Of a stretch of DNA of 64,000 nucleotides, positions 1-64,000 are shown in pieces. Position 1 is the stretch's first letter, and the number at the start of each line of letters is the position of its first letter. Both the position numbers and the translations under genes were made by a program. This DNA is from a virus, in IMG/VR virus record IMGVR_UViG_3300007609_000008, positions 32,001 through 96,000 of that record; one strand, given 5' to 3'. Under the pieces are notes generated by a model. That model made no database searches, was not told where the DNA came from, and saw nothing but the letters and a program-made list of their open reading frames with translations.

Positions 1-2
1 GC

Positions 3-266
3 CATACCCTAAGCTCAGATGGTCGTCTGGAGACCATCACTAAGGAATTCCGTACAGTGGAAAAGTTTACGGAAACCACACTCGGTACGGTTCTAGTCGG
101 ACAGTCCTTCCTTAAGTATGACCTGCTCGCTAGGAATGTGGCCAAGTATGAGAAGCTGCCCCTATCGTCAAAGGTCAAGGTAGGATTCAATGGTAAACAG
201 AAGGAAATCCACTTCGACGGCAAGCGATTTGTCCAGATTGGTACTGATTACCATGGGGAAGTGTAA
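3..266 (+). CDS. hypothetical protein, 5' partial
   Basis: Frame is open from base 3 (HTLSSDGRLETITKEFRTVEKF...) to TAA 264-266; codon style matches neighbouring early genes. Confidence 0.7.
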   Translation, partial: HTLSSDGRLETITKEFRTVEKFTETTLGTVLVGQSFLKYDLLARNVAKYEKLPLSSKVKVGFNGKQKEIHFDGKRFVQIGTDYHGEV

Positions 267-283
267 AAAAGTTAAAAAAAGGG

Positions 284-312
284 TTGACAAATAGGAAAAA
301 GCCTGTCATAAT
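284..312 (+). promoter_or_regulatory. sigma70-type early promoter cassette 1
   Basis: TTGACA 284-289, 17 bp, CATAAT 307-312; A-tract upstream; GAGGA RBS before ATG 348. Confidence 0.85.
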
Positions 313-347
313 AGCTCTACAAACTGAAAAAAACGAGGAAAATCATC

Positions 348-713
348 ATGGCATATGTATCACAAGCGGACAAAAAAGCACTGGCTCCTGAAATCAAGCG
401 AGTCCTCAATAAGTACGGCATGAAAGGTACCCTAGCAGTCCGCAACCACATGACCCTAGTCTGTAATATCAAGTCTGGCAAGCTGGATTTCACTGAAGGC
501 ACTCACGGTGACGGCTACACTCAGGTAAATCCTTATTGGATCGACCGTACTTACACTGGTGAGAAGGAAGCCTTCCTCACTGAGCTCCTAGGAGCGATGA
601 AAGGTCCAGACTTCTATGATCGCTCGGATGTTATGACCGATTATTTCGATATTTCCCATTATACTGATATTAATATCGGCGACTGGAACAAGCCTTACAC
701 CAAAGTTTCATAG
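348..713 (+). CDS. conserved phage early protein, possibly LPD25/LPD29-like
   Basis: 121 aa with own promoter and RBS; C-terminal RSDVMTDYFDISHY resembles the D-x-MTDYF motif recalled for these domains. Confidence 0.6.
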   Translation: MAYVSQADKKALAPEIKRVLNKYGMKGTLAVRNHMTLVCNIKSGKLDFTEGTHGDGYTQVNPYWIDRTYTGEKEAFLTELLGAMKGPDFYDRSDVMTDYFDISHYTDINIGDWNKPYTKVS

Positions 714-785
714 TTTCCTCTGGGGGGAGTGGTTACCCCCCAAACTCTCGGGCAGGGTTACTCCTTTTCTCCCTGCCCACTTTAT

Positions 786-810
786 AGCCCCCGTTTTGGG
801 GGCTTTTTTT
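786..810 (+). terminator. intrinsic terminator, last of three tandem hairpins
   Basis: AGCCCCC stem pairing with GGGGGCT, followed by a T run. Confidence 0.85.
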
Positions 811-815
811 GTCTA

Positions 816-888
816 TAAACCCTTGATTTTGAACTAAAAAACATCTTTTTTTAACTTTTTTTAAAAGGTTTTGTAAATCAAGGGGTTA
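816..888. repeat. inverted repeat of the AAATCAAG-NNN-TTA motif
   Basis: TAAACCCTTGATTT (816-829) faces AAATCAAGGGGTTA (875-888) across an A/T-tract spacer. Confidence 0.75.
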
Positions 889-913
889 GCACCAGTAAAA
901 AAGTAGAAAAAGG

Positions 914-941
914 TTGACAAAACCGAAAAACCATGTATAAT
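914..941 (+). promoter_or_regulatory. sigma70-type early promoter cassette 2
   Basis: TTGACA 914-919, 16 bp, TATAAT 936-941. Confidence 0.85.
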
Positions 942-975
942 GTAACCATAAACTGAAAAAAACGAGGAAATAACC

Positions 976-1266
976 ATGATCGTATATAAAATCCCAAGTG
1001 AAACCACAGCCATCCGCTATAAAAAGGTAGTAAATGCCAGGGGCAAATATGCATTCGGTGGATTAAAGCGGGCAGGGTCGAAGGAATCCTATAACATAGA
1101 TCAGGCCATCGCCATTCTGAATAGGTACTCTGGTAAGGCAATCCCACGAGAGAAGCTCCTTCAGGCCTTCTCCAAGAAGTTTAATGCCACCGAGGCATCC
1201 AAGAATATCAAGGCAGCCTATATGACCTTGTGGTTCACCAAGAACAAATTAATTAAGGAAATATAA
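976..1266 (+). CDS. hypothetical basic early protein
   Basis: 96 aa ORF with promoter cassette and GAGGA RBS. Confidence 0.8.
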   Translation: MIVYKIPSETTAIRYKKVVNARGKYAFGGLKRAGSKESYNIDQAIAILNRYSGKAIPREKLLQAFSKKFNATEASKNIKAAYMTLWFTKNKLIKEI

Positions 1267-1274
1267 AAAAAAGG

Positions 1275-1302
1275 TTGACAAATCGGATTTTTAGTGTATA
1301 AT
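1275..1302 (+). promoter_or_regulatory. sigma70-type early promoter cassette 3
   Basis: TTGACA 1275-1280, 16 bp, TATAAT 1297-1302. Confidence 0.85.
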
Positions 1303-1334
1303 GTAACCACAAATCAGAGAAAAAGGAAATAATC

Positions 1335-1526
1335 ATGACCAAGACTAACCACAGAGAAATGGCAGATAAGCTAATCCAAGAATTCCTAAAGAATGGCGGT
1401 ACTATCACCAAGGTACCAGCTAAGCCAGTACGGGTACGCCATATTGCCGGGCTCAAGTGGGCAAGTATCGCTCACACAGGCCGTAAGCAAATCACCGTGG
1501 CCAGAATGTTATCTCAGGGAGTGTAA
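1335..1526 (+). CDS. small conserved phage protein
   Basis: 63 aa; IQEFLKNGGTITKVP is a motif type common in small phage proteins; AGGA RBS. Confidence 0.8.
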   Translation: MTKTNHREMADKLIQEFLKNGGTITKVPAKPVRVRHIAGLKWASIAHTGRKQITVARMLSQGV

Positions 1527-1534
1527 AAAAAGGG

Positions 1535-1562
1535 TTGACAAATCCAAAAAACCCTGTATAAT
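1535..1562 (+). promoter_or_regulatory. sigma70-type early promoter cassette 4
   Basis: TTGACA 1535-1540, 16 bp, TATAAT 1557-1562; 38 bp identical to cassette 3. Confidence 0.85.
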
Positions 1563-1594
1563 GTAACCACAAATCAGAGAAAAAGGAAATAACC

Positions 1595-2296
1595 ATGAAA
1601 TACCTATCTATCGGTTCAAACGCTAAGACAATCAAGTCGGACAAGGGCGGCGAGTACCTAACCGCTATCATGTACATGGCTCCAGCAGATACAGTGGACG
1701 GTATCAACGTCTGCCCTACGGCTGAATTAGCTGGTTGTAAGTCTGCCTGCCTATACAAGGCTGGCATGGGCTCATTTTCGAACGTCCAGAAAGCCCGTAT
1801 GGCCAAGACTATCGCATTCCGTGACAATCCAGTGGCTTTCGTGGACCAGCTGGCAGATGATATCCAAAAAGGTATCAAAAAAGCCACCAAGAAGGGTGTC
1901 CAGCTAGTCGTCCGTCTCAATGGCACCTCAGATATCGCTTGGGAGAACCAGAAAGGCTCAAATGGCCTAAACCTCATGGACACCTTCCCTGATACCCAAT
2001 TCTATGACTACACCAAACTCCCTGGCCGTAAAGTGCCAGCCAACTACCACCTCACTGTATCTTACTCAGAGGCCAACCTAGCCTACGCTTCTAAGGCTAA
2101 CCGTACCACTCACAACCTAGCAGTGGTATTCCGCAAGGATCTCCCAGAAGTCTTCCTAGGACGTAAGGTTATCAATGGCGACAAGGACGACCTTCGCTTC
2201 CTAGATCTGGCCAACGTGGTCGTCGGTCTAATCGCTAAGGGCCCAGCCAAGAAGGATACCTCTGGCTTCGTAATCGACGGTCACGCAAGTATCTGA
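1595..2296 (+). CDS. GP88-family Cys-cluster (radical SAM-like) protein
   Basis: CPTAELAGCKSACLY Cys triad, VRLNGTSDI and FYDYTK motifs as recalled for the gene-product-88 family. Confidence 0.75.
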   Translation: MKYLSIGSNAKTIKSDKGGEYLTAIMYMAPADTVDGINVCPTAELAGCKSACLYKAGMGSFSNVQKARMAKTIAFRDNPVAFVDQLADDIQKGIKKATKKGVQLVVRLNGTSDIAWENQKGSNGLNLMDTFPDTQFYDYTKLPGRKVPANYHLTVSYSEANLAYASKANRTTHNLAVVFRKDLPEVFLGRKVINGDKDDLRFLDLANVVVGLIAKGPAKKDTSGFVIDGHASI

Positions 2297-2327
2297 TTCC
2301 ATTAAGGTAAATAATTACAAAAAAGGG

Positions 2328-2356
2328 TTGACAAATACCAAAACCCTGTGTATAAT
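2328..2356 (+). promoter_or_regulatory. sigma70-type early promoter cassette 5
   Basis: TTGACA 2328-2333, 17 bp, TATAAT 2351-2356. Confidence 0.88.
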
Positions 2357-2388
2357 GTACTTACAAACTGAAAAAAAGAGGAAAAACC

Positions 2389-2604
2389 ATGCAACCAATA
2401 ACTAAGCAATTCGTCAAAATGTATAACGAGGCAGATATCATGGCCTCACGCTCTAATCAGATGATCGCTTGGATGATCGAAACCCTAGAGCAACAATCGG
2501 CTGAAGGCAACCTAGATCGTAACGGTCAGGTACACCTAGCCCTAGGTAAAGAGTTTAAGGAAGAGCTTGAGGCTTATCTAGCCAAGCCCATCGGAGGAGA
2601 ATAA
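2389..2604 (+). CDS. hypothetical protein
   Basis: 71 aa ORF with promoter cassette and GAGGA RBS. Confidence 0.8.
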   Translation: MQPITKQFVKMYNEADIMASRSNQMIAWMIETLEQQSAEGNLDRNGQVHLALGKEFKEELEAYLAKPIGGE

Positions 2605-2605
2605 G

Positions 2606-2695
2606 ATGATGGCAATCCTTAAGGAACTCCTAATCTGTACCGCAGTCGGCCTAGCTCTAGCTCTCCTATTAGGCTGGCAGCTCCTCCTAGCTTAG
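2606..2695 (+). CDS. 29-aa hydrophobic membrane peptide (not in ORF track)
   Basis: MMAILKELLICTAVGLALALLLGWQLLLA*; GGAGGAGA RBS just upstream. Confidence 0.6.
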   Translation: MMAILKELLICTAVGLALALLLGWQLLLA

Positions 2696-2910
2696 ACCAG
2701 AGAGCGTCCCTAAATCCCAGAATCCGAGGTAGGGTTTTGGTACCAGGGACGCTTCTATATAACGGTATATACCCACCAGCCATGTTTCAAGGTCACAGGG
2801 TTCCTTCACAGAGATTCCCTATATAAAAAAATTGCAGAAAATTTTTCGCAGCCAAAAAAGTCGGCACAGAACTCGGCAACCAACGGCGGGCAAAAAAGAG
2901 CAAATAATGG

Positions 2911-2939
2911 TTGACAGCCCAGTACAACCCTGTTATAAT
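2911..2939 (+). promoter_or_regulatory. sigma70 promoter with extended -10
   Basis: TTGACA 2911-2916, 17 bp, TGtTATAAT ending 2939. Confidence 0.8.
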
Positions 2940-2996
2940 TGGACATGTCCCCTTTAAGAATAGATCTATTGGAGTGTATTAGATCTATAATAACGC

Positions 2997-3025
2997 TTGA
3001 CAATACCCCAAGAATTTTGTATAAT
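2997..3025 (+). promoter_or_regulatory. sigma70 promoter, tandem with the previous one
   Basis: TTGACA 2997-3002, 17 bp, TATAAT 3020-3025. Confidence 0.8.
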
Positions 3026-3056
3026 GTCTATACACAATGAGAAATGGAGAACAGCA

Positions 3057-4580
3057 ATGTCAGCAATGGCTACAGAGAATTATGAGAATCCTGAGAATCC
3101 CGATATTACGACTGTTAAGACATGGAAAAGAGGCATGAGTTCCGTTAAACTGAAAGCAGAGAAAAAGGCAACTACAACACTCACTGAGGCTATTGATGCA
3201 CTTAAGCCTATGCCTAAATTCACTAAGGTTAATATGTCTATTGCTGAGTTTGTTAATGATCTGTTACCCGATACAGACTGCAACCCTATTGGACAGCGTC
3301 CCCCTATTTCTTCAGATACAGACAATGAGAAGTCGAGAGGCATTGTTGATTCTATCATGAAGAACTATGATATTGGCTTAATTACGCTTGTCGATGTAAA
3401 AGACGTAGATAAGACACCTTACAAGTGGGAGTCTGTAGACGGTGGTCATCGCAAGCGTAGTATTAGAGACTTCCTGAATAATCTTGTTAAATGGAATGGT
3501 AGATACTATTCTCAATTGTCTAAAGCAGAACAGAATCACTTTAAGTCTTATCCCTTGTCATTTACTCTTTATGAGAATATGCCTGCATACATCATAGGCG
3601 ATATCTTCCGCACTACTAATAAGACTACTGATGTAAATGATCAAGAGACTTTGAACTCTTACGGCGATCACCCTGTTGCGAATGCGATTAGGGAAACAGT
3701 CCGAATGGTTGCAAGCAGCAACGGCAAGGCTACCGTGATCCATGATCTCTTTGAGGTTTCTGTTGGGGGCCGTTTCAGATGGATCAGCGGCGATAATCTG
3801 CGGCTACGCCAAGAGGAGTTTGTGGCTCGTATCTACTACTCTTTCTATGAGAAGGGCAATAATGCTACGCTAGGGTCAAGAACATCTAAGCAGATAGCGC
3901 ATCTGTATAATGATCCCTCTGTTAATATAAAGCAGTTGAAGAAGAAAGTTGATAAGTGTTTGGACTTCTTGTTTGAGATGGCTAAAGTACGAAAGCAGAC
4001 AGTGGGTGACGGACTGGGTAACAGCGAGAAGAATGCGTTGCTGAATCTGTACTTGTATCTGTCGGACAGCTATAACAGCGACCTAGAATGTAATGACTAT
4101 GTGAGCTGGTACAAAGCGTTTTCAGTTGTCTATAACGACCTGTCTAGAGATCCAAAAGGCATTTGGTCAGAAGTGCCTGATCTAGATTTTGAGTCTAAAG
4201 ATTCTACAATCTCTCAGTTGTTCAAAGACTATTGTCGCAACCATGATAACAAAGACAAGCTAACACAGTCTGTTATCTGGATGACGCAACACGAGAAGTG
4301 GTCACTTGTTAATGAATACACCTTGTTTAAAGATCGTAATCGTTCTTTTCCTAAGTGGATGAAAGAAGTCAAGCTCCAAGAACAAGGTTATGTCTGTGCG
4401 ATTGACGGACTACCGTTAGACTGGAAAGACGCAGAAGCTGGACACATTATTGCTCATGTTAAGGGTGGTCCTACAGTGTACGACAATCTCGCTATGATTC
4501 GCAAGTCTCATAATCGTGACATGGGTACAATGGACGTCAATGAGTATCTTGAACACTACAACAAGACAAAGGCAGCGTAA
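3057..4580 (+). CDS. GmrSD-like DUF262 (ParB-like) plus C-terminal HNH nuclease
   Basis: ESVDGGHRKRSI resembles the DUF262 DGQQR motif; the C-terminus (CAIDG...GHIIAHVKGGPTVYDNLAMIRKSHN) is HNH-like; start set at ATG 3057 after GGAGA RBS. Confidence 0.75.
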   Translation: MSAMATENYENPENPDITTVKTWKRGMSSVKLKAEKKATTTLTEAIDALKPMPKFTKVNMSIAEFVNDLLPDTDCNPIGQRPPISSDTDNEKSRGIVDSIMKNYDIGLITLVDVKDVDKTPYKWESVDGGHRKRSIRDFLNNLVKWNGRYYSQLSKAEQNHFKSYPLSFTLYENMPAYIIGDIFRTTNKTTDVNDQETLNSYGDHPVANAIRETVRMVASSNGKATVIHDLFEVSVGGRFRWISGDNLRLRQEEFVARIYYSFYEKGNNATLGSRTSKQIAHLYNDPSVNIKQLKKKVDKCLDFLFEMAKVRKQTVGDGLGNSEKNALLNLYLYLSDSYNSDLECNDYVSWYKAFSVVYNDLSRDPKGIWSEVPDLDFESKDSTISQLFKDYCRNHDNKDKLTQSVIWMTQHEKWSLVNEYTLFKDRNRSFPKWMKEVKLQEQGYVCAIDGLPLDWKDAEAGHIIAHVKGGPTVYDNLAMIRKSHNRDMGTMDVNEYLEHYNKTKAA

Positions 4581-4741
4581 TGGAAAGAGAAACACTAGAG
4601 TTAGTGATCGGGTCGTTTGCCTTGCTGTCATTCTGTTATATGGGATTTGCTCTCACACTGTATTACAAAGCAAGTAAGCCTACAAAGCGAAGAGTGTACG
4701 ATAAGCACAGTGTTAAGTATCGTGACGGGGACAATACCTAA
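4580..4741 (+). CDS. 53-aa single-TM protein (not in ORF track)
   Basis: MERETLELVIGSFALLSFCYMGFALTLYYK...KYRDGDNT*; TAATG overlaps at both ends. Confidence 0.7.
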   Translation: MERETLELVIGSFALLSFCYMGFALTLYYKASKPTKRRVYDKHSVKYRDGDNT

Positions 4742-5061
4742 TGAATGAATATAACCCAGACAATTGGGTCGTTCTGAAAATTGTTAATGAAGGCGAGACA
4801 CTCTATAAAGTGCTTGCTGGATGGAGCGGTGGCTATCTAGACGGCGATTCTTGGCGATTGAACTCAGGTATCACCGAAGTCAAAGGCGACAGTGATGGCA
4901 GCCTATTCTTCTACGGTCATTCAGGCAGTTGCTATACATGTCACCCAGAAAGATATCGCTTGACAATGGCTATTGCTGGAGTGTATAATCAGCTTAAAGA
5001 AAAGTTTGGTGATGCAATTGAAATGATGCCAGAAGACACTGATTGGAGGGAGATTGTGTGA
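4741..5061 (+). CDS. conserved phage hypothetical protein
   Basis: YKVLAGWSGGYLDGDSWRLNSGI motif, a family recalled from T4-like phages. Confidence 0.8.
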   Translation: MNEYNPDNWVVLKIVNEGETLYKVLAGWSGGYLDGDSWRLNSGITEVKGDSDGSLFFYGHSGSCYTCHPERYRLTMAIAGVYNQLKEKFGDAIEMMPEDTDWREIV

Positions 5062-5357
5062 TGAGTGATAAAGAAGAGTTGTTTGAGGCACTCAGAGAGA
5101 TCAGAGAATCACAACGGCAAGCAAAGGCAGAATATGAAACCAAGAACGATGCTTGGTGGAACGGTCTAACAGAAGAAGAGCGTGAAGATGCGTTCTATGC
5201 TGTGTGCAAACGTATACACAAAGCAGAGTTTGTAGATCAGGCTTCTTATCGTGGAACATTGTATGATGTGTTTGGTTTTGATGAGAGTATGTATGGTCGT
5301 GGTATAGACTGTGGGTATGGAGATATCCATAACTCTATCTTTTTACTTGAGGAGTAA
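5061..5357 (+). CDS. hypothetical protein
   Basis: ATG 5061 overlaps the upstream stop; 98 aa. Confidence 0.75.
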   Translation: MSDKEELFEALREIRESQRQAKAEYETKNDAWWNGLTEEEREDAFYAVCKRIHKAEFVDQASYRGTLYDVFGFDESMYGRGIDCGYGDIHNSIFLLEE

Positions 5358-5363
5358 TTTATT

Positions 5364-5600
5364 ATGAATTGGCATTATGCAGCAAAGAAGTTCAGTTCCG
5401 AAATTGAAGAATGGTACGGTCTTGTTGAAGTCTTTGATGAAGACATGCACACAGAGAATGAAGTCACTGTCAATGGAGCTTCTCCAGAAGAGTTAGCTAT
5501 GTGGCTACGACAAGCAGCAGATGATGTTGAAAAGTATGGTGTTGTAAATGATACTGATGATGGAAAGAAAATGTGTGACAAGCCATTATTGGAGAAGTAA
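5364..5600 (+). CDS. hypothetical acidic protein
   Basis: 78 aa; GAGGAG RBS. Confidence 0.7.
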   Translation: MNWHYAAKKFSSEIEEWYGLVEVFDEDMHTENEVTVNGASPEELAMWLRQAADDVEKYGVVNDTDDGKKMCDKPLLEK

Positions 5601-5601
5601 T

Positions 5602-5832
5602 ATGACCATGCCAACAGAAAGAACACAAGCAGTATTACGAGTGGAACGATTTCTGCTGGATCTGCGTAACCCCAAGAAATATCCCCGTATTCCCAAAGCA
5701 GTGCGTGAAGAAGCCAGTCGATTGTTGAAACACTATCCGTCACAGTACGATATGATGTACATCGATGAAAGTTTTGAGCCGTTGGAGGCAATAGATTATG
5801 AACGAGACCTTGTTGGAAGAGGTGGGCAATGA
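5602..5832 (+). CDS. BPSL0761-family-like protein
   Basis: MTMPTERTQAV...FLLDL.NPKKYPRIPKAVREEASRLLKHYP as recalled for this family; GGAGA RBS before ATG 5602. Confidence 0.7.
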   Translation: MTMPTERTQAVLRVERFLLDLRNPKKYPRIPKAVREEASRLLKHYPSQYDMMYIDESFEPLEAIDYERDLVGRGGQ

Positions 5833-5854
5833 AGAAACGATTGGTTAGACACTC

Positions 5855-6103
5855 TTGAAACTGATGATGATTAATTCAAAGACTATAAGTATCACTAAGT
5901 GGTTAGCTACGATTCTAGTGATTACGGCGACTGCCTTTAACAGTTTGGGCTACTACCCAATAGGACCTATCATTAATGCGTTTGCTGGTCTGCTATGGTG
6001 TGCAGTATCAATAGCGTGGAACGACAAGGCATTAATGGTAACGAATTTTACGATAACTTTTGTTTGTATTGCCGGGTTGGCATTTAATTTTGGAGCATTG
6101 TGA
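5855..6103 (+). CDS. small multi-pass membrane protein
   Basis: Three hydrophobic segments in ~80 aa; start uncertain (5855-5867). Confidence 0.7.
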   Translation: MKLMMINSKTISITKWLATILVITATAFNSLGYYPIGPIINAFAGLLWCAVSIAWNDKALMVTNFTITFVCIAGLAFNFGAL

Positions 6104-6306
6104 TGGAATCAGTAGTAGAGGCACTTCGTGAAAAGACAGTTGGCTTTCAGCCGCATACGTATTATCTGAACGGTGCTGGTAAGTGTGTAGCGTATAAGAA
6201 GAACGGCGAAGACAGTGTTAAGGTCTTTATCAAGCCTTTGTCGTTTAGTAAGAGTTATCGTAAGTTTGAGAAATTACCCGTTGATGAACAAGGAATAGTA
6301 CTATGA
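6100..6306 (+). CDS. hypothetical protein
   Basis: 68 aa; coupled overlaps on both sides. Confidence 0.7.
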   Translation: MMESVVEALREKTVGFQPHTYYLNGAGKCVAYKKNGEDSVKVFIKPLSFSKSYRKFEKLPVDEQGIVL

Positions 6307-6437
6307 GCGATGAAGATTTCAGTAAAGTAGAATTACGCCACGATGAAGGCAAGGCAGTCATGGGCGTTGTAGCTCTTTGTGTGACTATCGTAGGAACGTT
6401 TTGTTTCTTTGCACTTAAAGCTGTAGGAGTGCTATAA
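6303..6437 (+). CDS. 44-aa single-TM peptide (not in ORF track)
   Basis: MSDEDFSKVELRHDEGKAVMGVVALCVTIVGTFCFFALKAVGVL*; ATGA overlap. Confidence 0.65.
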   Translation: MSDEDFSKVELRHDEGKAVMGVVALCVTIVGTFCFFALKAVGVL

Positions 6438-6445
6438 TACTGTTA

Positions 6446-6464
6446 GGATGGCCAATGGCCATCC
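6446..6464. terminator. hairpin between convergent transcription units
   Basis: GGATGGCC-AAT-GGCCATCC perfect stem; no strong U tract. Confidence 0.55.
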
Positions 6465-6473
6465 ATTTACAGC

Positions 6474-6977
6474 TTATTCAGAATCGTTGAGCGGGTTGTC
6501 TAAGATTCGCTCAATCTTTTCCTCTATCTCGTCACGCATTTCACGTAACTCTTCGTCTAACTCTCTTAGACGGTCATTCAAAGATGTTTCCATAGCGTAC
6601 ACATCGTTACGCAAATCTCTCTGAGTCTCGTTTGTAGACTCATCAATAGTACGGACAAAAGTATCAACCTCATCTGCGTCTTCACGCACACGGTCTAAGT
6701 CTTCACGCATACTTTCGAGTAGAGTCGTTACAGTTTCAAACTGCTGACCAACATCTTCTTGTAGTGAAGCTACTGTTTCTGCTTGTACGGCTAACTGCTG
6801 ATTGATACCAGACATGTCAGGTGCGACATATTCTGTCACTGCTTGTTCTGCATCAAGCAACCGCTGATACAATTCAAAGCCGCCCCATAAGCCGCCAATG
6901 ATTGTACCGAGTAATGGAATGAGCACAAGTGCTTTACCACCTGATACTTTCATTTCTCCTATTTCTACCTCAGCCAT
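6474..6977 (-). CDS. membrane-anchored coiled-coil protein
   Basis: N-terminal TM segment (ALVLIPLLGTIIGGLWGGF) then an acidic heptad-rich tail; AAGGAG RBS. Confidence 0.8.
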   Translation of the reverse strand: MAEVEIGEMKVSGGKALVLIPLLGTIIGGLWGGFELYQRLLDAEQAVTEYVAPDMSGINQQLAVQAETVASLQEDVGQQFETVTTLLESMREDLDRVREDADEVDTFVRTIDESTNETQRDLRNDVYAMETSLNDRLRELDEELREMRDEIEEKIERILDNPLNDSE

Positions 6978-6990
6978 TTATTTTCTCCTT

Positions 6991-8124
6991 TTATGGTCTT
7001 GCTATGAAATTAGGTACTTCTGGGTCGTACGGATCTGGTAAAACATCTAATTCAGCATTTCTAGCATCATACCAAGACTCTGGTTGGAATGTTACTGAAC
7101 TTGTTTTCGTCCAACCATTGCTTCCGCTTGAATATGTAACAGTATCACCTGTAACTGAAGTGATTAGAACATCTTGTAAAAAATTATATTCAGCTACTAT
7201 ATCTGACTTACAGTTAGATGCAGCAGCTATAATCTCAGGCCCGTATGCAGCTATAATAGGTGCTTTATAATCCATTTCACTGGCGACTTCTAGCTCACCG
7301 TCTTCATTAAAATCTGCGTCTCTAGCTGATAAAGCGTCTATTGTGTCAGACAACGAGCCCGACCCATTAGGTACGCCATGATTAAATGTAATTGATTTAA
7401 GTTTTGTTGTTATGTCTAAACTCTGTGCAAACTCTGCCCATTTTCCTATCTTGTTCAACACTGTCAGCGCATAACCACTGTTAGTAATTATTTCTTGATT
7501 ATCATTATTTAATTTATACTCCCCAACTATGTAATCCGCATCTGCTTCTGGCTGTACATCTTCTTCTACTAATGATCCTACTGAAATATTGCAATCGTAT
7601 CTAGATGCTAATGTTCCGGTAACTAGTTGTGTAAACTGAGTATTGAGTTGTCCTATGATTGAGTTTGCATCAGTCCTAAGTTCATCGATTTCGTCTTGTT
7701 TAGTTTGTCTATGACTTTCAGCAGTATTGGCCTGAGATGTCGCATTACTGTAATCTGTAGCGTAATCTGGATCTAATGGATCTAAATTATCTCTATGTGT
7801 TAGCCATTCATCTCTTATATTTGCATGCGTGTCTCTTGCATCACACTGCGCTATTAATTTTGCATCTATATTGTTCTTATGTCCAACCGCAGTAGTGTAT
7901 AGCGGTTTTGCCGTATATTTAATTCTTGCTATTTCATCTGCCATAGAATACATAGAGGCTTCAGAGATATCGTTGTTTGCGACAATTGTACTTTCTAGGT
8001 ATACGTCTTCTAAGTTAGTTAAAAGACCCATGTTGTTTTTTAAATCTAACATCCAGTCAAGAATTTGATGTTCAAGCCTTTCTTCTACGTCATTTACATC
8101 AGCGGTAATCGGACAGTCAGCCAT
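6991..8124 (-). CDS. hypothetical acidic protein
   Basis: 377 aa ORF; AGGAG RBS; own TATAAATA late promoter; no family recognised. Confidence 0.8.
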   Translation of the reverse strand: MADCPITADVNDVEERLEHQILDWMLDLKNNMGLLTNLEDVYLESTIVANNDISEASMYSMADEIARIKYTAKPLYTTAVGHKNNIDAKLIAQCDARDTHANIRDEWLTHRDNLDPLDPDYATDYSNATSQANTAESHRQTKQDEIDELRTDANSIIGQLNTQFTQLVTGTLASRYDCNISVGSLVEEDVQPEADADYIVGEYKLNNDNQEIITNSGYALTVLNKIGKWAEFAQSLDITTKLKSITFNHGVPNGSGSLSDTIDALSARDADFNEDGELEVASEMDYKAPIIAAYGPEIIAAASNCKSDIVAEYNFLQDVLITSVTGDTVTYSSGSNGWTKTSSVTFQPESWYDARNAELDVLPDPYDPEVPNFIARP

Positions 8125-8148
8125 TATAATCTCCTAATCAATAATGTA

Positions 8149-10416
8149 CTATTTATATTGTAAACTAATCAGTTCTTCGTGCTTGTTATCTGTGCCCATC
8201 ATTCTGAGCATAGAGTTTCTGTCATTCTGTACACTGCCTCCTGGCATACCTCTGTCAGTGTAGAAGCTAACATCTTGTAACTGTCCGCTGTACTGAGAGA
8301 AGGCGCTGTTTCTGCCCATAAGAAAGACTGTCATGCTCTGATCTGTGAAACCGCCTGAGTCTTGTAACGTGTCTGCGAACTCATCAAGATTCTCTTCTAA
8401 CTGTTCATCACTCATGTTGTCTGCTTGCGACTCAGCCTTAGCTGTTGTCTGTTGTTCTTGTTGACTTGGAGGCGCAACATCAAAGCGTGAGAAGTTAGGC
8501 TGCACGTTGTTAAGAACAGCCGATATACTTTGTCCTGTACTGAACGATTGATTCTGTTGACTTGCAAATCCACCACCTTGTTGTGTCGCAGATGATTCCA
8601 TCTGAAAATCAGCAGTTTGTTGTTCTTCTTGTGACTGTTCAGCGACTACAACTACTGCCGGATTAACCACGGCTGAGAATGTAGCGTTCTCGAAGAAAGA
8701 ATCTTGAGAATCGAATGAAAACTCGTCCTTCATGTGTAATTCTGACTGATTATTACTCATATCATCCGTACTATTGAGTAAATTGTTAGATGAATTACTC
8801 ATGTTATCCTGAGGAGATGATTCATATGATTTACTTTGTGTATTATATGAAACAAATGCAGAGGTTTCTTGTGATAGTGTATTATTCATCGGTGTAGTGT
8901 TAGTTGTCAATGCATTACTGATAGAACTGGAAAAATTTTGTTCACTTAGATTTGTTGCATTGAAAGCAGAAACGCTATCAGATGATGTATAACTTTGAGT
9001 TGACTGGTAGCTTGCAGTTTGTATAGCATTGTCTTGAGCTGAAGCCGCAGTATCGAGAGCTAGACCAATCGCATCTACCCTTACCGGATTGACTCTCTCC
9101 TGTGTCAAGTTTTCGGGAGGCGATACACTTTCTTGCGGTTGAGGAATTTCTTCTGCTACAATCACTTCTTCTACAGGAGAGATTTCTTCTCGTGGTTCGA
9201 TTCTTTCTTCTGCTGGAACACTTTCTTCTATCGGCTCTTCAATTTCCTGAACCGGTTCTCTTCTAGCAGGCCGTGTGTTCACAGGTTCGACATAAACTTC
9301 TTCTTGAAAGGGTTCCTGTTCAAAAACCTGTGGTTCTTCGACATATGCAGGTGGAGTCTCTTGATACATAGGCTCTGGTTCTGCAAACATCTCTGGTGCA
9401 TTGTTGTCCTGATTAAATATATCTGGTGCATTGGTGTTAGGTGGAGGAGGCGGAGGAGGAAACATATTCGGGTCTTCGACTACCGGCTCATAGAAGTCTG
9501 ATATATCATCACCGAATATAAAGTCTGTACCCGATGCATTCTGTACTAATATAGCGTTATCGTAACCAGGACAAGCAGGATCATAAAGTTCATCGTATGT
9601 ACACTGTTGATCTAGATATGCCTGTTCGTATCCTTGACAGCCGTAATCATAAAGAGGATCACTAGAGCATTGTTGGTCGTAGTACGCTTCTTCGTAACCA
9701 GGACAGCTAGAATCATTCAGTGCGTTGCTACAATCAGGCCCGTTAGCTTGATATCCGCCATCCTGCCCGTACCAAGCCCTTCCCCCATTAAATGTTTCAC
9801 TAATAAAGTCCAGTTGAAACTCGTCAATACTACCCTGTGCATACTGTAACTGATTAAGTTCACCAGCAGCTAAGTTGCCCGTGTTTCCTATAAAAACATT
9901 GTGATAAGTAATGTCTACTTCGTCATACAAAAAATCAAACGAGCCATCTGGCCACATGTTTACTTGGAATGTATTTGTGTTCGTAGTTGCATATTCAGTA
10001 ATATTCTTCCAAAGAAATGACGATACTTCTTCGTTTGTTTTATAGAAGTAACCCGAGTCAGCAATACTAGTATCGTGTCTCAGATCAGTCCACAATGGAG
10101 CAATCATAAATGAATAATATCCAGACCCAGCATTTGATCCAGCCAAGTCTATACCATTGCAACACATGGAGTTGTTAGTGTTGGGATTACCGAACTGAGA
10201 CACAGGATCGTACAGCATAATGACCCCATTAGAACTCATCCATGCATCAGTAAAAACTCCGCCATAATAAGGAAAATTATGCTCAAGTGGAACGTGAAAG
10301 GTGCCGTCGTCAACACCGTTCATAACTTGAGTCATACCAGCAGAGGACAGCCAATCGGACTGTCCATACACAGTACTACTGAATAATGCTAATAGTGCAA
10401 AGACTAGATTTTTCAT
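8149..10416 (-). CDS. secreted protein with NIDO (nidogen-like) domain, Cys/Tyr repeats and low-complexity stalk
   Basis: Signal peptide MKNLVFALLALFSSTVYG; IAPLWTDL and NTFQV NIDO-like motifs; three Cys/Tyr repeats; Pro/Glu then Ser/Gln/Asn-rich segments. Confidence 0.7.
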   Translation of the reverse strand: MKNLVFALLALFSSTVYGQSDWLSSAGMTQVMNGVDDGTFHVPLEHNFPYYGGVFTDAWMSSNGVIMLYDPVSQFGNPNTNNSMCCNGIDLAGSNAGSGYYSFMIAPLWTDLRHDTSIADSGYFYKTNEEVSSFLWKNITEYATTNTNTFQVNMWPDGSFDFLYDEVDITYHNVFIGNTGNLAAGELNQLQYAQGSIDEFQLDFISETFNGGRAWYGQDGGYQANGPDCSNALNDSSCPGYEEAYYDQQCSSDPLYDYGCQGYEQAYLDQQCTYDELYDPACPGYDNAILVQNASGTDFIFGDDISDFYEPVVEDPNMFPPPPPPPNTNAPDIFNQDNNAPEMFAEPEPMYQETPPAYVEEPQVFEQEPFQEEVYVEPVNTRPARREPVQEIEEPIEESVPAEERIEPREEISPVEEVIVAEEIPQPQESVSPPENLTQERVNPVRVDAIGLALDTAASAQDNAIQTASYQSTQSYTSSDSVSAFNATNLSEQNFSSSISNALTTNTTPMNNTLSQETSAFVSYNTQSKSYESSPQDNMSNSSNNLLNSTDDMSNNQSELHMKDEFSFDSQDSFFENATFSAVVNPAVVVVAEQSQEEQQTADFQMESSATQQGGGFASQQNQSFSTGQSISAVLNNVQPNFSRFDVAPPSQQEQQTTAKAESQADNMSDEQLEENLDEFADTLQDSGGFTDQSMTVFLMGRNSAFSQYSGQLQDVSFYTDRGMPGGSVQNDRNSMLRMMGTDNKHEELISLQYK
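8150..8157 (-). promoter_or_regulatory. T4-type late promoter TATAAATA
   Basis: Forward TATTTATA at 8150-8157, 26 bp upstream of the minus-strand ATG at 8124. Confidence 0.7.
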
Positions 10417-11660
10417 TGAGGCATATTAGGAGATGTAGTGACTCTACCTTTCTTTACATCTCTTTCTTTTATACCAGGTATGTCAGCAAGATTCTCTTCC
10501 CACTCAGCTCCTGCTTCGTCACCGATCTTGCCTTGGAACGGACATGGAGTACCTGCCATCTTCATCGCAGTCCATACACGCTCGTCTTGACACATCAATG
10601 ATACAGCAGCGACACGCATACCCATATCGTACAGAGTCTTGCTCAGTTTGATTCGCTCACAGTTAGTGTCAGTAATAGATTTACCACCTGAGATACCGAA
10701 TATCTGAGTTTGAACTGCACCACTTACACCTGTTGTACACAAGTCTTGTGAAAACGAGCTACCAATACTAGGAGCGATTGCAGAAGGAGGAGGAGACTCA
10801 ATCTTTTGATTGATAGTCTGATTCTGTTTGCTCTCACTGACACTTCTGTTTTCGTTTACATTGTTATTAGTATTTGTATTTGTAGACTCACTCACACTCT
10901 CAGATATATTGGTGTTTGTGTTTTCACTTACACTATTGTTGTTATTAGTGTTAGTGTTCACTGAAGTGCTGCTACTTTCCATTGTACTAATATTGGTGTT
11001 TGTGTTGTCACTAGTAGACGTATTCACATTAGTATTATTATTTGTAGCATTAATAGTAGTGTCGTTCACATTAGTATTATTATTAGTATTATTAGTAGTA
11101 CTAATGCTTTCACTGTAATTATTATTTGTATTATTACTAGTTGTATTATTAGTATTTAAATTGGTATTGGTGTTATTACTAGTCGTTGTGTTTACATTGT
11201 TGTTGTTATTTGTAGAAGTACTAGTGCTAACATTATTATTGTTGTTAGTGTTCGTATTGTTTGTCCCACCGGACAGAACATTATTGTTAGTGTTCACATT
11301 AGTGCTTGTACTAGTACTAACATTTGTGTTATTATTAGTATTAGTATTATTAGTACCACCAGACAATATATTATTGTTAGTGTTGGTGTTTGTACTAGTA
11401 TTCACATTAGTGTTGTTATTCGTATTCGTACTAACATTTGTGTTATTATTATTGTTAGTATTTGTAGAAGTGCTTGTGTTTGTGTTCACATTATTGTTAT
11501 TGTTGGTTGCAGTCGAAGTCACAGTAGACGCCGAGTTTGTGGTCCCGTTCGTTTCTACATAGGTAGACGAATCGAAAAGACCGTCAGCATCGTTTTCGAC
11601 TTGTGCATTTGCAATATAGGGAATCATCAGAAGCATAATAAAGGATCCAATTCTTTTCAT
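10413..11660 (-). CDS. secreted Asn/Thr-rich protein with Cys-rich C-terminal domain
   Basis: Signal peptide MKRIGSFIMLLMIPYIANA; ~250 aa of N/T/S low complexity; C-terminal PPPSAIAP...DLC...NCERIKLSK...MCQD...GTPCP domain; AAGGA RBS before ATG 11660. Confidence 0.8.
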   Translation of the reverse strand: MKRIGSFIMLLMIPYIANAQVENDADGLFDSSTYVETNGTTNSASTVTSTATNNNNNVNTNTSTSTNTNNNNNTNVSTNTNNNTNVNTSTNTNTNNNILSGGTNNTNTNNNTNVSTSTSTNVNTNNNVLSGGTNNTNTNNNNNVSTSTSTNNNNNVNTTTSNNTNTNLNTNNTTSNNTNNNYSESISTTNNTNNNTNVNDTTINATNNNTNVNTSTSDNTNTNISTMESSSTSVNTNTNNNNSVSENTNTNISESVSESTNTNTNNNVNENRSVSESKQNQTINQKIESPPPSAIAPSIGSSFSQDLCTTGVSGAVQTQIFGISGGKSITDTNCERIKLSKTLYDMGMRVAAVSLMCQDERVWTAMKMAGTPCPFQGKIGDEAGAEWEENLADIPGIKERDVKKGRVTTSPNMPQ

Positions 11661-11692
11661 TGTCGGTCCTTTAAAGGGGGGATATGTCATGT

Positions 11693-11700
11693 TATTTATA
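11693..11700 (-). promoter_or_regulatory. T4-type late promoter TATAAATA
   Basis: Forward TATTTATA at 11693-11700, upstream of the minus-strand module. Confidence 0.72.
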
Positions 11701-11731
11701 AGCTATTGATATTCCTCAATAAAATTATTGC

Positions 11732-11760
11732 TTGACATATCCGCAAAAATCTGTCATAAT
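11732..11760 (+). promoter_or_regulatory. sigma70 promoter heading the radical SAM operon
   Basis: TTGACA 11732-11737, 17 bp, CATAAT 11755-11760 (same CTGTCATAAT as cassette 1). Confidence 0.8.
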
Positions 11761-11790
11761 AGTAGTATATTTACAGTGAGGACTAGTATA

Positions 11791-12099
11791 ATGTATATGA
11801 ATCTTGGCAACTCTTTAAACTATACCACTTCTGGTCGTAAGCGGGCCAAGCTGCCAACCAAGAAGGCTGTCAAGCGTAAGTTCGAACCTTATGTGCCTTC
11901 TAAGACATATATAAGAGAGACACCTGATTATCCTAGTGTCACTACATCGCCTGCTGCTGACTCATGCAGCAAGCCTACGAGAACAGAATACACAGGCACG
12001 CTTGTTAAGGGCATCGCTACTATGCATAAGTCTAATGCAGTGCCTATCATCAACGACCAAGAAGCAAAAGATATTTCAAACATGAGGCGTGGTTCGTGA
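11791..12099 (+). CDS. conserved T4-like hypothetical protein
   Basis: YTGTLVKGIATMHKSNAVPI...AKDISNMRR motif; GAGGA RBS before ATG 11791. Confidence 0.8.
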   Translation: MYMNLGNSLNYTTSGRKRAKLPTKKAVKRKFEPYVPSKTYIRETPDYPSVTTSPAADSCSKPTRTEYTGTLVKGIATMHKSNAVPIINDQEAKDISNMRRGS

Positions 12100-12704
12100 A
12101 AATAGACTTTGATCTAGTATCTAGATGGATGTATGAGATACGAGAAAATTCTAGAATGTTAGATTGCTTCTGGCCGAGTCAGTTGCAAAGCAAGAAGTGG
12201 ATAATTGACACCCTAGTCAAAGAAGCATATTGGCGTGGTAGCATGGGTGACATTGTTATCTTTGGCGGCTGGTATGGCGTTCTTGCACAGATGCTACATC
12301 AAGAATTTGGCGGTAAATATATCAGTGTCGATAATGACCCTTCTTGCAAGGAAGTCTTTGATAGAATCAATACTAGCAACAAAATAGTGTTTAAAGATGG
12401 CTGTATGTCCGAATACGACTACAGTGATTCAATATTTTTAGACATGGTGATAAACACTAGTAGCGAACATGTATCTCAAGAAGTGTATTCTCAATGGTGG
12501 AACAACATTCCTAAAGGTACTAAATATGTAGTACAGGGCAATAATTTTTTTGAGACAGATGAACATGTGAGATGTACTGACACTCTTGAAGAATTTATCA
12601 CTATTAATTATCTAGAAAGCGCAAAGATTAAAGAATCTTTGAATTGCGGCATGAGACCAGATGGTTCTCCTTTCTATCGTTTTATGGCAATAGGCGTTAA
12701 ATAA
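12096..12704 (+). CDS. class I SAM-dependent methyltransferase
   Basis: IVIFGGWYGVL motif I, ISVDND acidic motif, VINTSSEH. Confidence 0.8.
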   Translation: MKIDFDLVSRWMYEIRENSRMLDCFWPSQLQSKKWIIDTLVKEAYWRGSMGDIVIFGGWYGVLAQMLHQEFGGKYISVDNDPSCKEVFDRINTSNKIVFKDGCMSEYDYSDSIFLDMVINTSSEHVSQEVYSQWWNNIPKGTKYVVQGNNFFETDEHVRCTDTLEEFITINYLESAKIKESLNCGMRPDGSPFYRFMAIGVK

Positions 12705-14161
12705 TGAAACTTAAGCACGGTGGTGAATCTAACTCTAATAACATAAGAGTTCTTGAAGACAAGCGAGACTATATTAATAATATTAGTCCTTCTTTTTGTT
12801 CTGCTAAGTGGTTGCAGACTACACTTTATTTACAGAATGGATACAATCATTCTTGTCACCACCCTTCACCTCACAAAATTCCTTTAGAAGAAGTACAGGC
12901 TAATCCTGCTGCCTTGCACAACAGTGCATTTAAAAAAGAACAGAGAGCTAAAATGCTCAAAGGCGAGAGACCAGCCGAGTGTGATTACTGTTGGAATATT
13001 GAAGATTTGGGAAAAGGTTACTTCTCAGATAGACACTACAAAACTTCTGATTATTGGGCATGGCATAGAGTAGATGAACCCGCTGAATCTGATCCGTATG
13101 ATGATATCTTTCCTTCTTACTTAGAGATTTCATTTTCTAACGCTTGTAACTTCGCATGTGCATATTGTACACCCGAAGCAAGCTCTAAATGGATGAAAGA
13201 CATAAAATCACATGGTGCATATCCTGTTGAGTTTGGTAGCCATTCTCTAGATAGTCTTAGAGATTTACAAAAAATTCCTTATAAAACTGATGAACATAAT
13301 CCTTATGTAGAAGCATTTAACAAGTGGTTTCCAGATGCTCTTCCTCATCTCAAGGTTTTCCGCATAACTGGCGGCGAACCTACAATGAGCAAAGACTTTT
13401 GGAAATCATTAGATTATATTTTACAAAATCCGAGAGATGATTTAGAAATTTCCATTAATACAAATCTTGGTGTACCAAAAGAACTAATTGACAGGTTGAT
13501 TGAGTATGCTAAAAGACTTGATACCGCATGTAAAGAGTGTGTTATATTTACAAGTTGCGAGGCATACGGTGAACAAGCAGAATATGTCAGAGACGGTTTA
13601 GACTATGATTATTGGTATGGCAATGTAAAAAGAATTCTAGAAGAGACTGAATGCAAAGTAGTTACTATGACTACTATAAATGCGTTGAGTCTTCCTTCTT
13701 TTACTCGCTGGTTAAAAGACATGATGGATCTCAGAATCGAATATAATCAGTTAGGTTTTATGAACAGAACTCCTATTAGTTTTAACTACTTGAGATTTCC
13801 TCCCCATCTGCAAGTATCAATACTTCCTGATTATATACGAGACAAATATGCTTCCGATATTGAAGAATATGTTTTGTCATGGGGAGAACTCGTTACTCCT
13901 TTGCCGAATGCAAAGTTTTACTTGGAAGAGATTGATCAGGTAAAAAGATTTTGTGACTACATGAGACAGGATACGACATCTGGTCCAAAATACAGAGAAA
14001 ACTTTATGCAGTTTATACAACATTATGATCTTCGCAGAGACAAAGATTTTATTTCTACTTTCCCTGAATATGAAGATTTTTATGAAGAATGGGCAATCGA
14101 GTATGCCCCTAAACTTAAAGCAGATTATATGGATTTGATAGAAGTTATTGAAGTAAAATGA
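12704..14161 (+). CDS. radical SAM protein 1 (subfamily A)
   Basis: CNFACAYC and ITGGEP; N-terminal FCSAKW...SCHHP...CDYCW auxiliary ligands. Confidence 0.92.
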   Translation: MKLKHGGESNSNNIRVLEDKRDYINNISPSFCSAKWLQTTLYLQNGYNHSCHHPSPHKIPLEEVQANPAALHNSAFKKEQRAKMLKGERPAECDYCWNIEDLGKGYFSDRHYKTSDYWAWHRVDEPAESDPYDDIFPSYLEISFSNACNFACAYCTPEASSKWMKDIKSHGAYPVEFGSHSLDSLRDLQKIPYKTDEHNPYVEAFNKWFPDALPHLKVFRITGGEPTMSKDFWKSLDYILQNPRDDLEISINTNLGVPKELIDRLIEYAKRLDTACKECVIFTSCEAYGEQAEYVRDGLDYDYWYGNVKRILEETECKVVTMTTINALSLPSFTRWLKDMMDLRIEYNQLGFMNRTPISFNYLRFPPHLQVSILPDYIRDKYASDIEEYVLSWGELVTPLPNAKFYLEEIDQVKRFCDYMRQDTTSGPKYRENFMQFIQHYDLRRDKDFISTFPEYEDFYEEWAIEYAPKLKADYMDLIEVIEVK

Positions 14162-15588
14162 GCAAAGATTTAATAGACTATCGTAAGAGAGTTCTTGACT
14201 CAAAGTCTCCTTCTTTCTGTGGCGCAAAGTGGTACAATGCTACAACTTGGTTAGGCAGCGGCACTACTGCTTCTTGCCATCACCCAACTGCACATAAAAT
14301 TCCTCTCGTTGAATTGCGAGACGATTACACTGCCATACACAACACAAAACACAAGAAAGCCACTCGCAAGATGATGCAAGAGGGTGAACGTCCTCTTGAG
14401 TGTGAATATTGTTGGCGCATGGAAGACATGGGCAAAGATGCTGTCTCAGACCGTGTTTTTAAATCTCAGATATACAGTGAAGAAGATTTGCAGTCGGCAT
14501 ACGACAAGTCTTGGGAAGATAGTGTAGACTTAAAAACTTTTGAGATTGCATTTGACAGAACTTGTAACCTTGCCTGTTCGTATTGTAACCCTTCGTTCTC
14601 TACTACATGGGCTAGAGACATTAAGAAGTATGGTCCTTATCAAAACTTGTTGTCAGATGGAGCAGGTGCATTTGAGCAAGACGGTTCTTGGACTGAGCCA
14701 TACGGTAGAGACGAAGAGAATCCATACATCGAAGCATTCTGGAAGTGGTGGGACAATGGTCTGTCTGAAAGTCTAGAAGAGCTACGAGTTACTGGTGGTG
14801 AACCTCTTATGTCAGGCAATACTTGGAAACTGTTCGATTGGTTTGAAGAGCAAGATAGCGATATGCGCTTTTCAATTAATAGTAATCTAATTGCCAAAGA
14901 CGAGATTATTGATAAACTAATTGAAAAATCTCATCGTGTTAAAAACTTTGAGCTTTACACTAGCGCAGAGTGTTTTGGTGTACATCAAGAATATTTGAGA
15001 GATGGCTTTGATTGGGAAGTCTGGCACAACAACATGCTAAGATTTGCGAAAGAAGGCAACTACAATAGTCTTAACATTATGATGACTATTACCGGATTGT
15101 CTTTGTTCAGCACTGCCGAGTTTTTAGACGAAGTTTACGAAATGAAGAAACACAGCAAATCAGGACATCATCCTGTTGTAAGTGTGAACATACTTCGCTT
15201 TCCTAGTTTTCAGAACATTCTTACATTACCAAAAGAGATTCGTGAGCATTGTAGACAAGAACTTGCTTTGTGGTTTGAAGAAAATAGAAACAAACCACAG
15301 TGGCTAGAATTCGAACTTGCAAGCATTGAAAGATTGATTGAATATCTTGCAACAGACGAAACACCACACCGTAAAGCGAGTAATCGTGATACTTTATGGC
15401 AGGACATGAAAGCCTTCTACACACAGTATGATCAGAGACGCAACAAAGATATTAATGTGTTTCCAGAAATATTTACTAAATGGTATGACACTATAAATAG
15501 TGGTTACAAGAAAGCTGAACTACACTCAGGTGACAACACTATATTTTTAGACGATGACAGATTAATAGAATTAACGGATATATTATGA
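14158..15588 (+). CDS. radical SAM protein 2 (subfamily A)
   Basis: CNLACSYC and VTGGEP; FCGAKW...SCHHP...CEYCW. Confidence 0.92.
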   Translation: MSKDLIDYRKRVLDSKSPSFCGAKWYNATTWLGSGTTASCHHPTAHKIPLVELRDDYTAIHNTKHKKATRKMMQEGERPLECEYCWRMEDMGKDAVSDRVFKSQIYSEEDLQSAYDKSWEDSVDLKTFEIAFDRTCNLACSYCNPSFSTTWARDIKKYGPYQNLLSDGAGAFEQDGSWTEPYGRDEENPYIEAFWKWWDNGLSESLEELRVTGGEPLMSGNTWKLFDWFEEQDSDMRFSINSNLIAKDEIIDKLIEKSHRVKNFELYTSAECFGVHQEYLRDGFDWEVWHNNMLRFAKEGNYNSLNIMMTITGLSLFSTAEFLDEVYEMKKHSKSGHHPVVSVNILRFPSFQNILTLPKEIREHCRQELALWFEENRNKPQWLEFELASIERLIEYLATDETPHRKASNRDTLWQDMKAFYTQYDQRRNKDINVFPEIFTKWYDTINSGYKKAELHSGDNTIFLDDDRLIELTDIL

Positions 15589-16628
15589 GCAAACATGTAA
15601 TATTAACACTACAAAATCCTCTAGATGAGAGCGACACGTTAGACATAAAATTTAATGTCATGGATACAGATATTGGCAATGATTGGTTTGATTTCGCTTC
15701 TTCTGCTCTTAAAAACAATCCTAGATTAGAAAAAAACTTTTGCTGGTTAGGTTGGCCAGATCCCAATCGTACTGTTGATTACTTAGCAAATCGTTTAGAA
15801 GAGTGTGTTGACGGTATAAATGATTTTGCAGATAACAATGTCGAACTCTGGGAAGGGTATCGTATTGATAAAAACTGGGACGATATTACTAGCGAAGATG
15901 CTTTGAACCAGTTACATCATCATTTTGAGATTCTTATGGGACAAGTGTGGGATGTCGCTAAGTACATGATACGTTCAGATGATGCTACTTCTTACAATAT
16001 CAGACAGCTTAATAATCTAGTACACGAACTTGCAGCAAGAAAAGTAGCAACTACTAACAAAGGTATGACTATTGGAAGTTATTTGAATCCGGTTAGAGAA
16101 CTATTCAAAGAAGATTACTACGACAATTTCTCTCTGAATAGAGATTTTGGAGATGTGTTTCTGCATTACGCTCAGACTGGTAAAACTCCAATAGAAGCAT
16201 TTGAAGACAACGATGATTATGTTTTCAATAACAATATTAATGCTTTGAGATATATGTCCGGCGAATTTAATATTTGGTGGTGTAATTCAATTTCAGAAAG
16301 CGAAAATGCAAAAAGAAAAGAAGAACTGAAAAAATGGCTACAAGATAGAGATGTAATATTTCAAGAACATGATGATTTTTGTTACTATGTTGATCCAGAT
16401 GAAAACAAGCAAGGCATAGGTTGGTTAGTTGTTGCTAAATTGGAAAATCAGTTTGATAGCAATTCTAAACTTGCTGAAGAAATTGCAAAAAGATTAAACA
16501 TATATAGTATGTCGTGTTTTGAAAATGAAGAGTTAGTAAGTTCCTATGTTTGGGATTATAAATGGACTGATTCTGATTATATTGAAAACGAAATTAACTT
16601 TTTAAGTCCACTTTTCCCGAGAGCATAA
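15585..16628 (+). CDS. hypothetical protein, paralogue of 26323-27165
   Basis: LNQLHHHFE, RQLNNLVHEL and YAQTGKTPIEAF motifs. Confidence 0.8.
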   Translation: MSKHVILTLQNPLDESDTLDIKFNVMDTDIGNDWFDFASSALKNNPRLEKNFCWLGWPDPNRTVDYLANRLEECVDGINDFADNNVELWEGYRIDKNWDDITSEDALNQLHHHFEILMGQVWDVAKYMIRSDDATSYNIRQLNNLVHELAARKVATTNKGMTIGSYLNPVRELFKEDYYDNFSLNRDFGDVFLHYAQTGKTPIEAFEDNDDYVFNNNINALRYMSGEFNIWWCNSISESENAKRKEELKKWLQDRDVIFQEHDDFCYYVDPDENKQGIGWLVVAKLENQFDSNSKLAEEIAKRLNIYSMSCFENEELVSSYVWDYKWTDSDYIENEINFLSPLFPRA

Positions 16629-18025
16629 TGACAGTACACAGTTACAATTTATTAGACTTAAAAGATGTCACTGAAGAATTGAATACAGTTGGTAAAGGCT
16701 TCTGTCTTGCCAAGTGGTATCATGTCAGTATGCATCTTCATACCGGACAGAATCATAGCTGCTATCATCCAGCTCCTCACAAGATTCCTCTAGACTTAGC
16801 GAAAGAAGACGCCAATGTTCTTCACAATAGTCCTTTCAAGAAAAAAGTACGCAAAGAAATGCTTGAAGGTGGAAGACCGGCAGAGTGTAGTTACTGCTGG
16901 AATGTTGAAGACCTGGGAGACGATCAAATATCAGATAGAATGCTTCGTTCATCTGAGCCTTGGGCATTGCCATTAATTCAAGAGACTAAAGATATTGATT
17001 GGCAAGCAGATGTTTATCCTCGCTATCTAGAACTAAACTTTAGTAATCGCTGTCAACTGAAATGTAGTTACTGTGCTCCTATGGCAAGCTCTAGTTGGTT
17101 AAAAGAAACTGAGAAGTGGGGCAACTGGCCCTTAGAAAATCGTATCAATGTTAGACAATACGATAATGACACCTTCAAAAACGAAGGCTCCATTTACGGC
17201 GAAGAAGACACAAACCCATACATCAAAATCTTTTGGGAGTGGTTCCCTGATGCATATCCACACTTACACACACTAAGATTTACTGGAGGTGAGCCTTTAC
17301 TTAGTCCTAACGTATTTAAGGTTCTCGACTATGTTGGCGCCAATCCTAAACCAGACTTAGAGTTTGCTGTAAACAGTAACATGATGATTCCAGAAAGAAA
17401 CATTATTCGTTTTATTCAGACAGCAAATGATTTGACTGTGAACAATAAAATTAAAGGATACTCGCTGTTTACTAGTGTTGATACTTGGGGCAAACAAGCA
17501 GAATGGATTCGTAACGGACTCGAAATAAAAAAATATGAAAGTAATCTTCACTACTACATGGAACATTCTGAATCAAAGTATTTCAGTTTTATGGTGACTT
17601 TCTGTTTGCTTGCTATTCCTAACTTTACTGAGTTTTTAGACAAGGTGTTAGAGTTTAGAGAAAAATATAATGTAGATGACAGTTATCAGCGTGTTAATTT
17701 TGATACCCCGTATACTATTGAACCGCCTCATCTGACTGCTCGTATTGCTGATGATTGGATGATCGAACGATTAGAATATACTTGTAATTACTTAGAAGAA
17801 AGAGTAGACGATAGTGATATCAAAATGTTCTCATCTGTTGAACATAAGAAACTGTTACGTGTTCTTGAATGGGTAAAACAAAACAGATATGAGGGCGAAG
17901 AGCTTGCTATGAATAGAAGAGATTTCGCTAAGTTTGTAGACGAGCATGACAGAAGAAGAGGCACAGATTTCCATGCTGCCTTTCCTGAACTAAGAAATTT
18001 TTACGATATGTGTAAGGAGTCATAA
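16628..18025 (+). CDS. radical SAM protein 3 (subfamily A)
   Basis: CQLKCSYC and FTGGEP; FCLAKW...SCYHP...CSYCW. Confidence 0.92.
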   Translation: MTVHSYNLLDLKDVTEELNTVGKGFCLAKWYHVSMHLHTGQNHSCYHPAPHKIPLDLAKEDANVLHNSPFKKKVRKEMLEGGRPAECSYCWNVEDLGDDQISDRMLRSSEPWALPLIQETKDIDWQADVYPRYLELNFSNRCQLKCSYCAPMASSSWLKETEKWGNWPLENRINVRQYDNDTFKNEGSIYGEEDTNPYIKIFWEWFPDAYPHLHTLRFTGGEPLLSPNVFKVLDYVGANPKPDLEFAVNSNMMIPERNIIRFIQTANDLTVNNKIKGYSLFTSVDTWGKQAEWIRNGLEIKKYESNLHYYMEHSESKYFSFMVTFCLLAIPNFTEFLDKVLEFREKYNVDDSYQRVNFDTPYTIEPPHLTARIADDWMIERLEYTCNYLEERVDDSDIKMFSSVEHKKLLRVLEWVKQNRYEGEELAMNRRDFAKFVDEHDRRRGTDFHAAFPELRNFYDMCKES

Positions 18026-18687
18026 TGAATATAGTTATTGTAGGACCTGGAAATGATCCAAAAAGATTTGGAACACACTTTGTCAATCTTTGTGAAAGTA
18101 AAGGACATTCTGTCACTAAGTTTTCATATAGACTAGAAAATGAATCATTTGAAGATGTAGTAGAAAGATATAAAACAGAAATTTCACATCTAGACAGGGT
18201 AGATCTTTTTTTATATAACTCTATTGGTGGATTTTATCCAGGTCAAGCCTTTCACTATCACACCGGTCATGAAGTAGAATACAAGAGATGGCAAGAAGGT
18301 ATTATGATAAATGGTGCAATGCCTCATGCATTATCTCTTAAGACTCTTGAAAAAATGGATGAGCAATCTTCAATAGTTTTCATGACATCTTCTGGCTCAT
18401 ATCTAGTCAATAGAGACAACTACTTAGAGCTTGCTGGCTACTTTGGAACAAAAGGTGCATTAAATCATCTATCAAGAGCACTCGCTGAATGTAATGATGC
18501 TGGTGCTAAAGTTTGTATCATGGCTCCTCATATTCCGTACGATGATGGTGATGATGAAATAACAGAAAGAATAATGAATATACTCACAGAAAAAATGTTA
18601 AATATTTTACCTGAAGACAACGGCAAAGTATTACAATGCTTCCCTCCAGAAGGTAGGCTACATTATTATCCGCATGGTAAACACTAA
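18025..18687 (+). CDS. short-chain dehydrogenase/reductase-like protein
   Basis: N-terminal Rossmann strand IVIVGPG, VFMTSS, and YFGTK (YxxxK). Confidence 0.7.
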   Translation: MNIVIVGPGNDPKRFGTHFVNLCESKGHSVTKFSYRLENESFEDVVERYKTEISHLDRVDLFLYNSIGGFYPGQAFHYHTGHEVEYKRWQEGIMINGAMPHALSLKTLEKMDEQSSIVFMTSSGSYLVNRDNYLELAGYFGTKGALNHLSRALAECNDAGAKVCIMAPHIPYDDGDDEITERIMNILTEKMLNILPEDNGKVLQCFPPEGRLHYYPHGKH

Positions 18688-19949
18688 TGATAAGTAAAGA
18701 CAGCAAGTCGTTTTGTATTTTGCCCTTTGTGCATTCTCATCTAAACACAGAAGGAGATGTTTTCCCTTGTTGTATAAGCTGGGACGCTCAAAGGTCTACT
18801 CAAATAGGTTATTTGAAAGACAATACATTAGAAGAGCTTTTCAATAGTGATAAGATGAAACAGCTTCGTCTCGACCTTGCAGCAGGTAAGAGAAGACCTG
18901 ATTTTTGTGATGCATGTTACAAACGAGAAGACAACGGTTTTGTTAGTGCAAGGCACGGAAACAATTTAGATTATCTTGATGTTGAAGATGATATTGTTGC
19001 TAGTATGCACGAAGACGGATATCTAGAACCAATCATTAAAAGTTGGGACATAAGATTTAGCAATCTGTGCAATCTAAAATGTAGAACATGTGGTAGCGTA
19101 TATAGTACCACTTGGGCACAAGAAGATGCTAAATTTAATGGGTTTTCAGAGTATAAACAGATAAACTCAATACCAGAAGGGGATCCCGATCCTCTAGATA
19201 ATCAATACGATAATGTTGATAAAATTTACTTTGCAGGTGGCGAACCTCTTATCATGCCTGAGCATTTTCGTGTTCTACAGAAAATAATTGATAGTGGCAG
19301 AGCACATAAAGTAAAATTATTGTATAACACAAACATGACAAAATTAAATTATAATAAGCACGATCTTATTGAATACTGGAAAGAATTTAAAGTGGTCGTT
19401 CTTGGTGCCAGCATTGATGCAATGGGTGACAGAGCGGATTACATAAGAAATGGAGTTAAGTGGTCTAATATTGAGAAAAATTTAAAAACGCTTTCTGAAG
19501 CTATTAAAAAGTATCCTAATATTAACATTCACATGGCACCTACAGTAAGTATTCTTAATGTACATTCTCTTGCGGATACTCACAGGTATTTTGTAGAGAA
19601 TGAATACATACCTAGTACTTCTTCAATTGTGTTGAACATGCTTCTAGGCCCCACTTGGTTTGAAATACGCAACTTGCCAAATGTACTAAAAGAAGAAGTA
19701 AAAGAAAAATTAAGAGATCACATATCGTGGTTAATTGAAAAAGATACTCGTCAAGATGTTGTTGAAAGTTTTGAAAGCATTTTAACTTATATTGATAATG
19801 ATGCTTCGGAAACAGACGTAATGAAATTTGTGCAAGAGACGAGACGAGTAGATGCAAGAAGAGATCAAAATTTTCCTGATACTTTTCCTGAGTATGCTGA
19901 ATGGTGGGATTCTTTAGATAAATCTTTAATAAGCGTATCAAATATATGA
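18687..19949 (+). CDS. radical SAM protein 4 (subfamily B, twitch/SPASM-like N-terminus)
   Basis: CNLKCRTC and FAGGEP; FCILPF...PCC...CDACY. Confidence 0.92.
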   Translation: MISKDSKSFCILPFVHSHLNTEGDVFPCCISWDAQRSTQIGYLKDNTLEELFNSDKMKQLRLDLAAGKRRPDFCDACYKREDNGFVSARHGNNLDYLDVEDDIVASMHEDGYLEPIIKSWDIRFSNLCNLKCRTCGSVYSTTWAQEDAKFNGFSEYKQINSIPEGDPDPLDNQYDNVDKIYFAGGEPLIMPEHFRVLQKIIDSGRAHKVKLLYNTNMTKLNYNKHDLIEYWKEFKVVVLGASIDAMGDRADYIRNGVKWSNIEKNLKTLSEAIKKYPNINIHMAPTVSILNVHSLADTHRYFVENEYIPSTSSIVLNMLLGPTWFEIRNLPNVLKEEVKEKLRDHISWLIEKDTRQDVVESFESILTYIDNDASETDVMKFVQETRRVDARRDQNFPDTFPEYAEWWDSLDKSLISVSNI

Positions 19950-21244
19950 GTAATAAAATAGAAGAACCTTCAAAAACTTTTTGTGTCATGCCTTGGATAC
20001 ATTTACACGCTTGGCCAGAAGGAAAGGCTATGTTGTGCTGTAAAGCTCATGGCGGTGAAAACGGAGGAGACGTAGGCGACTTTTCTGTAAATACATATGA
20101 AGAAATAATGAACAGCGACAAGATGAAGCAAATTCGTCTTGATATGCTTGAAGGGAAGACGGTAGAGCAATGTATTGCCTGCACTAATGATGAAAAACTA
20201 GATAAGAAAAGTTTTAGACACGACATGAATAATTCTTATCGTGATTTGATTCCCTCGCTTTTGACAGATGACAAAACTTTATCTGACGGCACACTTACTG
20301 ATCCTAAGATGTATTATATGGATTTCAGATTTAGTAACTTGTGTAATTTAGGATGTCAAACATGTGGAAGTCCTCTAAGTAGTACAATTGCAAATAATCG
20401 CCCAAACAACGATAGCGAAAATGCATTCTTAAAGAAAAAAAATGTTTTGTCTGAAAGAGGCACAATTACTTCTTTTGTTTATGCTCGTCCAGATTTTTTT
20501 GAAGTCGATGTTTTGCCGCATATTGATACAGTAACTAATTTTTACTTTGCTGGTGGTGAACCCTTGATGCATCAAGAGCATCTTGATATTTTAAGATATA
20601 TGGATGACAATAAACTTTACGACAAGCATATAACTTACAGTACAAACTTATCTCTATTGAAATGGAAAGGAACAGATTTTCTTGATATATGGAAAAACTT
20701 TGACAACATTTTATTTTTTTGTAGTATTGACGGTGATAATGAAAGATTAGAATATATTAGAGAATTTTCAAAACATAAAGTAATATTTAATAATTTGAAA
20801 AAACTAATACAATTAAAAAAAGAAAATCCTCTTAAAAGATTTAAAATTTGCATTTGTTATACTCATAGCATTTATAATTGTTATTACACTAAAGAGTTTT
20901 TTGCTGCATTAATAAATGAAGGTGTGATAGAAGATTTAGATCATTTAGAATTTAATTATTCTTATGGCGAAAGAAATCATCCTGCGATTTTGCCAAATTT
21001 TGCAAAAAAAGAACTTATAGAGAAGAGACACGAAGATAGATCATCAGAAGAACTTCAAAAGGCTTTTTCTTTATTTCCTGATTTGAGACATTATTTTGAT
21101 AGCATCGATAATATCTTACATGAAACTATGCCTGCAAATGAGTTTGACAAATTGATCAGCCACGATCTTTTACCAAAAATAGATAAAATAAAAATTGCAC
21201 TTCCTTGGTTACACAGTGTAATTGATAGACACAGGGTATTATAA
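19946..21244 (+). CDS. radical SAM protein 5 (subfamily B)
   Basis: CNLGCQTC and FAGGEP; FCVMPW...LCC...CIAC. Confidence 0.92.
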   Translation: MSNKIEEPSKTFCVMPWIHLHAWPEGKAMLCCKAHGGENGGDVGDFSVNTYEEIMNSDKMKQIRLDMLEGKTVEQCIACTNDEKLDKKSFRHDMNNSYRDLIPSLLTDDKTLSDGTLTDPKMYYMDFRFSNLCNLGCQTCGSPLSSTIANNRPNNDSENAFLKKKNVLSERGTITSFVYARPDFFEVDVLPHIDTVTNFYFAGGEPLMHQEHLDILRYMDDNKLYDKHITYSTNLSLLKWKGTDFLDIWKNFDNILFFCSIDGDNERLEYIREFSKHKVIFNNLKKLIQLKKENPLKRFKICICYTHSIYNCYYTKEFFAALINEGVIEDLDHLEFNYSYGERNHPAILPNFAKKELIEKRHEDRSSEELQKAFSLFPDLRHYFDSIDNILHETMPANEFDKLISHDLLPKIDKIKIALPWLHSVIDRHRVL

Positions 21245-22458
21245 TGACCAGATGCGTCAACACAGATAAATCATTAAGATATACAAACAGTGGAGATGTA
21301 GCTCTTTGCTGTAAGAGTGAGTTATGGTTAAATGACGAGAACGGCAATAAGTGTAATATATCAACACATGATTTTAATGCGCCGCTCAATGGAAAACTAG
21401 CAACTGAAATTCGTAATGACCTGAACAACGGGGTCCGTCATGCAAATTGCAAAAAGTGTTGGGACGAAGAAGATGCAGGAATAGCAAGCAAAAGAATTCT
21501 TGACAACTCCAGAGCAGTAGATTACTGGGGCAAAGATTTTTTGACTGATGGCAAAATTGAGCCAGCCATTGTTGAATTGAACTTAGGAACACTGTGCAAT
21601 CTTAAGTGTAGGATCTGTGGTCCATGGTCAAGCAGTAACTGGGTAAATGAGCACTATGCTGTAAACACTTCGCCCGAAAAGCAAACAAGAGAAAACAAAA
21701 AAAAGTATATGCAGCAGGTGAAGCAATGGCAAGGCAATTTTGAAGATGACAGTCCTACTTGGAAAAACATAGAAGACAGTTTGCCTCATTTGAAACAAAT
21801 TGATATATATGGTGGCGAGCCATTCATGGTAGAAAAGCAATGGGAAGTATTGCAAAAAAGCATAGACAGGGGGTATAGTAAAGACCAGACCCTACACTTT
21901 AACACAAATACTACCATATACTCTGAGAAGCATGTTAAAATTTTGAAACAATTCAAAACAGTTCTTATTAGTCTTTCGTTAGATGACATAGAAGATAGAT
22001 TTGAGTTTCAGCGTCATCCAGCTAAATGGGATCTGGTATCCGAAAATATACAAAAATTTTTACAGTTAAATGCAGATAATGAAAATATAACTGTTGTTGC
22101 TTGTGTAACTATCAATAACTTGAATGTATATTACTTACCTGAAATACTAGAATATTATGATAGTATTGGTTTAGGGTATTATACTAATATTTTACACGGG
22201 CCACCACATTATAATATTAAAAACATTCCGCAAAATTTAAAAGAAGTTATTACTAATAAATATAAAGAAGACATGAAGACTTCTAATGAATATAAGACGG
22301 AAAGACTGCGACAGGTAATGGAATTTATGAATTCATTTATTACTACAAATAATGAATGGACAAATTTTATAGAGTATACTAAAAAGAAAGACGAATACAG
22401 AAAAGAAAACTTCAATGAGGTTTTTCCTGAGTGGAGCGATGTAATTGAAAATAACTAA
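21244..22458 (+). CDS. radical SAM protein 6 (subfamily B)
   Basis: CNLKCRIC and IYGGEP; RCVN...LCC...CKKCW. Confidence 0.92.
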   Translation: MTRCVNTDKSLRYTNSGDVALCCKSELWLNDENGNKCNISTHDFNAPLNGKLATEIRNDLNNGVRHANCKKCWDEEDAGIASKRILDNSRAVDYWGKDFLTDGKIEPAIVELNLGTLCNLKCRICGPWSSSNWVNEHYAVNTSPEKQTRENKKKYMQQVKQWQGNFEDDSPTWKNIEDSLPHLKQIDIYGGEPFMVEKQWEVLQKSIDRGYSKDQTLHFNTNTTIYSEKHVKILKQFKTVLISLSLDDIEDRFEFQRHPAKWDLVSENIQKFLQLNADNENITVVACVTINNLNVYYLPEILEYYDSIGLGYYTNILHGPPHYNIKNIPQNLKEVITNKYKEDMKTSNEYKTERLRQVMEFMNSFITTNNEWTNFIEYTKKKDEYRKENFNEVFPEWSDVIENN

Positions 22459-23053
22459 GCCGTTAGAGGGCGTAAGATATCAAAATACTACAGAAGAAAT
22501 GCCTATTTGGTTTTTTGAAGGAGTAGAACTTCCAGAAATTGATTTTGATTCTTTGAACTGGAAAAATTCACATGGCAGACAGTTATACGAGGACGATAGA
22601 TACAAAAAAAGAGAAGTTGCTGAATGGACTAGTAATAATAAAAATCCGGCAGCGATTGCAATTTTTAATGCAATAGAAAGTGTCGTGACAGAGATAGAAA
22701 AAAATTATCCAGCAGAAAACTTAGAATTGATTTGGCCAATTGATACATGGAAAAGATCCTCCTATGTAGATATCAAAAATGATCATGATGGATTTTGGAT
22801 GGGCGAGCATCTAGATAATAGAAATGTCAAGTGGACATGTATAATGAATTTAGAAGATAATGAAGATTCTACTAGATTTCACTTAGATTATTTTAACGAA
22901 GATGCGGTTGAAGGAAGAGAAAAAGAATTCTACGCACCTACGAAGAAAGGTAGCGGAGTTTTCTATTTCAATCATCATGCTTTATTACATAGCATAGGCC
23001 CGACTTCTGGTAAAGATAGATACATAGCATTTCAGATGAATTTGGTGAAATAA
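22445..23053 (+). CDS. 2OG-Fe(II) oxygenase-like protein
   Basis: EHLDN (HxD), distal HSIG His, then RYIAF Arg; TTG start. Confidence 0.7.
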   Translation: MKITKPLEGVRYQNTTEEMPIWFFEGVELPEIDFDSLNWKNSHGRQLYEDDRYKKREVAEWTSNNKNPAAIAIFNAIESVVTEIEKNYPAENLELIWPIDTWKRSSYVDIKNDHDGFWMGEHLDNRNVKWTCIMNLEDNEDSTRFHLDYFNEDAVEGREKEFYAPTKKGSGVFYFNHHALLHSIGPTSGKDRYIAFQMNLVK

Positions 23054-24279
23054 TGAGCAAGGATACAATCTGCACTCTTCCATGGAATGGCATTCACTTA
23101 AATGCTAATATAGGAGTTTGTTGCAACTCTCTTAGAGCACTCAATTCTAATAACGGAGAACTCAGTACGGCTGAAGACTTGTTGTCCCTAGAAGAAAACA
23201 ATGATTTAATTCAGCTAAAAAAAGATTTGCTCGCAGGCGTAAAAAATCCTATTTGTGATCGATGCTGGAATATGGAACCAAGTAGTTTCAGAAAAACATT
23301 TAACCAGTCTTATCCAGAAACTTATCAGAAAATATTAACAGAATCACCTGAAAGTCTTCCTCTAGAACATATTTTCATTTCAATAGGAAATACTTGCAAT
23401 CTAAATTGTAGAATGTGTGGTCCACATAGCAGCTCTATGATAACAAAAGAGTGGTCTGATCCTGAACGTCCTCATCCAGTTAGACCAAGCAATATAGGAA
23501 AATCTATTATTGCAACAGATTATGATAATACACGCTCTAGTCACTTGAGTAATCCTAATTTTATAGAATATGTAAAAAATAATTACAAAGAGCTAAAAAC
23601 AATTTATATCTATGGTGGAGAGCCATTTATTATAATTGAAGAACATCTAAATTTTTTACAACTTTTAGTTGATTTAGGCGTATCTAAAAATATAAAGTTA
23701 CAATATTCTACTAACGGAACTAACACAACGTTGAGAAGATTTATTGATCTTTGGAAAAATTTTAAAGAAATATCAATCTCTGTCAGTTGCGATGGTATGG
23801 AAGAAGTGTATGATTTTATTAGATGGCCTAGTACTTGGTCAAAGATGAAGAAGAGCTTAGATTATTATTATGATTTTAGTAACAAAAATGATAATATAGC
23901 ATTACATGTTGCTTGCACTCTGCAAATCGCAACTTTAGAGCAAATAAAAAAATTTGAAAATTTTCTAAAAACAACTTATCCAAAATTATCTGGAAGCTAT
24001 TATATACCGGTAGATTATCCTGAAGAGTTTTCTTTAAAATGTGTTCCACTGCCAGTGTTGAAGGAGTATAATAATGATCCAAACTTGTCAGAAAGAGTAC
24101 AATCTATAATAAAACAAACAATTGATTCGTATAATCATGAAGAAAGTTTTAAGTACTTTGACAATTTTTTAAAAACCGCAGAGTGGCAAGACAAATACAG
24201 AAATCAGAATGTATACGATTACTTGCCTCAGATAAAAAAATGGAAAAAGATTCATGAAGACGATCAAGTATCAAAATAA
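23053..24279 (+). CDS. radical SAM protein 7 (subfamily B)
   Basis: CNLNCRMC and IYGGEP; ICTLPW...VCC...CDRCW. Confidence 0.92.
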   Translation: MSKDTICTLPWNGIHLNANIGVCCNSLRALNSNNGELSTAEDLLSLEENNDLIQLKKDLLAGVKNPICDRCWNMEPSSFRKTFNQSYPETYQKILTESPESLPLEHIFISIGNTCNLNCRMCGPHSSSMITKEWSDPERPHPVRPSNIGKSIIATDYDNTRSSHLSNPNFIEYVKNNYKELKTIYIYGGEPFIIIEEHLNFLQLLVDLGVSKNIKLQYSTNGTNTTLRRFIDLWKNFKEISISVSCDGMEEVYDFIRWPSTWSKMKKSLDYYYDFSNKNDNIALHVACTLQIATLEQIKKFENFLKTTYPKLSGSYYIPVDYPEEFSLKCVPLPVLKEYNNDPNLSERVQSIIKQTIDSYNHEESFKYFDNFLKTAEWQDKYRNQNVYDYLPQIKKWKKIHEDDQVSK

Positions 24280-25120
24280 TGTAATCAGTTTTGATAAAAT
24301 TATTGGATTTGGTTGTAGCTATACTGCAGGAACTGAATTAGTAGATCATAGTGTTCTTAATATTAGTGCAGAAAAAAGCGATGAGTTAAAAAGAAAAATG
24401 CCTATAGCAGACTACTATGGTGAAATTTCATCCAAGTTTGCAATTGGAGGGCTGTCTTCAGTTTTCGATCTACAAAAAAAATATGCATACATTGCACATC
24501 TTGCAAAAAAGTTTGAAGTGCCTTGGGAAAATTATGCATATGGCGGAAGTAGTTTAGAATATGTTTGCTGGCTTCTAACAAAAAAGATTTATAACAAAGA
24601 AATTAGAGACACCGATTTAATTGTAATAGGAGTAACTTGTCCCAATAGGGCGTTCTATGTGAAGAACAAAGAAGAAGTTATGCACTTACAACTGTCTAGA
24701 AATGTAAGATGGCCAAATGATGAATTTTTTGAAGATTATCTGATGACTTTTGGCAACGAAGATACTACAATATGGAAATATTTTCATCAATTGCAGTATC
24801 TTTCTTCTTTAAATGAAAAGCTAAATAATCGTATTGTACTGTTGCCTATGTCATTTCCTTGTCATGAATGGGTTAAAATATTATTTAATAGAAGGGATCA
24901 AGATAGAAAAAAGGAAGAACAATATTATATCGATGAATTAAAATCTATTAGGGGTATGATGACTGACGATTTAGAGCCTCTAATGTTAGGCGCATTTGAA
25001 AACCAGACGGTGGGTAGAACAATTGCACCGGAGGATTTACATGGTTATGGTCACTGTAATATGAAAATTCATGAGCAGTATGCAGAAAGATTGTATAAAA
25101 AACTTACAGGAGAATCATAA
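24254..25120 (+). CDS. SGNH/GDSL hydrolase-like protein
   Basis: FGCSYTAG block I, YAYGGSS, and C-terminal YGHC..KIHEQYA. Confidence 0.6.
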   Translation: MKTIKYQNNVISFDKIIGFGCSYTAGTELVDHSVLNISAEKSDELKRKMPIADYYGEISSKFAIGGLSSVFDLQKKYAYIAHLAKKFEVPWENYAYGGSSLEYVCWLLTKKIYNKEIRDTDLIVIGVTCPNRAFYVKNKEEVMHLQLSRNVRWPNDEFFEDYLMTFGNEDTTIWKYFHQLQYLSSLNEKLNNRIVLLPMSFPCHEWVKILFNRRDQDRKKEEQYYIDELKSIRGMMTDDLEPLMLGAFENQTVGRTIAPEDLHGYGHCNMKIHEQYAERLYKKLTGES

Positions 25121-25224
25121 TGATCAAAAAAATAAAAGATTGGTATAAAGACTGGAAAAAGAAAAAAGAAATTAAAAAGAAACTTAAAAAATTAAGAGAA
25201 GAAGACCCTTTTATATATGACTAA
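25120..25224 (+). CDS. 34-aa Lys-rich peptide ending DPFIYD (not in ORF track)
   Basis: MIKKIKDWYKDWKKKKEIKKKLKKLREEDPFIYD*; TAATG overlap upstream, 8-nt overlap downstream. Confidence 0.8.
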   Translation: MIKKIKDWYKDWKKKKEIKKKLKKLREEDPFIYD

Positions 25225-26326
25225 ATTAGCTGATACTTTTTGCATTGTTCCTTGGATAGGCGCAGTAGTTGCTCCCGATAAGGAAAATTTAATTTGCTGT
25301 AGAGCTAATGATAAGCCCACTGAGTATACCTTAGATTCTGTAAATACTGAAACACATAAACATCTGAGAGATGCTTTGGGAAATGGAGTAAAGGATCCTA
25401 TTTGTAAGAGATGTTGGTCTGATGAAAAATCAGGAATAGAAAGTTATAGACAAAGTTATAATAAACACTACAAAGACCTCATTGCATCCGACTCATATTC
25501 TCCCGCTAAACTTAGATTTTTAGAACTGACTCCAAGTAATGTATGTAATCTTGCATGTAGAATGTGTTCTTCTAGATATTCCTCTAAAATTGTTGCAAGG
25601 GAAAAGTATCTTTCTGAACTTAATTTATTTCATGAAAGAGAAAAAGCTCACTTTACAGATTGGAGAAACTTAGATTTATCACACTTAGAAGAGCTGAAAC
25701 TAATGGGCGGTGAGCCTATGTATCTAAAAGAGCATCTTGAAATATTAGAGCACCTAGACACAATTGGTGTACTTGAAAATTTAAATTTGATGGTGATTAC
25801 AAATTGCACTCATTCGATAAATGAAAAATGGAAATATTTTTTAACAAAAGCCAGACGAGTTCATATTGCTATAAGCATTGACGCAGTTGGTAAATTAAAT
25901 GAATATATTAGACAATATTCAAATTGGAATGAAGTTGAAAAAAATCTGCATGAGATAAACGAATTTTCTTTGTCTTTAAAAGATGTTTGGCTCAGTGTAA
26001 ACTGTACAGTTGGAATTTATAATGTAAACAAAACAAAAGAATTTGAAGATTATATGAAAAAACGAAATATTCATTATTATTTTAATCCTTTAGTGTATCC
26101 TAATTATCAAAGTTTGCATTACTTATCTGAGGATCATAAAAATTATCTTTTGAATCATGAGAATGTATCAAAAAAATTACATCATGTTTTGCAAGAAAAA
26201 GAAACACATGTTGTTAGTGCAGAAAAATTCATGGAAGAGACAACCGCAGTCGATAAATTTTATAATAAATATCTAAAGGATTACAACGAGGAGATATATA
26301 ATTTATTATATATGAAAAGATTATGA
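25217..26326 (+). CDS. radical SAM protein 8 (subfamily B)
   Basis: CNLACRMC and LMGGEP; FCIVPW...ICC...CKRCW. Confidence 0.92.
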   Translation: MTKLADTFCIVPWIGAVVAPDKENLICCRANDKPTEYTLDSVNTETHKHLRDALGNGVKDPICKRCWSDEKSGIESYRQSYNKHYKDLIASDSYSPAKLRFLELTPSNVCNLACRMCSSRYSSKIVAREKYLSELNLFHEREKAHFTDWRNLDLSHLEELKLMGGEPMYLKEHLEILEHLDTIGVLENLNLMVITNCTHSINEKWKYFLTKARRVHIAISIDAVGKLNEYIRQYSNWNEVEKNLHEINEFSLSLKDVWLSVNCTVGIYNVNKTKEFEDYMKKRNIHYYFNPLVYPNYQSLHYLSEDHKNYLLNHENVSKKLHHVLQEKETHVVSAEKFMEETTAVDKFYNKYLKDYNEEIYNLLYMKRL

Positions 26327-27165
26327 GAATAACATTTCATAGAGATGACAAAGAAGTAGGGTACATTAATTTTTTGACGTATGATAATTTAGCGTTTAAA
26401 TACTTCAAAGAAAATATTCTGCAAACGACAATGAAAACAAAAACTACTGGTGTTAGTTTTGAAAAATCTAAGCTAGAAATAATAAACAATTATATTGAAT
26501 ATAAAGATGTTATAGAAAAAATAAATCAATATGATTACAGCGAGAAGATAGAAACTGATGTCTCCAAAGACATGAGTTTACAAAAGTTGTTTGACACTCA
26601 TGAATATTTTGAAGTTCTAGGTGAAGTTAGAAGAAAAGGACTTTTACCAGACACACAAGAAATGGACGATATGTTCAACTTAGCGTGTAGGATGAATACT
26701 TTGATTCATAAAATGGAAGGCTCTGCTACTTTAGAAGGCTCTCAATGGTTTCAAGCCCTTTTTGATAAGCCAACTATATACAGAACAGATTTAGATGATG
26801 CTCTATTAGCAGAAGCAGTCGAAGATTTTGAAGAACATAAAATTTATATAGGATACGGCGAAACAGGGAAAAATTTGCATCATTGTTTCCAATTCAATGA
26901 AACTGATTTAGTGCATAGAAAAATGGTACAACCTCAACGCTCAATTTTAACTGAAATATTTCTTGTGTTGAATGGAGAGATGCCTCTAAGATGGGAAAAA
27001 TTTGAGGAGTGGTGTATAGAAAATGATGTAGAATCGTATGGGTATGATTATAAAAATCCAAAATATTATGGCAAGTGGGCAATAGGTGAAATAGAATCAA
27101 AATCTTTTGAGACTCTGACAGCTTTTCCAGTTTATGATGAGGTTAGAATAACTTTTAATGATTAA
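26323..27165 (+). CDS. hypothetical protein, paralogue of 15585-16628
   Basis: LFDTHEYFE, RMNTLIHKME and YGETGKNLHHCF motifs. Confidence 0.8.
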   Translation: MRITFHRDDKEVGYINFLTYDNLAFKYFKENILQTTMKTKTTGVSFEKSKLEIINNYIEYKDVIEKINQYDYSEKIETDVSKDMSLQKLFDTHEYFEVLGEVRRKGLLPDTQEMDDMFNLACRMNTLIHKMEGSATLEGSQWFQALFDKPTIYRTDLDDALLAEAVEDFEEHKIYIGYGETGKNLHHCFQFNETDLVHRKMVQPQRSILTEIFLVLNGEMPLRWEKFEEWCIENDVESYGYDYKNPKYYGKWAIGEIESKSFETLTAFPVYDEVRITFND

Positions 27166-28582
27166 GTGGGGCATATCTGCCGGTACACATGATGCAGCTT
27201 TGACAGTAGTCAAGGACAATAAAATTCTTTTTTCTTCTCATGCAGAAAGATACAGTGGCATAAAAAATGACAAAGACTTGAATGCAGATTTGATTGCAGA
27301 GGCTTTATCATTTGGCACACCTGAAATTATCTTTTGGTATGAGAATCCCTATACAAAGGCAGCTAGAAAAATTTATGCTGGTCAGCCTAATGCTTGGATG
27401 AGTCCTAAGAAGTATCTAAATAAATACGGACTAGGTTGCATACCCATTGAGTATGGCAATCATCACGCTAGTCACATGGCAGCAGGTTACTACACATCTC
27501 CATTTGCGTCTGCTGCTACTCTTGTCATTGATGCAATAGGCGAGTTCAACACTGTGTCTATTTGGAAAGACAAGAAGAAAGTATGGACTGCTAACTATCC
27601 TTCATCACTAGGTCTTTTCTATTCTGCAATGACGGCACGAGTAGGACTAAAGCCTAACGAAGACGAATACATTCTCATGGGCATGGCAGCATACGGTAAT
27701 CCTGATCGATTCTATTCTGACATGAAAGAACTATGTCTTGATGGCACAAACTTTCATCGAGGCTGTTCTTGGTGGAAGCCTGAACTCACAGAAGACGATT
27801 ACTTTGATATAGCAGCAGCAACTCAAAAACTTTACGAGAAATACTTTGTGAGTCTTTTGCGACTCACTAAAGACATGACAGGATCAGATAATCTAGTCTT
27901 CATGGGCGGATGTGCATTGAACTGTCTCGCAAACAGAATCATACCTCAGCACTTTGAAAATCATTGGATCATGCCGAATCCTGGAGACGCAGGATCATCT
28001 CTAGGTGCTATTCTTTCGCATACTAAGCAGAAAGTGAAATTTGACAATGCATTTTTAGGTGAAGAGATAAAAGGCAAATATCCAGTTGACAAAGCACTCA
28101 AAGAACTGTTACAATGTGGTATAGTTGGAGTTGCAAGTGGTCGTGCAGAGTTTGGTCCAAGAGCATTGGGCAATCGTAGTTTATTAGCTGATCCTCGTGG
28201 TCAAGAGATGAAAGACAAAGTGAATGCAATCAAGAAGAGACAAGAGTTTAGACCTTTTGCTCCCGTGATATTGCAATCAGATGTGAATGAGTATTTCAAC
28301 GTCAATAAGAGTTTTTCTTCACCCTACATGCAGCAAATAGTTAGGTGTAAGTATCCTAAAGATTATCCTGCTATTGTTCACGAAGACGGCACAAGTAGAG
28401 TACAAACAGTGACAAAAGAGTCACATCCTGGACTATTTGAGTTACTTACTGAGTGGAAGAAAGAGACAGGATGCCCTATGTTACTCAATACGAGTCTAAA
28501 CATCAAAGGGAAACCTATTGTCAATAATTTACAAGATGCTAAAGATTTTCAGAATAAGTACAAGGTTAAAGTCGTAAGTTAA
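27158..28582 (+). CDS. carbamoyltransferase (NodU/CmcH family)
   Basis: THDAA, AERYSGIKND, HHASHMAAGY, VIDAIGE, GGCALNC, EFGPRALGNRS, RPFAP and LNTSLN motifs. Confidence 0.93.
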   Translation: MIKWGISAGTHDAALTVVKDNKILFSSHAERYSGIKNDKDLNADLIAEALSFGTPEIIFWYENPYTKAARKIYAGQPNAWMSPKKYLNKYGLGCIPIEYGNHHASHMAAGYYTSPFASAATLVIDAIGEFNTVSIWKDKKKVWTANYPSSLGLFYSAMTARVGLKPNEDEYILMGMAAYGNPDRFYSDMKELCLDGTNFHRGCSWWKPELTEDDYFDIAAATQKLYEKYFVSLLRLTKDMTGSDNLVFMGGCALNCLANRIIPQHFENHWIMPNPGDAGSSLGAILSHTKQKVKFDNAFLGEEIKGKYPVDKALKELLQCGIVGVASGRAEFGPRALGNRSLLADPRGQEMKDKVNAIKKRQEFRPFAPVILQSDVNEYFNVNKSFSSPYMQQIVRCKYPKDYPAIVHEDGTSRVQTVTKESHPGLFELLTEWKKETGCPMLLNTSLNIKGKPIVNNLQDAKDFQNKYKVKVVS

Positions 28583-28594
28583 ATAAATAACAGT

Positions 28595-28903
28595 ATGGGA
28601 CAAATCGTACAGTTTAAACAGAAAGAAAATACAGAGCCAGAAGTTAAGATTATAGGGCATCGTATTTCTTTCTATACAGAAGAAGAGCTAGACATTACGC
28701 TGATGGCGTTGAATGTGTATGGCTTTGAAGAAGTCAGATTCACTCGTAAGAATCTGAAAGACCTCGACCCACTTTACATTAAAAGATGTCTGATTAAGAT
28801 GAGAGATTCTGATCTTATTTCGACACTAGGATATAGAGTGATAAATATGATTATAGAAAACATTGAAGAAGTAACGGAGAATGATTATGCCAATGAAATT
28901 TAA
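28595..28903 (+). CDS. hypothetical protein
   Basis: 102 aa ORF in operon context. Confidence 0.75.
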   Translation: MGQIVQFKQKENTEPEVKIIGHRISFYTEEELDITLMALNVYGFEEVRFTRKNLKDLDPLYIKRCLIKMRDSDLISTLGYRVINMIIENIEEVTENDYANEI

Positions 28904-29066
28904 ACCATCATCTTACACACGAGTAGGCGGCATCAAGAAAGGCAGCCACACGTATATGTCAGGCGCATCTAATGCTACGCTACAAGAAGCACTAGAATCT
29001 AGCCTATCAAAGCCAAAATTCAAAGACAAGATTCGCAAAGAACTTGTTCGCCGAGGCGTTGCATAG
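28887..29066 (+). CDS. small basic conserved T4-like protein
   Basis: MPMKFKPS...KPKFKDKIRKELVRRG; GGAGA RBS favours ATG 28887. Confidence 0.7.
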   Translation: MPMKFKPSSYTRVGGIKKGSHTYMSGASNATLQEALESSLSKPKFKDKIRKELVRRGVA

Positions 29067-29383
29067 TGCCTACATACAACTTTGAGAATACTGAGACAGG
29101 CGAGATCACTCAACAGATCATGAAAATTTCTGAGAGAGATGCATTCCTCGAAGAAAATCCTCATATGAAAAGCATCATGTTGTCTGCGCCTGGAACAGTG
29201 AAAGCCACTGGTGACAGAACAAAAGCTCCCAATGGCTTCAAAGAAGTCTTATCAAAAATCAGTGAATCGAATCCGACAAGTGCGTTGGCGTCAGACTATG
29301 GTCACAAAGATCACAAGTCAGTCACTACTCGGAATATAGTCCAAAAACACAGAGATAAAGCAGGAGGTAATATCACAGAGTAA
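29066..29383 (+). CDS. conserved T4-like protein of the type found before phoH
   Basis: MPTYNFENTETGE...FLEENPH...GFKEVLSKI motif; GTG start. Confidence 0.75.
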   Translation: MPTYNFENTETGEITQQIMKISERDAFLEENPHMKSIMLSAPGTVKATGDRTKAPNGFKEVLSKISESNPTSALASDYGHKDHKSVTTRNIVQKHRDKAGGNITE

Positions 29384-29430
29384 GTTTTATATTATGGTTC
29401 TTTAACTTTAACCAACCATAGGAATTTTCT

Positions 29431-30180
29431 ATGCCAAAGAAGAATCTTCAGTTAGTACAAAACGAAAAAAATGAAAGACGCCCCTCAAACAGTCTCAAGA
29501 TTACTCTTGACGACATGATTACGATTTCAGCAAAGACCGAAAATCAAGGCCAGTTTATGTCCCAATACAGACATAACCCGGCCTTTTTATTGCATGGCTG
29601 TGCTGGAACGGGAAAAACTTTCATTGCCTTATATCGTGCGTTAGAAGAAGTGTTAGATAAACAAAACGGTTATGGTAAAGTAGTTGTTGTGCGATCCGCA
29701 GTACCTAGCAGAGACATTGGTCACTTACCTGGAAGCGAGGAGGAGAAAACAGAAGTTTACAGTGCGCCTTATCAATCTATGTGTCAGGAATTTTTTCCCA
29801 CAAAAGATAAGCCGTATCAACGATTAGTGGAGCAGAAACATTTAGAGTTTATGTGTACATCTTATGTAAGAGGCATTACATTAGACCACGCAATCGTTAT
29901 TGTTGATGAGTGTCAGAACTTGAATGACATGGAACTTAATAGTATAATGACACGAGTAGGCGTTAATACAAAGATTATTTTTTGCGGAGACTTCCGACAA
30001 ACAGATTTGTCTAAACGCTACGATATGTCAGGCATGCGTCAGTTTATGATTACAACCGAAGCTATGCCGTCATTCTGCTCAGTTGAGTTTGGCCCGGAAG
30101 ATATTGTCAGATCCGAGCTAGTCAAAGAGTATATCTTAGCCAGAATGCAGTATGAGGACGACTATGGCGTAAGTATCTGA
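29431..30180 (+). CDS. phoH: PhoH-family ATPase
   Basis: GCAGTGKT Walker A, GHLPG, RGITL, IVDECQN and GDFRQTDL. Confidence 0.95.
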   Translation: MPKKNLQLVQNEKNERRPSNSLKITLDDMITISAKTENQGQFMSQYRHNPAFLLHGCAGTGKTFIALYRALEEVLDKQNGYGKVVVVRSAVPSRDIGHLPGSEEEKTEVYSAPYQSMCQEFFPTKDKPYQRLVEQKHLEFMCTSYVRGITLDHAIVIVDECQNLNDMELNSIMTRVGVNTKIIFCGDFRQTDLSKRYDMSGMRQFMITTEAMPSFCSVEFGPEDIVRSELVKEYILARMQYEDDYGVSI

Positions 30181-30201
30181 TTTAATTGAAGTAATTAATT
30201 T

Positions 30202-30243
30202 AGAGTCCCTAAGGAAATCAAGTACTTAGGGACTCTTTTTTTG
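30202..30243 (+). terminator. 12-bp stem hairpin with T tract
   Basis: AGAGTCCCTAAG pairs with CTTAGGGACTCT, then a T run; AAATCAAGTACTTA spans the loop and 3' arm. Confidence 0.8.
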
Positions 30244-30244
30244 C

Positions 30245-30273
30245 TTGACATTTAGGCAAACACTTGCTATAAT
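30245..30273 (+). promoter_or_regulatory. sigma70 early promoter
   Basis: TTGACA 30245-30250, 17 bp, TGcTATAAT ending 30273. Confidence 0.85.
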
Positions 30274-30302
30274 AGCTATACAAAATGAAAAAGGAGATTG
30301 AC

Positions 30303-30518
30303 ATGTGGAATTTAGAAGGTATGCGAGTTACAGGCACTTACCTAGACGTAGTAGAAGTCTCTGGTAAAGTCACTCACAGCCGAGTAGCATACGGTGGTGG
30401 TGTTGAGCATCATGTTAAAATTGATGAGGGATTCACCGCAGTAAATGGTCGCTTGACACGACCCGCAGGTGATGTTATAATTATTCATCACAAACACATT
30501 ACGGGAGTGCGTGACTAA
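30303..30518 (+). CDS. small conserved phage protein
   Basis: MWNLEGMRVTGTYL...SRVAYGGGVEHHV; AAGGAG RBS. Confidence 0.75.
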   Translation: MWNLEGMRVTGTYLDVVEVSGKVTHSRVAYGGGVEHHVKIDEGFTAVNGRLTRPAGDVIIIHHKHITGVRD

Positions 30519-30661
30519 TGATTATTTTAAGCAATGGCCAGTCACAACAATTCTTTTCTTGTTATGCAGAAATTATAGATTTCATTGGCAACAGTGAGTT
30601 CAATTCAGTGATGAGTGGTGATCATCCACAGTACACATTGTCGTATGTGTCAATAACTTAA
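30518..30661 (+). CDS. 47-aa hypothetical protein (not in ORF track)
   Basis: Fills the gap exactly, with TAATG overlaps at both ends. Confidence 0.6.
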   Translation: MIILSNGQSQQFFSCYAEIIDFIGNSEFNSVMSGDHPQYTLSYVSIT

Positions 30662-31509
30662 TGAAAATATTCATTCCAACAGTAAATAGACCTGACAACC
30701 AGATTACTTACAATAATCTTCCAGATTCTTTGAAGAAAAATGTAACCATGGTTGTTCAAGCATGGGAAAGAGATAAGTATAATTACGATTGTGATTATCT
30801 TGTTCTTCCAGACACTGAAGAATTTCATTTCAGTCACTACTACTGTATATCAAAAACTCGCAAATTTATTTACGAAGCGGGTAAAGATATAAAGTATGCT
30901 GTATTAGACGATGACTTGTTGTTTGGCAGAAGAAATGCAAAATACTGGACAGGCATTTCTAATATGGAAATGTCAAAAAGAAAGTCTACCGAGCAAGATG
31001 TTTTAGACATGTTTGCGATGTATGAAAAATGGTTAGATGAAGAAGAAGTCACTGTTTGTGGTTGTTCACATTCAGAAAATCCTCCTGGCAACAAAGCGTT
31101 TACTCGTAACAGTTCTTTAGGCAGTGCATTGTGGATCAATGGTAAAGACTTCAAAGATGAGTTGCCAGAACTTGATCTTACTTCTGTTAAAGTTATGGAA
31201 GATACCTACTTTTTACTTCAGTTATTGAGTAGAGGTTATGGAAATAAAGTCAGCCAAGAATTTGTATTCTTTAATCAAAGTGTGCATAAGAAGAGTATGC
31301 AGTCTACTATATGGGACGAGCAGACGTTTCAGAATACACTGAAAGATCATAAAATAGTAGAAGCAGCCTTTCCTGGCATATTTACTATATTATACGATGA
31401 AAATGGTGAAAGAGTTAAAGGCGGCTTCAGAGATTTTGGTAAAGTTCGTGTACAGTGGAGTAAGGCATACAATAAAAAGTATGATTCATTGGACCACTTG
31501 TTTGATTAA
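30661..31509 (+). CDS. GT-A fold glycosyltransferase, TAGT/GREB1-related-like
   Basis: KIFIPTVNR N-terminus, VLDDDL (DxD) and late EDTYFLLQLLSRG motif. Confidence 0.7.
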   Translation: MKIFIPTVNRPDNQITYNNLPDSLKKNVTMVVQAWERDKYNYDCDYLVLPDTEEFHFSHYYCISKTRKFIYEAGKDIKYAVLDDDLLFGRRNAKYWTGISNMEMSKRKSTEQDVLDMFAMYEKWLDEEEVTVCGCSHSENPPGNKAFTRNSSLGSALWINGKDFKDELPELDLTSVKVMEDTYFLLQLLSRGYGNKVSQEFVFFNQSVHKKSMQSTIWDEQTFQNTLKDHKIVEAAFPGIFTILYDENGERVKGGFRDFGKVRVQWSKAYNKKYDSLDHLFD

Positions 31510-31510
31510 T

Positions 31511-31585
31511 GCGCTTGTGGTGAAAGGGATATCACAGGAGCCTTCTAAGCTCTTATTCCAGGTTCGAATCCTGGCAGGCGTACCA
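31511..31585 (+). tRNA. tRNA-Arg (anticodon UCU)
   Basis: Full cloverleaf: acceptor GCGCTTG/CAGGCGT, D stem GTGA/TCAC, anticodon loop CT-TCT-AA, T loop TTCGAAT, encoded CCA. Confidence 0.95.
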
Positions 31586-31599
31586 AATTTAGGAATATT

Positions 31600-32262
31600 A
31601 TGAAAAATTTTATACACATTGAAGCTCCAACATTACCATCTCTGTCTCGTAAAAACATAGACGGCAAGAGAGTATATGTAAATGGAGATGGAGATAAATA
31701 TCCATCTGTCACTTCAGTTCTTTCTGTTCGTGGTAAGAAAGGTATATTTGAGTGGCGCCAACGAGTTGGTGCAGAAGAAGCAGATAGAGTTTCACGTAAA
31801 GCCTCTACTCGAGGCACAAGAATACATAAATTGTGTGAAACATACTTGCTTAACGAAGAACTACCTGAATTGTTGCCACTAGACTTAGATACTTGGAAAA
31901 AATTTCGACCTATTGTTGAGCGCATAGATAATATTCATTACGTTGAACCATTTCTGTATAGTAATCATTTAGGAATGGCAGGTCAGTGTGACTGTATTGC
32001 AGAGTTTGATGGTAAGTTGTCGGTCATTGACTTTAAGACTTCACGCCGTCTCAAAAAGCATGAAGGCATTTCAGGTTACTTTGCTCAATGTGCTGCATAT
32101 GCTGTTATGTATGAGGAACTAACTGGAATCGCTATAAATAGAACAGTTGTCCTTATTGCAGTAGATGGTGAAGAGCCACAAATCTTTATAGAGAAGCGTG
32201 ACAATTACACTGACTATCTTTTAGAGTCAAAAAGAATGTTTGAAAATGGCGAATACGACTAG
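31600..32262 (+). CDS. PD-(D/E)XK (Cas4-like) exonuclease
   Basis: YPSVTSVL, RGTRIH, AGQCDCI...IDFKTS, Q..AYA motifs. Confidence 0.88.
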   Translation: MKNFIHIEAPTLPSLSRKNIDGKRVYVNGDGDKYPSVTSVLSVRGKKGIFEWRQRVGAEEADRVSRKASTRGTRIHKLCETYLLNEELPELLPLDLDTWKKFRPIVERIDNIHYVEPFLYSNHLGMAGQCDCIAEFDGKLSVIDFKTSRRLKKHEGISGYFAQCAAYAVMYEELTGIAINRTVVLIAVDGEEPQIFIEKRDNYTDYLLESKRMFENGEYD

Positions 32263-32271
32263 GAGAAACAT

Positions 32272-32661
32272 ATGAGAGCATTACTTTTTATAGCAGCACT
32301 AGTACCATCAATCGCATTTGCTCAGATTGAGATAGTTTCAAAGCGACCTTACTATGTTATGGTTACTCAGCAAGAATGTGAGATACGAGAAGTCTATGTT
32401 GAGAATACTACAGGCGCATCAATCGTAGGTGGTGTCATCGGAGCAGCTATCGGCAATGAGATTGGCGGCGGTTCGGGTAGAAAGATTGCTACTGTAGTCG
32501 GTGCAATTACTGGCGCTAATGTTGGACGCACTCGTGCCCAGAACAATGGCAGAATAGAACAACGACAGATTTGCCGTGATGTGCAAGTGCAAGAGCAGCG
32601 TGGTGAATATGTCACAATGCGATACAACGGCAAGTTGTTTACACAATTATTTAATTTTTAG
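32272..32661 (+). CDS. secreted glycine-zipper 2TM protein (YcfJ-like)
   Basis: Signal peptide, then GGVIGAAIGNEIGGGSGRKIATVVGAITGANVG. Confidence 0.85.
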   Translation: MRALLFIAALVPSIAFAQIEIVSKRPYYVMVTQQECEIREVYVENTTGASIVGGVIGAAIGNEIGGGSGRKIATVVGAITGANVGRTRAQNNGRIEQRQICRDVQVQEQRGEYVTMRYNGKLFTQLFNF

Positions 32662-32950
32662 AATTCGTTGAAGCATGTAATAGGAAGTTTGGACAGGGGT
32701 GCAACTCCCCTCGCCTCCACCATAAGCACATTGGCTTATGTTCGTATCAAGACCGTAAGTGGAACAATACGATCCCAGTGTGTTTATGATGGGGGCGATT
32801 TAGATTCGACAGACAACTGAAAGCATGTGGAGAATAGGTGCGGGAGCTACCTTAAATGCAACAAACTTAATAAATGCCAACGATGAAGCATTTTCTCTAG
32901 CCGCTTAGGTTAGATGAGGTATGGGTACCGCCTTATAACCAAATGGGCCC
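32661..32950 (+). ncRNA. ssrA: circularly permuted (two-piece) tmRNA
   Basis: T-arm and CGCCTCC-A-CCA end at 32722, BEFORE the 5' strand GGGGGCG at 32791 (G3:U70 pair); tag frame 32876-32908 encodes ANDEAFSLAA*; outer boundaries approximate. Confidence 0.92.
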
Positions 32951-32969
32951 ACAACTAAGGAAGACAATC

Positions 32970-33566
32970 ATGAATCTAGTAAGAGAAACACTTCCTATGA
33001 TTGCAGCAGTAGTAGTGCTCGTCATAGTAAGTAAGTTAGCTTATAATGAAAATGATGTTCAAGCGGCACCTGTAGCTAAAGACACTACAAGTGTAGCTAG
33101 ACCTAATTCGTTCTATCAAGTAGCACAAAAAGAGACTCACTGTCTTGCTACTAATATGTATTTTGAAGCACGAGGTGAATCATTTGAAGGCAAGAAAGCA
33201 GTCGCCTTCGTGACTCTCAATCGTGTAGACAGCGATAAATTCCCAAACAACATTTGTGATGTAGTGTATCAAGCACAACACTCTTATTGGTGGAAGACCC
33301 AGAGAGATCGTCTTGTGCCGATTCGTCACAAGTGTCAGTTCAGTTGGTATTGTGATGGCAAATCAGATACTATCAGAAACACGCATGAATATGAATCACT
33401 ATATAGATTAGCAAGTGAAATTATTGTTGGCAAACACCAAGACAACACAGGCGGTGCTGATTACTATCATGCAACACATGTAAAGCCTAAGTGGCGCACA
33501 GCTTTTAATCAGACTACACAAATAGATGAGCACATATTCTATTCCTCGCTTGACAAGAAAATCTAA
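32970..33566 (+). CDS. SleB-like cell wall hydrolase (Hydrolase_2)
   Basis: CLATNMYFEARGE, VTLNRV, ICDVVYQ, CQFSWYCDG, YYHA and HIFY; N-terminal TM anchor. Confidence 0.9.
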   Translation: MNLVRETLPMIAAVVVLVIVSKLAYNENDVQAAPVAKDTTSVARPNSFYQVAQKETHCLATNMYFEARGESFEGKKAVAFVTLNRVDSDKFPNNICDVVYQAQHSYWWKTQRDRLVPIRHKCQFSWYCDGKSDTIRNTHEYESLYRLASEIIVGKHQDNTGGADYYHATHVKPKWRTAFNQTTQIDEHIFYSSLDKKI

Positions 33567-33577
33567 TAGTGTATAAT
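33550..33577 (+). promoter_or_regulatory. sigma70 promoter
   Basis: TTGACA 33550-33555, 16 bp, TATAAT 33572-33577. Confidence 0.7.
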
Positions 33578-33584
33578 AAAATAT

Positions 33585-34439
33585 ATGAGTGAAAAAGCAA
33601 GAATTGTTGTTACAGGTGGATGTGGATTTATTGGTTCACATTTAGTGCAAAGATTAGCCGAAATTGGTTTCTATGTTTATGTAGTAGACGACATGAGGCA
33701 AGGAGATTATGTGTTTGATCTTCCTAATGTCGAGTATTTTTTTGAAGATGTTGCTACGTGTCAACTAACAGAAAAAATAAAACGTCCACTTGGAATTATT
33801 CACCTAGCAAATAGTCCTCGTGTTCGGCGTTCTTTTGAAGAGCCTAGAGACACTATAAATAATAATATAACTACAACGACTGCTGTTTGTGATTGGGCAA
33901 GATACTGGCAAACTTTTCTGTTCTTCGCCACATCTTCAAGCACACAGTATAAAGATTCGGTCAATCCTTATACTTGGAGCAAAGCAGCGTGTGAAGGAAT
34001 ATTGGACTTGTACAAAGAACTTTATGATTTAAAATTCATGAAAATGTTCTTCTACAATGTTTACGGACCTGGTGAAGCAGATTATGGTCCATACAGTACA
34101 GTAATAAGAAAGTTTAAGAAAGATTATTTGAAAGGTAATTCTCTTACTATTTTTGGAAACGGAAGCAAAGAAAGAGACTTTACTCATGTTGATGATGTTG
34201 TACAAGGCATATTGCAATTATTAGTAGATCCTAGGCACTTAGAAGAAGTACACTTCGGTAAAGGTGATCCTAAGACTATACTATCAATTGCTCAAGCATT
34301 TAATACCTCAATCGTTCACAGTTTTGATAAACCAGGAGAAGCGCAGACAACACTCTGTACAAATCCTTATATAGAATGTCCTAATGATGTATTCAGTTAC
34401 ATAGATAACTGGATTAAGGAGAACAAGATTGACAATTAG
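33585..34439 (+). CDS. NAD-dependent epimerase/dehydratase
   Basis: VTGGCGFIGSHL, YTWSK (YxxxK), FYNVYGP and RDFTHVDD. Confidence 0.9.
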   Translation: MSEKARIVVTGGCGFIGSHLVQRLAEIGFYVYVVDDMRQGDYVFDLPNVEYFFEDVATCQLTEKIKRPLGIIHLANSPRVRRSFEEPRDTINNNITTTTAVCDWARYWQTFLFFATSSSTQYKDSVNPYTWSKAACEGILDLYKELYDLKFMKMFFYNVYGPGEADYGPYSTVIRKFKKDYLKGNSLTIFGNGSKERDFTHVDDVVQGILQLLVDPRHLEEVHFGKGDPKTILSIAQAFNTSIVHSFDKPGEAQTTLCTNPYIECPNDVFSYIDNWIKENKIDN

Positions 34440-34719
34440 AGTAGTAAACGAATTTATGGCGAACTTAGATAAACTTACCGACGTTTTTATCATAACAAAA
34501 AAGTTTAATACGCCCGCAGAATTTTCTCAGCATATAGAAAGACGAGCTGTTCATACAAAATCAAGTTGCATGGATATTTTAATAGAATATTGTATGAGTA
34601 ATGATATTGAAATTGAAAGTGTCAATAAACTGCTGAGTTCTAGTCTCAAAGAAAAACTTGAGGCAGAGGCGCAAGAATTAAATCTTCTTAAGGTGAAATC
34701 AAATAAACTACCTTTTTAA
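34429..34719 (+). CDS. gp33: late transcription coactivator gp33
   Basis: F...IE...MDILIEYC..NDIEIESV.KLLS.SLKEKLEAEA..LN.LK; T4-like synteny with gp59 and gp32. Confidence 0.88.
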   Translation: MTIRVVNEFMANLDKLTDVFIITKKFNTPAEFSQHIERRAVHTKSSCMDILIEYCMSNDIEIESVNKLLSSSLKEKLEAEAQELNLLKVKSNKLPF

Positions 34720-34720
34720 T

Positions 34721-35317
34721 ATGGAACCATTTGAAGTATATAGATTATACTTAGCTCTAAAGTTGCACTTCACTACAAAGGGCTACGATATAACCAAAAC
34801 TCTTGGTGCTGTTACTGGTAAAAAAGAAACTTTTCTAAAACGTAAAGACTTAACATCGATACGTAAGTTAGCACGGGATCATAAAAGATCTGAAATTATT
34901 GATATTCTAGTAGCAAACTTTGCAAGTGGAGACAAATGGGGCGGAGTATTCGACTCAGAATGTGTAGAAACTTACAAAAAATGGTTGACAACCAAGCAAA
35001 GAATGTTATATAATTTTAGTACAGACTTAGATAATATTCTGTTTCGAATGGAAAAAGATGAAGTCAAGTCTGCTATACAAGAAGGCGCACATCCTCTGAT
35101 ATTTAGAATGTACATGGGTCGTGATATTAATCTAGAAACATTAGTAATGCTAGAAAAAATAAGACCCTTTGTTGACAAGTATAGTGGTGATTTTGTACTT
35201 GAGGATATATGTCTTCTTATAACGAAGTATAAGCCCTTTGTCAGATTTGACAAAGAGAAAGTTAATTTACAACACATGGAGAAATTGATTTCAATTTACG
35301 GTCATGAGCAAATCTAA
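34721..35317 (+). CDS. gp59: helicase loader gp59
   Basis: MEPFEVYRLYLALKLHFT..YD, INLETLV and KYKPF motifs. Confidence 0.9.
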   Translation: MEPFEVYRLYLALKLHFTTKGYDITKTLGAVTGKKETFLKRKDLTSIRKLARDHKRSEIIDILVANFASGDKWGGVFDSECVETYKKWLTTKQRMLYNFSTDLDNILFRMEKDEVKSAIQEGAHPLIFRMYMGRDINLETLVMLEKIRPFVDKYSGDFVLEDICLLITKYKPFVRFDKEKVNLQHMEKLISIYGHEQI

Positions 35318-35456
35318 CAAATATAAGCCACAAGAAAAGCGCATCAAGCGTGTGGAGAAGAAGCCTGGCAAGAACATTGACAGGGAATTAAAGCGTATAA
35401 ATAAGATGGATACATCAAAGCTAGACGATGTATTTGAAGACCTTTATACAAAGTAA
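35304..35456 (+). CDS. 50-aa basic protein (not in ORF track)
   Basis: MSKSNKYKPQEKRIKRVEKK...DDVFEDLYTK*, between gp59 and gp32. Confidence 0.65.
   Translation: MSKSNKYKPQEKRIKRVEKKPGKNIDRELKRINKMDTSKLDDVFEDLYTK
35396..35403 (+). promoter_or_regulatory. T4-type late promoter TATAAATA upstream of gp32
   Basis: Exact octamer ~110 bp before the gp32 ATG, inside the small ORF. Confidence 0.55.
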
Positions 35457-35498
35457 TATAACGCAATATAACGCAATACAAACTATACAACGCATACA
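35456..35498 (+). repeat. C/A-rich short direct repeats in the gp32 leader
   Basis: AACGCAATA twice, plus an AACGCATA variant, directly before the AGGAG RBS. Confidence 0.7.
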
Positions 35499-35512
35499 CA
35501 GGAGATATCTAT

Positions 35513-36433
35513 ATGTCGTTTAACTCACTATCCGAGCTACGTAATGCACGTGGCAACTTTGACTCTCTAATGAAAGAAGTAGAGAAACTTGATTCACCAC
35601 AGCAAGGCAACAAAGGTGATGACAGAGAATGGAAGCCTACAGTAGACCAAGCAGGTAATGGTTATGCTGTCATTCGCTTCTTGCCAGCACCTCAAGGTGA
35701 AGACATGCCTTGGGCTCAACTTTGGAATCATGGCTTCCAAGGTCCAACAGGTAAGTGGTACATTGAAAACTCACTTACAACTCTCAAGCAAACTGACCCT
35801 GTATCAGAACTCAACTCCGAGCTTTGGAATAGCGGCGTAGAAGCTAACAAAGAAATCGCTCGTAAGCAAAAGCGCCGTCTCTCTTATTACGCTAACATTC
35901 TAGTCGTAGAAGATTCGGGCAATCCTGCTAACAATGGCAAAGTCTTTCTTTACAAGTTCGGTAAGAAAATCTTCGACAAGATCAAGGACGCTATGCAGCC
36001 TGAGTTCCAAGATGAAGCTCCAATGAATCCATTCGACTTCTGGGACGGTGCTAACTTCAAGCTGAAGATTCGTCAAGTAGAAGGCTATCGTAACTACGAC
36101 AAGTCAGAGTTTGCAGCTCCTAGTGCTGTAGCTGAATCAGACGAAGCTATCGAGGCTATCTGGAAGCAGCAACACTCACTTGCTGAAATCATTGCTCCTT
36201 CTAACTTCAAGTCATACGATGAACTCAAGAAGAAGCTAGACTTTGTACTTGGTTCAGGTGCTAAAGTAGGTACAGCAGAGAGCATCTCAGCTACTACTGG
36301 TGATTCATCTGATGATGACTTTCTAAAAGATGTCACAGCAGCAGTTGAGAGTCGGCAAGACACTTCTACCGCTGTTGCTGACGATGAAGATGATACAATG
36401 TCATACTTCGCTAAACTAGCTCAAGATGACTAG
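35513..36433 (+). CDS. gp32: single-stranded DNA-binding protein gp32
   Basis: GNGYAVIRFLP, GKWYIENSLTTL, FKFGKKIFDKI-type and NYDKSEF motifs; acidic tail YFAKLAQDD. Confidence 0.97.
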   Translation: MSFNSLSELRNARGNFDSLMKEVEKLDSPQQGNKGDDREWKPTVDQAGNGYAVIRFLPAPQGEDMPWAQLWNHGFQGPTGKWYIENSLTTLKQTDPVSELNSELWNSGVEANKEIARKQKRRLSYYANILVVEDSGNPANNGKVFLYKFGKKIFDKIKDAMQPEFQDEAPMNPFDFWDGANFKLKIRQVEGYRNYDKSEFAAPSAVAESDEAIEAIWKQQHSLAEIIAPSNFKSYDELKKKLDFVLGSGAKVGTAESISATTGDSSDDDFLKDVTAAVESRQDTSTAVADDEDDTMSYFAKLAQDD

Positions 36434-36447
36434 TAATTTTATTTAAG

Positions 36448-36474
36448 AAAAAGGGGCCTCTAGCCCCTTTTTTT
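36448..36474. terminator. bidirectional intrinsic terminator
   Basis: A-tract, GGGGC-CTCTA-GCCCC, T-tract, between convergent genes. Confidence 0.85.
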
Positions 36475-38293
36475 ATCTCGTATTTTGGCCATTCTGATAG
36501 AATCTAAACGAGCTATCGTTATTCCTCACAGAGCTAGGAGATACTAGAATAGGAGTCGATTGATTGCCTGAAGTATTGTTAGTAGTATTATTAAATATAT
36601 TCGTTACGTTATTCACTACTTGATTGAACGCTTCTGTCATATTTCCTACAGCGTCAGCAGTTGGAGTTACTTGAGGATCAATACCTTGAGCATCCAAAGT
36701 CTTGACACCAGAACCAGGAATAGTTAGCATATCTGGTTCTGTGCTTTCGTTGTATCCATTTTCTAGTGCTGGTACTATAACGGCTGAACGCATGTGTGGA
36801 TTTTGTTCTAAAAATACTTCTCTCTGTTGTGGATTCATGTTTTTAACAGCTTGTATCAAAGCAGGATTATTTTTTTGCTTTTCTTGAATTTCTGTTTTTG
36901 ATAACTGTGTTGTTGGACTAGACGCAACAACATCTGGTTCAGTATATCCTGCTCTTTCCATTTGTATTTTTTGTATTTCTTCACGATCAATTGTTCCATA
37001 TTCTTCCATGTTTCGTCTTTCTACTGAACTCAATGGGGCAGTTGTAGTAGTTTCTTTTCCGCCCGCTGTTCTTCTAGTTCTTTCTGGTCCATCAGGGAGA
37101 GAATTCTCTCCTATAGGATTTTCAATCAATATGTTTGCTGCTGCTGCGAGTAATCCACCCACAACTATAAGTGGAGCAGCAACCGCCGCCGTTGTTCCAG
37201 TTGCTCCGGCTGCTACAGCAGTTCCAACCAGTGATGCACCAGTTACCAATGCTCTGGCAGCTCTACGAAATAAACCTGGCTTTGGCTTTTTATTATTAGG
37301 TCTTCTATTATTTCCGCCATTTCTATTTGAGTTTACATTATTTAAATCCATATCCATATCAGGCATAAAACCGTTCATACCACCACTCGAATTGAAAGAC
37401 TCCATCTCCTTCAATTGCGCTAGAATCTGCTCTAGTAATTCTACCTGTTGATTGGCTAATGATTCTCTGTCAGTGCCAGATACAAAAGTCTCACCTCCTT
37501 CAGCATTTTGTTGAGATATAGTAGCTTTAGAAGTATTAGTAGCTTTAGAAGTATTAGTAGATGGGTTCTTTTCAATTTTTTCAATTACAGTATTTTCTGA
37601 TTTTGTGTTCTCTGACAAGCCTGTCATTTGTGCGACTTCTGATAACGCTGCCATTTGAGATGCTCTTAGATTTTCATCCTCTAGATCTCTTCTTTCTTTT
37701 TTTATTATACTGTTAGCGGTGGGCTTCAATCCAAACATTTTTTCCAAGGTAAACGCTTGTTTCAATGAATCTTTGACGCCAAGTCCTTCGTCTGTTTTCA
37801 TAAATTTACGAAAAACACTTCCGGTTATACTTCCTCTTCCTGCATCTTTTGCTAGAGTTTTCTGTGCCTTATCTAGACCTAAATTTTTAACAAGAGCATC
37901 GCCCTGATCTCCTGCAGAGAGTTTTATTTTTTCAATTTGTTTTACTAAATCTTTAATCGCTCTAACATTTGACTTACCTGTTTTTTCCTGAGCTTCTGCC
38001 ATTTTTTTGATGAGAAGGCTCAATTCTTTTTTTGTATCATCGTCTGAATCTTCTAATATACTTTGTACTGCTTCTGTGTTATCTCCTAAATTTTTTGCCA
38101 TAATAGAAGATGCAGATGAAATTTTGTTTTTTGCGGACAGAGAAGATTTACCAGGATTGATGGCAGTTCTAATAGTTTCAACAAGTGCCGTTTTACCATC
38201 TTTAGTAAAGCGATTATTATTCTCAGTATCTTGCACATTAGCACCAGAAAATCCTTCGTCTAATATGTTTTTGCCTGATATTTTATATGACAT
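36473..38293 (-). CDS. putative baseplate hub / tail-length protein (gp29-like)
   Basis: 606 aa, helical and low-complexity; follows gp26-gp51; assignment by synteny and size only. Confidence 0.55.
   Translation of the reverse strand: MSYKISGKNILDEGFSGANVQDTENNNRFTKDGKTALVETIRTAINPGKSSLSAKNKISSASSIMAKNLGDNTEAVQSILEDSDDDTKKELSLLIKKMAEAQEKTGKSNVRAIKDLVKQIEKIKLSAGDQGDALVKNLGLDKAQKTLAKDAGRGSITGSVFRKFMKTDEGLGVKDSLKQAFTLEKMFGLKPTANSIIKKERRDLEDENLRASQMAALSEVAQMTGLSENTKSENTVIEKIEKNPSTNTSKATNTSKATISQQNAEGGETFVSGTDRESLANQQVELLEQILAQLKEMESFNSSGGMNGFMPDMDMDLNNVNSNRNGGNNRRPNNKKPKPGLFRRAARALVTGASLVGTAVAAGATGTTAAVAAPLIVVGGLLAAAANILIENPIGENSLPDGPERTRRTAGGKETTTTAPLSSVERRNMEEYGTIDREEIQKIQMERAGYTEPDVVASSPTTQLSKTEIQEKQKNNPALIQAVKNMNPQQREVFLEQNPHMRSAVIVPALENGYNESTEPDMLTIPGSGVKTLDAQGIDPQVTPTADAVGNMTEAFNQVVNNVTNIFNNTTNNTSGNQSTPILVSPSSVRNNDSSFRFYQNGQNTR
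37520..37560. repeat. perfect 18-bp tandem repeat (two and a part copies)
   Basis: AGTAGCTTTAGAAGTATT repeated; encodes TNTSKATNTSKAT in the gp29-like protein. Confidence 0.85.
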
Positions 38294-38451
38294 TACTGTT
38301 TACTCTGTTGTTTATCTGCTTTCTTTTTTAGATGTGTTATTAGCATACCAACATAAACTTCTCTTTCCCAAGGCATCATATTTTCCAATTCAGTTAAGCT
38401 ATAATGATGCTCTTGCATTAACAAAAAATTCGTTTTGTAATAGTTTTCCAT
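38293..38451 (-). CDS. gp51: baseplate hub assembly protein gp51 (not in ORF track)
   Basis: MENYYKTNFLLMQEHHYSLTELENMMPWEREVYVGML, the typical gp51 motif; may be made as a frameshift fusion to gp26. Confidence 0.9.
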   Translation of the reverse strand: MENYYKTNFLLMQEHHYSLTELENMMPWEREVYVGMLITHLKKKADKQQSKQ

Positions 38452-38468
38452 CGAATCTTGAGAAAGAG

Positions 38469-39161
38469 TTAGGCGAAAAAATGATCATATCCGTTGATCA
38501 TTATTTTATTTCTAGTGTTACACTCTGAGCATTCATAATCTACTTCATGTATTAACGCCGGAATATTTTTAAAAAATTCTGATGCTTTGTTAATTACTTC
38601 AACTGGCAAATTGTCAATAAATTCTATCATTTCCTCTGATGTTTCATCTGCAGGGTTTATAACTTCTTCGCCTTGGTAGATATAAGAAATAGAATTTAGC
38701 AATATTTCTATATCATCTAATTCATTTTCTTTCATTTGAATTTCAGCAGAAGGATACTTCAGTACAATGCCCGTTGTCTCTGATAGTTCTATTTTTGTTT
38801 CGGTATTTTCTTGATCTCCTACTACCTCAAACTCAGATACGTCCATCTCATAATTTATTTGATTGTTGCAGTTTCCACAGCTCAATACAAAAGACTGTTC
38901 GTTGCCAATAGATTTTGTTCTTAATTGCAAGAAAGTCCATTGCAATTGATACATTGCTAATTTTCTTGCATCTATCTCGCCAAAAGAACAATTTTCTACT
39001 ACTTGGCAACAGGCAGAATACATATCTTCCATGACTTCTGATGCTGCTGCCAGTGTCAAAATTTTATTTTCTTTCACTAAGAAAGGTCTAAATTTAATTT
39101 TATCTTTTATGCCTGGTATTACTAAATCAAATGTTGGCACATCAATTACGGGTAAAGCCAT
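38469..39161 (-). CDS. gp26: baseplate hub assembly chaperone gp26
   Basis: MALPVID.PTF, IKFRPFLVKENKIL, FLQLRTKSIG, CGNC and CSEC; GGAGA RBS. Confidence 0.92.
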   Translation of the reverse strand: MALPVIDVPTFDLVIPGIKDKIKFRPFLVKENKILTLAAASEVMEDMYSACCQVVENCSFGEIDARKLAMYQLQWTFLQLRTKSIGNEQSFVLSCGNCNNQINYEMDVSEFEVVGDQENTETKIELSETTGIVLKYPSAEIQMKENELDDIEILLNSISYIYQGEEVINPADETSEEMIEFIDNLPVEVINKASEFFKNIPALIHEVDYECSECNTRNKIMINGYDHFFA

Positions 39162-39182
39162 TATAATCTCCAATAATTTACA

Positions 39183-39824
39183 TTAACTTGACTGTGAAAT
39201 TCTTCTCACAAATTCTTCTAATACTGTTAATTCTGTTGTTTCGTCTGTCACTTCTTGTTCCCGAACAACAGTTGTTCCTACTTCATCGTAAACTCTTTCC
39301 CAATACTTAGCTGAAAAGGAAACAGACATACGTAAAAACCCAGAATTACTCCATGATACTGGTGTTATATTTATTAGCTTTGGTATAGCTTCGTATATTT
39401 TCCATTTAGCTATTACGTTGTCTCTGATATTTAGAGATCTTACTTCTAGATCTGCAACAGAGTTTTCATAGAACGCAATTTCTTTTGATCTAGGGTTTAC
39501 ACTTGCTTTTATCCAATTTTCAAAAAGTTCTCTGCCCTTCCAGTCCTCGTCAATCAAAAAAGTAAAAACAATATCAGTTGACAAGAACTCAAGATTTTGT
39601 GTTCTGTATTCTGTCCATGCACCTATTTTTATGGGCAAATTAGTTGCAGAAAATCCTGGTATCTGTGCTTCTTCGCAAAATAAAGATAGTCTTCTTATAT
39701 CTCCGCCATCTGGTTTGTAATTTCGGGGAAAAGAAAAGGTTGCCTCAAATCTATCAGAACGAGGCGTATGTTGTTTTCTTATATCAGAGATAAAAGTTTT
39801 TAGATTTGATTGGGAATTAGCCAT
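39183..39824 (-). CDS. gp54: baseplate tail-tube initiator gp54 (tube-fold)
   Basis: RSDRFE...LSLFCEEAQIPG...FENW motifs; sits between gp2 and gp26. Confidence 0.7.
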   Translation of the reverse strand: MANSQSNLKTFISDIRKQHTPRSDRFEATFSFPRNYKPDGGDIRRLSLFCEEAQIPGFSATNLPIKIGAWTEYRTQNLEFLSTDIVFTFLIDEDWKGRELFENWIKASVNPRSKEIAFYENSVADLEVRSLNIRDNVIAKWKIYEAIPKLINITPVSWSNSGFLRMSVSFSAKYWERVYDEVGTTVVREQEVTDETTELTVLEEFVRRISQSS

Positions 39825-40392
39825 TGATTATGTCTCTACTGTCTCTGTATACTTTTTGTAGTGAAGCGCCTTCGAAGTTATGTGTCGGCAAAAATATTGC
39901 TGCTTTCCAATGTTCTGGATTAATTTTAAAAAATCTACTGTTCACTTGGCTATACAAATATTTTTTAACAGATGGCTGAACTTGAGGAAACTTGCCAAAG
40001 TTTTTCAGCAAGCTCCAACTCACTTCTATCTTACTTTTTTCTGATATATTTTTATCAGTGTAATTTAGAAGTTCGCCTAATAGTTTTGCTCGCTGTAGAT
40101 AAGGTAAGTAATGCATGTTGATGCCCACAAACCCTCCTGATATATCATCGAAGGGCAAGCAAAGTGGAAATTGATCCCAATAAGGAAGAGTGTTTTTGTG
40201 TTTAGGATCATAGACATACATGTACATGTTGCCTGGTTCAAGCCTAGTTACAAATTCTCCCAAGTCTGTTTTAGACGCATCGCTGAATGAGTCTATGTTG
40301 CTCGCAACTTTACGAACATTATCTTGATACCACCTAAACGACCTGTCTTGATCGCCAGCGTTGGTTCTTATATTTTCAAAAGGATTAGCCAT
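39817..40392 (-). CDS. gp2: DNA end protector protein gp2
   Basis: PGNMYMYVYDPKHKNTLPYWDQFPL, GINMHYLP and VKKYL. Confidence 0.93.
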   Translation of the reverse strand: MANPFENIRTNAGDQDRSFRWYQDNVRKVASNIDSFSDASKTDLGEFVTRLEPGNMYMYVYDPKHKNTLPYWDQFPLCLPFDDISGGFVGINMHYLPYLQRAKLLGELLNYTDKNISEKSKIEVSWSLLKNFGKFPQVQPSVKKYLYSQVNSRFFKINPEHWKAAIFLPTHNFEGASLQKVYRDSRDIING

Positions 40393-40397
40393 ACTCT

Positions 40398-40405
40398 TAT
40401 TTATA
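40398..40405 (-). promoter_or_regulatory. T4-type late promoter TATAAATA
   Basis: Forward TATTTATA directly upstream of the gp2 start. Confidence 0.7.
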
Positions 40406-40406
40406 A

Positions 40407-40853
40407 TCAGATTCCAAGTTCTTTCTCAGTAATAATCATAAATTCCCAGTTTCTATCAAGACAGAATTCTTTAGCTGCTTCCCACTTTGCTAGATTTACG
40501 CCCCACTGTTTGACTTCGTTGATGAATCTTTTTGTAGTTCTTTTAGGTTTTTTGGGTTCTTGTGTAAATCGTTTAGGCTTTACTTCAACTAAACAATATC
40601 TAACCTTGTCTTTGCTTCTGACTTTCACAAAGAAGTCAACGAAATATCTGTGTACTTTGTTGTCTAATGGTGAACGATAAGGAATCACAATTTCTTCTGA
40701 TCCCCACTCTAAAACTGAGCCACTAATATCACACCAATTCATGAACTTGAGTTCGTAGCTAGAACGATAAATAATTTGTGTTACATTGCCTTTGTACTTT
40801 GCAGGATTTCTTGGCTGAAATCTGCCCGAATAAACTTCTTTTGAATATGTCAT
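40407..40853 (-). CDS. gp4: head completion nuclease gp4
   Basis: YSGRFQPRNPAKYKGN, YRSSYE, WGSEE, HRYFVDF, VEVKP and NLAKWEAA. Confidence 0.95.
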   Translation of the reverse strand: MTYSKEVYSGRFQPRNPAKYKGNVTQIIYRSSYELKFMNWCDISGSVLEWGSEEIVIPYRSPLDNKVHRYFVDFFVKVRSKDKVRYCLVEVKPKRFTQEPKKPKRTTKRFINEVKQWGVNLAKWEAAKEFCLDRNWEFMIITEKELGI

Positions 40854-40872
40854 CTACTGAATCTTTTTCTGT

Positions 40873-40880
40873 TATAAATA
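40873..40880 (+). promoter_or_regulatory. T4-type late promoter TATAAATA
   Basis: Exact octamer 41 bp upstream of ATG 40922. Confidence 0.75.
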
Positions 40881-40921
40881 AATAAAAATAATACACTATT
40901 TATCAAATAGGAAATTAAAAA

Positions 40922-41449
40922 ATGGCCACTATAGTTACAAGAGCGAGTCTTCCAAGAGCCCTTACCACTGAGGAAATGGATGCTAACTTTACTAATTTGA
41001 ATGATGAACTGGCAGCAGTCGATTCTGCTGGTAAACTTGATGCAGCAGACGGCACTGCAACAGGAACATTGACCGCAGAAGATATCGTTGCAGATAATGT
41101 GACTGCTGATCTTAAAGGCTACGGCGAAGCAATGCTGACTACTAGCTCCGCTTCAGGTGCAATCAGTCTAGATTTATCTGCTGCTAATATATTTAAACTA
41201 GAATTGGCCGGAGATGTCACTGTAACATTTACAAATCCTCCTGAAGCAGGTTCTACTTCTGTAGCAACAATTATCGCAATTCAAGATGGCTCTGGTGGAC
41301 ACTCAATTACATGGACAGATGGAATTTTTGCAGGCGGCGTTGCTCCTCCTGATTCTACAGGAGCAAACGAAGTCGATATATGGACTGCTTTCACATATGA
41401 TCAAGGCACTTCATATGTGGTTTCTTTATCGATGAAGGATGTTAGCTAA
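40922..41449 (+). CDS. virion structural / tail-fibre-associated protein
   Basis: N-terminal TRA...LT.EEMDANF motif and C-terminal SLDLS...QDGSGG.SITW...DI beta domain, both recalled from phage tail proteins; late promoter. Confidence 0.7.
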   Translation: MATIVTRASLPRALTTEEMDANFTNLNDELAAVDSAGKLDAADGTATGTLTAEDIVADNVTADLKGYGEAMLTTSSASGAISLDLSAANIFKLELAGDVTVTFTNPPEAGSTSVATIIAIQDGSGGHSITWTDGIFAGGVAPPDSTGANEVDIWTAFTYDQGTSYVVSLSMKDVS

Positions 41450-43014
41450 TGCCAATTGGTAAGTTTGGATTAGAAAAAACCTGGAGAGCTAGTGGTACTG
41501 GTACTACTACTGTTAATACTTCTGGTAATTTTGATGTGCCATTCGGAAAACATGATATCACAGTAGAGGGTAAAGGTGGCTCAGGTACTGCCGCTGTTCC
41601 CTCTAACGTTGCATCTTATAATGCCCCAACACCGGGCAACGTAGCGTCTTATAATGCCCCAACACCGGGCAACGTAGCGTCTTATAATGCAGAGTCTGGT
41701 GGTAACGTTGCTACTTACAATTCAGAAGTAGCCGGCAATCCTGCAACTTACAATCCTGAGTCAGGTGGAAATGCTGCAACTTACAATGCTGACACGCCTG
41801 GTAACCCAGCAACTTACAATCCTGAAACGCCTGGTAACCCAGCAACATACAATGCTATAACTTACAATGCACCGACTTTTGAGCCTGGAAATGAGTCTGG
41901 TGGCGGCAATGTAGCGTCATTTAATTTAGCATTCTTTAGTCCAGGAAATCCGACTTATAATTCAATAAGTTACAATGCACCGACTTTTGAACCTGGCAAT
42001 GTGTCTGGTGGTGGTAATGTTTCTGGTGGTGGTGATGTTGCATTTAGTAATCCACCTACGTACAATGCTGTAACGTATAATGCACCATCGTTCGAACCTG
42101 GCAATGTGTCTGGTGGTGGTAATGTAGCGTCTTATAACTCTCCTACTAACACTCCGGGCAATGCGGCATCGTATAATGCACCATTGTTTGTTCCGGAGAT
42201 TATATATGGCCCAGGATCTGGAATACCAAACGATCCATCAGTATATGAGCCTGGTAATCCGACAAGTTATAATCCACCAACATCAACACCTGGCAACCCA
42301 GCATCATACAATCCTATAACGTATAATGCACCATCGGTAACACCTGGTAACGTATCTGGTGGTGGTAATGTTGATTCGCCTGGGACAACAAACTACACTC
42401 CGACAACTTATAATCCAATAACATATAATGCACCTAGCGTAGTGCCTGGCAACCAAGTAGGCGGAAATTTTGCTGGAAACAATTCAGGAACCTTTTCCCC
42501 AAGCAATCCAGCAACGTACAATCCTATAACTTATAATGCACCATCGATAGAGCCTGGTAACGTATCTGGTGGTGGTAATGTTGCGTCAAATAATTCTCCT
42601 ACTCCAGGTACTGTTGCAACTTATAACTCACCAATAGCTGGAAATGTGGCATCATATAACCCACCTACCGGAGGGAATGTAGCGACATATAATACAGGAG
42701 CGAGTAGTAATCCTGCGACATATAACCCAGAGATACCAGGAAATCCTGCTACATATAATGCAGAGGTAACAGGAAATCCTGCAACTTACAATGCGCCTGA
42801 TGGTGGAAACATAGCGACATACAACGCTGCTCAGCCAGCTGTACCTGGAGAACCAGCAACTGCTATGGGAGTAACTTTACCTGGATCTAATGTCGGAGGA
42901 ACAGATGCTCCGTTCACTCCTCCACAAAAAGTATCTTATTATGACTATCCAGATTCAGAAACATATCCAGTTACTGTGCCTGATGGAGGCAATGTAGTCA
43001 TAAAAAGTAATTGA
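41449..43014 (+). CDS. Pro/Tyr/Asn/Gly repeat protein, putative fibre
   Basis: Non-repetitive ends flank ~430 aa of xA(S/T)YN...GN 11-mers and TYNAP..EPGN.SGGGN modules; TAATG-coupled to the upstream gene. Confidence 0.8.
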   Translation: MPIGKFGLEKTWRASGTGTTTVNTSGNFDVPFGKHDITVEGKGGSGTAAVPSNVASYNAPTPGNVASYNAPTPGNVASYNAESGGNVATYNSEVAGNPATYNPESGGNAATYNADTPGNPATYNPETPGNPATYNAITYNAPTFEPGNESGGGNVASFNLAFFSPGNPTYNSISYNAPTFEPGNVSGGGNVSGGGDVAFSNPPTYNAVTYNAPSFEPGNVSGGGNVASYNSPTNTPGNAASYNAPLFVPEIIYGPGSGIPNDPSVYEPGNPTSYNPPTSTPGNPASYNPITYNAPSVTPGNVSGGGNVDSPGTTNYTPTTYNPITYNAPSVVPGNQVGGNFAGNNSGTFSPSNPATYNPITYNAPSIEPGNVSGGGNVASNNSPTPGTVATYNSPIAGNVASYNPPTGGNVATYNTGASSNPATYNPEIPGNPATYNAEVTGNPATYNAPDGGNIATYNAAQPAVPGEPATAMGVTLPGSNVGGTDAPFTPPQKVSYYDYPDSETYPVTVPDGGNVVIKSN

Positions 43015-43039
43015 CAATTAACTAAATATGTTATAGAAT
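43011..43039 (+). promoter_or_regulatory. sigma70 promoter overlapping a late-type CTAAATA
   Basis: TTGACA 43011-43016, 17 bp, TAGAAT 43034-43039; CTAAATA at 43022-43028. Confidence 0.6.
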
Positions 43040-43065
43040 TGTATATTATTTAAAAGTGAAAAATT

Positions 43066-43656
43066 ATGACTGCAATAAACAAGTATGTTGGTGAGTTACA
43101 GTGTTACGCTCACATGAATCGAGCTTTCACAGAAGAAGAAGTCGAAAAAATTCGAGAAATCGAAGAGCTTCAATCATTTCAAAAAGGCACAGTTGGTGGC
43201 AAACTAACTGGTGCTGCATTAAAAAAAGCCAGAGATTCTGACGTATTCTTTATGGACCATGACGATAATACGGATTGGTTATATCAAAGAATGTCTTATC
43301 TAATAGCACAAGCTAATAAAGACCACTTTTTATATAATGTAGATGATTTTGGTCCAATGCAGTATACTAAATATCAGATAGATGGTCATTATACATGGCA
43401 CTGGGATGTTTTCTTTGGCTGGCAGAAAAACACAAGAAAAATATCAGTTGTAGTATTTCTCAACGAACCTGAAGATTATGAAGGCGGAGAATTTGAAATA
43501 GTCACTAATGGAAATCTAGATGAAATCAAACAGTTAAAGCCTTTGAAGGGCGATGTATTGTTTTTTGCATCTTGGATGCCACATCGAGTTTTGCCTGTAA
43601 CTTCAGGCGAAAGAAATACACTTGTTACTTGGGTAACTGGTCCTAGAGAATCGTAA
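43066..43656 (+). CDS. prolyl-4-hydroxylase-like 2OG-Fe(II) oxygenase
   Basis: HYTWHWD (HxD), RKISVVVFLN, YEGGEF, GDVLFFAS..PHRV.PVTSGERNTLVTW. Confidence 0.92.
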   Translation: MTAINKYVGELQCYAHMNRAFTEEEVEKIREIEELQSFQKGTVGGKLTGAALKKARDSDVFFMDHDDNTDWLYQRMSYLIAQANKDHFLYNVDDFGPMQYTKYQIDGHYTWHWDVFFGWQKNTRKISVVVFLNEPEDYEGGEFEIVTNGNLDEIKQLKPLKGDVLFFASWMPHRVLPVTSGERNTLVTWVTGPRES

Positions 43657-44384
43657 TGTTTAATTTTTTGAAAAGAAAAGAAAAGCCAATAATTGAATTT
43701 TATTGTCATCCAAATGTTGAGGGTACTATTCCAACTCCTAGGCCAGCGAGCAAACATGTACCAGACTGGTTTAAAAGTATACCACCTACAATGCCTGGGC
43801 GTGATGCTAGAAATAGAAAAGGACTCACTGCAAAAAAATGTATGCCAATGCTGGATGCAATGACACTAGGTTATGTTATACCTCTGTGCGGCGATCTTGG
43901 ACTGAAGTCTTCTGAAGACTGTAATACAATTGAAGTTTTTAATCCTGATGAGCTTAAATTGGCAGAGTTTCATGACCTCAATCAGTTGGGGCCAAAAGCT
44001 CCAGGAATGCCAGCACCACCTGTAAAATTTATTAATCATTGGGTGATAAAAACAGCACCAGGCTGGAGCACCCTAATAATACCTCTAGTCAATAATAGTC
44101 TTGCAAATCCTCACTTTACTTGTTTAGGAGGTCTAGTAGACACTGACACCTATCCAAAAGAAATCAACTTTCCTGCTGTCTGGCACACTCCTAATTTTGA
44201 TGGTTTTCTACCTGCAGGCACTCCATTGGTTGTAGCTATACCTATAAAAAGATCTTCTGTTCCGAGAGAATGTGTGACTAGACCAATGACGGATAAAGAA
44301 TTTAAAGACATTGATATCATACATCGAAAACAATGTAATAAATTGCATGTGTATACCGATGAATTGAGAGAGAAAAGAAAATAA
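43656..44384 (+). CDS. DUF6065-like protein
   Basis: KKCMPMLDAMTLGYVIP, KFINHWVIKTAPGWS, GLVDTD and GTPLV..IP; family call from recall. Confidence 0.6.
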   Translation: MFNFLKRKEKPIIEFYCHPNVEGTIPTPRPASKHVPDWFKSIPPTMPGRDARNRKGLTAKKCMPMLDAMTLGYVIPLCGDLGLKSSEDCNTIEVFNPDELKLAEFHDLNQLGPKAPGMPAPPVKFINHWVIKTAPGWSTLIIPLVNNSLANPHFTCLGGLVDTDTYPKEINFPAVWHTPNFDGFLPAGTPLVVAIPIKRSSVPRECVTRPMTDKEFKDIDIIHRKQCNKLHVYTDELREKRK

Positions 44385-45106
44385 TGTTTTCAATATTTAA
44401 GAAAGAAAAAGATATCGAGTTTGTAGACGTAACTAGAAATGCGTATTTAGATTTTCCTGTTATGATGGCTAAAGATGTTCCTGTGCTAGGAAAAGACGAA
44501 AGAATAGAGAAGTTTGGAGTAAATAAATTTGTACATTGTCCTGGTATGGTAGATTATGCTAAACTAGGTTACGTAATACCTGCTTGGTGCGATATGCGAA
44601 TTAAAGCAAATAAAGCAGGAGTAGTGGCTACTATTGGAGACAACAGAAGAGGCACAAGAGGATTTCATTTACCTAAAAAAATGGATCAAACTATTGTCGA
44701 TGGAATAATAGAACCAGAAGACGGTGTTCCCTTGACAGTTCTTCATATAGGCGCCCCTTGGAATATTTTTGTAAATAAAAATATATCTGCATTACTGATG
44801 CCTGCAGTTTATCATTCGAAGGTTTTTGATGATTTACATGTCTGGCCAGGAGTAGTTGATTACAAAAATTTTACTACTGCTAATTTAATTTGTACTCCGA
44901 AGCGCAAGTGTGAATTTACAATTAAAGCAGGCGAGCCACTCATACATGTGATACCTTTTCTAAATACTCATTTAGAAGCTGGATATGGTCCAGGAACTGA
45001 ACAACAGGTAGATAAGAGTAGAAATACTATACTAGGAGGAGACAGTCAATATTACAGAAAGTTTCTTTCTGTAAAAAAAATATTTAGACTGGAAAAAGAA
45101 GAATGA
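44384..45106 (+). CDS. DUF6065-like protein, paralogue of the previous gene
   Basis: HCPGMVDYAKLGYVIPAW, APWNI, GVVDY and GEPLIHVIP align with the previous gene. Confidence 0.6.
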   Translation: MFSIFKKEKDIEFVDVTRNAYLDFPVMMAKDVPVLGKDERIEKFGVNKFVHCPGMVDYAKLGYVIPAWCDMRIKANKAGVVATIGDNRRGTRGFHLPKKMDQTIVDGIIEPEDGVPLTVLHIGAPWNIFVNKNISALLMPAVYHSKVFDDLHVWPGVVDYKNFTTANLICTPKRKCEFTIKAGEPLIHVIPFLNTHLEAGYGPGTEQQVDKSRNTILGGDSQYYRKFLSVKKIFRLEKEE

Positions 45107-46053
45107 AAATATTTGTTAGCATAGTATCTTTTAGAGATCCCTTATTAAAATACACTGTTAAAAGCCTGTTAGAAGAACAGTCAGGCGACAATGAAATTAT
45201 AATAGGCATATTCGAACAGACAAAATTAGAAGACAGTCTTGTTACTATCGATAAAGAGCTAACAGAGAAGCATAATATTAGATATAAGCGAATTGATCCT
45301 GAGTATGCAGCAGGAGTAGTTTGGGCCAGAAAAATAAATGCAACTCAAATTGAAGATGAAGACTTCTTCTATCAAGTAGATTCACACATTCTATACGATA
45401 GAAACTGGGACAGATACTTGTTGCAAGATTGGGAACTCGCTAGACAAAAAGCAGAAAGTAGTAGAGTAATTTTGACTGCGGCATGTTATATTTACACGCT
45501 CGATGAGGACGGCATTCCTAATAAAGTAACACATAAAGATAATCCATACACCACTTCTTCTAAGTATTTTACTTTCCAAAGACACAATAGATTACCTGCT
45601 GCTCATGGTGAATGGATACCTAAGACTGATGAGGTCATGCCAGCAATTCATATTTTTGCAGGCAATTTTTTTGCTCCTGTAAAGTGGGTTGATGATGTAG
45701 GGTATGACGCTAGAATATTCTTCGAAGGCGAAGAGCAATATATGGTATTAAAATCTTTCATACAAGGTTGGAATTTATATCATTCACGAGAAATGCATTG
45801 TTATCATTATGCAGAAGCGCACAATCACGTAACAAAGCACTGGATAGATCCTGTTTCAAACAATTACACTACCATGATGGCAAAGGGACTCTTGTATTGG
45901 AAGAAATTTTTAGAGAGCATATCCGAAGAAGACTTAAAAAAATATTATGAATATTCTGGTGTTGATTATATAAATGGTATAATTGAAGAAAGAGCATTCA
46001 CCCGCCAAATCATAGATCCTAACGCAACTGGTACTCCAGACTCAGAAGACTAG
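45103..46053 (+). CDS. Gnt1/GT60-like hydroxyproline GlcNAc-transferase
   Basis: IFVSIVSFRD, A.G..WAR, QVDSH...WD, VILT and FFEGEE match the motif series recalled for Dictyostelium Gnt1. Confidence 0.8.
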   Translation: MKIFVSIVSFRDPLLKYTVKSLLEEQSGDNEIIIGIFEQTKLEDSLVTIDKELTEKHNIRYKRIDPEYAAGVVWARKINATQIEDEDFFYQVDSHILYDRNWDRYLLQDWELARQKAESSRVILTAACYIYTLDEDGIPNKVTHKDNPYTTSSKYFTFQRHNRLPAAHGEWIPKTDEVMPAIHIFAGNFFAPVKWVDDVGYDARIFFEGEEQYMVLKSFIQGWNLYHSREMHCYHYAEAHNHVTKHWIDPVSNNYTTMMAKGLLYWKKFLESISEEDLKKYYEYSGVDYINGIIEERAFTRQIIDPNATGTPDSED

Positions 46054-46072
46054 TCTAACTTTATAATTCTGT

Positions 46073-46080
46073 TATAAATA
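46073..46080 (+). promoter_or_regulatory. T4-type late promoter TATAAATA
   Basis: Exact octamer upstream of gp48. Confidence 0.75.
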
Positions 46081-46113
46081 AACAAGAAGTCATATTTAAA
46101 AACAGGAATTATA

Positions 46114-47385
46114 ATGCCAGATTTTTTCACCAATCTAGTAGGTCAATTCGGAGATGCTCTTGAAAGTGGAGCTGAGGCTGTTTCGAATGCTGTTTCGGAT
46201 ATTGCGGATGAGGCATTCGACAAAGCTAGAGCATTAGGCAGTAAACTAGACGGAGAAAATGTCTGGGAAGACGATCAGCCTCTGACTGGTGACGAAAAAA
46301 ATAGACTAGACAAGTATATTTTCTCATCTGCAACTTCGCTTGAATATCCTTTAAAAGTAGGCGAAGAAGATTCAAGAGCGCCAGAACAACTTCACAGCGT
46401 CCGTTTTAGTATTCTTGCAAGAGAAAATAGTAGAGTTGCTCAAGAAACTACCGGTCTTGGTCAAGATCTGGAACGAGAATGGGCAGGACCAGTTGCACCA
46501 AGTACGACTCTCGCAGAATCAGCACCTGTAGATGACACTGATCGAAACAGGCTATCAGCAGATCAAAGACGAGCAGTTGCCCTTCTGAGTTCTGGTGTAG
46601 CAGGCGCAGCTCTTGGACTTTCTGTCGTAGGATCAAAAGGAAATCTACCAGGAAAGGCTGTTTCTGGCTTACTAGGCGGCACATTGGCAGCTGGAGGCGG
46701 AGCTGCCGTGATAGAGAGTGTAAGAACTGTCAGAACCCTTGGTCAAATCAATCTTTTCATATCTCAGCCACCTATCTCTAAGTACAGCGCAAACTGGGAA
46801 AACAAAGAATTAGGAGCACTTGCAGGACTAAGTGACACTGAATTCAATATTTCTGATCTTTTGAAGGGCGCTGGAGGAGTTGGAGAATTAGGAATAAGAG
46901 GCGCAATTAAAGCAGCAGCTAACTTGCCTTCACAATTTGGTTTAACAGGAGAACTAGGAGCGGCTGTTGATTTAGCTTCTGCTAAGGTCGCTAACCCATA
47001 CAAAGAACAACTATTTACTAGTATGGGATTTCGTCAATTCGCATTTAATTATAAATTTGCTCCCAAAAATTTACCAGAATATGAAAATGTAAAAAGGATT
47101 ATTGATCTGTTTAAGTATCATATGCATCCTGAAAATGATCCTACCGGTCTATTCTTAGAATATCCTTCTGAATTTGAAATAGAATATTGCTATAAAGGAA
47201 ACAGAAACAAACATCTAAATAAAATATCTGCGTGTGCTTTAACAGACATAAAAATAACATATGGCAATCAAGATGCTTTTACTACATTTATGGGAACAGA
47301 TGGTGCACCAGTAGAAATTAATTTAGAGTTAGCATTTACCGAACTTGAAACCCTAACCAATAATAGAATAGCGGATGGATTCTAA
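46114..47385 (+). CDS. gp48: baseplate tail-tube cap gp48
   Basis: NPYKEQLFTSMGFRQFAFNYKFAPKN...IIDLFKYHMHP, YPSEFEI and F.ELE.LT. Confidence 0.88.
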   Translation: MPDFFTNLVGQFGDALESGAEAVSNAVSDIADEAFDKARALGSKLDGENVWEDDQPLTGDEKNRLDKYIFSSATSLEYPLKVGEEDSRAPEQLHSVRFSILARENSRVAQETTGLGQDLEREWAGPVAPSTTLAESAPVDDTDRNRLSADQRRAVALLSSGVAGAALGLSVVGSKGNLPGKAVSGLLGGTLAAGGGAAVIESVRTVRTLGQINLFISQPPISKYSANWENKELGALAGLSDTEFNISDLLKGAGGVGELGIRGAIKAAANLPSQFGLTGELGAAVDLASAKVANPYKEQLFTSMGFRQFAFNYKFAPKNLPEYENVKRIIDLFKYHMHPENDPTGLFLEYPSEFEIEYCYKGNRNKHLNKISACALTDIKITYGNQDAFTTFMGTDGAPVEINLELAFTELETLTNNRIADGF

Positions 47386-47891
47386 TGTTTTTTAAAGCAA
47401 TGCCACGATTATCTTATAAAGCTGGCGATAAAACAATACTATCAAAAGATATATTCAGACGAGTTGGTCTGGATAGAAGAATAAATAGTAAATTAGCATT
47501 ACAAGCATATTATGTAAAAGACGGCGAGACGCCTGAAATGTTGGCGAACAACTTTTACAGCACCTCTAAATATCATTGGATATTATTAACGGTCAATGAT
47601 ATTGTAAATGTAAACGAAGAGTGGCCTAAAAGCCAGGCGCTACTTTATGATTATGCCCAACTAAAATATGGAACAGAGAACATTCTCAATGATCACCATT
47701 ATCGACTTACTGCTAACACTTCGATTACAGTAGATTATGATGCAACTGCAATTAATGACGGAACAATACAAGCAGTTTCAAATTTAGATTATGAGATAGA
47801 TGAGAATGAAAAAAAGAGACAGATATATATTTTGAAGCCAGAATTTTTGGCACAGTTTGTTACTAATTATAAGAGTTTGATGGCACAATAA
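47385..47891 (+). CDS. gp53: baseplate wedge protein gp53
   Basis: YYVKDGETPEMLA..FY....YHWILL.VN...EEWP; KRQI.ILKPE. Confidence 0.9.
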   Translation: MFFKAMPRLSYKAGDKTILSKDIFRRVGLDRRINSKLALQAYYVKDGETPEMLANNFYSTSKYHWILLTVNDIVNVNEEWPKSQALLYDYAQLKYGTENILNDHHYRLTANTSITVDYDATAINDGTIQAVSNLDYEIDENEKKRQIYILKPEFLAQFVTNYKSLMAQ

Positions 47892-47892
47892 A

Positions 47893-49254
47893 ATGGAAGA
47901 AGAAGTTCTCATACATGCGGGTGACTTTAAGTTAGAAAAGTTAATCATCTCAAGTCTTAGCACTGAAACATCTGCTGATATTACAGATTTTATGATGGAG
48001 ATAAATCTCTATGAGGACTTATTTTCGCCCTGCATGACTGGCAACTTAATTATAGCAGACGCAGCTAATCTAATATCAAACCTTCCTATTTTAGGAAACG
48101 AATACATCACAATAAAACTTAGAACTCCTTCACTTGAAGATAGTCCAGAAAATGTGATAGAAAAAACTTTTCAGATATATGCTATCTATGATAGAATCTT
48201 GAATGATGATAGATCTCAATATTATAACATTTCATTCATGTCTATTGAAGGATATGAACAGCAAACAACTACGATAACAAAGTCTTACAGCGGTACAACT
48301 GATGCTGTCGCACAGAGCATATATGAAGAATACTTAGAACTCGACAGACCTTTGGTAATTCTTGATACTCCTCATACAAGAAAAGTTAAGTATGTTTCTA
48401 ATCATTGGTCTCCTTTTAAAAATATGAATTTTATAGCAAAAAAAGCAAAAGGATCTTCGTTATTAGGATCTGATTATCTTTTCTTTGAATCAAATAAGGC
48501 ATTTTATTTTACAAGCATAGAAAGTTTAATATATGCACAGAGAAATGAATCAGTCTTTGATGAATATGTTTTAGAAAGAGATGGTGCAAAGATGCCAAGA
48601 AGAATAAGTGATTTAGGTTTTGTTGGCAATAAAATGCCAGATGATATGACTCGGATTGAAAATCTAAAAATGCTTACCTCTGTTGATGTTATGGATGGAA
48701 ACAACAAAGGAGCATTTTCTTCTAGTCTAGATGGTTATGATTTGTACACAAAAAAAATTGTGAGTAAAACATTTGACTTTACAAAAGACATGAACAAATT
48801 TTACAAGACTGGTCCTACAAACATAGTACCATCAAATATAAAAAGAAATCCATTAGCAAAAAAAGATTTTTACTCTTTAAACACTGGTCTATATAACGAT
48901 TACGGACTAACAGACGAAGAAGATTTGCCTGATGGATCTACAGCAAACTATACAGTAGACAGAATTCTTTTTAGACAAAGCTATCTTAATTCGTTTGAAA
49001 ACAATAAATTTTTAATGACGATTCCTGGTAGAACTGACATACAAGTAGGCAACTTAATAAGTCTATTGCATCCGTCTCCTGAGCCACCATCTGATGATTT
49101 GACTGCGGTTTTAGATCCTATGTTGTCTGGTCTTTATATTATTTCAGCTATTCGACACAAGATAACTTCTGATAGACATGTGATGGAAACAGAATTGATA
49201 AAGAATGGATTATCTTCTTCCCCTGAAAATGGTAATCTTGAAGGAGAAGAATAG
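47893..49254 (+). CDS. baseplate hub protein (gp27-like)
   Basis: INLYEDLFSP.MTG, YLFFE..K.F.F.S.E, and IPG...I.VG...G.Y.IS.I.H; sits before gp5. Confidence 0.7.
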   Translation: MEEEVLIHAGDFKLEKLIISSLSTETSADITDFMMEINLYEDLFSPCMTGNLIIADAANLISNLPILGNEYITIKLRTPSLEDSPENVIEKTFQIYAIYDRILNDDRSQYYNISFMSIEGYEQQTTTITKSYSGTTDAVAQSIYEEYLELDRPLVILDTPHTRKVKYVSNHWSPFKNMNFIAKKAKGSSLLGSDYLFFESNKAFYFTSIESLIYAQRNESVFDEYVLERDGAKMPRRISDLGFVGNKMPDDMTRIENLKMLTSVDVMDGNNKGAFSSSLDGYDLYTKKIVSKTFDFTKDMNKFYKTGPTNIVPSNIKRNPLAKKDFYSLNTGLYNDYGLTDEEDLPDGSTANYTVDRILFRQSYLNSFENNKFLMTIPGRTDIQVGNLISLLHPSPEPPSDDLTAVLDPMLSGLYIISAIRHKITSDRHVMETELIKNGLSSSPENGNLEGEE

Positions 49255-50775
49255 ATGTATCCTAATTTTAAATGGTGGATAGGTGTAGTAGAAGATAGAG
49301 CTGATCCCGCTCAGTTGGGTAGATGTAAAGTAAGAATCATAGGTTATCACACCAATAATACAACTGATTTACCAAAGAGCGAATTGCCCTGGGCAGTTCC
49401 TATGATGCCTATGACATCTGCCAGTATCTCTGGTGTAGGAGAAACTCCTTCTTATGTCGAAGGATCTACCGTAGTCGGTTTTTTTAGTGATGGAGATGAC
49501 GAACAAGTTCCTATAATTTTTGGCACTCTTCCTGGAAAGCCAAGAAACAAAAGAGATCCATCAGAAGGATTTGCTGATCCTCATGGAGTATTTCCTAGAG
49601 AAGGCGAAAATGGTCTTAACGGTCTTCAAGAATCAGACATGTCAAGACTTGCTAGAAATGCAGTTGCAGAAGGTCATTTAACGCTAGTTAATAAAAGAGC
49701 AACTCGTCTAGGTGAAAAGAAACAACCAGACCCTGAAGCAAATGAAGTGCCAAGAGCAACTGCTCCTCGTGTAACGTCTATCAGTGAAGATATACCAGGG
49801 GCAGTTTATGATCGAGAGATGTGGGAAGAGCCTCATCCAAGATTTGGAGATACAGATACTGGTGATTATAATGCGCCGAATCAAGTACCAAATCTGAATG
49901 GCAAGACCTCGGCATATCCTTATAACAAAGTAACTGAAACTGAAACTGGCCATGTTTTTGAAGTAGATGACACACCCAACAATGGTAGAATACACGAATA
50001 TCATAATGCAGGTACTTTTTATGAGATACAGGCAGATGGATCTAAAATTACAAAAGTTGTCGGTGATGAATACGAGATAACTCTGCTGGACAAAAAAGTT
50101 TATGTTAAGGGTACATGTGATGTTACTATTGGAGGCGATGCTAGACTTCTAGTGACCGGAGACATGTATCAAGAAATTGGCGGCAATTTATATACAACAG
50201 TAGGAAAAAACCGAGTTACTAAAATTGTAGGAAATGATTTGACAGAAGTTTTGTCAGGACAGAGCACCAACGTCACTCGGGATTCTTCTTTTAAAACTAC
50301 TGGCAATCATACAGTAAATATATCAAAAGATTATACAGAAACAACTGTCGGTAATAAATTTTCTTTTGTGGCAGAAAGCAGCAGATCACATGTACTGAAA
50401 AGCACAAGTATTGTCTCGGGACTAGGAGTTAAAATTCTTAGTGCAACTGGCAATCTGAAACTACTAGCGCCGATTGGAACATTAAAGGCTATTAGTTTAA
50501 ATATGTCACTTAAGGCTACTTTAAATCAATCTATCACCGGTTCTGTGCAGCTAGTAGAAGCAAAGTCGTTGCAGACTCTATCTTCATTAGGAGCACAAGT
50601 ATTGACATCAACGGCACAGCAGACAGTAGCACCTGCTAGAAGTATTATAGGCAACACAACCCACACAGGAAACTATACTGTGATTGGTGTTGCTAGTGGC
50701 ACTATAGTTAGACAAGGCGCAATTGTACTAGGAACACATAGACATCCAGCTAACATGACACCACCGGTACCGTAG
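49255..50775 (+). CDS. gp5: baseplate central spike gp5, no lysozyme domain seen
   Basis: WWIGVVEDR.DP..LGRCKVRIIGYH OB fold; YPYNKV.ETETGHVFEVDDTP..RIHEYH; beta-helix repeats; terminal THRH. Confidence 0.9.
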   Translation: MYPNFKWWIGVVEDRADPAQLGRCKVRIIGYHTNNTTDLPKSELPWAVPMMPMTSASISGVGETPSYVEGSTVVGFFSDGDDEQVPIIFGTLPGKPRNKRDPSEGFADPHGVFPREGENGLNGLQESDMSRLARNAVAEGHLTLVNKRATRLGEKKQPDPEANEVPRATAPRVTSISEDIPGAVYDREMWEEPHPRFGDTDTGDYNAPNQVPNLNGKTSAYPYNKVTETETGHVFEVDDTPNNGRIHEYHNAGTFYEIQADGSKITKVVGDEYEITLLDKKVYVKGTCDVTIGGDARLLVTGDMYQEIGGNLYTTVGKNRVTKIVGNDLTEVLSGQSTNVTRDSSFKTTGNHTVNISKDYTETTVGNKFSFVAESSRSHVLKSTSIVSGLGVKILSATGNLKLLAPIGTLKAISLNMSLKATLNQSITGSVQLVEAKSLQTLSSLGAQVLTSTAQQTVAPARSIIGNTTHTGNYTVIGVASGTIVRQGAIVLGTHRHPANMTPPVP

Positions 50776-50784
50776 GAATAATAT

Positions 50785-51414
50785 ATGAGTTTATGCGGCG
50801 CAACTGAAAAACTAGTAGAACTTACTGATAGTTTTTTGACACAAGACGAACTGATAGATAAAGTTATCGATGAGCTTCCTATCACTCCTGCACAAGGCCA
50901 GTCTATTCAAGATGCAATTGAAATCGCTCTTATTGCAACCGATGCAGCGGCTTTGCAGTCTTTAGTCACTGCAAAAATAAAAGAACATCTTCCAGAAATA
51001 GAAGTGCCAGAAGAAATAAAAGGACTTCAATCTGATATTCAGTCTTTTGCTTCTGACATTTTAGCAGCCAAACTGGCAGCGGAAGATATTGCAAACGAAG
51101 TCAATAATTTAAAAACAAAATACAGCGGATTAGATTTAGGAGATGTTGATATTCAAGATATTCCTAAACTCTTAAAACAAGGTGCTCTTGATCTGAATAA
51201 TCTTTGTAAAAAGATACCTAACTTCGAAGAGGACGGTGCTGGATTTGTCTTGAAAGGTACTCCAATAACTACACCAAATTCTAGTCCTGTGTTCGATCTA
51301 TTAGGAATAGAAATACCAGAAATACAAGATTTTGTTTATAGAATACAAGAAGTAAAACAAGCGAAAGAAGAATCTTTTATTGACGTAGAACTCCCAGAAT
51401 CTATAGGACTATAA
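50785..51414 (+). CDS. hypothetical protein
   Basis: 209 aa acidic ORF between gp5 and gp25. Confidence 0.8.
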   Translation: MSLCGATEKLVELTDSFLTQDELIDKVIDELPITPAQGQSIQDAIEIALIATDAAALQSLVTAKIKEHLPEIEVPEEIKGLQSDIQSFASDILAAKLAAEDIANEVNNLKTKYSGLDLGDVDIQDIPKLLKQGALDLNNLCKKIPNFEEDGAGFVLKGTPITTPNSSPVFDLLGIEIPEIQDFVYRIQEVKQAKEESFIDVELPESIGL

Positions 51415-51424
51415 CAAAAAGAGT

Positions 51425-51432
51425 TATAAATA
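51425..51432 (+). promoter_or_regulatory. T4-type late promoter TATAAATA
   Basis: Exact octamer just upstream of gp25. Confidence 0.7.
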
Positions 51433-51437
51433 CTAAA

Positions 51438-51842
51438 ATGGCAAACGACACTCTTAAAGTATCTAGACTATATAAAGATTTGGACTTAGCATTTAGTGCT
51501 AATCCACTGACCAGTGATGTCTCCAAAAAAATAGATGCAAATGCAGTAAAGCAAGCAATCAAAATATTAATGCTTACTAATTTCTATGAGCGCCCATTTG
51601 CTCCTCAAAAAGGAGCTAATTTAAGAGGGCTCTTGTTTGAGCCAATGAGTGCAAACTTTGCCAGCGTAATTGAAAGAACTATAACTGATTTAATTGGAAA
51701 TTACGAACCAAGAGCTAGAATTCAGTCTTTAATAGTAACTCCCAATTTTGATACAAATGCGTATGAAGTAACTTTGACATTTTTTATTGTAGGTATAACC
51801 AGACCTCAAACACTTACGGCCAACTTAAAAAGATTAAGGTAG
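51438..51842 (+). CDS. gp25: baseplate wedge subunit gp25
   Basis: YKDLDLAF..NP, AVKQAIK.L..TN.YERPF, LLFEP and YEPR. Confidence 0.93.
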   Translation: MANDTLKVSRLYKDLDLAFSANPLTSDVSKKIDANAVKQAIKILMLTNFYERPFAPQKGANLRGLLFEPMSANFASVIERTITDLIGNYEPRARIQSLIVTPNFDTNAYEVTLTFFIVGITRPQTLTANLKRLR

Positions 51843-51846
51843 AACA

Positions 51847-53769
51847 ATGGCACAACTCAATGTAACAGAATTAGATTTCGATCAAATAAAACAGTCTTTA
51901 AAAACTTTCATGCAAGCGCAAGATGAATTTAGAGATTACGATTTTGAGGGTTCTGCGCTGTCTGTTTTATTGGATACGTTAGCTTACAATACTCATTACA
52001 ATGCTGTCCTTGCTCACATGATTGCAAACGAATCTTTTTTAGATTCCGCCATAAAAAGAAATTCAGTAGTCTCTATTGCAAAGTCTCTCGGGTATACTCC
52101 AAGGTCGAATAGAGCTGCTACAGCATATGTTGATTTTTCTGTAAAGCCTGCTTCATCTTATACTAATATTAACTTTACTCTTTCTAGAGATACTGTTTTT
52201 ACTTCACGTAATGGCACTACTTCTTTTAATTTTTACCCAGAGTCAGATGTCACTGCCGTGCTAGAGACTGTTGATGGGGTAGATAAATTTGTCTTCAATA
52301 ATCTTGCTTTAAAAGAAGGCACAAGAGTTACAAACAGATTCTTTATAGACTTAAATACTGTTTCGGGACCTCTTACTATACCAAATGAATCCATAGATAC
52401 CAGTTCTTTGCGTGTTAGAGTTCAAACTTCTAATACAGATCTATCTATTCAAACATACACGTTGTCTACGGGCCTTCTAGATTTAAAAAGCGACACCCGA
52501 GCATATTTTGTAGAAGAGGGACACGATGGAAAATATATCATTAGATTTGGTGATGATGTATTTGGCAAAAAGCTAGAACCAGGAAATATTGTAATTGTAG
52601 ATTATCTGGTCTCATCGGGCGAAGCTGCCAACGGAGCTAGATCTTTTAGTGTCGCAGGGACATTGACTGCTGATGATGGAGCCGAGCTAGACAAAGAATT
52701 GAAGTTTTTTGAAAACACAGTTAGAGCTGCAGGCGGATCTGCTAGAGAAAGTATCGATAGCATAAGAAAAACAGCTCCAATCTATAACCAGACAAAAGAA
52801 AGAGCGGTAGCAGCATCAGACTATAGAAGTCTTATCCTCGCAGAAAATCCTAGCGTTCAGTCGTGCTCTGTATGGGGAGGAGAAAATAATGATCCTCCTA
52901 TTTATGGTAAAGTTTTTATTTCGTTGGATCCTGTTCAAGGCCAAATCATTACCGATGAGCTAAAAGACAACATTATAAACACTCTGATTTCTCCAAGAGC
53001 TCCCGTTGCTGTATTGCCAGAGTTTGTTGATCCTGAATATACCTATATAGGTTTAAGAGCTGGTATTGTTTACGATCCATCAAGAACATCTTTGACTTCT
53101 GGGCAAATATCTCAAGCAGCTAATACTGCAATTATAAACTATTTTAATACTGATTTGAATCAGTTGAATAAAAACTTTTACTACTCTGCTGTACATAATG
53201 TAGTTAAAGCTGTATCAGAATCTATTGTTTCTGTAAATATAACTCCAACTTTACAAAAAAGAATTACTGCAATACTTGGAGAGAAAAGTAATTACAATTT
53301 TACATTTAATAGCAGAATACAACCCAGAGAACTGCATAGTACATGGGCAAATATTAAAGTAACAGATACAATATATAAAGTTAAATTTCAAGATGTTCCA
53401 AATTCAGGTGTTGTACCTCCTGCTTACAATGGCACGGGAACGGTTTTCCTTGTAGATACAAGTGGAACTAGAATAGCAAATGTGGGTACAATAGACTACA
53501 GCACAGGAAAATTATCTTTAAATGGAGTCAATGTAACTTCATTGTATGGTAATGAGAGTGAGTTAAAATTTAGAACTAGACCGCATGATGATTCGAAAGA
53601 TATTGTAACTAGTACATTAACACGCCAATCTGACGTATCAAACGAAGCAGTGGTTGCAAAGCCTTCAAAAAATACAATTCTTACTCTTGACAATAGTGTA
53701 TTTGACAGCACTGTAGGATTAAGAAAAGGATTGGAAATAGTAGTAACGACTGAAACCGAAGGTTATTAA
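51847..53769 (+). CDS. gp6: baseplate wedge subunit gp6
   Basis: [47 protein letters not shown] and WGGE.N.PP.YGKVFIS. Confidence 0.95.
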
Positions 53770-56441
53770 TGGCACATCAAATACCAGAACATTTAAAATA
53801 TGTATCTAGTATCACTATTGTAGATGGTGGTTCTAGTTACAGTAACAACAGCGATACTCCGCCAACCATAACAATTACTGGCGGAGGTGGTTCTGGTGCT
53901 ACTGCTACGGCTTCGGTTTTTGATGGAGTAATAAACGCAGTAAATATAACAAACATAGGCACAGGTTATACAAGTATTCCTACTGTAACAGTAACGGATA
54001 CAGAAGGAGGATCAGGATCTGGGGCTGTGCTTGAAGCTGTTCTTGCTTCTGCTATTGCAACACCAACAGAATATGAAGAGAAGAGCAGTGTTGGTGCAAA
54101 ATATACTGTACCAGAATTTATCCGTGAAGAATATTCTAAATTTGTTTCGTTTATTGAAAAGTATTACGAGTATATGGATTCAGATGGCAATCCTGCAAAT
54201 CTTCTTTTAAATAAAAAGTATTCAGATTTAGATGATATTAATGATGAAGAACTTAATCAAAGAGCACTTGAACTAGCTAAAGATTTTCCTCAGATACTAC
54301 AAGCTGACAGAAAAAGTTTACTCAAGAATATAAAAAGTATATATGAATCTAAAGGTTCTGCTAGATCAATTAAAGCATATTTTAAACTTATATACAATGA
54401 AGAAATCGAAGTTATTTATCCCAGTAAAAATATACTACGTGCTTCAGATGGTATATGGCTGCAAGATTCATATGTTTTTGCTTCTACGGGTTATAACAAT
54501 TTTGAAGTTCAAAATTTAAATGGAACAATTGCTGATTTAAAATATCATGAAACGGTGGGCTCGTTAGATTTAATCAGAACAATTCCCATAACTATTCCTC
54601 AAGTTTCTAAAATATCATACACTTCTCCGCAAGTTTATTCTCTTCAAATAAAATTGCCAGAAGGAATAACTTCTATTCCCGGTCCAGGAGTAGGAGCAGA
54701 AGCAACAGCAACAGTATCCGGTGGTAAAGTCACAAATATAGAAGTGACGAATGGTGGCTTACAGTATTCAGCAGCTCCTGCTGTAGTGTTGTCTGGTGCT
54801 GGCAGCGGCGAAGATTTCTCAGCAAGAGCAGTTTTGACTGATGGAGTTATAACCTCAGTTGTTATACTCGATGCTGGTTCGGGTTATACAGATGGAACTT
54901 ATTCTCTTACATTCGATACTTCTAATCTTCGTACAGTTATTGTTGACAGAGGAGCAAGCACTGATCTAGAAAATATTAAAGCCTATGTAGATCGTTGCTT
55001 GACGTCCGTATCTGCTGCTCCGTATACGGGCATAATAATAGCTACTAGAATTGTTGTTGGTAGAGAATATAGAATTGTTACTTCAGGATCAAGCGACTTT
55101 ACTTTGATCGGCGCTGAAGACAATGACATAGGAACAGTTTTTACAGCAACAGCATCAGGTAGCGGCTCGGGTACAGTTATTCGTACTGGAACTCTAGATG
55201 CAGGATTTTCTATAGGACAAATCTATAGAATCAACGAAATAGATGGCAACAACAATGCTATAATTCGAATTCAATCTATTGATAATAGAAATGCTCCCAC
55301 TGCATTTTCAATTATAAATCCTGGAAGACAATTTACCGAAGCAGAATTTAACGTAGGAATAGGCTCTAATTTACGAGAATCTGTTATTCTAACATTAAAC
55401 ACTGGATATCTGTATGCAGAAGAAGGTAAGTTTAAAGACGATAGAGGCAAACTTTCAGACGCCAACCGTATACAAGACAATTTTAGATATCAAAGTTATT
55501 CTTATATAATTAAGTCCACCCTGCCTGAAAGCACTTGGAAAAAAAGATTTAAAGACATAATGCATCCTGCTGGCATGGAAGTGTTTGGTGATCTAATTAT
55601 CAAACATAATGTTGGTTTTGGTCAATTCTTTACAATAGAAGCTGAAGGATTACATTTACACGAGTTTAAGACTGAAGACATCGTTACTTCACCAGATGTC
55701 GTAACAATTGTTGTTCAATGGGTAAGAGCATTCCCAAATCTTGATGATAACGGATTTGATCCAGTAGATCCAGACAGCGAAACAGTATATACAACAGATG
55801 CAGAATCATTCAATTTTGGTAAAAACCCTGTAGACATAGCTACTACGAGTGATGATTACGCAGACGATTTATATGTAGAATCAGACTATTTACCTTTTGC
55901 ATATCATGGTCCAGGTGTATTCAAACTGATCAATAAAGTGTTGACATCACAGGCAGAAGCGTCAGAGTTGTTGAGTATAGCAATGGATTATTCTAGGTCA
56001 TTTGCAGATACTTTTACTGCGACCGAATCTTTTTCTGCGCTAGTTGAAAAGCCTTTCACTGAGGTTGTAAATATATCTGAAGTATTTGATTATTCATATT
56101 TATTACAAAGATTCTTCTCAGACACGGTAGGAACGTCTGACGAGTATGACAACTCTCTATATGTTGAGCTAGGGTATTTACCAGATTTATACCATGGTCC
56201 AGGTGTGTTTAAACACGTGGATAAAGTCTTTTCTAATAATCTTACAGCAGGTTCAACATCTGTTATAAATACAACTAAGCTATTTACAGAAACAAAAACA
56301 ATTAGTGAAGAAGTAGTCAAAACAATTTCTTTACCAAATTCAGAAGATATTACTGCATCAGATTCTGGTGTAGCAACCATACAAGACTATGCGCCAACAT
56401 ACTTTGCTGAAGATTATGTTGGAGCAAGTTACTCTTTTTAA
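53769..56441 (+). CDS. gp7: baseplate wedge initiator gp7-like
   Basis: [31 protein letters not shown] and IQDN..YQ.YSY.IKS...MHPAG; inserted G..A.ATA beta repeats. Confidence 0.8.
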
Positions 56442-56457
56442 ACAACGGAGAAACAAA

Positions 56458-56901
56458 ATGATCACAAATGAAAAAACTAAGGCCACTGGAATGGTTAACA
56501 TTGTTGTGTCTGACAGCAATGGTAAAGTAAAGCAAGAAGTTACTGTTCCAAATCTAGTAGTTACTACTGGACTGAATTTTATTGCATCGAGAATGGAAGG
56601 CACTGATGCTGACATTATGTCTCACATGGCAGTAGGCACAGACGATACTGCTGCTGCTGTTTCTGATACAGCTCTCTTAAACGAAGAAGCACGAGTTTCA
56701 TTAGATAGTGGAGAGGCTACTGGCAATGATATGGTATATACAGCTACTTATCCTGCCGGAACAGGAACCGCTTCATTGACTGAAGCAGGTATCTTCAATG
56801 ATGCTACAGCTGGCACTATGCTTTGCCGTACCGTATTTGCAGTAATCAACAAAGGTGCAGCAGATTCAATGACCGTCACCTGGACCATTACAATCTCTTA
56901 A
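56458..56901 (+). CDS. tail/baseplate structural protein
   Basis: NLVVTTG..FIASRM, HMAVGT, TEAGIFN...GTMLCRTVF, VTWTIT; GGAGA RBS. Confidence 0.8.
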   Translation: MITNEKTKATGMVNIVVSDSNGKVKQEVTVPNLVVTTGLNFIASRMEGTDADIMSHMAVGTDDTAAAVSDTALLNEEARVSLDSGEATGNDMVYTATYPAGTGTASLTEAGIFNDATAGTMLCRTVFAVINKGAADSMTVTWTITIS

Positions 56902-56913
56902 TAGGTAAACATA

Positions 56914-58671
56914 GTGGCTATTTTATTAACTAGACTGGCTAGAGTTGAACTAGCGAGATCATTTGTTCGAGAAGTTAAAAATGTAATAGACTCGGAGACT
57001 AATAAGCTCTATGACTATTATAATTTTGCACTTGCCAGAACTACTGCCTGGACAGATGAAGACGCTCCAGAGACGGCATATGATTCTCAGAAGTATATTA
57101 ATCAGTTTAGAAATAATATTTTGTTTACACAAAAAGTTAATCCTTCAGATGTATGTAACTTAATTGAAAAAAAAGAATGGGATACGTCAGGTACCACAGT
57201 ATACGATCCGTATGATGATGACTATTCTATTGCTAATCCAGCTCCTTCTGGAGCAACTACTTTAGCAGATGCTGACTTTTATGTTTACAACGAAGCAAAC
57301 TTTAGCGTGTATAAATGCATAGACAATAATGGCGGGGCTTTTAGTACAGATGCCCCTGTCCTTACTACAGATGTTATTTTTTCTACCGACGATGGTTATA
57401 AATGGAAATTTATGTATCAAGTATCGGAAGCAGATCGAAATAAGTTTGTAGATTCTAGATATATTCCCGTCAGAAAACTTACCACAGATAGTCCATCATA
57501 CGGAACTCTTGTGGGTGAAGTAAAGTCTATTACAGTCACAGATGGTGGGGCAGGTTACACGGCAGCTCCTAATGTTTACATACAGGGTGACGGCACAGGT
57601 GCCGCCGCTACTGCAACGATCAATGAAAGCGGCGAGGTTGTCTCTATAGATATTGATGTCACTGACGGAGAAACCTTTGAAGGACTAGGTTATACTTTCG
57701 CATTTATTCAATTCGACAACGGAGACGATGCGGAAAACGAAGGCTTTCGAAGTGCTGAAGCAATTGTTAATTTAGGAGATGCTGATCCAGAGAATACTGT
57801 TTTACAAAAAGCGGTAGAAGATGCAGCTATTGAAGGAACAATAGATAGAATAATCATTCCACCTGGCGGCGGAGGTAACGACTATGTTATTGGAGACACT
57901 TTTGTTAAAATAACAGGTGACAGTGTTCTAGAAGAAGATCAAGCAGCAGCTACAGTTAATATAGCAGAAAATTCTGGTTCTATAACGTCAATTGATGTTG
58001 CTGATGTAGGCGCAAACTACACATATGCAGACATAACTTTTGTTGACTCAAACGGCGATGAAATTCATACTGCTGAAGATGATCTTAGCAAAAAAGCGAC
58101 AGCCAGGGCAATCATTTCTCCTATACACGGTCACGGAAGTAATCCTGTAAAAGAACTTTTTAGTACAACAGTAGCAATAGTATCTTCTCTATCTGACAAT
58201 ACCAATAGAGATTTGATGGTAGATAATGATTTTAGACAAGTGGGACTGATTAAAAATATTTATGACTATGATGAGCAAAATATATGGAGAGAAGCGACAG
58301 CTACATCTTGTTTCATAGTAAACATAAATAGTGCTGACTCAAATAAATATGATATTGATGACATAATAGTTACAGATTTAGGCGATTCTGATGAAGGTAG
58401 ATTTAGAGTAATACAAGTTGTCGAATCAAATCGTTCAGATATTGTTGACGAAGGAACTTTTGATGTATACTTACAGTCAATAGTACCAAATATAAAAAAT
58501 GCAAGCGTATTGACTAACATCACACAAGACATATCGTCACTCGGTATAAATAGATATGATCAACCAGAGATAAGCACTTCATATGGCGAAGTTGTTTACA
58601 TTGAAAATAGAACGTCTATAACTAGAACGGCAGATCAAGTAGAAACAATTAAAGCAATAGTACAATTTTAG
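56914..58671 (+). CDS. gp8: baseplate wedge subunit gp8
   Basis: W...TVYD.YDD, FYVYN...VYKCIDNN, DGYKWKFMY, NDFRQVGLIKN and YIENR.SITR..DQVE.IK...F; GTG start. Confidence 0.88.
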   Translation: MAILLTRLARVELARSFVREVKNVIDSETNKLYDYYNFALARTTAWTDEDAPETAYDSQKYINQFRNNILFTQKVNPSDVCNLIEKKEWDTSGTTVYDPYDDDYSIANPAPSGATTLADADFYVYNEANFSVYKCIDNNGGAFSTDAPVLTTDVIFSTDDGYKWKFMYQVSEADRNKFVDSRYIPVRKLTTDSPSYGTLVGEVKSITVTDGGAGYTAAPNVYIQGDGTGAAATATINESGEVVSIDIDVTDGETFEGLGYTFAFIQFDNGDDAENEGFRSAEAIVNLGDADPENTVLQKAVEDAAIEGTIDRIIIPPGGGGNDYVIGDTFVKITGDSVLEEDQAAATVNIAENSGSITSIDVADVGANYTYADITFVDSNGDEIHTAEDDLSKKATARAIISPIHGHGSNPVKELFSTTVAIVSSLSDNTNRDLMVDNDFRQVGLIKNIYDYDEQNIWREATATSCFIVNINSADSNKYDIDDIIVTDLGDSDEGRFRVIQVVESNRSDIVDEGTFDVYLQSIVPNIKNASVLTNITQDISSLGINRYDQPEISTSYGEVVYIENRTSITRTADQVETIKAIVQF

Positions 58672-58680
58672 GAAAAAATA

Positions 58681-61600
58681 ATGGCCCTCAATTTAAGTTC
58701 TTCACCTTATTATGACGATTTTGATCCACAAAAGAACTATCATCGTGTTCTTTTTAAGCCTGGCGTTGCGGTTCAAGCTAGAGAGCTTACTCAACTTCAA
58801 ACAGTGCTTTCTGATCAATTATCTCAGCTGGGTAGCTTTAGCCTTAAAGAAGGCGCAGTCATCAGTGGCTGTGAGCAAAAAATTGAAAACTTTAAATTTA
58901 TCAAAATTCTTGATGAAGATGCCAATGAAGATCCTGTAGCTAATGCAGATCTAGCTTCGTATGAGGGTGCGATTCTAGTTGGACAAACAACTGGACTACG
59001 AGCAAAGATTCTTACACACAAAACTGGTCAAATAACAGTAAGCGATACTATCAACGCAAAAGCCTTATATATTGTGTATGTAGATGAAAATGCACAAGCA
59101 GCAGACTTGACTGTAAATCAATACAAAAGATTTTCTCAGGGGGAAACACTTACTGTAGAATCTGTGAACCCTAATTTAAATGGTAAGACATTCGTAACTC
59201 AAACTACACCTAGCGGATCATATGGAAAAAGAAATTTCTATGCGGGCGTAGCTCCTCACTTAACCATGACACCTGGTATAATATATGCACTAGGTAACTT
59301 TATCAGAACTAAAAACTTGTCAGTATTCATTGATAAGTTTAGTCCATCAACTGATAAAAAAATAGGCTTTATAGTAAATGAAGCTATAAAACAAGCATCA
59401 GTAGATGGTACGTTGTACGATAATGCCAGAGGCACATTCAATCAAGGAGCTCCGGGCGCAGATAGACTGGAGCATACTGTATCGCTCATTTCTTATAATA
59501 AAGATACACAGGTAGCGGATAACTATTTTCAGATTGCAACCTATTCTAATGGTAGAATTATAAGGTCTGATATTAAAAATGATCCTCTAGGAAATCTTAG
59601 AGATATATTAGCACGAGAAACATATGATCGTCATGGTAATTATGTTTCAAAAGGTATGCAAGTATATTTCAAAGAGCATCTCCGTTCTGCTAAAGGCAAA
59701 AATGGTGGAATATTGCCTCCTGCTGCGGGTGGTGATGCAAGTAAACTTGTTCTAGGAGTCAAGGCTGGTGTAGGAAGCGTTTCTGGTTATCCTATAGAAT
59801 TGTTACAAGATATTGAAACTTCTTTTGACAAACCAAGCGCAACACAGACAGAAGAAACTGTATCACAATCTACTACGTTTGGTAATTATGTAATTGTCGA
59901 TGACGTTTGTGGTGCATGGGACACAGATGGAGCTGACGAAAACGCTAATGGCATAGTAAATTTACATAGCGTTGAATCTAATGGAGTTTCAGGTGCTGCA
60001 TATTCTAATACTTCTGTGCCTAGCGGTATCATAGGAACTGCAAAAGTCAGACACATCTCTTTGCAATCAGGCACTCCTGGCTCTGCATCTGCTCAATATA
60101 GGCTTTATCTTTTTGACATTAAAATGTTTGATGGCGACTTCAGTACAGTCAAATCTATTTCATATGAAAATTCTAAAGCAAATGCGTTTGCAGATATTGT
60201 TTTAAATGATGCTGGTGTCGCTCAAGTTTATGAAAAAAATTCAAACAAATTACTCTGGAATCTTCCTTATCGTTTCTTAAAAACTTTAAAAGCAAATGAA
60301 GGTGCATATAGATATAATTTTAAATTCATAAAAGAATTTGATGTATCTTCTGCTGCTGCTGAGACTGGAGAAATTAATCTTAATTCTACTTCATCAGATC
60401 AAACTTTCTTTTTTAGCACTGAAACAATTGGTGGTGTTGAAGACAGCGTTTCTGAATCTGATGTAAGAAATCACATAAAACTAGTAGCAACTGAAACTTT
60501 TGATATAGATGGCACTACAGTAGAAAAAGGAGAGTTTATTGATGTTGTCGGCAAGGTAAGAAAAACCAGTGAAGATCGTTTAACTATAACTCTAGGAGCT
60601 TTAACAGGCGCCGGTCCTTATAGTGTTAGAGCATATATAAATATGCAAGTAGAAAATACTGCTCCTTTTTCCAAGTCTTTCGTAAAAAGTAAATATGTCA
60701 AAATAAAGGCAGACGAGAATGAGAATTTTGGCTCTAATAAGTTTTGTCTAGGTGTACCTGATGTATTTAGAGTAACAAGTATAACAGCGACATCGAATTC
60801 TGATTATACAACAAATGCAAGAAACGTCTCTGAATCATTCAAACTTGACAATGGTCAACGAGATAATTTCTATGGGTTATCATATATTGTAAAAAATTCT
60901 AGCAGCACAATAGACCTTACAGTAGAAAAATATATTACTGTGAAGTTTGATTACTTTGACAACGAAACTATCACAGGACCATCTTTTGCTTGTTTAGATT
61001 CTTATCCTGTTGATGACACCGGAGACGAGGGAATCAGAACAGAAGAGATTCCTCTTTACGTGTCTGCTTCATCTGGACAAGTTTTTGATTTAAGAAATGC
61101 TATTGACTTTAGACCTTTTATGAGATCTACAGTCACTCCTTCTTCTACGGTTGCAGGTGCACCTGAGAACCCAAGTGCATTTGAAGAAGTTAATAGACCA
61201 GAAGTAGGTTTGACTAATCCTATTCCTACAGCGACATTTACAACTGATTTAGAGTTTTACTTAGCTGAAGCATATAGAGTAGTTGTTACTCCGTCTAGAG
61301 CAGTAAAAATTATTAAAGGTCTTCCTTCTGTATCTCCTAAAACACCTTCTTCTCCTGAGGGTGCTATGACGTTGGCTACTGGCGTATTGCCTCCATATCC
61401 TTCTCTTTCAAAAACAGCTGGAAGAAATTTTGGACGTGAAGATTTATCAATGTCAATTGTGCCTGTCAAAAATAAAAAATACACGATGAAGGATATTGGA
61501 GCACTAGAACAAAGAATATCAAATCTAGAGTACTATACTACTCTTACTCTTTTAGAGAAAGAGGCAGGAAAAGTAGTTATTGCAGACTCAGATGGTATTG

Positions 61601-64000
61601 ATAGATTCAAAAATGGTTTTCTTGTTGACTCTTTCTCTAACTTTAGTGTCAATCATGTCAATAATCCTGACAATAAGTGCTCTATTGATACCAGAAAACG
61701 AGAATTGAGAGCTGCCTTTAGAACTTCACAGATAGGCTTTAAACCTATAGCTACAGGATCTACTGCTGGACAGTCTGGTTATTTCTGGCATGTTCCTTAT
61801 AATGAAACAATATACACACAACAAACTCAAGCAAGTTCATATAGAAATGTCGTGGGTGAATTGTTCATAACTCCTCCTCCTGCTACAGAACAAGAAGCAG
61901 AAGAAGTTGCTACTGAAAATGGTGGGACTGGCGAAGACGTAACAGAAACAGAGCCATCTACGAATGACACAGAATCAACTCAGCAAGGAACTACTCCAAC
62001 TGCTCCTAGCTATTATCTCATTAGATCAAAAACAACTGCAAATGAAGGCGATACATTTACTATAACTTTAGAAACTACCAATGTACCGGAAGGCACAGAA
62101 TTAGGATATACTGTATTTGGTACTGGTATCACAAACGCAGACTACACTACAGTTCCTACTACAGCCAGTGACGGTACAGGAACACTTACAGTAGACGCAA
62201 CCGGTTCTGCTTTTTTGACAGTTACTTTATCAAGTGATTTGAGCACTGAAGGACAAGAAACCTGGGGTATTACACTTTCTGACATAGGAATATCTGCAAG
62301 CACTTCTGTAGTGATTAATGATACTTCTATCACTCCAGGAGAAGAAGAAGAAGTTGAAGACACTACTCCTGTTGTTCCTGTCGCAACAGGACCGTGGACG
62401 GGAAGTTTGAATATAGATCCTCCTGTTTCTAATTTCATAGATACCAATTATAATGGCGAGCCACTTCAAAACGTAAACGGTGAATATGATCATCTGGTTC
62501 AGGGTGATGTTTTTGATGACGATGGAATTCGTTCTGGGTGGGAATTGGAATGGTCTAACTGGGAATATGCAACTAGTACTATAGGCGGACAAGATCCTGG
62601 TGAAAACTTTGGAGATTCCGCAGATATAAACAATGCAGTAGAAACTCCCGACGGGCTCTACATTCCAGAATATGGTGGCACTTGGGTTAATCCAGGCACT
62701 TTGCCTCCTAGCTCTTCTACCGTGTGGGAAACAAGAGAGCTTGATTATGTATGGAAAGGAAGCGAAACAGTAGAAGATCTCGTAACTATTCCAGTCGATA
62801 CATTAGCAAGGGAAGAAAATCTTGTTCTACAAGTATGGGGTCTTAAGCCCAACACTCTTCATACTATTCTAGTTGATGGTAGACCATTTAAAACCAGCAC
62901 TAGCTTTCCTAACGGAAGATTTTCTACGGGATTGATATTACCTGCAGGACAATTTAATACCGGCGCCATAAAAATTGAGATTACAAATCACAATGATGTA
63001 TCTCAAGCAGATTCATATGCGGTTAATTATTTTTTATCCGCTCATTCGGTACAAAAAACTGTTGTAACAAATTTAACTACTAGAGCACCAAAACCCTCTT
63101 ATTCAGTAGAAACTCAAATTAAAAGCAACACATATTATACGAATAGCAATAGAGAAGAACAACAGCGTCAAGAAGAGGCTGCTAACCGAGCAAAATTAGC
63201 CAGTGGCAACAAAGATCCCTGGGTTCAAGTTCATACTCTAGATAATCAATCTCTAGTCCGGGCAGATAGAGTTCCTATTGAGCAGCTGGACATTAGTGAT
63301 GAAGTTCTTGGTGTAGAATGTGGTATACCAGCCGGCTTAGATGGATTAACTACTGGTATTTCTAGGGCTGTGCTACAGAGACCAGACGGTAGTAGATACA
63401 GTGTGGAAACAGACGATCCTGGCTGCGCTACTTATAACGATTACTTGCAGAATCAAGCTCCTGCCTCTGTAAAAGATCAGCGTGAAGTGTATACTGAAAT
63501 AGATACTACAGTTACAGGCACCGTTCAGGCTGCTACTACAAATGTAATTCTTGTAGACGATAGCGGAACTATTGATACAGATACTGGTTCAGTTCAGGTT
63601 ATTGATGCTACGTTATACACACATGAAGATGCAGATGAAGATGCTCCTGTAATCAACACAAGTACAGAGACAAATAGCATAGGCGAAACTAATATAAGAT
63701 TAGATTCTTCTACCACTAATAGCGATTTAGAAACTACAGAAGTTATTAACATTCCTAATGCTGTTACTGTAACTGGAATAAACGATCTAGGAATAGATTT
63801 GGCAGCGATTGCAGCTCTTGATTTTAATATTTCAGAAATAGATTTATTCTGTGGTAGTCCTGGTCAAGATCCATTAGCACAATCTTTCTTGGTAGAGGGT
63901 TTACCTGGTGGTATGTTTACAACCTCTGTCGATGTCTTCTTTAGAAATAAGTCTTCAGAAGAAAATAACAGCGGCATCACTCTACAGCTTAGAGAGATGA
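58681..64000 (+). CDS. large VrlC/DUF4815-type virion structural protein, 3' partial (not in ORF track)
   Basis: Starts MALNLSSSPYYDDFD...VLFKPG..VQARELTQLQ; DRFKNGFLVDSF near 61600 and DPLAQSF...SVDVFF near 63870 are in the same frame (spot-checked); no stop seen. Confidence 0.88.
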   Translation, partial: MALNLSSSPYYDDFDPQKNYHRVLFKPGVAVQARELTQLQTVLSDQLSQLGSFSLKEGAVISGCEQKIENFKFIKILDEDANEDPVANADLASYEGAILVGQTTGLRAKILTHKTGQITVSDTINAKALYIVYVDENAQAADLTVNQYKRFSQGETLTVESVNPNLNGKTFVTQTTPSGSYGKRNFYAGVAPHLTMTPGIIYALGNFIRTKNLSVFIDKFSPSTDKKIGFIVNEAIKQASVDGTLYDNARGTFNQGAPGADRLEHTVSLISYNKDTQVADNYFQIATYSNGRIIRSDIKNDPLGNLRDILARETYDRHGNYVSKGMQVYFKEHLRSAKGKNGGILPPAAGGDASKLVLGVKAGVGSVSGYPIELLQDIETSFDKPSATQTEETVSQSTTFGNYVIVDDVCGAWDTDGADENANGIVNLHSVESNGVSGAAYSNTSVPSGIIGTAKVRHISLQSGTPGSASAQYRLYLFDIKMFDGDFSTVKSISYENSKANAFADIVLNDAGVAQVYEKNSNKLLWNLPYRFLKTLKANEGAYRYNFKFIKEFDVSSAAAETGEINLNSTSSDQTFFFSTETIGGVEDSVSESDVRNHIKLVATETFDIDGTTVEKGEFIDVVGKVRKTSEDRLTITLGALTGAGPYSVRAYINMQVENTAPFSKSFVKSKYVKIKADENENFGSNKFCLGVPDVFRVTSITATSNSDYTTNARNVSESFKLDNGQRDNFYGLSYIVKNSSSTIDLTVEKYITVKFDYFDNETITGPSFACLDSYPVDDTGDEGIRTEEIPLYVSASSGQVFDLRNAIDFRPFMRSTVTPSSTVAGAPENPSAFEEVNRPEVGLTNPIPTATFTTDLEFYLAEAYRVVVTPSRAVKIIKGLPSVSPKTPSSPEGAMTLATGVLPPYPSLSKTAGRNFGREDLSMSIVPVKNKKYTMKDIGALEQRISNLEYYTTLTLLEKEAGKVVIADSDGIDRFKNGFLVDSFSNFSVNHVNNPDNKCSIDTRKRELRAAFRTSQIGFKPIATGSTAGQSGYFWHVPYNETIYTQQTQASSYRNVVGELFITPPPATEQEAEEVATENGGTGEDVTETEPSTNDTESTQQGTTPTAPSYYLIRSKTTANEGDTFTITLETTNVPEGTELGYTVFGTGITNADYTTVPTTASDGTGTLTVDATGSAFLTVTLSSDLSTEGQETWGITLSDIGISASTSVVINDTSITPGEEEEVEDTTPVVPVATGPWTGSLNIDPPVSNFIDTNYNGEPLQNVNGEYDHLVQGDVFDDDGIRSGWELEWSNWEYATSTIGGQDPGENFGDSADINNAVETPDGLYIPEYGGTWVNPGTLPPSSSTVWETRELDYVWKGSETVEDLVTIPVDTLAREENLVLQVWGLKPNTLHTILVDGRPFKTSTSFPNGRFSTGLILPAGQFNTGAIKIEITNHNDVSQADSYAVNYFLSAHSVQKTVVTNLTTRAPKPSYSVETQIKSNTYYTNSNREEQQRQEEAANRAKLASGNKDPWVQVHTLDNQSLVRADRVPIEQLDISDEVLGVECGIPAGLDGLTTGISRAVLQRPDGSRYSVETDDPGCATYNDYLQNQAPASVKDQREVYTEIDTTVTGTVQAATTNVILVDDSGTIDTDTGSVQVIDATLYTHEDADEDAPVINTSTETNSIGETNIRLDSSTTNSDLETTEVINIPNAVTVTGINDLGIDLAAIAALDFNISEIDLFCGSPGQDPLAQSFLVEGLPGGMFTTSVDVFFRNKSSEENNSGITLQLREM

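Follow-up and report, generated by a model that had tools for sequence, protein, structure and literature searches.

Balanced repeat arms in a tail fiber-associated protein of an uncultured T4-like phage suggest a long out-and-back hairpin

Gene neighborhood and repeat anatomy

The window analyzed here, a 64,000-nucleotide stretch of an uncultured T4-like phage (positions 32,001 to 96,000 of IMG/VR virus record IMGVR_UViG_3300007609_000008), contains a verified open reading frame (ORF) encoding a 521-aa product directly after a tail-fiber-like ORF (Table 1). Its start codon overlaps the stop codon of this upstream ORF (TAATG), to which the gene is translationally coupled, and GAAGGA serves as its ribosome-binding site. 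Promoter and terminator scans returned signals at chance level only.

Gene context was evaluated in 45 IMG/VR loci. In 44 of the 45 loci, the family gene is immediately preceded by a homologue of the C-terminal domain of the 175-aa ORF; in these loci the domain forms the end of 630-1350-aa fiber proteins, and the upstream ORFs match many PHROG tail-fiber families. On the downstream side, the family gene heads a conserved cassette in which an oxygenase is followed by two phrog_7084 genes and a PF11397 transferase. The oxygenase gene, whose product is closest among solved structures to PKHD-type hydroxylases and prolyl 4-hydroxylases, directly follows the family gene in 41/45 loci. The phrog_7084 pair, for which the ESM Atlas gives DUF6065 as a lead only, is found in 41/45 loci, and the transferase in 34/45, with the remaining loci stopping at contig edges.

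Table 1 Coordinates within the window of the repeat protein gene, its parts, and neighboring genes
Feature	Position	Strand	Basis
175-aa tail-fiber-like ORF, the conserved partner being its C-terminal domain (about 125 aa)	40922..41449	+	phrog_9017 (2e-8), phrog_7760
Putative hairpin-repeat protein gene, entire (521 aa + stop)	41449..43014	+	
N-cap, aa 1-53, three beta-strands, predicted half of base domain	41449..41607	+	AF2 strands, near-invariant columns
N arm near base, 7 x 11-residue repeats, aa 54-130	41608..41838	+	
N arm near tip, 3 long modules and one 13-mer, aa 131-238	41839..42162	+	
Unique center, proposed tip/turn, aa 239-270	42163..42258	+	Sole inter-cap segment without internal near-copies
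C arm near tip, one 13-mer and 3 long modules, aa 271-377	42259..42579	+	
C arm near base, 7 x 11-residue repeats and a degenerate eighth, aa 378-465	42580..42843	+	
C-cap, aa 466-521, five beta-strands, predicted other half of base domain	42844..43011	+	AF2, structure alignments, near-invariant columns
2OG-Fe(II) oxygenase, prolyl-4-hydroxylase type	43066..43656	+	PF13640 2e-19
Two paralogous phrog_7084 genes, 242 and 240 aa	43656..45106	+	phrog_7084 at 4e-46 and 3e-21
GlcNAc-type glycosyltransferase	45103..46053	+	PF11397 1.2e-26, 94.5 bits vs cut-off 21

Between its terminal caps, the 521-aa protein is built almost entirely of tandem repeats. Seven 11-mers of exact period (VASYNAPTPGN type) open the N arm, followed by three long modules (xTYNxITYNAPxxEPGN + SGGGN) inside aa 131-225 and a 13-mer at aa 226-238. 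Beyond the unique 32-aa center, the C arm comprises a second 13-mer (aa 271-283), three long modules inside aa 284-377, seven 11-mers at aa 378-454, and a degenerate eighth 11-mer (aa 455-465) that runs into the C-cap. The 11-mers share the pattern xxxYNxxxPGN, SGGGN is confined to the six long modules, and an aromatic residue (Y or F) occupies a fixed position in every repeat unit. Overall composition is N/P/G/T/A/S-rich, with 74 N, 71 P, and 71 G (13.6% Gly) among the 521 residues, and the center carries a motif (FVPExxYG...P.DP..Y.PGN) common to the closest relatives L002, L003, and P0001. A preliminary description of this gene had proposed a 7-3-center-3-7 layout with diverged DNA repeats, and the residue-level parse of modules and 11-mers bears out this count. 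The 13-mers beside the center, the irregular linkers between modules, and the degenerate eighth unit were absent from that description.

The divergence of the DNA repeats was likewise upheld, with 33-bp units sharing on average 22/33 positions inside the N arm, 18.6/33 inside the C arm, and 19.2/33 (58%) across arms. Three recent duplications (31/33, 29/33, and 28/33) are all located within an arm. Since V-type 11-mers come before P-type 11-mers in both arms, i.e., in direct order, the arms are symmetric in repeat counts and unit sizes but not in sequence. An unbiased mask of repeated k-mers delineated arms of 197 and 211 aa flanking a 13-aa unique core. This mask, together with the recurrence of the same balance in 44 distinct homologues, establishes that the balance of the arms exceeds chance.

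Arm balance across the family

Arms were compared in 44 distinct homologues with a single tip, all relatives being metagenomic, and tips were placed by a k-mer uniqueness mask, which superseded both a BLOSUM window mask (too permissive) and a placement at the largest anchor gap (r=0.40, tips mis-placed). N-arm and C-arm lengths, which range from 24 to 289 aa, were closely correlated (r=0.989, slope 0.97, mean asymmetry 0.066), and the position of the tip departed strongly from uniform placement (KS test, p=5e-27). Repeat-unit counts per arm tracked each other in the same way (r=0.979; e.g., 18/18, 17/17, 15/15, and 27/28), and across about 45 relatives each arm carries 3 to 28 repeats. Unequal arm counts in homologues had been named beforehand as evidence against the out-and-back reading; when these were looked for, the counts proved balanced, from 3+3 to 27+28 units. 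Unbalanced homologues are P0039 (97/145), P0063 (33/62), P0101 (52/32), and P0094 (50/28). Block lengths are also mirrored in proteins with multiple inserts (76/69/54 facing 43/67/68 in P0030, and 75/31 facing 32/46 in P0011). At fine scale, a mirror order of unit sizes fitted better than a direct order in 3/7 cases.

Expansion was parallel but independent in the two arms of the L007-L032 clade, in which caps are 82-98% identical, N arms span 140-289 aa, and C arms span 136-284 aa (r=0.994). The two arms of these proteins consist of different repeat types, with unit identities of 0.51-0.92 within arms and 0.20-0.26 between arms, and both expand from about 11 to 28 units. Arms of different repeat families are also found in P0002, P0047, and L006. 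At the level of individual changes, P0005 and P0006 differ solely by one 16-aa unit in each arm, i.e., a paired indel, while one-unit unpaired changes were identified in P0007 and L031/L033. The preliminary description had held that length changes need paired duplications: the P0005/P0006 pair is in line with this statement, but the existence of single-unit imbalances indicates that pairing is strongly favored rather than obligatory, with about one unit of mismatch tolerated.

The tip between the arms is the variable part: it measures 8 to 186 aa across homologues and 32 aa in the 521-aa protein, and many relatives have a Cys-containing knob (40-190 aa) at this position. Members with a near-empty inter-cap region also exist in nature (P0119, 133 aa, and P0073, 159 aa), and P0119 resembles P0118 after inter-arm recombination.

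Cap models and the out-and-back reading

AlphaFold2 (AF2) modeling of the 521-aa protein was confident only in the caps (pLDDT about 88-96), with pLDDT of 86-94 for aa 20-50 of the N-cap (strands at 18-22, 26-29, and 37-42) and 89-96 for the C-cap, whereas the arms (aa 62-450) remained below 50 and without secondary structure. Similarly, a second independent AF2 run, on the 178-aa natural homologue P0049, yielded confident caps and arms with pLDDT of 48-74. VIA-align matched 75-98 residues of these models to single compact beta-sandwiches, over model ranges of about 10..521 and 17..178; because each cap alone provides at most 55 confident residues, such alignments must take in both caps. These models, in which cap-cap and arm-arm contacts are deduced from aligned ranges and the DSSP string of monomer predictions, support the joining of the N-cap (~50 aa) and C-cap (~55 aa) into one predicted eight-stranded beta-sandwich base, as had been proposed for the two termini. 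Near-invariant family columns are confined to the caps, and both conserved signatures, FxLEKTW...FNxxGN...PYGK...V.G.GG.G in the N-cap and PAVPG...LGV..PG....YP..V..GG.V.I in the C-cap, are present in the 521-aa protein. The predicted out-and-back course of the chain is in turn consistent with the model of the short homologue P0049, in which bridges or strands at positions 50, 53, 63, 67-69, and 73 and at 97, 101-104, 108, 119, and 122 appear symmetric about a central turn, with position sums of about 170-172 and a pLDDT minimum at 86-95, as would fit an antiparallel hairpin.

Based on these data, the 521-aa fiber-associated protein is probably a long out-and-back hairpin, with a joined-end base, balanced repeat arms, and a distal tip. 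The first ~50 and last ~55 residues would fold together into the base, leaving the rest of the chain as a single excursion: an N arm of tandem repeats would lead away from the base to the non-repetitive tip, and a C arm of equal repeat number would return antiparallel, each of its units beside one of the N arm. From the repeat anatomy, arm balance, paired indel, and gene order observed here, along with the single-domain cap model, we infer lateral pairing of the arms, docking on the fiber, and a role in receptor binding. If the arms are laterally paired, a stable length change would be achieved only by gain or loss in both, with about one unit of slack. Given the upstream fiber gene, the translational coupling, the conserved caps, and the variable tip, the base may dock on the C-terminal domain of the upstream tail fiber and the hairpin may hold the tip out as the distal, host-contacting end, with the number of repeats in the arms setting its reach.

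Alternatively, the repeats could form a disordered loop, i.e., a low-complexity entropic bristle or flexible tether between folded caps, in which the arms are unpaired and the 7-3-center-3-7 layout is structurally meaningless. The low AF2 confidence and lack of secondary structure across the arms, the poor ESM Atlas model of the 521-aa protein (pLDDT 0.38), and the N/P/G/T/A/S-rich composition would all agree with this scenario, but a low pLDDT is expected anyway for repeats with a shallow, register-ambiguous alignment, and a fixed Y/F in each unit is atypical of disorder. We consider a disordered loop unlikely, as it offers no reason for two repeat families to keep equal copy numbers from 11 to 28 units, and leaves the balance across 44 proteins, the mirrored insert positions, and the paired indel unexplained. 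Phage fibers are mostly unidirectional, and repeat periods of 10-11 residues are known in unidirectional triple beta-helices and spirals. These precedents, along with the direct order of 11-mer subtypes in both arms, would suit a unidirectional fiber or beta-solenoid that is anchored at its N terminus, bears a knob or hinge in the middle, and ends in a C-terminal head, and whose equal halves have another cause such as a jack-knife hinge. Such an arrangement is nevertheless very unlikely: both AF2 runs join the caps in one confident beta-sandwich, P0119 and P0073 have almost no sequence between their caps, the P0049 model displays symmetric inter-arm bridges, and a two-ended rod does not need equal halves.

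The least probable reading, in our assessment, is that equal arms are a historical by-product of whole-arm duplication or gene conversion between direct-repeat arrays, rather than the result of a structural constraint. History does account for some equal arms, since those of P0029 are near-identical direct copies of each other, and the unit type shared by both arms of L004 and the recombinant-like sequence of P0119 point in the same direction. However, counts also track when the arms belong to different families, as in the L007-L032 clade, P0002, P0047, and L006, and the low between-arm identity (0.20-0.26) in these proteins means that conversion cannot equalize their arms. In the 521-aa protein itself, the 58% between-arm identity of the DNA units and the restriction of recent duplications to single arms likewise argue against this origin.

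If the hairpin reading is correct, the protein would be a rare case in which topology could be read straight from natural variation in repeat number, since two unrelated tandem arrays at least 200 residues apart would have to change together. Because the family is found at the putative host-recognition end of fibers in abundant uncultured T4-like aquatic phages, its description should also improve the annotation of these regions, and the combination of base, ladder, and tip would provide a simple scaffold for studying how fiber reach and tip specificity evolve. More speculatively, a length-tunable two-arm ladder on a split beta-sandwich, formed by one chain or by three chains as a trimer, may constitute an undescribed class of receptor-binding fiber, in which co-expansion of non-homologous arrays adjusts reach over evolution and the neighboring oxygenase and PF11397 transferase hydroxylate the Pro/Asn-rich rungs and decorate them with GlcNAc, forming a virion-borne hydroxyproline-glycoprotein system; we regard this broader proposal as tentative and rather doubtful. 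The conserved neighborhood of prolyl-hydroxylase-like and GlcNAc-type transferase genes does make hydroxylation and glycosylation of phage structural proteins testable.

Comparison with known systems

Megablast and tblastn searches of the region and protein against 50,697 phage records returned no match, and matches to cultured phages were obtained only for neighboring core genes, at 35-42% identity. At E <= 0.01, the 521-aa protein had no Pfam match; at E <= 0.1, none of 51 family members matched a Pfam glycine-rich family. PHROG yielded no match for the hairpin protein family. Queries of PDB sequences with either the family profile or the isolated N arm retrieved chance-level matches only. 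Foldseek against PDB and BFVD gave nothing at E <= 0.001; the BFVD hits, to an S-PM2 virion protein and to "glycine-rich domain" proteins, all had an rmsd of about 30 A and are leads only. No ESM Atlas feature scored >= 0.8, and a glycine-rich feature lead at 0.78 fell below the meaningful range. A new family, with a predicted split beta-sandwich cap and two balanced repeat arms, is defined here; it lacks a Pfam or PHROG model as well as a PDB sequence relative. Collagen-like, pentapeptide, and extensin readings were rejected, as only single members match such Pfam models. A collagen-like phage fiber was likewise discarded: the repeat period is 11 in the 521-aa protein (10 or 7-14 in relatives), each unit contains one or two Gly, and G-X-Y repeats with Gly every third residue are absent.

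Matches to the predicted cap domain included the C1q/TNF family, a nanovirus coat protein, the Pam3 fiber (7ypx_A), and CUB domains of alpha2-macroglobulin and C3, all generic at Z 4.1-6.1. CUB-domain chains were the top structure matches (Z 5.5-6.1), and the CUB of alpha2-macroglobulin, complement C3-C5, and CD109 is a small beta-sandwich split by a large insertion, i.e., of the same topology class as the caps. This likeness is purely topological, the insert there being a helical globular thioester domain without repeats or a phage link.

Among known systems, the closest analogues are the T4 gp37 needle and the fiber tips of Pam3 gp24 and S16 gp38. The receptor-binding tip of the T4 long tail fiber protein gp37, including its needle domain, was reportedly described by Bartual et al. 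2010. In this needle, a homotrimer with a six-stranded shaft, each chain runs out along the thin shaft to a distal head and returns antiparallel, with the termini at the base and the receptor site at the turn. The putative hairpin protein would share such an out-and-back course, judging from the cap model, the balanced arms, and the P0049 bridges. Unlike this overall course, sequence similarity to T4 gp37 was not found (PDB family-profile and arm-only searches; Pfam, PHROG). The T4 gp37 needle is also not known to be assembled from tandem repeats that can be counted, or to change in length through paired units. The gp37 tip is the C-terminal part of a long fiber protein, whereas the hairpin protein is encoded by a separate small gene after the fiber gene. 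The T4 gp37 needle is iron-binding (PMC6957217), with His-x-His sites along its length, whereas the 521-aa protein contains a single His.

A different resemblance is to the glycine-rich tips carried on a beta-sandwich base by Pam3 gp24 (PDB 7YPX), S16 gp38, and the TNFL/Gly-rich domain of ALK (PMC9608196). These combine a TNF-like beta-sandwich with extended out-and-back loops along the fiber axis and variable distal tips, and the hairpin model would have a comparable out-and-back course and variable tip. The cap domain aligned to 7ypx_A at Z 4.1-5.2 (20% identity over 74-76 residues) and to ALK 7nx3_A at Z 3.7, although TNF/C1q chains, 7ypx_A, and 7nx3_A, at Z 3.7-5.2, are tied with many unrelated beta-sandwiches. 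The Pam3/S16/ALK group has six loops, or 10-12 short glycine-rich motifs, packed into a multi-layer lattice, and Gly makes up 39% in Pam3 (PMC9608196). In contrast to this GGGGxGG lattice (about 40% Gly), the 521-aa protein would form one very long YN/PGN-type hairpin, at 13.6% Gly and with a single excursion. S16 gp38 is nonetheless also encoded by a separate gene after the fiber gene and sits on the fiber tip, a gene position like that of the hairpin gene.

Repeat layout of the proposed hairpin protein

The gene at 41449-43014 (+), present in a single copy in the genome (one 125,421-bp contig), is an uninterrupted reading frame of 521 codons, with an ATG overlapping the stop of the preceding ORF by one base (TAATG, 41447-41451) and a GAAGGA motif 10 nt 5' of this ATG. 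Its product is rich in Asn, Pro, and Gly (~14% each; Gly 13.6%), with 36 Tyr and one His. The preliminary description had proposed an out-and-back hairpin fibre from a mirror-balanced series of repeats, and its account of these repeats proved correct: the parsed layout (see table), the 33-bp arrays detected by Tandem Repeats Finder on either side of the centre, and the diverged DNA units all agree with it. Between-arm DNA identity is ~58%, and the only three recent duplications each lie within an arm. In each arm V-type 11-mers come before P-type ones, a direct order; it is in counts and unit sizes that the arms are symmetric.

Segments of the 521-aa hairpin protein (long module: two close YN motifs, then EPGN and SGGGN)
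Segment	Position (aa)
N-cap	1-53
N arm, seven 11-mers, exact period	54-130
N arm, three long modules and a 13-mer	131-238
Unique centre	239-270
C arm, a 13-mer and three long modules	271-377
C arm, seven 11-mers and an eighth degenerate unit	378-465
C-cap	466-521

Arm balance across a family with conserved ends

The protein matched neither Pfam nor PHROG, and no relatives were found in cultured-phage records. Metagenomic relatives were recovered by searching 1.84 billion representatives exhaustively with HMMER (89, many of them fragments), by a word-indexed search (46), and from IMG/VR (45 loci); relevant Pfam or PHROG models matched 0 of 51 members, and the PDB held no sequence relative of the family. 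Full-length members span 133-685 aa, and near-invariant alignment columns are confined to the two ends common to all, an N-cap (FxLEKTW ... FNxPGN ... PYGK ... V.G.GG.G) and a C-cap (PAVPG ... LGV..PG ... YP..V..GG.V.I). Between these caps, every member runs from repeats (period 7-14, nearly always with an aromatic-Asn core) through a non-repetitive segment to repeats again, the segment being either a short loop or a region of 40-190 aa, which often bears a CPxP...YxC signature. Many homologues (e.g., P0002, P0008, P0053, L004, L041) carry a recurring Cys-containing knob at the tip (CP.P ... Y.C.P, 40-90 aa), which in longer proteins is also found within both arms, at mirrored positions; in the window protein and the relatives nearest to it, the tip is instead short and Cys-free (FVPE..YG...P.DP..Y.PGN). 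In a single fused form, P0018, the first ~20 N-cap residues are swapped for an unrelated N-terminal segment of ~100 aa.

Arms were delimited with a repeat mask that has no built-in symmetry (inter-cap positions whose 5-mer has ≥2 near-copies elsewhere in the same protein), and statistics were taken from the 44 distinct proteins with exactly two repeat blocks. Unequal arm counts in homologues had been named as evidence against a hairpin; instead, across arm lengths of 24-289 aa, N and C arms were balanced with few exceptions (r=0.989, slope 0.97, intercept 4 aa), with a mean |N-C|/(N+C) of 0.066, where random tip placement would give 0.5 (KS p=5e-27). Counts of aromatic-Asn units agreed as well (r=0.979, mean difference 1.5 units in 20 clean cases; e.g., 18/18 in L008, 17/17 in L004, 15/15 in L041, 27/28 in L023), and multi-insert proteins had mirrored block lengths (P0030, 76/69/54 and 43/67/68; P0011, 75/31 and 32/46).

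Since kinship inflates such family-wide statistics, a sharper test is provided by a single clade with a cap identity of 82-98%, in which N arms of 140-289 aa and C arms of 136-284 aa still correlate at r=0.994. Units in this clade are 51-92% identical within an arm and 20-26% between arms, so that the arms are different repeat families tracking each other in length on either side of the tip, i.e., a parallel expansion, which a single duplication or gene conversion cannot yield. All homologues come from metagenome assemblies, in which repeat arrays can be mis-assembled, but errors arising at random would make arms unequal, not equal, and the same lengths came up in roughly a dozen independent samples (L010-L019, L036). 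A paired indel was also observed: P0006 (368 aa) is P0005 (400 aa) minus one 16-aa unit per arm, and otherwise identical. The pairing is not absolute: P0007 joins the shorter N arm of this pair to the longer C arm, L031 and L033 are one C-arm unit apart, and a handful of members have plainly unequal arms (P0039, P0063, P0101, P0094). The closest relative of the window gene (L001:5998-7422, 57% identity, same gp4-hub context) is split inside the repeat region into two ORFs (233 and 241 aa) that do not share a frame, reflecting either a frameshift or an assembly error.

Predicted structure of caps and arms

AF2 predictions were of monomers only, and cap arrangement was probed by aligning the window-protein model (40-sequence alignment) to 48,161 PDB representatives. 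This model was confident at aa ~20-50 and ~455-521 (pLDDT 86-96; three and five strands, respectively) and fell below 50 everywhere between the caps. Its best matches were single compact beta-sandwich domains, including C1q and TNF-family heads, nanovirus and STNV coat proteins, nucleoplasmin, the fibre of cyanophage Pam3 (7ypx_A), and the CUB domain of alpha2-macroglobulin/C3/C5/CD109. These alignments covered 75-98 residues at 2.6-4.9 A over model ranges of about 10 to 521; because each cap offers at most ~55 confident residues, they must use both, and the caps are thus predicted to form one domain. A separate AF2 run on the 178-aa homologue P0049 gave the same one-domain result. As Z-scores of 4-6 are generic, we limit this claim to topology, a split beta-sandwich, and to no specific fold family. 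Very short natural members have little beyond the two caps (P0119, 133 aa; P0073, 159 aa). P0119 shares its caps with P0118 (251 aa) but has no tip and is missing most of the units of either arm, and looks as if recombination between the arms had deleted them.

P0049 has three units per arm (mean pLDDT 75.7, pTM 0.57), and its model places isolated bridges or short strands at residues 50, 53, 63, 67-69, 73 and at 97, 101-104, 108, 119, 122. These pair with sums of about 170-172, centred on the lowest-confidence segment (86-95), the signature of an antiparallel ladder that turns at its middle; since arm confidence is only 48-74, this pattern is supportive, not decisive. The arms could adopt a two-layer meander sandwich, a six-stranded trimeric needle, or a PPII-like conformation.

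Genomic context and known fibre ends

The upstream region carries, in the opposite orientation, T4-type gp4, gp2, tail-tube-like, and baseplate-hub genes, whose best cultured relatives (Synechococcus phage BUCT-ZZ01, Sinorhizobium phiM12-like phages, and Pelagibacter myophages) are only 35-42% identical. The gp4-hub block is common only to the four closest loci. The 175-aa ORF directly before the hairpin gene matches PHROG tail-fibre families, and a homologue of its C-terminal ~125 aa directly precedes the hairpin gene at 44 of 45 loci, where it ends 630-1350-aa proteins matching many tail-fibre PHROGs. Downstream follow a 2OG oxygenase (41/45 loci), two phrog_7084 paralogues (41/45), and a PF11397 transferase (34/45). 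These counts identify the conserved unit as a fibre end, the hairpin protein, and four enzymes or unknowns; the six-gene cassette (window 40922-46053) is kept in 34-44 of 45 IMG/VR loci, and the flanking T4-core genes are not.

Based on its conserved caps, its variable tip, and its position after a fibre gene, we infer that the hairpin protein may be a distal fibre component, which would be docked by its base. In T2-like and S16-type phages, gp38 is mounted on gp37 and offers a model for such docking. An out-and-back fibre end is known from the T4 gp37 needle; the hairpin family would work alike, but the window protein, with a single His, has no HxH motifs, the needle being iron-binding (PMC6957217). 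In the TNF-like/glycine-rich tips of Pam3 gp24, S16 gp38, and ALK, sandwich strands extend into out-and-back loops carrying variable distal ends (PMC9608196), yet these tips have six loops and a Gly content (~39% in Pam3) well above that of the window protein, whereas the hairpin family makes one giant excursion and matches no model. The family would work like known out-and-back fibre ends while failing their defining sequence features; what sets it apart from both is a construction from countable tandem units, the number of which varies nearly ten-fold.

The nearest solved relatives of the oxygenase are PKHD-type hydroxylases and prolyl 4-hydroxylases, and cassette conservation suggests that the repeat protein, rich in Pro and Asn, is a substrate or a partner of the enzymes; synteny strengthens this link, with any modification chemistry being putative. 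The make-up of the window fits the host-recognition cluster of pelagimyophages, which includes radical-SAM cassettes and glycosyltransferases (PMC7029224). A near-consensus sigma-70-like promoter (window 43011-43039; TTGACA, 17 nt, TAGAAT; 11/12), of a kind found at chance level in the region, lies at the 51-nt gap between the hairpin and oxygenase genes. The phrog_7084 paralogues (window 43656-45106) had no Pfam match even at E=10 and a weak DUF6065 lead from Atlas only. Their cultured relatives are confined to ~49 haloarchaeal myovirus records (HF1, HF2, HRTV, and HCTV types; 30-36% identity) and two Synechococcus phages (24% identity), and in Serpecor1 a phrog_7084 gene lies at the edge of the tail module.
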